Shown in pieces: positions 1 through 32,000 of a DNA stretch of 32,000 nt. The stretch spans positions 2,940,001 to 2,972,000 of the forward strand of contig OY969938.1 in assembly GCA_963704755.1 (NCBI GenBank). Reading direction: 5' to 3'. This stretch comes from an uncultured Chloroflexia bacterium (GTDB lineage Bacteria > Chloroflexota > Anaerolineae > Anaerolineales > Anaerolineaceae). The translations under genes and the position numbers were made by a program. The first letter of the stretch is position 1; the number at the start of each line of letters is the position of its first letter. The notes beneath the pieces were generated by a model, which had not been told where the DNA came from, did not search any database, and saw nothing but the letters and a program-made list of their open reading frames with translations.

Positions 1-134
1 CATCTGCTGCACGGAGTGGCTTCCCAACCGGACATCGATCGAAGGTTAGCGGTTGAGATGTGAGTTTATCGGTTCAAGGGGAACCAGTGAATAGCCTGAT
101 CGTTTCAGGCTGGCCAGTTTAAGGAGTTGAAAGA

Positions 135-527
135 ATGAGAAACGTTTGGAAATGGGTTGTCATCATCGGCGGGATACTGATCCTGGCCTTTTTGGTAGCC
201 CTATTTTTGTTCGGCAGGGGGATCGGGTATCGGTGGTTTCCTGGTTATATGCCGATGATGAACGGGCCCTGGCAAATGGGTCCGAACATGTTCGGTTTTC
301 GTGGAGGGGGGCTTTCAGGAGGGTGGACCGTGGTCTTTGGAATAATTTTTGTCTTACTGGCTTTATTAGCACTGGTGGTGTTGGTAGGCGTGGGCATCTT
401 TTTCCTGGTGCGTGCGTCGAACCGGGCCCAAACCCAGCCGGCGGTCAGCGCCAAGACCTGCCCGAGCTGTGGTAAACCGGTGCAGGCGGATTGGGCGAAC
501 TGCCCCTATTGCGGCACAAAATTGTAA
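135..527 (+). CDS. membrane protein with C-terminal zinc-ribbon
   Basis: AAGGAG (121-126) lies 8 nt upstream of the ATG. Two hydrophobic segments. C-terminal CPSCG-x10-CPYCG double-CxxC motif. Confidence 0.7.
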   Translation: MRNVWKWVVIIGGILILAFLVALFLFGRGIGYRWFPGYMPMMNGPWQMGPNMFGFRGGGLSGGWTVVFGIIFVLLALLALVVLVGVGIFFLVRASNRAQTQPAVSAKTCPSCGKPVQADWANCPYCGTKL

Positions 528-560
528 CTGTTCTGCCCTGATCCGCATGCTCGCAGTTCG

Positions 561-589
561 TTGACAGTCTCTGCCTTCCTTGGTATGCT
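561..589 (+). promoter_or_regulatory. sigma-70-type promoter of the SRP RNA gene
   Basis: TTGACA (561-566), 17-nt spacer, TATGCT (584-589). Predicted start about 596. Confidence 0.6.
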
Positions 590-595
590 TAAGCC

Positions 596-708
596 CGCGT
601 CCGGGCGGGACCGGCGCGGCAGAATCCGCCGAACCCTGTCAGGTCCGAGAGGAAGCAGCAGTAAGGTGGCCACTCTGGGCGCCGCCGGAAAACCTGCCCG
701 GCGCATTT
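596..708 (+). ncRNA. ffs: signal recognition particle RNA (small 4.5S type)
   Basis: CAGGUCC-GAGA-GGAAGCAGC at 640-659 matches the E. coli 4.5S domain IV core, except the GNRA loop is GAGA instead of GGAA. The 5' GCG(U)CCGGGCGG pairs with 3' CCUGCCCGGCGC (693-704). A T7 run follows at 706-712. Confidence 0.85.
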
Positions 709-772
709 TTTTAAGTAAAACCAGTCCGAAAAATATTTTTAGGTAACTACGCAGGATTAGGTTAAAGGGTCC

Positions 773-829
773 CCGAATTTGAGGTGTTCGCGGGGGCGAA
801 GTCTTCGACCGCGAACACCTCAAATTCGG
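773..829. repeat. palindromic element, copy 1 (arms CCGAATTTGAGGTGTTCGCG)
   Basis: 20-nt arms at 773-792 and 810-829 are perfect reverse complements. The same arms recur at 24822-24876. Confidence 0.85.
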
Positions 830-909
830 TTTCCTTACCCGATAAGTTGAGCAGTGACTACCTGAAACAATATTCGGATAGAAAACACAATTTAAATTCC
901 GGCAGGTAC

Positions 910-1791
910 ATGAATAACCCTCCAGTTTGTAATTATGAAGGCTCCGACTACCAGCGAACCTTTTGGGAAGAAGGCGGGCGTAACTATGAGGACGCCGTCG
1001 AAGCCGTCGCTTTAGGCCGTTTGCTGCCCTCTTCGGGCAGGCTGATGCTGGAACTGGGCGCCGGTGCAGGCCGGAATACGCCCCGCTACACCGGCTATCA
1101 AAAGATCGTCCTGCTCGATTATTCGCGCAGCCAGCTCGAGCTGGCTCGCCAGCGCCTGGGCGACAGTGATCGATATATCTATGTGGCCGCCAATGTGTAC
1201 CATTTACCTTTCGTGGATGGTCTCTTCGACGGCGCTACCATGATCCGGACCCTGCATCACATGGCCGAGCCACGCCAGGCCCTGGAAGGCATTCGCAAGG
1301 TGCTGCAAAAGGATGCGGCTTTTATTCTGGAATACGCCAACAAGCGCAATTTAAAATCGATTTTACGGTTCAGCCTGGGCCGCCAGAGCTGGAACCCCTT
1401 CAGCCCCGAGCCGATCGAATTCGCGGCGCTCAATTACGATTTTCACCCGGCCACCGTGCGCGCCTGGTTGAAGGCCAGCCGGTTCGCGGTACGGCGCCAG
1501 TTGACCGTCTCGCACTACCGCATGGGCTTCTTCAAGAAGCTGTTTCCGCTGCGCCTGCTGGTCTGGATGGACAGCCAGGCCCAGCTCAGCGGTGATCTCT
1601 GGCAGCTTTCGCCCAGCGTGTTCACCCTTTGCCATGCCATGGGCGAGACGCCCAACGCTTCCGAAGGCGCTTTCTTCCGCTGCCCGCACTGCGGCGGCCT
1701 GTTGAAAGATACCCCGCCGCTGATCGCCTGCCCTTCGTGTGGTAAAACTTACCCGGTCGAGGGCGGCATTTACGACTTCCGGGATGAGTGA
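910..1791 (+). CDS. class I SAM-dependent methyltransferase with C-terminal Trm112-like zinc ribbon
   Basis: LELGAGAGRN SAM-binding motif. C-terminal CPHCG...CPSCG...GIYDF. Start moved to ATG 910 because the longer ORF (784) reads through the palindromic element. Confidence 0.85.
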   Translation: MNNPPVCNYEGSDYQRTFWEEGGRNYEDAVEAVALGRLLPSSGRLMLELGAGAGRNTPRYTGYQKIVLLDYSRSQLELARQRLGDSDRYIYVAANVYHLPFVDGLFDGATMIRTLHHMAEPRQALEGIRKVLQKDAAFILEYANKRNLKSILRFSLGRQSWNPFSPEPIEFAALNYDFHPATVRAWLKASRFAVRRQLTVSHYRMGFFKKLFPLRLLVWMDSQAQLSGDLWQLSPSVFTLCHAMGETPNASEGAFFRCPHCGGLLKDTPPLIACPSCGKTYPVEGGIYDFRDE

Positions 1792-1792
1792 G

Positions 1793-2551
1793 ATGGACAC
1801 CATGGATGAGGCCCGATTACAAAAAGCCGCCGAACGGGGCGAGCCTTCCTACGTCTGGCGTGCCGGCCAGGACCGGCGCCTGGAGATGATCCGGGCTGCG
1901 GCCGGCGAGCGTCTGCACGGCCGCATTTTCGTGGACGGCTGCGGCCTGGGCATGTACCTGGGGCATCTGGCGGCCGAAGCACAGCAGGCGGTGGGCCTGG
2001 ATATCGAACATGCCCGTACTCGCCAGGCGCTCGAGCGGGCCGACCAGGTGATCTGTGGGGCCGGAGAAAGGTTGCCTTTCCCGGATAATTACTTCGACCT
2101 GACCCTCAGCCACGAAGTGCTCGAACACGTCCAGGACGATCGCCAGTCGGTGTGCGAGATCGTGCGCACCCTGCGCCCGGGCGGCCGGCTGGTCCTGTTT
2201 TGCCCTAACCGGGGCTATCCCTTCGAGACGCATGGCATCTACTGGCGGGGGCGCTACCACTTTGGCAATAAGCCCCTGGTCAATTACCTGCCGCGGCGTT
2301 TACGGAATAAACTGGCCCCGCACGTCAATATCTACACCCACCGCGACCTGGAGCGGCTGTTCGCCGGCCTGCCGGTGCGCTACGTCCGTCGCACGGTCAT
2401 ATTCGGCGCCTACGATAATTTGATCGCTCGATTTGGCCCGGCCGGCAAGACCCTGCGGGCCATTCTGCAAACCCTCGAACGCACCCCCCTGCGGTTTTTT
2501 GGCCTGTCCCATTTCTGGGTGGTGGAGAAGATGGGGACAAGTAATGAGTAA
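1793..2551 (+). CDS. class I SAM-dependent methyltransferase (Methyltransf_11-like)
   Basis: VDGCGLGMY motif I, RPGGRLVL motif. ATG 1793 lies 1 nt after the upstream TGA (1789-1791), suggesting translational coupling. Confidence 0.85.
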   Translation: MDTMDEARLQKAAERGEPSYVWRAGQDRRLEMIRAAAGERLHGRIFVDGCGLGMYLGHLAAEAQQAVGLDIEHARTRQALERADQVICGAGERLPFPDNYFDLTLSHEVLEHVQDDRQSVCEIVRTLRPGGRLVLFCPNRGYPFETHGIYWRGRYHFGNKPLVNYLPRRLRNKLAPHVNIYTHRDLERLFAGLPVRYVRRTVIFGAYDNLIARFGPAGKTLRAILQTLERTPLRFFGLSHFWVVEKMGTSNE

Positions 2552-2607
2552 TAAGTAATGAGGGATCAGGAATTTTTCCTGATCCCTCATTACTTATTAC
2601 TCATTAC
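2541..2607. terminator. long perfect palindrome / bidirectional terminator between convergent genes
   Basis: The 30-nt arm 2541-2570 is the exact reverse complement of 2578-2607. The loop is AATTTTT. It overlaps the stop codon at 2549-2551. Confidence 0.7.
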
Positions 2608-2611
2608 TCTT

Positions 2612-3571
2612 CTAGTACCAGACCCTGAACCAGGATTGGGTGGAGGCCAATTCACCGGCGGCCATGACCTGGACTTGCAGTTCGACCACCTGGTTGGGGG
2701 TCAAATCTCCGATGGGGAAAGACAGCACCGAAATGCCGTCCGAATTGGTATCGGGAGCACGGTAGGCATTGATCTGCCCGTCCTCGGTTTTGACGTATAC
2801 CCACACCTGGGCGCTGGCGACCGGTTTGCGGTACATGTCGTACACCACCACATAGACGGTTTGCTGGCTGTTGGCCGAGATCAGTGCGCGGCCGACGAAG
2901 GCGAACGCCTTGGGATTGCGCGGCTCACCCGGAGCGGCGCTGCCGGCCGGGTTGAGCAGGGGTGGGTCGTTGACCGCCAGGTCGAAGTAGCGCTTGCCCA
3001 GGTCGGTCAGTACCACGTGGCTGTCCAATTCTTTCTCGGGCTGCCATTCCATGCGCACTTTTTCGAAATACTGTACGTAGCGGCCTTCGCGTACTTCCAG
3101 GTCCGAGATCGGGTTGCCGAAGTTGACCGGGCCGTTATTGGCATCATAGAACTGCAGGAAGGCGTAACAAACGTTCTTGCCGGTAACCTGGAAGAAGCGG
3201 CAGGTCGGGCCATCGGTGGGCACCGGGGCCAGCGGTCCGGGGCCCGGGTACATCAGCTCACCCAGGTTGGCCACCGAAATCTGCTCGTCGCCGTTGATCC
3301 CCTTGACCAGGTCGAAGCGCGCCTTGGTGAAGTATTGCACGGTGGTGATCCCGCTGGAGGACATACCCTCGAACTCATCCGTGATCGGCAGCCCATAGAT
3401 ATCCAACGGGTCGCTCAAACTGTAGTATTGATTCAGGAAAGGTCCACTGACGGTATGGCCCGTGTTGAAATCAACCCAATTGTCGGTGGACTGGGCATGC
3501 CCGGAGGTAGCCAGACCAGCCGTGAAAATTAAGGCGATGAAGAAAAGGAGGATCCTGCTTTTTCCCCTCAT
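2612..3571 (-). CDS. secreted protein with LGFP-like repeats and C-terminal Ig-like region (family tentative)
   Basis: Signal peptide MRGKSRILLFFIALIFTAGLATSGHAQ. Two repeats of the form (Y/F)G-x-PI(T/S)D-E...VQYF-K-R. The opposite-strand ORF 2558-3532 is a shadow. Confidence 0.8.
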   Translation of the reverse strand: MRGKSRILLFFIALIFTAGLATSGHAQSTDNWVDFNTGHTVSGPFLNQYYSLSDPLDIYGLPITDEFEGMSSSGITTVQYFTKARFDLVKGINGDEQISVANLGELMYPGPGPLAPVPTDGPTCRFFQVTGKNVCYAFLQFYDANNGPVNFGNPISDLEVREGRYVQYFEKVRMEWQPEKELDSHVVLTDLGKRYFDLAVNDPPLLNPAGSAAPGEPRNPKAFAFVGRALISANSQQTVYVVVYDMYRKPVASAQVWVYVKTEDGQINAYRAPDTNSDGISVLSFPIGDLTPNQVVELQVQVMAAGELASTQSWFRVWY

Positions 3572-3579
3572 AGGTTTTA

Positions 3580-3608
3580 ATTATATAGCGTATAGATAAA
3601 AATTACAA
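3580..3608 (-). promoter_or_regulatory. putative promoter giving a leaderless or near-leaderless mRNA
   Basis: On the minus strand: TTGTAA (3603-3608), 17 nt, TATAAT (3580-3585). Only 8 nt separate the -10 from the ATG (3569-3571), and there is no SD. Confidence 0.45.
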
Positions 3609-3670
3609 TTCTTTCTAAGATTTCATCAGGATGATGACAATTTGTTAACCTGGGGGTGGTAGCTTTAGGC

Positions 3671-4060
3671 GTAGGGTGCAGTTGCGAGGCTGACATCTCG
3701 AGCCTGGTTAATCATCAGGATGTGAGCCGGTCCATGCGTGCCCGCAACGCACCATTGCGGCCTCGACGTAACGAGTTGCCTAAATCGGCGAATTTATTCG
3801 CCGCAACAACAAAACGAAACCTGCCCCGCATTCTTAAGCCCCTCTCCCGTTTCTGGGAGAGGGGTTGGGGTGAGGGGAAACAGGCGTGTAGCGTGTCACG
3901 GCACCGGCTGGACCGGAGGCCTCTCCCCAGACCAAGCCTTGCCCGTACCCCCGACGTTTTTGGCGAGCCCAGGCGTGTTGGTGCGTTGCGGGCGCACATG
4001 GATGGGCATTTTACCCGGTGATTTAACGGCATCATGGATATTGCCCGCAACCGCACCCTA
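3671..4060. repeat. MITE-like element with nested long inverted repeats
   Basis: GTAGGGTGCAGTTGCGAGGC (3671-3690) matches the reverse complement of 4042-4060. TCCATGCGTGCCCGCAACGCACCA (from ~3733) matches the reverse complement of ~3979-4002. The centre carries the CCCCTCTCCC/GGGAGAGGGG hairpin. Confidence 0.5.
3833..3877. repeat. hairpin module C copy (AGCCCCTCTCCCGyTTCTGGGAGAGGGGTTGGGGTGAGGG)
   Basis: 10-bp stem CCCCTCTCCC/GGGAGAGGGG. Near-identical copies at 20994-21033 and 21131-21170. Confidence 0.8.
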
Positions 4061-4149
4061 CATTTTGCCCGTGTGCCATTTGTACCCAATTTCCTCATAT
4101 CTTATAGCCTCACCCAAATCGAATCCACGTTAAAATAAAACCACCTAAA

Positions 4150-5865
4150 ATGAGCGATTTTAATTCCAACCCTGAAAAGAACGCCAAGATTGGCTATGTC
4201 GTCGGCGGGAGCCTGAAAGATTCCCTGGCGGTGCGCCTGACCGTGCCGCCCCAGGAAGTACAGGAGGGCAGCTTCGTGGTCATCGAGAGCGGCGACTGGC
4301 ATTTTTACGGCCTGGTCACCGACCTGCAGTTGGGCGCAACCGACCCGCGCTTTGCCGACGAGCAGTCCGAGGCGCGCCTGCCGGGCGGCCTGGACGGGCT
4401 GCTGCACGGCCAAACCCTGTACACCAACCTGCAAGTCCTGCCGGCCTTGATGCAGCAAACCGGCCCGGACCCGCTTTCGGATGCATACGCCGCCTGGCGG
4501 GAGGCCCACCCGGACGATTCCGAGCTGCAACCGCAGCCGGTCAAGACTGTGCCGGCCCATCACGCCGGTGTGCGCCTTTCGGATGCGGCCGACGTGGCCA
4601 ACATTTTCGGCAGGCCAGGCGGGGCCAACTACGTCATCGGCTATACCCGCGAGCAGGGCCACCCGGTCTGCATCGACCTGGAAAAGTTCGTCCAGCGCTC
4701 CTCGGGTATCTTTGGGGCCACCGGCACGGGCAAATCCTTCCTGACCCGCATCATCCTGGCCGGGCTGATCGACTACAATGCCGCCTCGGTGCTGGTCTTC
4801 GATATGCATAACGAGTACGCCTACGACGATGTGGCCTCCGACACGCGCGAGACCGTCCCCGGGCTGAAGACCAAGTTCCGCGCGCGCGTACGCGTGGCCG
4901 GGCTGGGCCGCAACGCCAGCATCCGCGGCCAATCCCCCGAGTTCAACCTGGAACTGGCCGAAGGCGATATCGTGCCCGAAGACATCGAAATGCTCACCCG
5001 CGAGCTGAACCTGCGCGAGACCACGCCTACTACCCTGGAGGCGCTCTGGCATTCCTTCCACGAGGATTGGTTCCACGAGTTCAAGGCCATGAAAGTGGGC
5101 AGCCTGATCGAGGATGACAGTGGCAAGAAGGTCCCGGCCCCAGACAGCGTGGCCTTTTGGGCCAACCGGGTGGGGGTCAATGTGGCCGCTGCCGAGGGCC
5201 TGCGTAACAAGCTCGGGCGCCTCTTCAACTTGAATTACCTGGTTGAAAAACCGGCCGCGGACGCCTTGAGCGAGATCATCCACGCCCTGGAACGCGGCCA
5301 GCACGTCATCCTCTCGTTTGGCGACCACGAGAACGACCTGGACTATTTGCTGGTGACCAACCTGCTCACCCGCCGCATCCGCAGTGCCTGGGAGGACCAG
5401 ACCAACCGCTTCCGCTCGCACCCCGAAAAAGAAGCGGAACCGCGCCCGCTGGTGGTGGTCGTCGAAGAGGCTCACAAGCTGCTCAACCGCGAGATGGCCG
5501 CCCAGACCGCCTTTGCCAGCATTGCGCGCGAGATGCGCAAATATTACGTCACCCTGCTGATTATCGACCAGCGCCCCTCTCAGATCTATGACGAAGTCAT
5601 GTCGCAGTTGGGCACGCGCGTCACCGCCTGGCTGGGCGACGAGGCCGATATCGGCGCGGTACTTTCCGGCCTGGCCGGGCGGGATGCGCTGCGCGGGATG
5701 CTGGCCCGCTTGCAGCCCAAGGAAGAAGTTCTCTTGTTGGGCTGGGGCGTCAAAATGCCGATCCTGGTCCGCTCGCGGCGCTATGACCGGGCTTTTTGGC
5801 AGGAAATTCAGCCGGCCCGGACCACCCGCAGCGCCGAAGAAGCTGCCCGCGACCTGTTTGGTTAA
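4150..5865 (+). CDS. HerA-family (DUF87/COG0433-like) ATPase
   Basis: N-terminal HAS-barrel-like IGYVVGGS...GSFVVIE. Walker A GATGTGKS followed by VFDMHNEY. Walker B LVVVVEEAHKLL. LLIIDQRPSQI motif. Confidence 0.9.
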   Translation: MSDFNSNPEKNAKIGYVVGGSLKDSLAVRLTVPPQEVQEGSFVVIESGDWHFYGLVTDLQLGATDPRFADEQSEARLPGGLDGLLHGQTLYTNLQVLPALMQQTGPDPLSDAYAAWREAHPDDSELQPQPVKTVPAHHAGVRLSDAADVANIFGRPGGANYVIGYTREQGHPVCIDLEKFVQRSSGIFGATGTGKSFLTRIILAGLIDYNAASVLVFDMHNEYAYDDVASDTRETVPGLKTKFRARVRVAGLGRNASIRGQSPEFNLELAEGDIVPEDIEMLTRELNLRETTPTTLEALWHSFHEDWFHEFKAMKVGSLIEDDSGKKVPAPDSVAFWANRVGVNVAAAEGLRNKLGRLFNLNYLVEKPAADALSEIIHALERGQHVILSFGDHENDLDYLLVTNLLTRRIRSAWEDQTNRFRSHPEKEAEPRPLVVVVEEAHKLLNREMAAQTAFASIAREMRKYYVTLLIIDQRPSQIYDEVMSQLGTRVTAWLGDEADIGAVLSGLAGRDALRGMLARLQPKEEVLLLGWGVKMPILVRSRRYDRAFWQEIQPARTTRSAEEAARDLFG

Positions 5866-5933
5866 ATTAAACAGGTCCCTGGGGCGCAATTTAATCCGAA
5901 ATATCCCTTGTTTCTCTCACTGAAAAAGATTAA

Positions 5934-6782
5934 ATGAACAGCACAATCCTTATTTTGCTTTTAATCGTCGCCGGGATCCTTTTGGCCGGAGTGGGCCTGA
6001 AAGTTGGCTTTTCCATCCCTGCCCGGTTGATGCCGCCGCCGATTTACGACGACCCGCTTCCCGCGGAGCGCTACGCCATCCCGGCTGACTTGCCTGTGCC
6101 GGTGCAGCGTTATTTGCGCCTGTGTTTTGGCGAGACCGTGCCGGCCCCCCAAAATGTAGTCGCGTACGGCACCGGGCGTTTCCGCGTCCGCCGGATTGGA
6201 TTTTTGGGCTATCTATGGTCGCCGCTGGCCTGGACGATGACGTTGGTGCCGGCGGACCGTTTTGAATGGCACATCCACCTGACCTGGTTTCGCCAGAAAG
6301 TCGCCGAAGGCAGGGATGAATACCGCCAGGGCAAAGGCAGCTTCCAAATGGGCCACGGGACCATGGAAGGCGAGAACATGGACTACTCCGAACAGGTCAT
6401 GCTGTGGCTTTATACCTTTTTCTTCACTCCCGGGGCGCTGCTGCGCGTGCCGGGCATCACCTGGCAGGCTATCGATGAGCATACGGCCCAGGCCCAGGTC
6501 GAGCAAGCCGGCCGCAGCTTACGCTTCAGCCTGGCGTTCGATCCGCAGACCGGCCAGCTTTCCCGCATTGATACTTCCCGGCCTAGCTCGGGTAAGGGCG
6601 AATTATTCCCCTTTTCGCTCATGCTGCAGGGCCAGCAGACTTTCGATACGTCGACCCTGCCGGTCGGCTTGCAGGCTGCCTGGCAAGACGAACCCTATGT
6701 GCACTACACCCTGGCCGGGATTCAGTATAACGGGCCGGTGGAGGAGACCGCAGAAAGCATGGCGGAGGCTGAAGCCGGTTGA
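5934..6782 (+). CDS. membrane-anchored protein, DUF6544-like (tentative)
   Basis: N-terminal TM helix. LPVPVQRYLRL motif as I recall for DUF6544. No other recognisable motif. Confidence 0.65.
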   Translation: MNSTILILLLIVAGILLAGVGLKVGFSIPARLMPPPIYDDPLPAERYAIPADLPVPVQRYLRLCFGETVPAPQNVVAYGTGRFRVRRIGFLGYLWSPLAWTMTLVPADRFEWHIHLTWFRQKVAEGRDEYRQGKGSFQMGHGTMEGENMDYSEQVMLWLYTFFFTPGALLRVPGITWQAIDEHTAQAQVEQAGRSLRFSLAFDPQTGQLSRIDTSRPSSGKGELFPFSLMLQGQQTFDTSTLPVGLQAAWQDEPYVHYTLAGIQYNGPVEETAESMAEAEAG

Positions 6783-6991
6783 GCGGTTTTGCAAAGCGGC
6801 TTTTTCAACACGCCCGCGGAATTTATTGTACAATAAAATAAATGCGTAACGGTTCGGTCCGGCGAGAATAAGCCTCCGCCTGGGGTATTTGTGTGCGGCT
6901 CCACTGCAAACACCTCAAGCCAGGTGGTCTTTTTCAAGGACCGGGCGGTTATCTAGCTTCATTCTTTCACCAACAAGCATCAGGAGATACC

Positions 6992-7408
6992 ATGTTCCAT
7001 ACCATAATCGTTGTTGGTAACGTAGGTCGCGATCCGGAAATGCGCTATACCCCCAGTGGGCAGGCGGTAACCAGTTTTTCAGTCGCAACCAGCCGCCAGT
7101 ACACCGGTGCGAACGGCCAAAAAGTCAAAGAGACCATCTGGTTCCGCATTTCTGCCTGGGGAAAACAGGCTGAGATCTGCAACAATTACCTGCACAAAGG
7201 CAGCCGGGTCCTGGTCGAGGGCCGGCTGGTTGCCGATCCATCCTCAGGCGGGCCGCGTATCTGGAATCGCTCGGATGGTACCCCTGGAGCTTCTTTCGAA
7301 ATCAGCGCCGGTACGGTGCGCTTCCTCTCTCCGCGCGGCGAAAGTGAAGGCGAATTTGGTGGTGAAGAGGCCACCGAAGCTGATGCCGGGGACGATATTC
7401 CTTTCTAA
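6992..7408 (+). CDS. ssb: single-stranded DNA-binding protein
   Basis: VGNVGRDPEMRYTPSGQAV...WFRISAWGKQAE OB-fold. Acidic C-terminal tail ending DDIPF. AGGAG at 6983-6987. Confidence 0.95.
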   Translation: MFHTIIVVGNVGRDPEMRYTPSGQAVTSFSVATSRQYTGANGQKVKETIWFRISAWGKQAEICNNYLHKGSRVLVEGRLVADPSSGGPRIWNRSDGTPGASFEISAGTVRFLSPRGESEGEFGGEEATEADAGDDIPF

Positions 7409-7420
7409 ACCAGGCAAATC

Positions 7421-7750
7421 ATGGAAGAAAAACCTGTACTACCCAAACCGGGGCTGTCGATGGAGCTGCCGGACGACCTTCAGCCGGTATATAGTAACGT
7501 CGCCCGCATCTTCCACACGCCTTCCGACTTTTTAATCGATTTTGCCCGTGTCCTGCCCGGACAGGCTTCAAATCCGGTGCTGGGACGGATCATCATGTCG
7601 CCTTTGGGCGCCAAACTATTCCTGCGCGCGCTGACTGAAAACGTGGCCCGCTTCGAAAGCCAGTTCGGAGAAATCAACATCCCGCCTGGCGATACCGGCC
7701 TGGCCAACGATTTGTTCAAACGCGTGCAGCCCCCCAATTCGAGTGAATAA
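7421..7750 (+). CDS. DUF3467 domain protein
   Basis: YSNVARIFHTPSDFLIDFARV...SPLGAKLFLRAL pattern typical of DUF3467. 12 nt after ssb. Confidence 0.75.
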   Translation: MEEKPVLPKPGLSMELPDDLQPVYSNVARIFHTPSDFLIDFARVLPGQASNPVLGRIIMSPLGAKLFLRALTENVARFESQFGEINIPPGDTGLANDLFKRVQPPNSSE

Positions 7751-7756
7751 ACCCTG

Positions 7757-8422
7757 ATGGAAGACCTTACCCAGTTCAACGAAGATGTTCATGTTTATTT
7801 CGAAGCGCTCAACCAGGCCCGTGACAAAGCCTTACTGCAAGCCCGGCAGCTAACCCGCCTTTCTGCGCACACCATCCGCGCCATCCACCGCAGCGAAGTC
7901 GATGTTGCTCACGAGACGCTGACCCAGGCGCGCGGGGTGGCGAACGCGATGCAAGCCATGCTGTCCGAATATCCCCAGCTCTTGTATGCAGGTTATACCC
8001 AGGATGCGCTGAAAGAATTTTCCGAAGCCAGCCTGACCTGCGCGATTATCGAAGATAAGCCCCTGCCAACCCCCAGCGAACTCAATGTGGATTATGCCAA
8101 TTATCTCAATGGGCTGGCCGAGGTGGTCGGGGAACTGCGCCGGCGTTGCCTGGATATCCTGCGGGCCGGCTATTCGGCCGAGGCCGAGCGCCTGTTGAAC
8201 TGGATGGATGAGATCTATAACGTGCTGGTCACGGTAGATTATCCCGACGCCCTGACCAATGGTTTGCGCCGCCAGACGGACCTGGCCCGCGGCATCATTG
8301 AGCGCACGCGCGGCGACCTGACCATCAGCATCCGCGAAGACCGGCTCCAGCAAGCGCTCAACCGGGCCGTCCATGACCTGGCCAGCGAGGACAATTTGCA
8401 TGCGGACAATCCGCGCGTCTGA
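7757..8422 (+). CDS. translin-family nucleic-acid-binding protein
   Basis: All-helical. YLNGLAEVVGELRR...DALTNGLRRQTD motifs resemble COG2178/translin. 6 nt after the DUF3467 gene. Confidence 0.7.
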   Translation: MEDLTQFNEDVHVYFEALNQARDKALLQARQLTRLSAHTIRAIHRSEVDVAHETLTQARGVANAMQAMLSEYPQLLYAGYTQDALKEFSEASLTCAIIEDKPLPTPSELNVDYANYLNGLAEVVGELRRRCLDILRAGYSAEAERLLNWMDEIYNVLVTVDYPDALTNGLRRQTDLARGIIERTRGDLTISIREDRLQQALNRAVHDLASEDNLHADNPRV

Positions 8423-8639
8423 ACTGGGTTCGTATTTGTACTGCCACCGGGCCTGGTGGTATCAGCAGCAAGGGATCGAATCGGAGAACCTGGGCGAAAT
8501 GACCGCCGGCAGCGCCTTCCACCTGCAGCATGGGCAGAAGGTCTTGACGGCCCGGCTGCTGCGCCTGGCGGGTTGGCTGCTGTTATTGGCTGCCCTGGTC
8601 GCAGGCGCGGTGGCTTTGACGCTGCTGCTGTTGAGGTAA
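8400..8639 (+). CDS. Cas4-like (DUF83) nuclease, N-terminal fragment with TM helix
   Basis: ASELGSYLYC(15)HRAWWY is the N-terminal Cas4 cysteine motif, followed by a hydrophobic helix. Ends at TAA 8637-8639, in the same frame as the next ORF. Confidence 0.6.
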   Translation: MRTIRASELGSYLYCHRAWWYQQQGIESENLGEMTAGSAFHLQHGQKVLTARLLRLAGWLLLLAALVAGAVALTLLLLR

Positions 8640-9176
8640 TTGGGTTTGGCGTTGCTCGGCTTTTTTCTGGCGGCGCTGTTCCTGCTCTTGTTGGGAATCG
8701 TGCTGTTGTGGCAAGGCCGGCGAGCACAGCGCAGCAGCGGGCTGCCATCCGGGCGGGTGATTTACTCCGACCCAAAAATTTTGGGTGCGCCCGAGCGCCC
8801 GCTCTTCGACGGTGAGTATCACCTGACCGGCAAGCCGGACTATCTGGTTGAAGAAGCCGGTGCGGTCATCCCGGTAGAGGTCAAGAGCCGCTGGGCGCCA
8901 TCCCAGCCCCACCCGGGGCATATCTACCAACTGCTGGCCTACTGTCTGTTGGTGGAAAAGACCAGCGGCAAGCGCCCGCCCTATGGCATCTTGCGCTACC
9001 GCAACCGCTCGTTCGCCATAGACTACACCCGCGAGGCCGAGCGTGACCTGCTGGCACTGCTGGATGAAATTCAGCAGGCCGGCGTACGCAAAGAACAGGA
9101 TCGCTCGCATGACGAGCCGGGTCGCTGCGCCCACTGTGGCTATCGCTCGATGTGCGACCAGCGATTAACAAGATAA
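8640..9176 (+). CDS. Cas4-like PD-(D/E)XK nuclease core, C-terminal fragment (TM helix + RecB-like motifs + CxxCx5C)
   Basis: GKPDYLV...VIPVEVKS (D...ExK), YQLLAY (QxxxY), CAHCGYRSMC. In frame with 8400-8639. GAGG (8633-8636) precedes TTG codons at 8640 and 8646. Confidence 0.65.
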   Translation: MGLALLGFFLAALFLLLLGIVLLWQGRRAQRSSGLPSGRVIYSDPKILGAPERPLFDGEYHLTGKPDYLVEEAGAVIPVEVKSRWAPSQPHPGHIYQLLAYCLLVEKTSGKRPPYGILRYRNRSFAIDYTREAERDLLALLDEIQQAGVRKEQDRSHDEPGRCAHCGYRSMCDQRLTR

Positions 9177-9222
9177 GCTGTGATGCGGTCGCTTCGCAGA
9201 CCGCATCACAGCTTATCTTGTT
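9167..9222. terminator. 24-bp perfect palindrome / bidirectional terminator at island boundary
   Basis: 9167-9190 is the reverse complement of 9199-9222. Loop is GCTTCGCA. It contains stop codon 9174-9176. TTTTG follows. Confidence 0.7.
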
Positions 9223-9232
9223 TTGTAACCAA

Positions 9233-9775
9233 CTAATTCGATGAATGATGGGGCAAATTGCTTACCGAAAGGCCGGACTGGGACAGGATATTCTCATTCA
9301 TATTTAATACAAACACTTTGGAAGTTAACCAGTTTGTTTTTTGTTTAAAAACATTCCCTTCGACAGACTTTTTTACTTTTTCGCGTTTTGGAAGATACGA
9401 AGGAATGTCTTGTTCAAGCCATATCACGACCTTAATTTCAGAATTACATAAAGCATGGAAATATTCGTTTATATTAACGGATGGATCAGAATTGCGGTAA
9501 GCGCCCAATAAACCGGCTACCGTATCTCTGACTTTTTGCCCAATTTCAATAGCTAAGTCCCCACTAAAAACTCGTTTTTGATTTTCGATCCTGTACCCTC
9601 GGAAATCTTTCGCTTCGATTAAGAACAAATCGTTTTCTCTCAATCCCAAGAAATCGATCGCTTTGGTCCCTTGAAGCCTTCCCACTCCTTCGCGATATAG
9701 CTCCGTGTCGTCATATTTAATTACTTGCCAGGTATCGTCAAAAGAAAAATGAAGGTTCCCTTCGTCGAAGTCCAT
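9233..9775 (-). CDS. small PD-(D/E)XK-like putative nuclease (no recognised family)
   Basis: AID(41)FLGL-x-LFLIE(54)AK(56)D motif. AT-rich codon usage. Starts 9 nt after the upstream ATPase stop, with a G6 SD-like run. Confidence 0.7.
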   Translation of the reverse strand: MDFDEGNLHFSFDDTWQVIKYDDTELYREGVGRLQGTKAIDFLGLRENDLFLIEAKDFRGYRIENQKRVFSGDLAIEIGQKVRDTVAGLLGAYRNSDPSVNINEYFHALCNSEIKVVIWLEQDIPSYLPKREKVKKSVEGNVFKQKTNWLTSKVFVLNMNENILSQSGLSVSNLPHHSSN

Positions 9776-9784
9776 TGTCCCCCC

Positions 9785-10825
9785 TTATTCAGTTAAAAAT
9801 TGATTTGCTTCTCGATCATAATGGGCAGCAAATTCATCCAGGATGGGATTCCGATCGATTTCTGCCAGCGTTCTGCCTGATTCAAACATTACCCCAGCTT
9901 TTCGTTTGGGCTGATATAGGGCAAAAAATTGGATATCCAGATCTTTATCGTATTCAGCGGCAAGGGAAAGCTCCTGGCTTAATAGAAAATCGTGGGTAGC
10001 AATAAATATTTGCATTCCGGAAGAAGCCAATAATTTCATTGCTTCGACAATGTCAACAATCATTTTGGGGTTTAAATTTGCTTCGGGTTCATCCCAAAAC
10101 AGGAAGCCATTTTGAGTAAGGGACCCATTATTCAAAAGGTAAAGTAATTCGGCTATTTTCCGGTAACCTTCCGAGACAAGCGGAGCTTCGAGCTTTGCTT
10201 CCGGCAAGCGAACATAAAATGTTTGTCCTTCCTGGCTAACACTTGCCCCCGCTAATGCCTTTTTTAAGGGCTCGCCCAGGCGTTTGATTTCCTCCAATTT
10301 TGGACCACGCATAGGCGCCGCTGAAAGCGCAACCGCCAGGTCGTAATAAGTCTGATCGAAAGAGGATTCGCGTGTTTGATATGCGGCAATAAAGCCGGGG
10401 TAAGTAGATAGAAACTCATGAACCGGGAGAAATACAGACTTGTCCGGGGAAGGGAGCTTGTCAAATTCAACGCTTACACTGTTTCTTGCATTTATAGTAA
10501 TTTCGAAGCGGTCGTTGTCGTAGCCTAAGGTTAATTTTCCGGTATTATTTCCTACCTGATGGCGGACCAGGCGGCCTATTTTGTTGGGTTTAAATATACC
10601 TGAAAGATTTTCTTCGCTGATTAACGCAATCTTATTTTTGTCCTCAATTTGGTCGCGCTGTGCAACTTCACAAATTTTCAGGGCGGCATACATCGCCTTC
10701 ATAAGGTGTGTTTTTCCGGTTGAGTTGGCACCGATAAATACGTTAATTCCTGGGTTAAATTGAAACTGGATTGGTTCGGCAAAAGCAGTGAATTGTTCCA
10801 GGACGATTTCGGTTACCTTACCCAT
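9785..10825 (-). CDS. ABC/SMC-type ATPase (AAA_21/AAA_15-like)
   Basis: Walker A GANSTGKT, signature-like VSEGYRK, Walker B FLFWDEPEANLNP, H-loop IATHD. AAGGAG 9 nt upstream of the ATG. Confidence 0.85.
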   Translation of the reverse strand: MGKVTEIVLEQFTAFAEPIQFQFNPGINVFIGANSTGKTHLMKAMYAALKICEVAQRDQIEDKNKIALISEENLSGIFKPNKIGRLVRHQVGNNTGKLTLGYDNDRFEITINARNSVSVEFDKLPSPDKSVFLPVHEFLSTYPGFIAAYQTRESSFDQTYYDLAVALSAAPMRGPKLEEIKRLGEPLKKALAGASVSQEGQTFYVRLPEAKLEAPLVSEGYRKIAELLYLLNNGSLTQNGFLFWDEPEANLNPKMIVDIVEAMKLLASSGMQIFIATHDFLLSQELSLAAEYDKDLDIQFFALYQPKRKAGVMFESGRTLAEIDRNPILDEFAAHYDREANQFLTE

Positions 10826-10873
10826 TGATTGGCACTCCTTATGGTCTCAATTCACGATACGGAGTTTTCTATA

Positions 10874-10902
10874 ATTTTAATGGTTAATTAGGATGGCTTG
10901 AA
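10874..10902 (-). promoter_or_regulatory. putative promoter of the ATPase/nuclease cassette
   Basis: On the minus strand: TTCAAG (10897-10902), 17 nt, TAAAAT (10874-10879). Confidence 0.35.
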
Positions 10903-11241
10903 AGAAAACAAAATGGTATGCTGTAGATAAGGCTTTTTGCAATTTTGCCTCAAAGATCCGAGCATAAAACGATAAATCAAGTTTACAATGATTAATGATA
11001 TCATAAGTCAACCTGTAAGCCAGGTAAACTCAAAGGGTGTTGAAAAACATCCGGATATTTTAGAAATTTGGGTATATATGAAAGGGCAGCGAAGTCGCTC
11101 CTCTATATATACCCGGTCTAGTCGTTGAAAATCGACTTTTTCAAAACGCTCAAACTCACATGGTGCAAAAAGGGCAATTATCCAGCGGTAGCATTATTTT
11201 TCGGAAATCTTTTTTACCTTAATGACGACGGAGTGGCTTTT

Positions 11242-11271
11242 TCGACACCCTAACAACCAGGCTGGTATAAT
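11242..11271 (+). promoter_or_regulatory. putative extended -10 promoter giving leaderless nadK mRNA
   Basis: TCGACA (11242-11247), 18 nt, TGgTATAAT (11263-11271). The ATG at 11280 is only 8 nt after the -10, with no SD. Confidence 0.45.
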
Positions 11272-11279
11272 ATTTCAAT

Positions 11280-12161
11280 ATGGACCCTTCGACGAATCCT
11301 CCGCGCAGGTTTGCAATTGGCTGGCAACCGACCATTAAAGCAGCCCAGCAAGAGGCGGAGAAAATTGCCAGGTACCTGCAAGAACGCGACCTGAACGTAC
11401 AGGTGGCCTCGATCGAGCAAAATGGGGTACATTCCTCCCTGGAAAAAGGCGGGTATGACCTGTTGATCGCTCTGGGAGGCGACGGCACCATGTTACGGGC
11501 TGGCCAGCTCTGCGGCCCGCTGGGGATTCCCATCCTGGGAATCAATCTCGGGCATTTCGGTTTCCTGACCGAAGTCAGCCAGAATGAATGGCCTGAAATC
11601 ATGCCACGTTTGCTGGCTGGCGATTATCGCCTGGAAGACCGTATGATGTTGAAAGCCGAGCATCTCCGCGATGACCAGGTGCGCGGAACCTATACCGCGC
11701 TTAATGAGGTGGTGGTTTGCCGCGGTAAAGTGGTGCGGCCCATCCGCCTGCAGGCCCTGGTGGATGGCTATTTGCTGGCCAATTACGTGGCCGACGGGTT
11801 GATCGTGGCCACACCGACCGGGTCTACGGCTTACTCCCTGGCAGTCGGTGGGCCAATTCTGCCGCCCGACCTGCGCAATATATTGATCACTGCCGTGGCG
11901 CCGCATCTTTCGGTGGACCGGGCCGTGGTCCTTTCAGAAGGCTCTGTGGTGACGATTATGGCTCGCACCAATCACCAGGCCGTGTTCAGTGTCGATGGCC
12001 ACGAGCCGGTCGAACTCGAAGACGGCGATTGTGTCAAGGTCGAGTCGATCCCCGAGAGCGTTCACTTTGTCCGCTTCCAGGATTATGGCTATTTTTACCG
12101 TAACCTGACCAATTATATGGAACAAAATCCTTCCACCAAGAATCATCATGATCGAAGATAA
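11280..12161 (+). CDS. nadK: NAD(+) kinase
   Basis: GGDGTMLRA and NLGHFGFLTE motifs. PTGSTAYSLAVGGPI. Confidence 0.95.
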   Translation: MDPSTNPPRRFAIGWQPTIKAAQQEAEKIARYLQERDLNVQVASIEQNGVHSSLEKGGYDLLIALGGDGTMLRAGQLCGPLGIPILGINLGHFGFLTEVSQNEWPEIMPRLLAGDYRLEDRMMLKAEHLRDDQVRGTYTALNEVVVCRGKVVRPIRLQALVDGYLLANYVADGLIVATPTGSTAYSLAVGGPILPPDLRNILITAVAPHLSVDRAVVLSEGSVVTIMARTNHQAVFSVDGHEPVELEDGDCVKVESIPESVHFVRFQDYGYFYRNLTNYMEQNPSTKNHHDRR

Positions 12162-12678
12162 CCCTCCAAAACTCTACTGTTATAACCATCCCAATCGTGA
12201 AACGCAACTGCGCTGCAACCGTTGTAACCGCCCGATTTGCGCGGATTGCGCCGTGCTTACCGAGACCGGTTATCGCTGTAAAGAATGTGTGCGCGGCCAG
12301 CAAAAAATCTTTGAGACGGCCGAATGGATCGATTATCCCATCGCCGCGATCGTGGCCGCAGTGCTTGGCTATATTGGCAGCCTGGTGGTGGGTTACCTGG
12401 GTTTTTTCACCATTTTTGTCGCCCCGATTATTGGGGTGGTCATTGCCGAGGCAGTACGTTGGGTGACCCGCCGTCACCGGGCCCCCTGGTTGTACCGCAC
12501 GGCTGTGATCGCTGCCGTGGTGGTCGGTTTGTTCCGGCCGTTGTTGTATTTGTTCGCGTTTTTAGGCGGCGGTTTTGCCGGCCTGGGTGTTTTGACTGCC
12601 TTGCTCTGGCAGGGGGTTTATCTGGTACTCATGGCCAGCAGTATGTTTTACCGCCTGTCCGGTATTCGGATTGGGTGA
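12148..12678 (+). CDS. B-box-type zinc-finger membrane protein
   Basis: CYNHPNRETQLRCNRCNRPICADC...CKEC, then about 4 TM segments. Overlaps the nadK end by 14 nt. Confidence 0.75.
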   Translation: MIEDNPPKLYCYNHPNRETQLRCNRCNRPICADCAVLTETGYRCKECVRGQQKIFETAEWIDYPIAAIVAAVLGYIGSLVVGYLGFFTIFVAPIIGVVIAEAVRWVTRRHRAPWLYRTAVIAAVVVGLFRPLLYLFAFLGGGFAGLGVLTALLWQGVYLVLMASSMFYRLSGIRIG

Positions 12679-12687
12679 ACAGCACTT

Positions 12688-14444
12688 ATGCTCCTGGAGC
12701 TGCGGATCGAGAATTTTGCCATCATCCAGTCCTTGGAACTGGAATTCAAGGCCGGGTTGACCACCTTTACCGGTGAGACCGGCGCCGGTAAATCGATCAT
12801 TCTGGATGCCATCGTCGCCCTGCTCGGCGGTAAAGCCGATACCACCTTTATTCGCGCCGGGACGGATCGCGCCAGCCTCGAGGCGGTATTTTCCATCCCG
12901 CAGACCAACCGCCAGGCGGTGCTGGATTTTCTGGCGCGGGAAGACCTTTTGGATGATGGGGAAGATGTGACCCTGAGCCGCGAACTGCGCCAAAATGGCC
13001 GCAGCAGTGGACGGATCAACGGGCGCAGCGTGGCGGTAACTTTGATGCGCGAATTGGGAGAATACCTGGTGGATATCCACGGCCAGGCCGAGCACCTTTC
13101 GCTGCTCAATGTGCGCCAGCATTTGCGCCTGCTGGATGAATTTGCCGCGGACCGGCCGGCCCTGGAGGCCTATCAGCGTGTGTACCGCGAACTTCGGGGT
13201 GTGCAGAAGTCCCTGGCAGGCCTGCGCCAGAGCGAAATGGATGCTGCCCGCAAGACCGACCTGCTGGAATACCAGGCCCAGGAGATCGAGAACGCGATGC
13301 TCAAGCCGGGTGAGGAAGATGAACTCCGTTTGGAGCGGTCCCGCCTGGCGAACGCGGAGACCCTGGCGTCATCCGCGCAGCAGGCCCTGGCGCTGCTGGA
13401 CGAGGGCAGCCCGGAGGCCCCCGCGATCAACGAGCTGCTTGGGCAGGCGGCCGCGGCTCTGGAAGTATTGGCTCGCATCGACACGACCCAACAGGCCCTG
13501 GCCGACCAGGTTGCTGTGATGAATGAGACCCTGGCCGAGTTAGGCCGGGAGCTCAGCGATTACCTGGAAACGATCGAATTCAACCCGAAGCGGCTGGAGC
13601 AGGTGGAAGAACGCCTGGATTTGATCCAGCGGCTCAAGCGCAAATATGGCGGCAGCCTGGAAGCGGCCCTGGAATTTGCCCGTTCGGCGCGGGAAGAATT
13701 GGATACGATTGCCCACGCTACCGAACGGATCGCCGAGCTGGAAGTCACGCGAGAAAGAATTGCTCAAAGACCTTGGCCAGCGTGGCCAGGAGCTGGCGCA
13801 GCAGCGCCGCCAAGGCCGCCGGAGAATTGTCTCGCAGGGGGTCGAGCGCGAGTTGGCCGACCTGAGCATGGCCGGGGCGCAATTCGCGGTGGATATCCAA
13901 TTCCGGCCGGATAGACTCGGGGCGCCCATGCCGGATGGTCAGCGGGTCGCATTCGACGAAAGTGGCCTGGACCAGGTCGAGTTTCTTAATTGCGCCCAAC
14001 CCTGGCGAAGGGCTAAAGCCGCTGGTCAAGATTGCCTCCGGCGGCGAAACCTCGCGCTTGATGCTGGCGCTCAAGAAAGTGCTGACGGAAGCAGACTCCA
14101 TCCCCACCCTTATCTTCGATGAGATCGACCAGGGCATGGGTGGGCGGGTTGGTACGGTAGTGGGTGAAAAATTATGGCTGTTAGGCCGCCAACACCAGGT
14201 GTTATGTGTTACCCACCTGCCGCAATTGGCTGCTTATGGTGACCAGCATTATAGTGTCCGCAAGCGGGTCGAAGGCGGCCGCACCAGCACGGTTGTGGAG
14301 CAAATGGCCGGTGAAAACCGGCTGGTCGAACTGGCCCAGATGTTAGGCGCCGTTACCCAGGCTAACCTCAATGCTGCCCGTGAAACGCTGAAAGGTGCAC
14401 GAATGCGGGCGGGCGAAATGGACGCAGGTCGCTTGACCGGATAG
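12688..14444 (+). pseudogene. recN: DNA repair protein RecN, reading frame broken at least twice
   Basis: N-terminal LELRIENFAII...GETGAGKSIILDA in frame 1 to ~13744. The middle part (REKELLKDLGQ...LDQVEF) is in frame 2. The C-terminal part (LIAPNPGEGLKPLVKIASGGETSR...IFDEIDQGMGG...THLPQLAA) is in frame 0 from ~13983. Confidence 0.85.
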
Positions 14445-14479
14445 TTCTGGGGGTAAATCTGCGGAGAAAGCGAAAATAA

Positions 14480-16615
14480 GTGGGGATGAACGCTGAAAAT
14501 GCAAAGCTTCGAATCCAACTGCTCGGCCCGGCCGTAGTGTTATACGGCGACCAGCCCGTTCACGTGCAGCGTAGGGTGATGCGCGCCATATTGTTCTACC
14601 TGGCTTGCCAGACGGAACCGGTCGGGCGGTCCACTTTGATGGACCTGCTCTGGCCAGAAGAAGACGAAGAGCAGGCGCGCCGGCGTTTGCGGGAAGTGCT
14701 CAGCAAGCTGCGCGCGCAATTACCCAGCCCATCGATGATCGTGGCCGAGCAAGATTACGTTCACCTGGATATGGAGCAGGTCTACGTGGACGTGCTGGAG
14801 TTTCAGGCCCTGGTCGATCAGGTCCATCTCTACCTTCAGCGCCAGGGCAACAGCCCGCTGCCGGAGAGCATCTACCAACAGATGTTCAAGGCGATCAATT
14901 TGTGGCGCCGGGCCGAGTTCGTTGCCGGAACGAACCTGCCTTCCAGTGAGGGGATCGACCGCTGGTATGTCATGACCAGCCAGTCTTTGTATTACAACCG
15001 CCAGGCGATGCTGGAGACATTGGCGCGCCATTCGGCCGTCTCCGGTGATATGGACATGGCCGTGTTTTGGGTTCGGCGAGCCATTGAGACGGATGAGGAT
15101 AACCCGGACCTGTACTATCTGCTGGTTAACTGGCTGCGCAATATGGGCCGGCGCATCGAGGCGCTCAAGGTGTGCGACCAGGTCCGCGCCAAATTCCATG
15201 ATCTGGGCGAAGAGGTTCCGTCCGCGCTGGTTGCCCTGTGCCAGCAGGTCCACGAGGAAGCCGCCCAGCCGGAAATGGAACGGCAGGTGCCCTGGCACAA
15301 CCAGTTTACCCTCCAGGTACCTTTCGTTGGCCGCAAAGAGGTCCTTTCACAGCTCAGGCTGGCCTTGCAGCGCGGTGGCCTGGAGTTGATCTGGGGTGAA
15401 GCCGGCGCAGGCAAGAGCCGCCTGACCTTCGAGTTTTATCAGTCCCTGGAGCCGGCGCCGCGGCTGTTGTTCGCGGCCGGGCATATCAACCAGATGGATT
15501 TGCCCTACCAACCCTTGATCGATGTGCTGCGTCATTCGGTAACCATTACCGAATGGCAGCAGTTGGACGTGGTTTGGGCGAACATCCTCACCGAATTGGT
15601 ACCGGAATTGACCTCCCTCCGCCCGGGCACGACCAGCCCGCCCCGCGATACTGTACCCGCTAACCGGCGCCAGAGGATCTCGGAAGCTCTTCTGCAAATC
15701 TTGCATATCACAGCCCGGCGCCAAAGGCTGCTGTTCTTCCTGGACGATGCCCAATGGTGCGACCCGGATACCCTGGGCGTGCTGGCCTATCTTTTAGATA
15801 ACAGCCTGTTCAACGAGCGGGGCCTGCTGGTGATCGCCGCCCGCCCGGAGGAGACCAACCCCGATTTGAAGCAGTTCACCAAACGTTCCCAAATGGGTTG
15901 GCGGATCCACCACAACCAGGTGGATTTGTTCACCCGGGAGGAGATTGCCGAGCTGTGCCGCCATGTGATCGGCAAGCCGCCCCGGCTGGCCCTGGTGGAT
16001 CAATTGGCCCGGGATACGGGCGGGAACCCCCTGTTCTTGCTGGAAATTCTGCACACGCTGCTGGACTACAACTTCGATCCCGACGACCCGCGTCACAGTG
16101 ACCATCTGCCCCTGGCCTTTGGCATCCTGAAGGTGGCCGAGGAACGTTTTCGCTTGTTGGATCCCCAGGTCAGTGAAGCCCTGGAAGTGGCAGCGGTGAT
16201 TGGGAACACCTTTACGCCCGAATTGTTCGCGGCGGCGGCTCACCTGGAACTGGACCAGGCCGTCGTGGTGTTGGAAGAGCTGGAGCGTATTCGCCTGGTC
16301 AAGCCCAGTGACCAGGACGATTATCCCGGACCGTACACCTTCATCCACGAAAAAATTCGCGAAGTCATGCTCTACGAGATGAGCCAGGTGCGCCGCAGGT
16401 TCCTCAACTTGCGGGTGGCCAAGGCCATCGAGCAAACCGGCCAGGATACGAAACCTAAGGCTGTCCTGGTGGCCGGGTATTACGAGGCCGGCGGCGATAT
16501 GCACCAGGCGTTTCGCAACTGGATGGTTGCGGCGGATTATGCTCGCGACCGGCTGGATCGAGCCCAGGCAACCCTGGCTTATCGGCGGGCCGAAATCGAC
16601 TTTGATGCGCATTGA
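14480..16615 (+). CDS. SARP/BTAD-family regulator fused to STAND (AAA_16/NB-ARC-like) ATPase
   Basis: N-terminal winged-helix LRIQLLGP...RRVMRAILFYLA. BTAD region. Walker A GEAGAGKSRL. Walker B LLFFLDDAQWCD. Confidence 0.85.
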   Translation: MGMNAENAKLRIQLLGPAVVLYGDQPVHVQRRVMRAILFYLACQTEPVGRSTLMDLLWPEEDEEQARRRLREVLSKLRAQLPSPSMIVAEQDYVHLDMEQVYVDVLEFQALVDQVHLYLQRQGNSPLPESIYQQMFKAINLWRRAEFVAGTNLPSSEGIDRWYVMTSQSLYYNRQAMLETLARHSAVSGDMDMAVFWVRRAIETDEDNPDLYYLLVNWLRNMGRRIEALKVCDQVRAKFHDLGEEVPSALVALCQQVHEEAAQPEMERQVPWHNQFTLQVPFVGRKEVLSQLRLALQRGGLELIWGEAGAGKSRLTFEFYQSLEPAPRLLFAAGHINQMDLPYQPLIDVLRHSVTITEWQQLDVVWANILTELVPELTSLRPGTTSPPRDTVPANRRQRISEALLQILHITARRQRLLFFLDDAQWCDPDTLGVLAYLLDNSLFNERGLLVIAARPEETNPDLKQFTKRSQMGWRIHHNQVDLFTREEIAELCRHVIGKPPRLALVDQLARDTGGNPLFLLEILHTLLDYNFDPDDPRHSDHLPLAFGILKVAEERFRLLDPQVSEALEVAAVIGNTFTPELFAAAAHLELDQAVVVLEELERIRLVKPSDQDDYPGPYTFIHEKIREVMLYEMSQVRRRFLNLRVAKAIEQTGQDTKPKAVLVAGYYEAGGDMHQAFRNWMVAADYARDRLDRAQATLAYRRAEIDFDAH

Positions 16616-18002
16616 GCAGGACCTGGCCCCGGCCACGATTTACGAGATGTATTCGAGCTGGGCCAATATGGCTCTGGATATGCTGGACATTCCCCAGGCC
16701 GAGGCCTGTTACACCAGTTTACTGCGCATTGGCGAACAACATAATTACCCCTTGTTGATCGGTAGCGCCTACAGCGGTATGGCCAGGGTTGCCGGAATAC
16801 AATCCAAGCCCCGGCTGGCTCTGGCTCATCTGGACCATGCCATCTCGTTCCTGCGATTGGCGGATAATTTGTGCGAGCATATCGAGGCGGTCAACCGCCG
16901 GGCTACCATGCTGGTGCAATTGTTGAAATTTCGCGAAGCTGCCCAGGCGATCGAGACGATTTTGCCCCTGGAAGTACAGCCGGACGATCCATCCGCCAAT
17001 CATGCCCTGGTCGAAGCATACAACCAGCTTGGGCGTATTATGACTTGCCTGGGCCGGCCCAGGGAAACACGCAAATATGCCTTGCTGGCCCAGGCGGTCA
17101 GCCGGGCGTTCAACCATCCCGGCTGCCAGGCTCAGGCGCTCGCGAACCTGGGAGCGGCCGACTATTTGCTGGATGATTATCTCCAGGCAATCGATGAAAC
17201 CGACCAGGCCATTCAGCTTGCCGGGCAAGGACAGGATTGGCGGCTGCGCGGCTATCTCTATCCGCTGCGGGCGCAAAACTTGATTTGCCTGGGGCGCCTG
17301 GATGAAGCCTGGAAAGACGGCCAGGAGACGCTGCGGATTGGCACCGAATACCGGTTCCCCGAAAGTCTTTCGCGCGGGTATTGTGTATTAGGGGATATTT
17401 TCTTCGTACTGCGGGATTTTCCCAACGCGGTCAACGCTTTCCGCAAGGGTTTGGACGTGACCTTCGACCACATTAGCACCATGCAATGCCTGTTCCGGCT
17501 GGGCGGAGCTTTGGTGCAAAATGGCCAGGCAGAAAATGGGTTGACTTTCTTGCACCAGGCGGTTGAACTTTCGGCTGAGACTGGCCTGGAGATGGTCCAT
17601 CTCCCGGCTGAGTTTGGGCTGGCGCTGGCCCAGGCGACCATCGGTAACCTGGCAGAGGCCATTCCCCTGGCCGAAAAGGCCGCGAAAGGCCTGGCAGAAC
17701 GGGGTGGGAATGCCTTGCAGCAAATTACCCATTGGGTCCGGCTGGCGGCTGCCCTGACGAATGCCCCAGAGACCGTTCCCGAATACGTCCGGGCGGTGAC
17801 TGGATATGGCGGTTGGGAACAAAACGCCTGGATCGAGCTGGCCGGGCTGGAATACGCTGCCCACCTGTCTGGGACGGATGGGCAAAAAAGCGAATACCGC
17901 ATACGTATCGCGGAGGTGCTGGCACGGTTGGGCAAAAGCATTACCCAGCCGGATATTCTGCCGGCTTTCCAGCGCTTACAGGAATCGCTCTATACGATCT
18001 AG
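16605..18002 (+). CDS. TPR-repeat protein, probably the C-terminal sensor part of the preceding STAND regulator
   Basis: Multiple TPR-like helical pairs. ATG 16605 overlaps the upstream stop (16613-16615). Deleting one T at 16601-16603 would fuse the two ORFs. Confidence 0.7.
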   Translation: MRIEQDLAPATIYEMYSSWANMALDMLDIPQAEACYTSLLRIGEQHNYPLLIGSAYSGMARVAGIQSKPRLALAHLDHAISFLRLADNLCEHIEAVNRRATMLVQLLKFREAAQAIETILPLEVQPDDPSANHALVEAYNQLGRIMTCLGRPRETRKYALLAQAVSRAFNHPGCQAQALANLGAADYLLDDYLQAIDETDQAIQLAGQGQDWRLRGYLYPLRAQNLICLGRLDEAWKDGQETLRIGTEYRFPESLSRGYCVLGDIFFVLRDFPNAVNAFRKGLDVTFDHISTMQCLFRLGGALVQNGQAENGLTFLHQAVELSAETGLEMVHLPAEFGLALAQATIGNLAEAIPLAEKAAKGLAERGGNALQQITHWVRLAAALTNAPETVPEYVRAVTGYGGWEQNAWIELAGLEYAAHLSGTDGQKSEYRIRIAEVLARLGKSITQPDILPAFQRLQESLYTI

Positions 18003-18005
18003 CAC

Positions 18006-18063
18006 CGGAATCGGGGTATATTAGGGCAACTTCGTTGTCCCAATATACCCCAATTCCGTTTTT
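18006..18063 (+). terminator. Rho-independent terminator
   Basis: CGGAATCGGGGTATATTAGGGCAAC / TTCG / complementary arm (with G-U pairs), followed by TTTTT (18059-18063). Confidence 0.75.
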
Positions 18064-18172
18064 GTCCACGTTTCGTCAACGGCTTTTGAGTATAAATGAA
18101 GTGGATATTGGTACTTGGGAGAAGGAAATTCAAAGTACAAATCCGACAGAGGAATTAGGGAGCCTCTGTAAG

Positions 18173-18412
18173 AAAGGTCGATAGTGAACAGGGATAATCA
18201 CTGTCGACCTTTTGAGTTGGGAAGGGGGAAAAGAGAGATTAGAGAGTAGTCAATAAGTTGATGAGGCAACGAGGGATGAGGGGTGGCGGTTCAGTCGATA
18301 AGTCGAAGCGGCAAGGGGAGGAAATTGCTCGACCTTTCACCTTATTGCCTTATCGACTTATTGCCTTGTTACCTAATCAACTAATCTCTAATCTCTATTC
18401 TCTTTTCTCCAC
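18173..18412. other. structured non-coding region (15-bp hairpin plus ~190-bp imperfect palindrome) downstream of mutS2
   Basis: Hairpin 18173-18187 / 18198-18212. Arms ~18225-18274 and ~18364-18410 are imperfect reverse complements. TCGACCTTT recurs three times. Confidence 0.4.
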
Positions 18413-18415
18413 TCT

Positions 18416-20836
18416 CTACTCTACCGCCATTTTCGCCACGGTCACGCCGTCGCCGCCTTCGTTATCCTTGCCGGATTCCCACGAGGAGACGTATTCGGCT
18501 GCGGCCAGGGCGTCGCGGATGACCTGGCGCAGACGGCCGGTGCCTTTGCCGTGGATAATGCGCACAAAAGGCAGCCCGGCCAGGTAAGCCGATTCCAGGT
18601 AGCGGTCGAGCACATCCAGGGCGTCTTCGGCGCGCTGGCCGCGTAGATCCAGTTCCATACCGGGAGAGGCGCGTAAAGGCGAACTCGCGCGCGGTTCGGC
18701 GGCCGTCTGGCTGCTGCGAGCCTTGCGCGATGGGGCCGGCGCATCTTCTGAAACGGCCTCTTCCTGCGGACTACCCGGGCGCTCTACATCATTCAGCCGG
18801 GCGCGTACGCGCAGGTTGCCTAGCTGCACCTCCACGTCGGTTTCCCCCAGGGCAGTCAGGACCCCCTCCATATTCAACGATCGCACACGGATCTTTTCGC
18901 CCAGCTTCAGCGCCCGGCGGGGCGGGCCAACCGGCGATACGGTCCGCGCGACCGGCTGTTCGACCGCTTCTTGCAAATCCTCCACCCGCTCCTGGATCGT
19001 TTTAAGCGCTTCCAGCGGTTGGCGGGCCTGGGCCAGGTCCTTGCGCAGGCGCTCCAGCTCATCGTGTAACTCGGCCAGTTCGCGTTCCTGCTCTGTACGG
19101 GCTTTTTCGACGATGCTGCGCCGCTCATCCTCGATCTTATCCAGGCGTTGGGCCAGTTCCCGGCGCATCTGCTCGGATTCGAAACGGGCCCGGTCGGCCG
19201 CGCCGCGCGCTTTGTGGGCCAGGTTGCGCTGATGATGGATCTCATTGAGCAGGTCGTCGGCTTTGAGATCCATGGGATTGATCATCGAGCGGGCGTTTTC
19301 TATAATTTCAGTGGAAAGCCCCAACCGCTCGGCAATCGCCAGGGCGTTCGAGCGGCCCGGCAGGCCGATGATAAGGTGGTAGGTGGGCTTGAGCGTGCGC
19401 AGGTCGAACTCCATGCTGGCGTTGACCACCCCGGCCGTGGCATGGGCAAAGACTTTCAATTCGGGATAGTGGGTAGCCACCAGGTTGGTGACTCGTTTTT
19501 CGATCAGATAAGTCAGGATCGCCCGCGCCAGGGCCGCACCTTCCTGCGGGTCGGTGCCGGCGCCCAGTTCGTCAAACAGCACCAGCGAAAAGGAATCTGA
19601 GCGGTTCAGGATGCGCACAATGTTGGTCACGTGGCCGGAAAAAGTGGACAGTGACTGTTCGATCGATTGTTCATCGCCGATATCGGCGTAAATGTTGCGG
19701 AAGATGGTCAGGGTCGAGCCCGATTGGGCCGGGATGTGCAGCCCGGTCTGGGCCATCAGGGCCAGCAGGCCGACCGTTTTGAGCGTCACCGTTTTGCCGC
19801 CGGTGTTGGGGCCGGTGATCACCAGCGAGAAGGTCTGCTCGTCCAGCAGCACGTCGATCGGCACGACCGTGGACTGGTCCAGCAGGGGATGGCGGGCCTG
19901 GTACAGGATGATAGAACTGCCGGGATGCTTTTCGCGGCCCACTTTGCGGAAGGCCTCCAGCACCGGTTCGCTGGCATGCAGGTCTTCGGCGTATTTGGCG
20001 CCCATCAAGGCCAGGTCGAAACGCGCCAGGGCTTTGACGATCTCGACGATTACTTCGGCGAACGCGCCGATTTCATCGGATAGCTCACTGAGGATGCGGC
20101 GTTCCTCGTCGCGCTCTTCCAGTTGAGCGCTGTGCCACTGGTTGTTCAGCTCAACCGTCACCAGCGGCTCGACGAACAGGGTTGCCCCGGTCGAGGACTG
20201 GTCGTGGACGATCGAGCGGATGCGCGCCCGCAATTCGGCCCGCAGCGGGATGACGTAGCGGCCGTTGCGGGTGGTGATGATGGCCTCTTGCAGGTGCGGC
20301 GCGTTTTTGGGGTCGTGCAAGATGTGCTCCAGGCGGGTCATCAGCCGGTTGTGGGCGACCTTGATCTCGGCCCGGATCCTGGCCAGCTTGGGCGAGGCGC
20401 TGTCCAGCACTTCGGCCCGGTCGGAGATGGTCCGTGAGATGGTCTCGATCAGGCCCGGCGGGGGCGCCAGGTTGGCAGCAATTTCGGCCAGGTGAGGGTA
20501 TTCGCTCTGTTTGTGCTCGAAGGAGCGGTACAGTTCCCGGGCGGAAATCAGGGTAGATTTGATGTCGAGCAGTTCGGCTGGGGTGAGCACCGCGCTGCGC
20601 ATGGCCCGCCCGGCCAGCTCGCGTACATCATGTGCGCCGCCAATACCTATCGCATCATTGACGCTGAGCAGCAGGCGCGCTTCACGCGTCAGCGCCTGCC
20701 GGCTGAGGGCTTCATCCAGGTCGGCCGTGGGGCGCAGTTCGCGGGCCAGTTCGCCTGACGCGGAGAAATCGGCGTAATCCGCCAGGCGATCCAGAACCTT
20801 GGCATATTCGAGAGTAAGCAGAGATTTTTCGTCCAT
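18416..20836 (-). CDS. mutS2: endonuclease MutS2 (MutS domain + C-terminal Smr)
   Basis: ITGPNTGGKT Walker A, LVLFDELGAGTDP Walker B. C-terminal Smr motif: LDLRGQRAEDAL...RIIHGKGTGRLRQ. Confidence 0.95.
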   Translation of the reverse strand: MDEKSLLTLEYAKVLDRLADYADFSASGELARELRPTADLDEALSRQALTREARLLLSVNDAIGIGGAHDVRELAGRAMRSAVLTPAELLDIKSTLISARELYRSFEHKQSEYPHLAEIAANLAPPPGLIETISRTISDRAEVLDSASPKLARIRAEIKVAHNRLMTRLEHILHDPKNAPHLQEAIITTRNGRYVIPLRAELRARIRSIVHDQSSTGATLFVEPLVTVELNNQWHSAQLEERDEERRILSELSDEIGAFAEVIVEIVKALARFDLALMGAKYAEDLHASEPVLEAFRKVGREKHPGSSIILYQARHPLLDQSTVVPIDVLLDEQTFSLVITGPNTGGKTVTLKTVGLLALMAQTGLHIPAQSGSTLTIFRNIYADIGDEQSIEQSLSTFSGHVTNIVRILNRSDSFSLVLFDELGAGTDPQEGAALARAILTYLIEKRVTNLVATHYPELKVFAHATAGVVNASMEFDLRTLKPTYHLIIGLPGRSNALAIAERLGLSTEIIENARSMINPMDLKADDLLNEIHHQRNLAHKARGAADRARFESEQMRRELAQRLDKIEDERRSIVEKARTEQERELAELHDELERLRKDLAQARQPLEALKTIQERVEDLQEAVEQPVARTVSPVGPPRRALKLGEKIRVRSLNMEGVLTALGETDVEVQLGNLRVRARLNDVERPGSPQEEAVSEDAPAPSRKARSSQTAAEPRASSPLRASPGMELDLRGQRAEDALDVLDRYLESAYLAGLPFVRIIHGKGTGRLRQVIRDALAAAEYVSSWESGKDNEGGDGVTVAKMAVE

Positions 20837-20931
20837 CGGGGGTTAATTTTACCTCATGAGGAGGTGGGAAGGAGAGGATTGTGTGGGGCGAGGTGTCAAG
20901 TGTCATGTGGCGGGTGTCAGGTCGTATGCTA

Positions 20932-21170
20932 GTTGAGCCCCACGCAGGTGGGGCTTCGCGTATTTGTTGGCGCGACCTCGGTCGCCGGATCTTAGCCCCT
21001 CTCCCGCTTCTGGGAGAGGGGTTGGGGTGAGGGCGGGTGCCGGCCGTTGGAATCTCAATGGGTTACGGGTTGAGCCCCACGCCGGTAGGGCTTCGCGTAT
21101 TTGTTGCCGCGACCCTGGTCGCCGGATCTTAGCCCCTCTCCCGCTTCTGGGAGAGGGGTTGGGGTGAGGG
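20932..21170. repeat. two 102-bp direct repeats (20932-21033, 21069-21170), each built of three hairpin modules
   Basis: Units are about 94% identical by eye, with a 137-bp period. Modules: AGCCCCACGCrGGTrGGGCT, GCGACC..GGTCGC, CCCCTCTCCC..GGGAGAGGGG. Confidence 0.85.
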
Positions 21171-21280
21171 AGAGACCTCAGCTCCCCCCGGCTTTGAGAG
21201 CCGGGCTACAAGCCAACCGCTACCACCTCATCCTCGTCACCTTATCCACTTCTCCCTTCTTCTCTGCTATACTTCCACCC

Positions 21281-22937
<1,657 letters not shown>

Positions 22938-22966
<29 letters not shown>

Positions 22967-24662
22967 GCGTGTGCCGGGGAGTCCGGTACACACTGGTGCA
23001 ATTACGGCCTTTGTTCTTGGAGTCATACAGCGCCTGGTCAGCCTGCTGAACCAGGTCGCGGAACACTTTTGGCCGGGTCTCTTTGGACGTGCAGGCCACA
23101 CCCAGGCTGATGGTGATGCTGAATATGTCGTGCTGCACCAGGAACGGGGCCCGCTCCACGCCTTTGCGGATTCGTTCGGCGGCATTGAAAGCCATCTGGC
23201 GGGACAGGTTCGGCATCAGCAGGATGAATTCTTCGCCACCGTAGCGGGCCAGGCAGTCGCCGGCGCGCATGTTCTGGCGGATGCGTTCCACTACCGCGGA
23301 TAGAACCTGGTCCCCCACGATGTGGCCGTAACGATCGTTGACCTCTTTGAAATGGTCCAGGTCGAGCATAATCACAGTAAATTGGCTGCGTCCTTCTTGA
23401 GCCTGCTGGAAAAGCTGGTTGCCCTGTTCCAGAAAAGCCCGCCGGTTGAGCGTATTGGTCAACGGATCGGTACGGGCCAGGTATTCCAACTCGGTTTGGC
23501 TGCGCTTTTGGCGCTCGATTTCATCCTTGAGGGCCTGGTTCTGCCGTTGAAAGGTCTCGGCCTCGTGACGGATGGTGTCCAATTGAAACATGACCTGCAA
23601 GTTTTTCAGCCGCCGGTCGGCCTTTTCGTTGAAAAGTTCCTGGCTGACCGAGTTATATTTTTTAAAATAATCCAGGGCTTTGACCAAATCCCCCAATTTT
23701 TCATACGCCGCCGAAAGGGTGAAATAGCCGTCCATTAGATCGGTCTTACTATTGGATTCGACAGCGATATGGACCGCCTGGGCAGTGGTCTCGATGGCCC
23801 GCTCGGTTTGACCTTGTTGCAGGTACAGCGACCCGATCTCGACCAGTACTCTGGAAAGGCCATTGCGCAGTTTATTGGCCTTAACCACTTCCTGGGCCTG
23901 GTTGAGAGCTTGTTCGGCGGCCTGCCAGTCGCCCATCTCTTTGTACACTTCACCGATCTTGGCGTAATAGTCGGTCAGGTCTTCCCAGGATTCGACAGAC
24001 TGGGCCAGACCGATCGCTTCTAATTCGATTTCCAGCCCTTTAGTGAGGTCGCCGGAGCGGATGAAGGCCGAAGCCTGAGTATCCAGGGCCCAGCTCAGGC
24101 TGAGCGGGTCGTTGATCTCCCGCAGGATCGGGATGCATTCGTCCAGTAGCGGGATGGCCATATCAGGCTGCCCCAGCAGCACGTAACAGTAGCCGATGTC
24201 GTTGATGATCTCGGCGGTCCGCGGCTGGTTATTGCATTCCCTGGCTTCGTTCAGGGCCTCGAACAGGTTCTCCAGGGCTTTATCGAACTCGCCCATGTAG
24301 CCGTAAGAGATGCCCACGAAGGAACGGGAAAGGGCTACTTTCTCGGCCTGCCCATCCAGCTCGAATAAGCTCAATGCCTGGGCGAATGCATTGAGTGCGC
24401 TGCCATAATTGGCTGATTTCAGGTGCAAGCGACCCAGGGTGAGCTGGCATTCGGCTTCCGCGGACCGGTAGGTTTCGGGGGAATCCTCGCAGGTTTCGGC
24501 TACCCGCAGCCCGTACAAGATCAACTCGATGCCCTTTTCTGGGTCCGAATTCATGCCCTTTTGGGCTTTGTCGTTTATTTCTTCAAGGATCGCAACGATG
24601 CTGACGGTTTTTTTTAGCGAGAATTCTGTGATGGGAATATCCATAATGGTAGTGTAATGCAA
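22938..24662 (-). CDS. TPR-repeat diguanylate cyclase (GGDEF domain)
   Basis: N-terminal TPRs and a coiled coil. LDLDHFKEVNDRYGH, I-site RAGD, active-site GGEEF. The 3' end overlaps the ettA 3' end by 29 nt. Confidence 0.9.
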
Positions 24663-24821
24663 TAACCTTAATGGAAAATGATTGGCGCTCCCCCCACCAA
24701 CTTGCTTCTATTACTTTCGAGATTATACCAGTAAACCCATGTCCTTCCGGAATAATTTATTAAATATTTGATCGATATTTATATAGTCTTAACTTAGGTA
24801 CCCGGGCCTGTACAATAAGTT

Positions 24822-24876
24822 CCCGAATTTGAGGTGTTCGCGCGGACTTCGCCCGCGCGAACACCTCAAATTCGGG
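24822..24876. repeat. palindromic element, copy 2
   Basis: 23-nt arms 24822-24844 and 24854-24876 are perfect reverse complements. They share CCGAATTTGAGGTGTTCGCG with copy 1 (773-829). Confidence 0.85.
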
Positions 24877-24943
24877 AAATCTTTGATAGGAGCCTGAGGA
24901 GTTACGCCAATTTTAAGATTTGTTTAAAGGTTTCCCAACGGTC

Positions 24944-24972
24944 TTGACATTCAGTTCAATAATCGCTATTAT
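24944..24972 (+). promoter_or_regulatory. putative sigma-70 promoter in AT-rich intergenic region
   Basis: TTGACA (24944-24949), 17 nt, TATTAT (24967-24972). Confidence 0.4.
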
Positions 24973-25320
24973 TCTTCCAGCCTTTAGGGCAAACTAAATG
25001 TCGTTATCGGTATTAATAAGAGGGAAATGGTCTAAACGACCATTCTTTTTCATTAATTCCAAGATTTTCGTAAAACCTGGTTCAGCTAAATCTCAATACC
25101 TTTTTTGTTCGATTCTACTTTCTAGTTCGTGGTTAGAAAATCCGGTTTGTAGCAAGCAAGCCTAAAAAGCAGTTCAAACCGGTGCTGCTCTAAAAAAGTT
25201 AGTGTTCGTCAGAAGAATACAGGCAAGTTCTCGTCACCGTAAGGCATTTTGCGGTGGCCACTTTCGGATAAACCGGGAGGGCCGCCTCTTTTGTCAATAT
25301 AAAATGTGGAGGTGTACGTT

Positions 25321-27090
25321 ATGGGTAGTTCAATCGAGGGTCACGCCGGCCCGGTTGAAAATACAAAACCAGGGCTGCGATACCGCATCAGTCACGTACC
25401 TTATAAATGGATTGCGTTATCCAACACCACCTTAGGGGTATTTATGGCCTCTCTGGATGGCAGTATCGTGCTGATCTCGCTGCCGGCAATTTTCAAGGGC
25501 ATTGGCATTAATCCGCTGGCCCCGGGCGAGACCGATTATCTGTTATGGACCCTGATGGGATATATGGTCATCACCGCCACGCTGCTGGTGGCCTTTGGCC
25601 GCATTTCGGATATGTTCGGCCGGGTGCGTTTCTACAACCTCGGCTTTGCCATTTTTGCAGTCGGCTCGGTGATGTTGTACCTGGTGCACGGTACCGGCAA
25701 CGCAGCCGCGCTGCAAATTATCATCTTCCGTTTGATCCAGGCAGTGGGTGGGGCCTTCCTGTTTTCCAACTCGACCGCCATTATCACCGACGCCTTCCCG
25801 CCCAACGAGCGCGGTACGGCGATGGGCATCAACCAGATCGCTGCGCTGGCCGGCCAGTTCATCGGGCTGATCCTCGGCGGGATCCTGGCCGCGATCAACT
25901 GGCGGCTGGTATTCTTGATCAGCGTACCTTTCTCGGTGGGCGGCACGATCTGGGCTTACGTGGCCTTGCACGAGACCGCCACCATCCGCGCCCATCAAAA
26001 GCTGGATATCCCAGGCAATATATTGTTCGCCGTGGGGTTAACCGTAATTTTGATTGGGATGACCTACGGCCTTCAACCCTACCAGGGCTCTACCATGGGT
26101 TGGGGCAGCCCGTTGGTGCTCGGCTGCCTGATCGGCGGGGTACTGGCCCTGGTTGCTTTTGTCATCGTCGAGCAGCATACCGAGGAACCCATGTTCCGCC
26201 TGGACCTGTTCAAGATCCGTATGTTCCTGGCGGGTAACGTGGCCGGTTTTCTGGCTTCGCTGGGTCGCGGCGGGCTGAATTTTATGCTGATCATCTGGCT
26301 GCAAGGGATCTGGCTGCCGCTGCACGGCTATTCGTTTGAAGAAACGCCCTTATGGGCCGGCATCTACATGCTGCCGTTGACCGTCGGCTTTTTGTTCACC
26401 GGCCCGGTATGCGGCCATCTCTCCGATCGATTCGGTGCGCGCTTTTTCTCGACCGCCGGGATGATAGTCTCGGCCGGCGGGTTCATTGGGCTGATGACCC
26501 TGCCGCCCAACTTCAACTACATCATTTTCGGCCTGTTCATCCTCTTGATCGGCATGGGTATGGGCATGTTCGCTGCCCCGAACACGACCGCCATTATGAA
26601 CTCGGTCCCGCCGGAGCACCGCGGGGTTTCATCCGGGATGCGCTCCACCTTCCAGAACACGGCTTCCACGCTGAGCATCACTCTCATTTTCACTGTGGTG
26701 ACCATTGGGTTAGCCTCTTCGCTGCCGAATACCCTGTTCCAGGGCTTGAGCCAGGCCGGGGTGCCCACTGTGGACGCGCACGCGGTCGCCAACCTGCCGC
26801 CTACATCCGCGTTATTTGCGGCCTTCCTGGGCTATAACCCGTTGCAGACCATCCTGCCGCCCCAGATACTAAGTTCCCTGCCGGCGGCCTCCCAGTCCGA
26901 GTTGTTGGGTAAAACTTTCTTTCCCAGCCTGCTTTCCGGCCCATTTAAGTCCGGGCTGCGGATTGCATTTTCGATCTCCGCGGTATTGATGGTCATCGCC
27001 GCATTGGCCTCGCTGATGCGCGGTAAAAAGTATACCCATGGCGAGGGTCAAATCCTGGAAGAAATGGCCCCGGAAGATTCGCCTTCCTGA
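25321..27090 (+). CDS. MFS transporter, DHA2 (EmrB/QacA-like, 14-TMS) family
   Basis: GGAGG (25308-25312) lies 8 nt before ATG 25321. About 14 hydrophobic segments. GRISDMFGR motif A-like. Confidence 0.9.
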
Positions 27091-27185
27091 ACATTGCTTG
27101 GTTTTTACCCGTGGACGGCCAAGAATTTTGGCCGCCCACAGGTGTGAATGCCTGCGCCGACCTTGGTCGTCGCAATAAAAACACG

Positions 27186-28503
27186 TAGCCCGGGTTTCCA
27201 AACCCGAGCAAACGCCGGCCTGGCAGAATCCCGGCCAGGGAACACGGCTGCCGCCAAAAGAGAGACCCACGCAGGTGGGTCTTTGTGTTGTTGTAGCCGT
27301 GGCTTTAGCCGCCATCCCTTTGGTCCTGGTCCAACCTCGGAAATTCGTAGACCAAACGCTTTCCCGGCTTTGAAAGCCGGGCTACGAGGACCCGGTTCGA
27401 TAGCCCGGGTTTCCAAACCCGAGCAAACACCGGCCTGGCAGAATCCCGGCCAGGGAACCTGGCTGCTGCCAAAAGAGAGACCCACGCAGGTGGGTCTTTG
27501 TGTACTTGTAGGTGCGGCTTTAGCCGCCACCAGTTTGGCCATCCCTTTGGTCCTGGTCCAACCTCGGAAATTCGTAGACCAAACGCTTTCCCGGCTTCGA
27601 AAGCCGGGCTACAAGGACCCGGTTCGATAGCTCGGGTTTCGAACCCGAGCAAACGCCGGCCTGGCAGAATCCCGGCCAGGGAACACGGTCCGCATCCAAA
27701 AGGAGACCCACGCAGGTGGGTCTTCGTGTTTGTGTAGCCGCGGCTTTAGCCGCCACCGGTTTGGGCATCTCATTGGTCCTGGTCCAACCTCGGAGATTTG
27801 TAGACCAAGCGTTTTCCCGGCTTCGAAAGCCGGGCTACGGACCTGGTTTCGTAGCCCGGGTTTCCAAACCCGAGCAAACACCGGCCTGGCAAAATCCCGG
27901 CCAGGGAACCTGGCTGCTGCCAAAAGAGAGACCCACGCAGGTGGGTCTTTGTGTACTTGTAGGTGCGGCTTTAGCCGCCACCAGTTTGGCCATCCCTTTG
28001 GTCCTGGTCCAACCTCGGAAATTCGTAGACCAAACGCTTTCCCGGCTTCGAAAGCCGGGCTACAAGGACCCGGTTCGATAGCTCGGGTTTCGAACCCGAG
28101 CAAACGCCGGCCTGGCAGAATCCCGGCCAGGGAACACGGCTGCCGCCAAAAGAGAGACCCACGCAGGTGGGTCTTTGTGTACTTGTAGGTGCGGCTTTAG
28201 CCGCCACCGGTTTGGCCCTCCCTTTGGCCCTGGTCCAACCTCGGAGATTCGTAGACTAAGCGTTTTCCCGGCTTCGAAAGCCGGGCTACGGACCTGGTTT
28301 CGTAGCTCGGGTTTCGAACCCGAGCAAACGCCGGCCTGGCAGAATCCCGGCCAGGGAACCCGGCTGCCGCCAAAAGAGAGACCCACGCAGGTGGGTCTTT
28401 GTGTACTTGTAGGTGCGGCTTTAGCCGCCATCCCTTTGGTCCTGGTCCAACCTCGGAGATTCGTAGACCAAACGCTTTCCCGGCTTTGAAAGCCGGGCTA
28501 CGG
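27186..28503. repeat. tandem array of six 215-227-bp units composed of concatenated short hairpins
   Basis: Unit starts (TAGCyCGGGTTT) at 27186, 27401, 27628, 27852, 28079 and 28303. I can see only one difference between units 2 and 4 (451 bp apart). Confidence 0.9.
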
Positions 28504-28587
28504 GCTGGCCTTCGTGCGAAATATGTGATATTTTACGCTATTGACATCTTATGGCAGTAAAGTTATACTGCTGGTTAACAAATGAAT

Positions 28588-28720
28588 ATGGCCTTCGGGG
28601 CAGGGTGAGGGAAACCAGTTTCCCAATTCCCGATCGGTGGTATAACCCACGAGCGTAATTTGCGCAGGACCCGGTGAAATTCCGGGGTCGACGGTAAAGT
28701 CCGGATGAAAGAAGGCGTTA
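28588..28720 (+). promoter_or_regulatory. FMN riboswitch (RFN element) aptamer
   Basis: CUUCGGGGCAGGGUGA...AAUUCCCGAUCGGUGGU...CCCACGAGC...CCGGUGAAAUUCCGGGGUCGACGGUAAAGUCCGGAUGAAAGAAGG matches the RFN consensus. P1 is GCCUUC (28591-96) / GAAGGC (28711-16). Confidence 0.85.
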
Positions 28721-28754
28721 TTAACGGTTGATCAGCCTTGATTAAACTGTGCTT

Positions 28755-28790
28755 TGCCCCGAAGACTATCTGTTTTCGGGATTTTTGTTT
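28755..28790 (+). terminator. riboswitch expression platform: terminator with competing antiterminator
   Basis: 9-bp stem 28758-28766 / 28772-28780 followed by ATTTTTGTTT. 28755-28764 (TGCCCCGAAG) is the exact reverse complement of the aptamer 5' strand 28593-28602. Confidence 0.75.
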
Positions 28791-28823
28791 AATCCCCGGA
28801 AATTTATTCTTGAGGATGCAGTT

Positions 28824-29660
28824 GTGGACCTGAGCTTGCCGAAATTCAATTTGCCCCGCCCGAACCGGTTGCTAACATCGCGGCGGACCTGGATGTGGCA
28901 GACGCCTCTTTCGATCGTTGTAGCCCTTATCGTTTGGGAAGCGGTCGTCAGGGTGACCAATCTGCCGGCTTTCATTCTGCCTTCGCCGCTGCGTGTGGTT
29001 CAACGCTTCGGGCAAGCTATCGCCGATGGTACTTTGCTGCGCCAAACCGGCGCCACGCTTTACGAAGTCGTCCTGGGGTTACTGGTGGGGACCGTACTGG
29101 CGACTTTTTGCGGCTACCTGATCGCCAAATCATCACTGTTCGAAAGGCTGGTAGGCCCTTACCTGGTTGCCAGCCAGGCCATCCCGGTGGTGGCCATCGC
29201 CCCGCTGTTGGTGATCTGGTTTGGACCGGGAATATTCTCCAAGGTATTGATTTGCTCGTTGACCGTTTTCTTCCCGGTGCTGGTCAATACGGTGGTCGGA
29301 TTGCGCTCTGTGTCGGATGACTTGCGCGCGTTGATGCGCTCGCTGCACGCTACACCGATCCAAAACCTGTGCTACCTGGAAGTGCCGGCGGCTTTGCCGG
29401 TCTTTCTGGGGGGGCTGCGCATCGGGGCTACCCTGTCGGTGATCGGCGGCGTGGTCGGCGAGCTGGTCGGCTCTGATCGCGGGCTGGGCTTTTTGATCAA
29501 CGTGGGACGCGGCCAGTACGACACCGCATTGGTCTTCGTTTCGGTGATCACCCTGGTTACCCTGGCGATCATGCTGTATGGCCTGGTGCTGCTGATGGAA
29601 AAGCGCCTGCTGGCCTGGCAAAAAACTCCCACTCAAAACAACTCTATCCAAAATCCTTAG
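28824..29660 (+). CDS. ABC transporter permease (NitT/TauT family, RibX-like)
   Basis: About 6 TM segments and an EAA-like loop. Start is uncertain: GTG 28824 with GAGGA 7 nt upstream, or ATG 28893. The ORF-track start 28749 lies inside the terminator. Confidence 0.85.
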   Translation: MDLSLPKFNLPRPNRLLTSRRTWMWQTPLSIVVALIVWEAVVRVTNLPAFILPSPLRVVQRFGQAIADGTLLRQTGATLYEVVLGLLVGTVLATFCGYLIAKSSLFERLVGPYLVASQAIPVVAIAPLLVIWFGPGIFSKVLICSLTVFFPVLVNTVVGLRSVSDDLRALMRSLHATPIQNLCYLEVPAALPVFLGGLRIGATLSVIGGVVGELVGSDRGLGFLINVGRGQYDTALVFVSVITLVTLAIMLYGLVLLMEKRLLAWQKTPTQNNSIQNP

Positions 29661-29674
29661 GGAGTGTAAAAAGA

Positions 29675-30667
29675 ATGACTTTGAAGCGAGGAATTATCGT
29701 TGCACTGGTTTTGGTGCTGCTGGCGGGCTGTGCTGCGCAACAGGCGGCGGCGCCGACGGCTACCCCAACACCCGCATTGACCAGTATCCGCCTGCCGGTC
29801 GGCTATGTGCCAAACGTGCAGTTTACCCCCCTCTACGTGGCGATCGATAAGGGTTATTTCCGCGACGAGGGCCTGGATGTCAGCCTGGACTACAGCATGG
29901 AAACCGATAACGTGGCCCTGGTGGGCGCCAACAAGTTGCCATTTGCGGTGGTGTCCGGCGAACAGGTGCTGTTGGGACGCGCCCAGGACCTGCCGATCGT
30001 ATATGTTATGTCCTGGTACCGCGATTACCCGGTCGGCGTGGTTTCGCTAACTTCGGAAAATATTCTCAAACCCGCCGATCTGTCCGGCAAGAAGATCGGC
30101 ATTCCGGGGCTGTACGGCGCCAGTTACATCGGCTTCGAGGCGCTGCTCTCGGCCGGTGGGATAAAAGAATCCGACGTCACCCTGGATTCGGTCGGCTATA
30201 ACCAGATCGAAGGTCTGACCTCCGGCCAGGAGCAGGCCGCGGTGATTTACGTGACCAACGAGCCGATCCAATTGGAGAGCGAAGGGTACCAGGTCAATGT
30301 GATGGGCGTGTCCGATTACCTGGCCATGGTCTCGAACGGGTTGATCACCAACGAGCAGACCTTGCAGCAAAACCCGGACCTGGTCAAGCGCATGATCCGT
30401 GCTTTTATCCGCGGCATTCAATATACGGTCGATAACCCCGACGAGGCTTATCAGATCACCACCCGTTACGTGGACAGCTTGAGCACAGCCGACCAGACCG
30501 TCCAGAAAGCCATTCTCAACGCCACCATCAAACTTTACCAGACTGACCCGTGGGGCCAAAGCGATCCGCAGGCCTGGGACAATATGCAAAAGGTGCTGCT
30601 GGATATGACCTTGCTGAAAAGCCCGCTGGATCTTAGCCAGGTCTTCAGTAACGATTATTTGCCTTAG
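29675..30667 (+). CDS. ABC transporter substrate-binding lipoprotein, NMT1/THI5-like (RibY-like)
   Basis: Lipobox LLAGC. LPVGYVPNVQFTPLYVAIDKGYF is typical of NMT1/ThiY-type binding proteins. Confidence 0.9.
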   Translation: MTLKRGIIVALVLVLLAGCAAQQAAAPTATPTPALTSIRLPVGYVPNVQFTPLYVAIDKGYFRDEGLDVSLDYSMETDNVALVGANKLPFAVVSGEQVLLGRAQDLPIVYVMSWYRDYPVGVVSLTSENILKPADLSGKKIGIPGLYGASYIGFEALLSAGGIKESDVTLDSVGYNQIEGLTSGQEQAAVIYVTNEPIQLESEGYQVNVMGVSDYLAMVSNGLITNEQTLQQNPDLVKRMIRAFIRGIQYTVDNPDEAYQITTRYVDSLSTADQTVQKAILNATIKLYQTDPWGQSDPQAWDNMQKVLLDMTLLKSPLDLSQVFSNDYLP

Positions 30668-30678
30668 GATGAGCATGT

Positions 30679-31428
30679 ATGGCTGAGCAAGATACTGTCC
30701 TGGATGTGCGCAAACTGGGGATTATTTTCCCGGGCGAGAACGGCGGCTTGCAGGCGATCCATGACCTGTCATTTACGGTCAAGGCGCAGGAATTCATCTG
30801 TATCCTGGGACCATCCGGCAGCGGCAAGAGCACTTTGCTGCGGGTTCTAGCCGGTTTACTGCCTCCCACCCGCGGTGAGATCCATTACAGTGGTGACCGC
30901 CAGCCGCGGATCGGCTTCGTGTTCCAACAGGCCAATTTGATGCCCTGGCGCACGGCTATTCAAAACATTACCCTGCCGCTGGAAATGCAAGGTGTGCCGG
31001 TTGCGGAAGCCCACCGCCAGGCGCAGGAGCTGATCGAGCGCACCGGGCTGACCGGGTTCGAGTCGAGCTGGCCGCGGGACCTTTCCGGCGGTATGGCGCA
31101 GCGGGTGGCCATCGCCCGGGCGCTGATCCAGGACCCGGACCTGCTTCTCCTGGATGAGCCTTTCGGTTCACTGGACGCACTGACCCGCGATCACATGGGC
31201 GCCGAACTGCTGCAACTGTGGCAGGCCCAGCGCAAAACGGTGATCCTGGTGACCCACTCGATTTCCGAAGCGCTGCTGCTGGCCGACCGGGTGCTGGTGT
31301 TCACTCCTCGCCCGGGCAAGCTGGCCCTGGATTATACCGTCGGGCTGCCGCGCCCGCGGTCAGAGGAAATGCGTTACAGCCCCGAATTTGGCGAAATGTC
31401 GCGCCAGCTTAAAGCCGCCATCGGCTGA
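30679..31428 (+). CDS. ABC transporter ATP-binding protein (NitT/TauT family)
   Basis: Walker A GPSGSGKST, signature LSGGMAQRVAIA, Walker B LLLLDEPFGSLD, H-loop VTHS. Confidence 0.93.
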   Translation: MAEQDTVLDVRKLGIIFPGENGGLQAIHDLSFTVKAQEFICILGPSGSGKSTLLRVLAGLLPPTRGEIHYSGDRQPRIGFVFQQANLMPWRTAIQNITLPLEMQGVPVAEAHRQAQELIERTGLTGFESSWPRDLSGGMAQRVAIARALIQDPDLLLLDEPFGSLDALTRDHMGAELLQLWQAQRKTVILVTHSISEALLLADRVLVFTPRPGKLALDYTVGLPRPRSEEMRYSPEFGEMSRQLKAAIG

Positions 31429-31436
31429 AGTTGTGT

Positions 31437-31491
31437 AAACAAGAATTCGCGGTTTTGGCTGCATTGCAGCCAAAACCGCGAATTCTTGTTT
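31437..31491. terminator. 27-bp perfect palindrome / bidirectional terminator between convergent genes
   Basis: 31437-31463 is the reverse complement of 31465-31491. Confidence 0.75.
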
Positions 31492-31509
31492 GCGCAGTCA
31501 GGCGCAAAA

Positions 31510-32000
31510 TCAGGAAGGAATCTCTCCCTTGAGGATATCGGTGTTGTAAAACTTGAACTGACCTTTTTCCCAGACATACAAGGTGTTCTTGCCCGAATGT
31601 TTGGCCGCGTACAGGGCCTGGTCGGTGCGGTTGATCAGCATTTCCAATGAAAAACAATCTTTGTCCAGCCAGCTCAAGCCAATGCTCACGCTGACCTGTA
31701 TACGCTGATTTTCGGCATACTCGATGCCGTTGTATAACCCTTTTTTGAGCCGCAGGCCCACCTTGATGGCTCGTTCCATTTCGGTCTCGGGCAGCAAGAT
31801 GATAAATTCGTCGCCGGCGTAGCGGGCGGGGATATCGGCCTGGCGCAGCACGTGGCGGATGCGGTTGCCGATAAACTCGATCAGCTTGTCGCCGGCCTGG
31901 TGGCCGTAGGTATCGTTGACCAGTTTCAGCCCGTCGATATCGATCATCATCATCGCCATGGGGTTGCCGTAACGCCGGGCGCGGTAAAATTCGTTGCGGG
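31510..32000 (-). CDS. GGDEF-domain protein, 5'-truncated by the window edge
   Basis: The frame stays open to position 32000 (…RNEFYRARRYGNPMAMMMIDIDGLKLVNDTYGH). I-site RQAD. Variant active-site motif AGDEF. Confidence 0.85.
   Translation of the reverse strand, partial: RNEFYRARRYGNPMAMMMIDIDGLKLVNDTYGHQAGDKLIEFIGNRIRHVLRQADIPARYAGDEFIILLPETEMERAIKVGLRLKKGLYNGIEYAENQRIQVSVSIGLSWLDKDCFSLEMLINRTDQALYAAKHSGKNTLYVWEKGQFKFYNTDILKGEIPS

Follow-up and report, generated by a model that had tools for sequence, protein, structure and literature searches.

Segment 9166-11260 of the window (the whole 32,000-nt stretch of DNA analysed here, from an Anaerolineae chromosome of the phylum Chloroflexota) is, very probably, a horizontally acquired anti-phage cassette of the HEC-02 family, lodged between a Cas4-like gene and nadK. 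HEC-02 stands for Hma-embedded candidate 02 (Payne et al., bioRxiv 2024, 10.1101/2024.01.29.577857) and is represented in PADLOC-DB v2. Judged by sequence similarity, the two genes of the segment are a distant copy of this system, and hence a predicted defence cassette, not a new kind of one. The original prediction had described the pair as an uncharacterised defence module that fits no named system, and had itself allowed that a match to a named one would leave it real but not novel. Because the pair does match HEC-02, which was described and tested in 2024, the claim to novelty fails. The functional reading (an ABC/SMC-type ATPase with a PD-(D/E)xK-like partner, together forming a defence module) was, in turn, supported on every point that could be tested.

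Assignment to HEC-02

When both proteins were run against PADLOC, they matched the two components of HEC-02 over their full length. The ATPase matches HEC-02A (PDLC04213) at E = 1.3e-88, with residues 3-344 covering profile positions 2-334 of 337, and the small protein matches HEC-02B (PDLC04228) at E = 2.3e-31, with residues 1-161 covering profile positions 1-187 of 199. Six other HEC-02 models in PADLOC likewise match the small protein, and no non-HEC-02 model does. Direct comparison with the tested reference pair, from Dickeya dianthicola NCPPB 3534 (WP_024108366.1 and WP_024108365.1), shows homology of both subunits: in BLASTP, the ATPase is 35% identical to Dickeya HEC-02A over 326 aa (E = 3e-59) and the small protein is 35% identical to Dickeya HEC-02B (E = 7e-18). 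The profile of the small-protein family aligns with Dickeya HEC-02B in hhalign at a probability of 99.8% (E = 2e-27, 167 columns), bringing the D...ExK motifs into register and placing E54-A-K56 against the Dickeya IEVKD.

[quoted passage not shown] Our literature search for the HEC-02 mechanism returned no paper later than that study.

The layout of the Chloroflexota pair resembles that of HEC-02 closely, with an ABC ATPase of ~345 aa followed directly by a NERD-like protein of ~170-180 aa that carries a (D/E)xK motif, the ATPase gene coming first and adjoining the small gene on the same strand. Three differences stand beside this likeness. The host here belongs to Chloroflexota, whereas the tested representative comes from Proteobacteria and shares only 35% identity; the ORFs lie 9 nt apart here, whereas they overlap in HEC-02; and the cassette here stands by itself, flanked by housekeeping genes, whereas HEC-02 was discovered inside Hma systems. 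The window holds no Hma genes, and the flanks consist of the Cas4-like gene and nadK. Embedding in Hma was, however, the route by which HEC-02 was discovered, and the PADLOC model does not demand it.

Layout of the cassette

The two minus-strand genes that had been predicted within 9225-10902 were both recovered by ORF calling and make up one operon, the predicted interval bracketing them loosely (Table 1). They had also been called translationally coupled: the TAA-GGGGGGACA-ATG junction is as described, while coupling itself is deduced from a 9-nt spacer, and the two ORFs do not overlap. The G-run in the spacer is likely to be the ribosome-binding site of the small gene. At the corresponding junction, several relatives have overlaps of 1-4 nt and others short gaps.

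Table 1. Coordinates of the cassette and its borders, numbered from the first letter of the window.
Feature	Position	Strand	Details
Left insert edge, TAACAA copy 1	9166..9171	+	Homology to the L072 empty site stops; three-way alignment
Perfect inverted repeat, 24-nt arms, 8-nt loop	9167..9222 (arms 9167-9190, 9199-9222)	.	Arms 100% complementary
HEC-02B-type NERD-like PD-(D/E)xK protein gene (predicted)	9233..9775	-	180 aa; ORF call; putative catalytic D41, E54, K56
Spacer GGGGGGACA	9776..9784	-	9 nt, from ATPase stop TAA to small-gene ATG
HEC-02A-type ABC ATPase gene	9785..10825	-	346 aa; ORF call
Non-coding AT-rich region, ~37% GC	10826..11260	-	Upstream of the cassette
Right insert edge, TAACAA copy 2	11251..11256	+	L072 homology resumes at GCTGGTATAAT (11261-11271), nadK -10 element

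Ahead of the ATPase gene lies a good ribosome-binding site, AAGGAG, at 10840-10835, and a promoter scan of the region further upstream returned a promoter-like TTTACC-17-TATGAT at 11028-11000. ORFs wholly inside the non-coding region are all short (at most 46 aa), and at the nucleotide level the region resembles none of the sequences upstream of other HEC-02-like loci.

Composition, empty site and insertion

The segment had been noticed as an AT-rich island, estimated by eye at about 40% versus 60% GC, and computation agrees well with the estimate. The 2.1-kb insert (9177-11279) has 41.3% GC against 58.3% in the rest of the window (z = -6.5), and the GC content of every other 2.1-kb stretch in the window is at least 49.6%. 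Codon usage is shifted in the same direction, with GC3 at ~41% in both cassette genes, compared with 60-77% in ten genes around them.

A related Anaerolineae contig, L072, provides the empty site. Its genes run in the order SSB, DUF3467, Translin-like, a 79-aa gene, Cas4-like, nadK, a 174-aa gene and recN; 24 nt separate the Cas4-like gene from nadK, and the cassette is missing from this gap. Because the flanking gene order is identical and the cassette is lacking, this contig documents an insertion; together with the foreign composition, it supports the horizontal acquisition that had been proposed from the island's setting. Two Bellilinea relatives considered as further empty sites (L070 and L071) were uninformative, since they have different genes upstream of nadK.

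From the comparison with the empty site, it is evident that the minimal mobile unit comprises no more than the two coding regions. We considered whether the non-coding stretches of the insert belong to it as well and rejected this, since nothing similar to them occurs at any other locus. Neither integrase nor transposase genes occur in the insert, and there are no tRNA genes in the window. The TAACAA direct repeat at the insert edges is, at best, a tentative candidate for a target-site duplication and, with 6 nt being too short, we did not count it as evidence of one.

Another reading is that the cassette has become a relic, acquired but now silent or without function in its host. The strongly non-host codon usage would fit such a fate, as would the upstream promoter-like site, which matches at only 9/12 positions, and the three apparent frameshifts in genes within 7 kb of the cassette, recN and an AAA_16-TPR gene among these genes, because of which either the assembly or the locus must be regarded as not pristine. 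Both cassette ORFs are, however, intact and full length relative to their homologues, both proteins keep every invariant residue of their families, and the ATPase gene has its ribosome-binding site, so that we regard a relic as highly improbable.

Pairing and distribution among relatives

The two genes are kept as neighbours elsewhere, a check that the original prediction had called for: a homologue of the ATPase lies directly upstream of the small gene, on the same strand, in 64/64 testable loci, three further loci having been left out of the count because they are cut by contig ends. These loci span Chloroflexota, Planctomycetota, Myxococcota, Desulfobacterota, Verrucomicrobiota, Bacteroidota, Acidobacteriota, Gammaproteobacteria, Deinococcota and Lentisphaerota. 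Such constant pairing over about ten phyla strengthens the case for HEC-02A and HEC-02B working as one machine. The divergence of the ATPase and that of the small protein are also correlated (r = 0.80, n = 50).

Distribution over the phyla is patchy, the neighbouring genes are unrelated in each genome, and in 55/58 other genomes the cassette is richer in AT than its own flanks. Out of 2.9 million viral contigs, a relative is present on just 1; thus, the cassette is not typically phage-borne.

The ATPase subunit

The motif set that had been claimed for the ATPase is present in full: Walker A GANSTGKT (G32-K38), signature VSEGYRK (S218-K223), Walker B/D-loop FLFWDEPEANLNP (F241-P253) and H-loop ATHD (H278). 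Residues G32, G37, K38, G220, K223, D245, E246 and H278 are invariant in 95 homologues, and E137 is also listed among the invariant positions. The protein matches Pfam AAA_21 (E = 1.2e-19). Its AF2 model is confident (pLDDT 92), and in Foldseek it retrieves the heads of SMC and Rad50 as well as Septu/retron PtuA (E ~1e-14, probability 1.00), while the predicted model has no coiled coil of the Rad50/SMC kind. Taken together, the motifs and the model identify a predicted compact ATPase of the ABC type (not AAA+), with an SMC/Rad50/PtuA-like head and intact motifs for nucleotide binding and hydrolysis.

Since Rad50 and SMC heads are among its best structural matches, and since genes of DNA metabolism (SSB, Translin-like, Cas4-like, RecN) flank the cassette, the pair might be read as a housekeeping DNA-repair ATPase and nuclease, a miniature analogue of Rad50-Mre11/SbcCD or of RecF/RecN that forms part of the local DNA-metabolism neighbourhood. 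This reading is exceedingly improbable: L072 retains the whole neighbourhood without the cassette, the composition of the cassette is strongly foreign, its occurrence is patchy across phyla and among unrelated neighbours, and the ATPase lacks the coiled coil that Rad50 and SMC possess.

The small subunit

The original prediction could place the second gene in no family. This is understandable with regard to Pfam, in which its matches stay below threshold (DUF6661, E = 0.001; NERD, E = 0.0067, over model positions 34-70 only), but it does not hold against PADLOC, where the protein matches HEC-02B. Among the 96 members of the small-protein family, 52 match DUF6661 and 17 match NERD at E <= 0.01 (best 4.9e-5); the family is closer to DUF6661 than to NERD. 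No papers on DUF6661 were found in the literature.

The PD-(D/E)XK-like motif proposed for this protein is present. D41, E54 and K56 are invariant in the 96 family members, as are R68, K81 and D84, and F12 and W16 are also listed among the invariant residues. In the AF2 model (pLDDT 93.4), D41 precedes strand 42-46, E54 and K56 lie within the adjacent strand 49-57, and helix 62-71 follows; the triad sits on a beta-hairpin. Foldseek, likewise called for on the 180-aa protein, returned nothing at E <= 0.001 for this model (best PDB match, E = 0.024; best BFVD match, E = 0.007), although PD-(D/E)xK enzymes are in excess among its weak matches; the family profile had only chance-level matches to PDB sequences (E >= 0.06). 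As Foldseek found no significant neighbour in PDB or BFVD, the assignment to the PD-(D/E)xK fold is drawn from the motif, the sub-threshold NERD match, the excess among weak structural matches and the structural comparison of Payne et al. Together, these suggest a putative PD-(D/E)xK nuclease of NERD-like character.

The NERD domain (Pfam PF08378; Grynberg and Godzik 2004) also supplies the nuclease modules of PglW (type 2 BREX) and of DndF, and where it occurs in defence systems the literature regards it as an endoDNase effector. The family shares with NERD proteins the D...(D/E)xK motif on adjacent strands, and its 17 NERD matches lie on this side of the comparison; the protein in the window differs in that it scores 17.4 bits against a gathering score of 22.1.

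Comparison with other defence systems

ABC ATPases are shared by several named defence systems, and the pair could in principle be a divergent member of one of these (Septu, PARIS, Gabija, AbiL, Menshen or PD-T4-4). The ATPase has secondary PADLOC matches to AriA (1.9e-20, the next best named system), AbiLi, NsnB, GajA, PtuA (2.6e-9) and PD-T4-4_A, and its predicted structure is PtuA-like. All of these matches are at least 60 orders of magnitude weaker than that to HEC-02A, most of them span only the conserved nucleotide-binding segments, and the partner, which matches HEC-02 models only, is not an HNH, TOPRIM/DUF4435 or helicase protein. We consider membership in another named system the least credible of the readings weighed here.

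The individual comparisons follow the same pattern. Septu combines an SMC/Rad50-like ABC ATPase (PtuA) with a small nuclease gene (PtuB) directly downstream, and the PtuA structures 8eea and 8sux are among the best matches of the ATPase model (E ~1e-12 to 1e-13); yet PtuB is an HNH protein, whereas the predicted PD-(D/E)xK/NERD-like partner here has no HNH family match in Pfam, and the PADLOC match to PtuA is weak and partial. PARIS likewise separates a sensor ATPase (AriA) from a nuclease effector, but AriB is a TOPRIM/DUF4435 protein, whereas the small protein matches neither. GajA of Gabija is an ATPase-TOPRIM fusion of ~580-690 aa, in contrast to the 346-aa ATPase without TOPRIM described here, whose GajA matches are confined to the N-terminal P-loop segment; the partner GajB is a UvrD-like helicase, and the insert holds no helicase gene.

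In AbiE, a type IV toxin-antitoxin (TA) system, the AbiEi antitoxin is joined by the AbiEii nucleotidyltransferase toxin, and neither cassette protein matches these beyond the generic AAA_21. The Pfam description line of AAA_21, 'putative AbiEii toxin, Type IV TA system', is a label, not an assignment. It nevertheless leads to the possibility of a selfish toxin-antitoxin or addiction module without antiviral role, in which the ATPase would restrain a NERD-like nuclease toxin and loss of the module would be harmful. In favour of this, the cassette is a small mobile element with an AT shift that stands alone in most of the genomes inspected, and such modules often act as addiction systems. Set against this are the absence of an AbiEi-type antitoxin gene and the homologous Dickeya pair, whose two genes are both needed for strong protection against phage. 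Restraint of a toxin is, moreover, compatible with defence, as in PARIS, which makes addiction more of a sub-mechanism than a true alternative; as a purely selfish module, the pair is very unlikely.

Proposed mechanism

For the HEC-02-type cassette, we take the most plausible scheme to be an ATP-gated sensor ATPase in control of a PD-(D/E)xK DNase effector, a model borrowed from PARIS, in which the sensor releases the effector. The ATPase would act as an ATP-gated sensor and regulator, probably as a head-to-head dimer with two ATP molecules held between Walker A and signature motif, and would hold or license the NERD-like subunit. An infection cue (for instance a protein of the phage, ends of its DNA or intermediates of replication) would shift the state of the ATPase, upon which the PD-(D/E)xK subunit would cut DNA, so that either phage DNA is destroyed or the infected cell is killed (abortive infection). 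For tRNA targeting as in PARIS, we found no evidence regarding the effector of this cassette.

There is also an outside chance that the pair works in a mode unseen among ABC-ATPase defence systems, for example with a coiled-coil-less SMC-like head dimer clamping phage DNA ends and loading a divergent PD-(D/E)xK subunit, or with an effector whose substrate is not DNA. Room for this is left because neither PDB nor BFVD contains a significant structural neighbour of HEC-02B-type proteins and because no HEC-02 mechanism has been published. On the same reading, the trigger might differ in the Chloroflexota clade, whose identity to the tested pair is 35%.

The cassette opens no new category. Its value lies in annotation and in comparative material for solving the HEC-02 mechanism, as a clean and well-delimited HEC-02 example from Chloroflexota (Anaerolineae), a phylum whose defence biology has hardly been studied. 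The invariant residues offer ready targets for mutagenesis, namely K38, E137, G220, K223, D245, E246 and H278 in the ATPase and F12, W16, D41, E54, K56, R68, K81 and D84 in the small protein.

Flanks and neighbourhood

The cassette lies outside any defence island, which counts against the defence reading, and its neighbours are housekeeping genes. As had been described, it stands between housekeeping operons and is convergent with a Cas4-like (Cas4-like/PDDEXK_1) gene on one side, with nadK on the other. The 24-bp palindrome reported at the Cas4-like border was found there as a perfect inverted repeat (Table 1), placed between the two convergent transcription units, its left arm reaching into the final codons of the Cas4-like gene. 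It has the look of a terminator hairpin, followed on the plus strand by a T-run. The inverted repeat is absent from the L072 empty site. It was considered as a dispersed repeat and rejected, the window holding only its own two arms. An Rfam search of 8900-11500 gave only sub-threshold miRNA-hairpin matches to it, which are meaningless for a bacterium.

At the opposite border, where a nadK promoter had been placed near ~11240, a promoter-like site (TCGACA-18-TGnTATAAT) occupies 11242-11271. NadK itself shares at most 68% identity with its nearest relatives, which belong to Bellilinea and other Anaerolineae.

Assignment to a named defence system

The two minus-strand genes between the Cas4-like gene and nadK had originally been proposed to form a candidate uncharacterised defence module assignable to no named system. 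Although the proposal was right in substance, the module already has a name: PADLOC-DB returned HEC-02, with full-length matches of the ATPase to HEC-02A (E = 1.3e-88) and of the small protein to HEC-02B (E = 2.3e-31). The next-best named system, AriA, reached only 1.9e-20, and these HMM scores, together with the partner's identity, make assignment to any other named ATPase system scarcely credible. HEC-02 pairs an ABC ATPase and a NERD-domain protein that bears a (D/E/Q)xK motif; one representative cut plaquing of at least two phages in E. coli by orders of magnitude, and both genes were needed for protection (Payne et al., bioRxiv 10.1101/2024.01.29.577857). Compared with the experimentally tested pair of Dickeya dianthicola NCPPB 3534 (sequences from Table S2 of Payne et al.), the window pair shows 35% identity in both proteins, across 326 aa for the ATPase (E = 3e-59) and 119 aa for the small protein (E = 7e-18), and the small-protein family profile aligns with the Dickeya HEC-02B at an hhalign probability of 99.8% (E = 2e-27, 167 columns), with the catalytic motif in register. 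The Dickeya data also make it unlikely that the pair is purely a toxin–antitoxin or addiction module, a role otherwise compatible with defence. In the later literature, we found no paper resolving the HEC-02 mechanism. Judged by these sequence comparisons, the window pair is a new, distant member of the known, experimentally validated HEC-02 defence family.

Features of the cassette and its surroundings (window positions)
Feature	Positions	Strand	Details
324-aa ORF	2558-3532		upstream of HerA-like gene
HerA-like ATPase gene	4150-5865		HAS-barrel + DUF87
Five-gene cluster	6992-9176		SSB, DUF3467, Translin-like, 79-88-aa protein, standalone Cas4-like PD-(D/E)xK protein
Perfect palindrome	9167-9222		24-nt arms; single occurrence in window
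Small-protein ORF	9233..9775	-	180 aa, intact
ATPase ORF	9785..10825	-	346 aa, intact
Perfect 10-nt inverted repeat	11070-11114		GGGTATATAT / ATATATACCC, 25-nt spacer
-35-like TCGACA of nadK	11242-11247
Region of the extended -10 element of nadK	11261-11282		TGGTATAAT
recN, whole	12688-14420
recN residues 1-351	12688-13740		frame 1
recN residues 354-437	13748-14002		frame 2
recN residues 431-576	13983-14420		frame 3
AAA_16-TPR (BTAD-type) regulator	14486-17993		frameshift near 16593

The two proteins and a possible mechanism

The ATPase matches AAA_21 (1.2e-19), AAA_15 and, more weakly, SMC_N in Pfam. Residues that never vary among 95 aligned homologues are N28, G32, N34, G37 and K38 of Walker A, G220 and K223 of the signature (SEGYRK), D245, E246 and P247 of Walker B, H278 and D279 of the H-loop, and additionally N252, P253 and Q272. 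Foldseek searches with the AlphaFold2 model (pLDDT 92, pTM 0.91) retrieved Rad50, the heads of SMC proteins, and PtuA ATPases from both Septu and retron systems (E 1e-14 to 1e-11, probability 1.00, TM-scores 0.5-0.6). Together, these matches and motifs indicate a compact SMC/Rad50-class ABC ATPase devoid of a coiled coil, in agreement with the ABC/SMC-type ATPase originally predicted, all of whose listed motifs were found at the residues given.

In Pfam, the small protein has only sub-threshold matches to DUF6661 (E = 0.001) and NERD (E = 0.0067), domains matched by 52 (best 6.4e-10) and 17 (best 4.9e-5) of 96 family members, respectively. Of 1.84 billion clusters at 50% identity, 1,872 have a representative belonging to the family (E <= 0.001), almost always a standalone protein of 175-200 aa. 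The invariant residues of the family are F12, W16, D41, E54, K56, R68, K81 and D84. In the structural model (pLDDT 93.4), D41 precedes strand 42-46, E54 and K56 are part of strand 49-57, and next comes a long helix, giving the strand–strand–helix layout expected for a PD-(D/E)xK core. The invariant triad and its modelled layout favour the nuclease core originally suggested. Foldseek searches of PDB and BFVD yielded nothing significant; the weak matches are rich in PD-(D/E)xK enzymes (Hjc, BstEII, MUS81, SfsA, Can2, R.BspD6I and endonuclease I). A family profile search found no relative with a solved structure. A PD-(D/E)xK fold is likely.

The genes form an operon (junction TAA-GGGGGGACA-ATG) with intact ATPase and nuclease motifs. 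The window ATPase would probably dimerise via its heads around ATP, in the manner general among ABC ATPases. It might sense an infection cue and license or release the NERD-like subunit, which would then cleave DNA, leading either to direct restriction of phage DNA or to abortive infection. The closest mechanistic precedents are Septu, an ATP-regulated PtuA–PtuB nuclease complex, and PARIS, in which a sensor ATPase releases a toxic effector; the HMM scores and the predicted fold of the partner rule out membership in either one.

Conservation of the pair

Scanning species-representative genomes with the small-protein family yielded 64 loci, and exact-sequence look-ups added more. In 64 of 67 loci, the gene immediately upstream, in the same orientation, encodes an ATPase homologue; in the other three, the sequence is cut off no more than 200 nt from the small gene. 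The two genes constitute one unit, and their pairing is obligate. Their similarities to the window pair correlate across loci (r = 0.80, n = 50). Hosts belong to Chloroflexota, Planctomycetota, Myxococcota, Desulfobacterota, Verrucomicrobiota, Lentisphaerota, Bacteroidota, Acidobacteriota and Deinococcota, and include large sulfur Gammaproteobacteria and one Selenomonadaceae bacterium. Among 2.9 million viral contigs, a single one has the pair. On a 6.36-Mb contig of Candidatus Leptofilum (locus positions 6440-8555), the end of a NUDIX hydrolase gene overlaps the start of the HEC-02A-like gene by 1 nt, so the two may be co-transcribed; no such arrangement was seen in the other loci looked at.

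Insertion site and origin

Segment 9177-11279 has 41.3% GC versus 58.3% in the remainder of the window (z = -6.5), with every other 2.1-kb stretch at 49.6% or above, and GC3 is ~41% in both cassette genes versus 60-77% in ten neighbouring genes, confirming an AT-rich two-gene island. The host is an Anaerolineae bacterium whose NadK shares no more than 68% identity with those of relatives, Bellilinea among them. A related Anaerolineae metagenomic contig, L072 (Cas4-like protein 71% and NadK 65% identical), retains the complete neighbourhood (SSB, DUF3467, Translin-like, 79-aa gene, Cas4-like, nadK, 174-aa gene, recN, AAA_16-TPR and mutS2), with only 24 nt from the Cas4-like stop codon to the nadK start. 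In a three-way alignment, the extra DNA begins at ~9166 and ends at ~11260. Both edges bear the 6-nt direct repeat TAACAA, too short to prove target-site duplication, and just beyond the right one comes the conserved nadK -10 element GCTGGTATAAT. No integrase or transposase gene occurs in the insert. The cassette is of foreign origin, the empty site and the GC trough bearing out the horizontal acquisition proposed earlier. The composition, the unoccupied site in L072 and a patchy distribution all speak against a housekeeping repair pair, which is highly improbable.

The AT shift is a family-wide tendency: of 58 other genomes, with host flanks at 35% to 75% GC, 55 have a cassette of lower GC content than the flanking DNA (mean difference -7 points; GC excess never above 5 points). 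This bias points to frequent transfer or to selection for a high AT content. Nucleotide likeness to other HEC-02-like loci is confined to the two coding regions; the hairpin and the 454-nt upstream spacer have no counterpart in those loci and are unique to the window's genome. The palindrome, as originally described, is real. With the T-run that comes after it on the + strand, it resembles a terminator for the convergent Cas4-like gene and perhaps for the cassette as well. The inverted repeat in the AT-rich stretch ahead of the cassette, not conserved in other HEC-02-like loci, might act as an operator or form a small hairpin.

Neighbouring genes

The extended -10 element of nadK ends 8 nt before the ATG, as in L072 (6982-7003), and because this leaves no room for a ribosome-binding site, the mRNA is probably leaderless. 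Since the -35-like TCGACA falls within inserted DNA, the upstream half of the predicted promoter is replaced by the insertion.

Compared with the intact 583-aa RecN of L072, recN is split over three frames, its two frameshifts reflecting either indel errors in the assembly or a genuine pseudogene. The AAA_16-TPR regulator, ~1173 aa in relatives, is broken into ORFs of 711 and 491 aa. Three frameshifts in ~4 kb suggest long-read homopolymer errors in the assembly. With such frameshifts nearby, it is conceivable that the cassette is an inactive relic, but every invariant residue is kept in both of its ORFs.

The five-gene cluster, conserved also in the distant L072, may be a DNA-end-processing module; its Translin-like protein is just sub-threshold in Pfam (24.8 bits), its 79-88-aa protein has no Pfam match, and no CRISPR-cas genes were seen among the ORFs examined. 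Farther upstream, the HerA-like ATPase has partial PADLOC HerA matches down to 2.5e-31, and the 324-aa ORF has no Pfam match at E <= 1e-5; the region is of host-like composition, and the two genes could represent a housekeeping HerA–NurA-type pair or a HerA-associated defence module.

Follow-up and report, generated by a model that had tools for sequence, protein, structure and literature searches.

A 1.3 kb tandem array of six-hairpin units in an uncultured Anaerolineae genome, a probable BIME-like cluster of GTAG-type REPs

What kind of element is the 1.3 kb non-coding tandem array found at positions 27186–28503 of a 32 kb stretch of DNA (the whole of which was analysed and is called the window here) from the genome of an uncultured member of the Anaerolineae (Chloroflexota)? 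The initial annotation, made from the letters alone, offered a menu of natures: a structured RNA, a protein-binding or nucleoid-organising site, a barrier to transcription or replication, or an expanded REP/BIME-like cluster. Within this menu the REP/BIME-like cluster fits the anatomy, and a strand-specific structured RNA is not favoured. We consider the array to be probably a BIME-like cluster of GTAG-type REPs. It is most likely a lineage-specific relative of the bacterial REP/BIME clusters rather than something of a new type.

The array is built of six head-to-tail units, as follows.

27186–27400: unit 1, 215 bp
27401–27627: unit 2, 227 bp
27628–27851: unit 3, 224 bp
27852–28078: unit 4, 227 bp
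28079–28302: unit 5, 224 bp
28303–28503: unit 6, 201 bp

Complete units are 215–227 bp long, and pairwise identities range from 84 to 99.6%. TRF delimits the array at 27186–28501 with a period of 226 (5.3 copies, 89% matches, score 1897) and gives an alternative period of 451 (3.0 copies, 91% matches, score 2155). It is the sole tandem repeat that TRF reports in the 32 kb window. When cut at the six starts proposed by the initial annotation, the units align over 227 columns with a mean column identity of 92%. The observation of the array is thereby confirmed. The two variants of unit start described earlier are present, with TAGCCCGGGTTTCC in units 1, 2, and 4 and TAGCTCGGGTTTCG in units 3, 5, and 6. 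The boundaries of the array are clean because the flanks show no partial-unit homology.

The array occupies the 3′ flank of an MFS gene and precedes an operon under an FMN riboswitch. The flanking features are as follows.

25321–27090, + strand: MFS gene, 14-TMS-type, MFS_1; the nearest NCBIfam model is the DHA2/EmrB subfamily, with a score below cut-off
27100–27174, + strand: two hairpins unrelated to the array, neither with a T-tract (27091–27185 folds at −39.8 kcal/mol)
28541–28569, + strand: sigma-70-type promoter of the riboswitch operon, TTGACA, 17 nt spacer, TATACT, with 11/12 matches
28587–28720, + strand: FMN riboswitch aptamer (Rfam RF00050, 93.1 bits)
28758–28790: intrinsic terminator after the riboswitch aptamer
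28824–29660: permease of the ABC operon
29675–30667: NMT1/THI5-like binding protein of the ABC operon
30679–31428: ATPase of the ABC operon

The MFS gene is intact, since relatives align up to residues 592–594. The array had been said to fill the whole gap between the MFS gene and the riboswitch. It does so for the most part, leaving 95 bp between the MFS stop (27090) and the array, where the two unrelated hairpins lie, and 37 bp between the array end and the promoter −35 box.

Every unit is a chain of six hairpins, which we call modules A to F. Five palindromes had been listed, and all five are found in all units; the sixth, the long-loop hairpin E, is additional. The modules, given for unit 1 with the positions in units 2 to 6 after the semicolon, are as follows.

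27185–27209, + strand: module A, REP-like hairpin tagged (G/A)TAG, stem of 9 bp, C.A mismatch in variant 1; 27400–27424, 27627–27650, 27851–27875, 28078–28101, 28302–28325
27219–27239, no strand assigned: module B, hairpin CCTGGC-AGAATCCCG-GCCAGG; 27434–27454, 27660–27680, 27885–27905, 28111–28131, 28335–28355
27261–27284, no strand assigned: module C, 9–10 bp hairpin AGAGACCCAC-GCAG-GTGGGTCTTT, MFE −15.9 kcal/mol; 27476–27499, 27702–27725, 27927–27950, 28153–28176, 28377–28400
27296–27314, + strand: module D, hairpin GCGGC-TTTA-GCCGC with GTAG ahead of it; 27511–27531, 27737–27757, 27962–27982, 28188–28208, 28412–28430
27319–27356, no strand assigned: module E, weak long-loop hairpin TTTGGTC...GACCAAA with GTAG inside; 27546–27583, 27772–27809, 27997–28034, 28223–28260, 28435–28472
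27363–27385, − strand: module F, inverted REP-like hairpin CCCGGCTT-yGA-AAGCCGGG, then CTAC; 27590–27612, 27816–27838, 28041–28063, 28267–28289, 28479–28501
27386–27400, no strand assigned: F-to-A linker after unit 1, of type (G/A)AGGACCCGGTTCGA; other linkers at 27613–27627, 27839–27851, 28064–28078, 28290–28302

Taken singly, the hairpins have RNA MFEs from −8.9 to −15.9 kcal/mol. Two linker types occur, (G/A)AGGACCCGGTTCGA following units 1, 2, and 4 and GGACCTGGTTTCG following units 3 and 5. Module C follows an A-run and precedes a T-rich run and therefore looks like a terminator on both strands; a scan for terminator-like sites found 15 in the region, against 3.8 expected, and picked up the C hairpins on both strands. 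The tracts downstream of the C hairpins (UCUUUGUGU) are weak U-tracts. Modules C and D together form a 65 nt double-hairpin.

Modules A and F belong to one family. A GTAG REP is defined by a stem of 5–13 bp, a loop of 2–20 nt, and an unpaired GTAG, and such elements are often clustered (PMC3733652; PMC3333891). In the window the A/F family has 13 members, six A on the + strand and seven F on the − strand, with stems of 8–9 bp and loops of 2–3 nt. The stem-loop and the unpaired 5′ tag of a GTAG REP, an imperfect palindrome of 20–40 nt, are thus seen in A and F, the tag being GTAG in 10 of the 13 (all seven F and three of the six A) and ATAG in the other three, all of them A. Within module A, units 1, 4, and 6 have GTAG, and units 2, 3, and 5 have ATAG. 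Read on the − strand, module F is GTAG followed by a perfect 8 bp stem with a 3 nt loop. With the covariance model R2, the array copies of A score 38–47 bits and those of F 48–50 bits. The two hairpins are inverted with respect to each other and 86% complementary over 22 nt. A (G/A)TAG-tagged A together with an inverted F ending in CTAC is the signature of GTAG-type REPs in a BIME-like tandem cluster.

The arrangement runs A(+), a spacer of ~165 nt, F(−), a linker of 13–15 nt, and the next A(+), so that GTAG ends face inward across the short F–A linker and outward across the long A–F spacer. In BIME-2 and the Stenotrophomonas BIMEs, head-to-tail modules contain alternating REPs, and the copies are similar within a locus (PMC2817692; PMC3333891). 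The array likewise has alternating REPs with linkers and a tandem module whose copies are well conserved within the locus. It is also extragenic, as is the one family member outside it. GTAG occurs at 10.6 per kb in the array versus 1.4 per kb elsewhere, and 12 of the 13 A/F copies lie inside the array, with one solitary copy in the remaining 30.7 kb. REPs are defined in part by a high copy number, with tens to thousands of dispersed copies per genome; the single A/F copy outside the array and the ATAG tags of three A copies count against the REP reading.

That solitary copy belongs to a second locus, 20927–21212, which has the layout [C-D + other repeat] × 2, then F.

20927–21170, + strand: second mosaic cluster, a 2 × 137 bp tandem, each copy with a C-D-like double hairpin and the element AGCCCCTCTCCCGCTTCTGGGAGAGGGGTTGGGGTGAGGG
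21187–21209, − strand: solitary module F, CCCGGCTTTGAGAGCCGGGCTAC, in the MutS2/EttA divergent intergenic region

The solitary F scores 37.7 bits with R2 (E = 2.5e-10). The C-D double-hairpin recurs at 20927–20991 and 21064–21128, and these copies score 76.8 and 69.4 bits with covariance model R1. Since F stands alone at 21187–21209 and C-D appears twice at 20927–21128, the modules are dispersed and mosaic. Such reuse of motifs elsewhere is a property of BIMEs, seen here at a single extra locus in the window.

How did the six units come about? The initial annotation saw only one difference between units 2 and 4 and took it to imply recent duplication of a two-unit block. The first point is exact: the two units differ only at column 41 (G27441 vs A27892). 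The second holds in part. Units 2 and 4 are nearly identical, but units 3 and 5 are mosaic, with 22 differences that all fall in columns 63–180 while both ends are identical, and the near-identical tract at lag 451 covers only ~288 bp (27401–27688 and 27852–28139). The centre of unit 3 is divergent, and unit 5 is chimeric. The mosaic of units 3 and 5 therefore indicates gene conversion or unequal exchange. The history of the array is a recombination mosaic, not a clean two-unit block.

Variation between units falls mostly outside the stems. In the alignment of the six, the variable columns number 7 out of 104 in stems and 35 out of 123 elsewhere (Fisher p = 2.5e-5). Between the A and F subfamilies there are both-sided pair changes, C-G to G-C and C-G to U-A, and between the C-D copies of the array and those of the second locus there are compensatory changes, A-U to C-G and G-C to A-U. 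In the C-D alignment, 97% of cells are paired, versus 37–54% in slid controls. Folding of both strands, which the initial annotation had proposed as a check, gave stable structures on each, equally well: a single unit folds at −101.4 kcal/mol on the + strand (z = −4.2) and −102.4 on the − strand (z = −3.2), and the whole array has an MFE of −629.5 kcal/mol on the + strand and −639.0 on the − strand.

Relatives of the array were sought widely. The exact pattern of module F had no match in 185,579 species-representative genomes. A single metagenome match of F lies within a protease-type coding sequence and was set aside as chance. Module C had no match in viral contigs, and blastn of the two-unit block against plasmids and phages returned nothing. 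BLAST of the units and of the second-locus repeat against 73 loci (1.2 Mb) from Anaerolineae relatives gave only chance matches of 14–28 nt; no comparable array was seen in these ~1.2 Mb of related loci, and the A/F covariance model found no copy in ~1 Mb of relatives. The C-D model gave two borderline matches in relatives, L035:16994–17056 (27.6 bits) and L008:7680–7742 (22.6 bits). A clade-wide C-D family is unsupported, because a model enlarged with both found no further members. Translation of the array in all frames on both strands matched nothing at E ≤ 1e-3 among 5.8 billion proteins; therefore, no sibling arrays called as ORFs were found. A cognate RAYT gene (Y1, IS200/IS605-like) flanked by inverted copies of the REP is a further mark of GTAG REPs; no Y1/RAYT transposase was detected among the window ORFs scanned with Pfam, which counts against the REP reading.

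A comparison with related genomes, also proposed at the outset, showed that the array is not conserved. The array is missing from the two closest relatives, whose riboswitch operons are orthologous (amino-acid identities of 89% and 84%). Tandem copy number in BIMEs differs from strain to strain; no second strain was found for this locus. The alignments of loci L072 and L073 begin at window positions ~28534–28538, i.e., at the promoter. None of 69 MFS-homolog loci adjoins the riboswitch operon. In L072, a hairpin with the same GCAG loop lies upstream of the riboswitch promoter. The initial annotation had stated that its proposal would fall if the modules were ordinary genome-wide REP elements and the array showed no conservation; half of this was found, namely the lack of conservation.

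Several known classes were considered, and most were set aside. The array is not a CRISPR, as had been concluded earlier, since the full 225 bp period repeats, with no unique sequence between units. It also has no coding potential, in keeping with the earlier view that the ORFs across it are repeat-derived: these ORFs span at most about two units, and frames are not kept. Each of the five complete units has a length of 2 mod 3, and the reading frame is lost from unit to unit. A repetitive protein gene was rejected. For an integron attC array, the + strand has no GTTRRRY and one RYYYAAC per unit, hence no pairs, and there are no cassette ORFs. For a type III toxin-antitoxin RNA array, no toxin gene is adjacent and the unit is far too long. 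A REPIN doublet was rejected given the ~165 bp spacer and the fact that the sole copy outside the array is an F without a partner. A and F are like 22 nt terminal inverted repeats of a MITE, with their 86% complementarity; no target-site duplication was found, and neither the window nor the searched collections contain a dispersed whole unit.

Four other explanations have to be weighed against a BIME-like cluster. One is a private tandem duplication, or minisatellite, in which slippage or unequal crossing-over locally multiplied an ordinary intergenic segment that held a few terminator-type hairpins, with no tie to REPs or RAYTs and no genome-wide family. The concentration of 12 of the 13 A/F copies in this one array, the lack of matches to the module in species-representative genomes and metagenomes, the window free of a transposase, and a mosaic pattern that shows recombination at work on the array all agree with it, and the GCAG-loop hairpin of L072 suggests that terminators of such shape are native to the clade. 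What makes this account unlikely is that the modules are not private, as shown by the second locus with its two C-D copies and by the solitary F at a distance of 6 kb, and that GTAG/CTAC tags, the inversion of A and F, and compensatory stem changes are unexpected for a random segment. Still less probable is an array of structured non-coding RNAs, in which each unit would give a ~225 nt multi-hairpin RNA, arising when transcription runs on out of the MFS gene or starts at an unrecognised promoter, and processed afterwards. The unit fold beats shuffles on the + strand, stems are conserved with compensatory changes, and the terminator scan found no + strand terminator-like site between the MFS stop and module C of unit 1. 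However, the opposite strand folds equally well, as DNA palindromes should, and the strand bias is inconsistent, G9.U30 of C favouring the + strand and the C.A mismatch of A variant 1 the − strand. Scans against Rfam 15, at gathering and at E ≤ 10, likewise gave no family near its gathering score when the suggested Rfam/Infernal check was run (best Scr1601 at 25.5 bits, gathering 100; others <21). No tRNA or tmRNA genes were found. A promoter scan found no sigma-70-type promoter within the array, which is missing even in relatives at 84–89% amino-acid identity.

A dedicated protein-binding or topological site, selected upstream of the riboswitch promoter for loading of gyrase or a nucleoid protein or as a supercoiling insulator, is very improbable. 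In E. coli, DNA gyrase is reported to bind to BIME-2 clusters, and IHF and Pol I to REPs (PMC2817692; PMC3333891), and the conserved promoter is 37 bp from the array end. Against this, in relatives that promoter and riboswitch operate with no array, and a recent study found no role in chromosome compaction for a model E. coli REP cluster (bioRxiv 10.64898/2026.03.23.713779). That the array is an assembly artefact, one or fewer units wrongly expanded, we regard as hardly credible. The assembly is of the metagenome type, and the 288 bp tract that is nearly identical at a 451 bp lag means that the exact copy number could be misjudged. However, the array sits in a 4.87 Mb contig, and all units except 2 and 4 are distinguishable by 6–37 substitutions plus indels, with linker types alternating in order, which collapse or expansion errors do not yield. 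To the right of the array, the neighbourhood is matched at 99.9% by an independent short-read contig of 1.2 kb, which ends inside the riboswitch, short of the array. Exact-protein look-ups for an independent assembly of the array gave no record for three window proteins and, for the permease, only this contig.

On the reading as a BIME-like cluster of GTAG-type REPs, the basic element would be a ‘head-to-head’ REP dimer A...F of ~210 bp whose ~165 bp spacer holds B, C, D, and E, and this element plus a 13–15 bp linker would have been reiterated six times. For the amplification we infer unequal recombination, replication slippage, or a rolling-circle or strand-transfer route as proposed for REP-associated Y1 transposases, with copies later partly homogenised through gene conversion. 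The array would then be no gene but a stretch of semi-selfish DNA, non-coding and specific to its lineage, and its physiological effect would most likely be incidental and local. RNA polymerase leaving the MFS gene may be stopped by the hairpin chain, and the 3′ end of the MFS mRNA may be protected; a precedent is the E. coli REP325 cluster, which within a 3′ UTR both terminates transcription and stabilises the mRNA (bioRxiv 10.64898/2026.03.23.713779). The best candidates for terminators would be the six bidirectional terminator-like C hairpins, at which termination is plausible, though the U-tracts are weak. The outcome would be insulation of the promoter of the FMN-riboswitch operon, 37 bp downstream.

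A stronger form of this idea, which we think quite unlikely, is that the array is a selected lineage-specific device, either a six-fold bidirectional terminator/insulator that shields the riboswitch operon from MFS read-through or a source of processed ~225 nt six-hairpin RNAs. Were it true, the avoidance of stems by substitutions would reflect selection on function. Hairpin-templated repair or recognition by a transposase is an alternative cause of that avoidance.

How does a BIME-like cluster of this make compare with known systems? As in the E. coli BIME-2/atypical, Stenotrophomonas, and Xanthomonas BIMEs, GTAG hairpins alternate with linkers between them in a head-to-tail module, copies within the locus are very similar, motifs are recombined between loci, palindromes are kept by complementary mutations, and the array lies outside genes, following a member of a co-directional gene pair. 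Unlike those BIMEs, it has a unit of ~225 bp with six hairpins, two or three of them REP-like, and its host is a member of the Anaerolineae and not a proteobacterium. To our knowledge, classical BIME modules are much shorter and simpler than the 225 bp unit, whose structured spacer takes up 165 bp. Nearly all work on REP/BIME systems has been done in Proteobacteria. Thermomicrobium roseum, of the same phylum (Chloroflexi) and of class Thermomicrobia, not Anaerolineae, has GTAG-23 REPs, which belong to the GTAG-tagged REP superfamily (Di Nocera et al. 2013, PMC3733652). These lie within small CCGSSCC...GGSSCGG palindromes, of which the array shows none. Our literature search found no other catalogued case in the Chloroflexota.

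Among GTAG REPs of the Pseudomonas type, one from P. mendocina, GTAGCCCGGATGCAATCCGGG (Nunvar et al. 2010, PMC2817692), has nearly the design of module F on the − strand, GTAGCCCGGCTTTCGAAGCCGGG, with GTAG followed directly by CCCGG...CCGGG. They differ in loop and inner stem, and the likeness, in a palindrome so short and GC-rich, may be convergent and implies no phylogenetic link. Two inverted REP-type sequences bound the element, as in REPINs, the REP doublets mobilised by RAYTs; unlike REPINs, whose spacer is short, the element has a much longer one of ~165 bp with its own hairpins and is tandem rather than scattered, with no dispersed doublets in the window. The Neisserial intergenic mosaic elements (RS repeats bounded by dRS3/CGTC-1) also interleave tagged palindromes with other repeats, but there the tag is CGTC instead of GTAG, and sequences and hosts are unrelated.

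The element is otherwise ordinary and gives no pointer to a new biological mechanism. A BIME-like cluster in an uncultured peat- or soil-type member of the Anaerolineae would widen the known range of GTAG-tagged palindromes, and the array shows an unusually large basic module of six hairpins. Such arrays break short-read assemblies and draw spurious ORF calls, and their recognition improves the annotation of MAGs. Should the genome prove to encode a Y1 transposase with these hairpins on either side, it would offer a natural system in which to follow how such clusters originate.

Tandem Repeats Finder places one array in the 32 kb window, at 27186–28501, with a period of 226 (5.3 copies, 89% matches) or, alternatively, of 451 (3.0 copies, 91%). 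Cut at the six starts proposed in the initial annotation, the units (u1 to u6) align cleanly over 227 columns with a mean column identity of 92%. The palindromes listed there, called here hairpin modules A, B, C, D and F, are found in every unit, and each unit has an additional hairpin, E, which is weaker and has a long loop. Two start variants are present as described, variant 1 in u1, u2 and u4 and variant 2 in u3, u5 and u6. Folded singly as RNA, the hairpins have energies of −8.9 to −15.9 kcal/mol, and the unit as a whole is, on either strand, much more stable than shuffled sequences (z = −4.2 and −3.2). The base composition, 58–59% G+C, is that of the surrounding DNA. The array as first observed is confirmed, far beyond chance; its description was correct overall, and the feature is real.

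The array is not coding. The five complete unit lengths are all 2 mod 3, so that no frame is kept between units, and translations of all frames on both strands found no match among 5.8 billion proteins. Unique spacers are absent, in agreement with the earlier statement that this is not a CRISPR. An integron attC array was also rejected, as the paired attC core sites are absent.

The unit has a tagged, oriented design. Module A reads (G/A)TAG-CCCGGGTTTCCAAACCCGAG; module F, once reverse-complemented, reads GTAG-CCCGGCTTTCGAAGCCGGG. A and F represent two oppositely oriented subfamilies of the same GTAG-headed hairpin, and two stem pairs differ between them on both sides (C-G to G-C and C-G to U-A). 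The unit is therefore A(+), about 165 nt, F(−), with consecutive units joined by linkers of 13–15 nt that are of two alternating types. GTAG also precedes module D in six of six units; its density is 10.6 per kb in the array versus 1.4 per kb elsewhere, and GTAG with a stem of at least 8 bp is confined to the array plus one other place. Module C is AGAGACCCAC-GCAG-GTGGGTCTTT, with an A-run upstream and a T-rich run downstream. A scan picks it up as terminator-like on either strand and counts 15 such sites in the region, versus 3.8 expected.

Relatives of the array modules, and a further repeat, lie elsewhere in the window, as follows.

20932–21170: two tandem copies of 137 bp, 95% identical, just upstream of a solitary module F
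21187–21209: solitary module F in the divergent MutS2/EttA region (37.7 bits, A/F covariance model)
3837–3876, 20994–21033 and 21131–21170: three copies, 98% identical, of the AGCCCCTCTCCCGYTTCTGGGAGAGGGGTTGGGGTGAGGG repeat, a hairpin with a G-rich tail

Each 137 bp copy contains a double hairpin like C-D (76.8 and 69.4 bits), then a different repeat, AGCCCCTCTCCCGCTTCTGGGAGAGGGGTTGGGGTGAGGG, of which 3837–3876 is another occurrence. The divergent MutS2/EttA promoter region carries a second mosaic cluster (20927–21212), in which a C-D-like double hairpin and a GGGAGAGGGGTTGGGGTGAGGG-type element occur twice, followed by the solitary GTAG-type hairpin F. Within the AGCCCCTCTCCCGYTTCTGGGAGAGGGGTTGGGGTGAGGG tail, GGGGTGAG matches the motif GGGGWSAS, which is a possible lead; this motif has been reported for the inverted repeats on either side of RAYT-like 'TIRYT' transposase genes (PMC3733652). 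A weak C-D-like match at 3782–3854 (minus strand, 16.9–20 bits) adjoins the AGCCCCTCTCCCGYTTCTGGGAGAGGGGTTGGGGTGAGGG copy at 3837–3876.

Substitutions avoid the stems. Among the six units, 7 of 104 stem columns vary, versus 35 of 123 others (Fisher p = 2.5e-5, for units that are not independent and stems defined on u2). Comparison of the C-D copies of the array with those of the MutS2/EttA cluster shows two stem pairs in which both partners are replaced (A-U to C-G and G-C to A-U), and 97% of C-D cells are paired, versus 37–54% with slid partners.

The recent duplication of a two-unit block, suggested by the initial annotation, stands in part. Units u2 and u4 do differ by exactly one base, within a near-identical tract at a lag of 451 bp that spans about 288 bp (27401–27688 versus 27852–28139, one mismatch). 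The duplication is not clean: past this tract come 22 differences between u3 and u5, confined to columns 63–180, after which the two are identical again. Compared segment by segment, the centre of u3 is an outlier, with 17–22 differences to each other unit; u5 ends as u3 does (0 differences), and its centre is like that of u6 (2 differences) and of u2/u4 (6 differences). A 12 nt deletion and a TTTGA loop variant of F are common to u1 and u6. The units are a mosaic made by recombination or gene conversion, as expected in a tandem array with unequal exchange.

The claim that the array fills the gap between the MFS gene and the riboswitch holds for most of it. Left over are 95 bp after the MFS stop, which contain two hairpins unrelated to the array, and the 37 bp between the array end and the −35 box of a sigma-70-type promoter. 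From the MFS stop codon to the first C hairpin, the scan found no terminator-like site on the plus strand, so read-through from the MFS gene into the array is plausible. The downstream control elements are as follows.

28541–28569: strong sigma-70-type promoter (11/12 matches), driving the FMN riboswitch
28587–28720: FMN riboswitch (93 bits)
28758–28790: intrinsic terminator downstream of the riboswitch

In the operon at 28541–31428, these elements, with the promoter conserved, govern an ABC transporter of NitT/TauT type whose binding protein is NMT1/THI5-like; it resembles riboflavin importers of the RibXY type that have been predicted in Chloroflexi.

Among orthologous riboswitch operons, the two nearest (89% and 84% amino-acid identity) have a promoter and riboswitch of 77–82% nucleotide identity and align only from about 28534–28538, that is, from the −35 box. 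Upstream of this, both relatives have unrelated sequence, and the 84% relative has a different upstream gene. The best relatives of the MFS protein (72–81% amino-acid identity) are from Anaerolineae/Chloroflexota MAGs, mostly of peat, bog and fen, and the riboswitch operon adjoins the MFS homolog at none of 69 such loci. Since operon homology starts at the −35 box and the MFS loci lack the operon, the array lies at a lineage-specific synteny junction and is not conserved. Upstream of its riboswitch promoter (L072:9560–9720), the 84% relative has a long perfect palindrome and a GCCCTCC-GCAG-GAGGGC hairpin, whose GCAG loop is that of module C, and two IS110-family transposase genes lie 3–5 kb upstream.

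Other parts of the window contain the following genes.

603–702: bacterial small SRP RNA (Rfam RF00169, 56.4 bits)
9233–9775, minus strand: 180 aa partner of the AAA_21 ATPase (HEC-02B, E = 2e-31)
9785–10825, minus strand: AAA_21 ATPase (PADLOC HEC-02A, E = 1e-88)

The last two form a candidate defence system in a low-GC island (9233–10825, minus strand; 42–45% versus about 58%). A cluster at 4150–9176 encodes a HerA-like ATPase (DUF87 and HAS barrel), a DUF6544 protein, an SSB, a Cas4-like PD-(D/E)XK nuclease and two proteins without a Pfam match, and may be a DNA-repair or defence module. Another dispersed palindromic family, with core CCGAATTTGAGGTGTTCGCGCGG, occurs between genes at two places separated by 24 kb, each time as long inverted repeats, beside the SRP RNA (743–829) and upstream of the MFS gene (24813–24905). 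Long perfect or near-perfect inverted repeats between genes at 2540–2608, 9167–9222 and 31432–31496 (arms of 33, 24 and 32 nt) are probably bidirectional terminators; that at 2540–2608 is AT-rich and built of AGTAATG-type heptamers.

The main rival to a REP origin is a tandem duplication private to this locus, without a family across the genome; we consider it improbable. Outside the window, related sequence was sought with negative results throughout. An exact search of 185,579 species-representative genomes gave no copy of module F, and its sole match in metagenomes is inside a coding sequence, by chance. Nothing similar was found in plasmids, phages or viral contigs, or, by BLAST and covariance models, in 1.2 Mb of related loci, where, among tandem repeats of period 40 bp or more, the biggest is 3.4 × 61 bp. 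The C-D model gave borderline matches in two other Anaerolineae MAGs (L035:16994–17056, 27.6 bits; L008:7680–7742, minus strand, 22.6 bits) that have in common the GCAG loop, GCTTYGC, GTTG and ...GCCGG. A clade-wide C-D family is unsupported, because iteration of the model added no further members.

The other readings are less likely. Against an array of RNA genes, the array contains no tRNAs and no internal sigma-70-type promoters, and its Rfam matches all fall far short of gathering (best 25.5 bits versus a threshold of 100). As a whole it folds equally well on either strand (−629.5 versus −639.0 kcal/mol), and the few wobble pairs and mismatches favour neither strand; this symmetry suggests palindromes at the level of DNA and speaks against a strand-specific RNA. 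A site dedicated to protein binding is likewise less likely, as is an assembly artefact; the permease of the window is on a 4.87 Mb contig, which indicates a chromosome-scale assembly.

The array is a non-coding, palindromic, modular tandem cluster, specific to its lineage, whose stems are maintained and whose units recombine. The best explanation, held with somewhat better than even confidence, is that REP hairpins with GTAG tags form a BIME-like cluster in this Anaerolineae genome. GTAG-type REPs, as defined in the literature, have a stem of 5–13 bp, a loop of 2–20 nt and, at one end, a GTAG that stays unpaired, and often form head-to-head or tail-to-tail dimers with spacers of 20–100 bp that may contain stem-loops; they are on record in Chloroflexi. 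Module F is built almost like a REP of P. mendocina, GTAGCCCGGATGCAATCCGGG. BIME-2 elements occur in multiple tandem copies, well conserved within a locus and varying in number between strains (PMC3333891), and Stenotrophomonas BIMEs have head-to-tail basic modules in which complementary mutations preserve the palindromes (PMC2817692). Within the 32 kb covered, the array agrees with such a cluster at each structural point examined; REPs are further defined by a high copy number across the genome and a cognate RAYT transposase.

By analogy with such clusters, the array would have originated by amplification of a REP-dimer module, perhaps through unequal exchange or slippage, or through the rolling-circle or strand-transfer activity of a Y1 transposase, a route proposed previously (PMC2817692, PMC3333891); the window contains no Y1 transposase. 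Locally, the array may act as a terminator and 3′-end stabiliser for the MFS transcript and as an insulator of the riboswitch promoter; for the E. coli REP325 cluster, termination and mRNA stabilisation have been demonstrated by experiment (bioRxiv 10.64898/2026.03.23.713779). What is distinctive is the unusually large, six-hairpin module and its host, a member of an under-sampled phylum.
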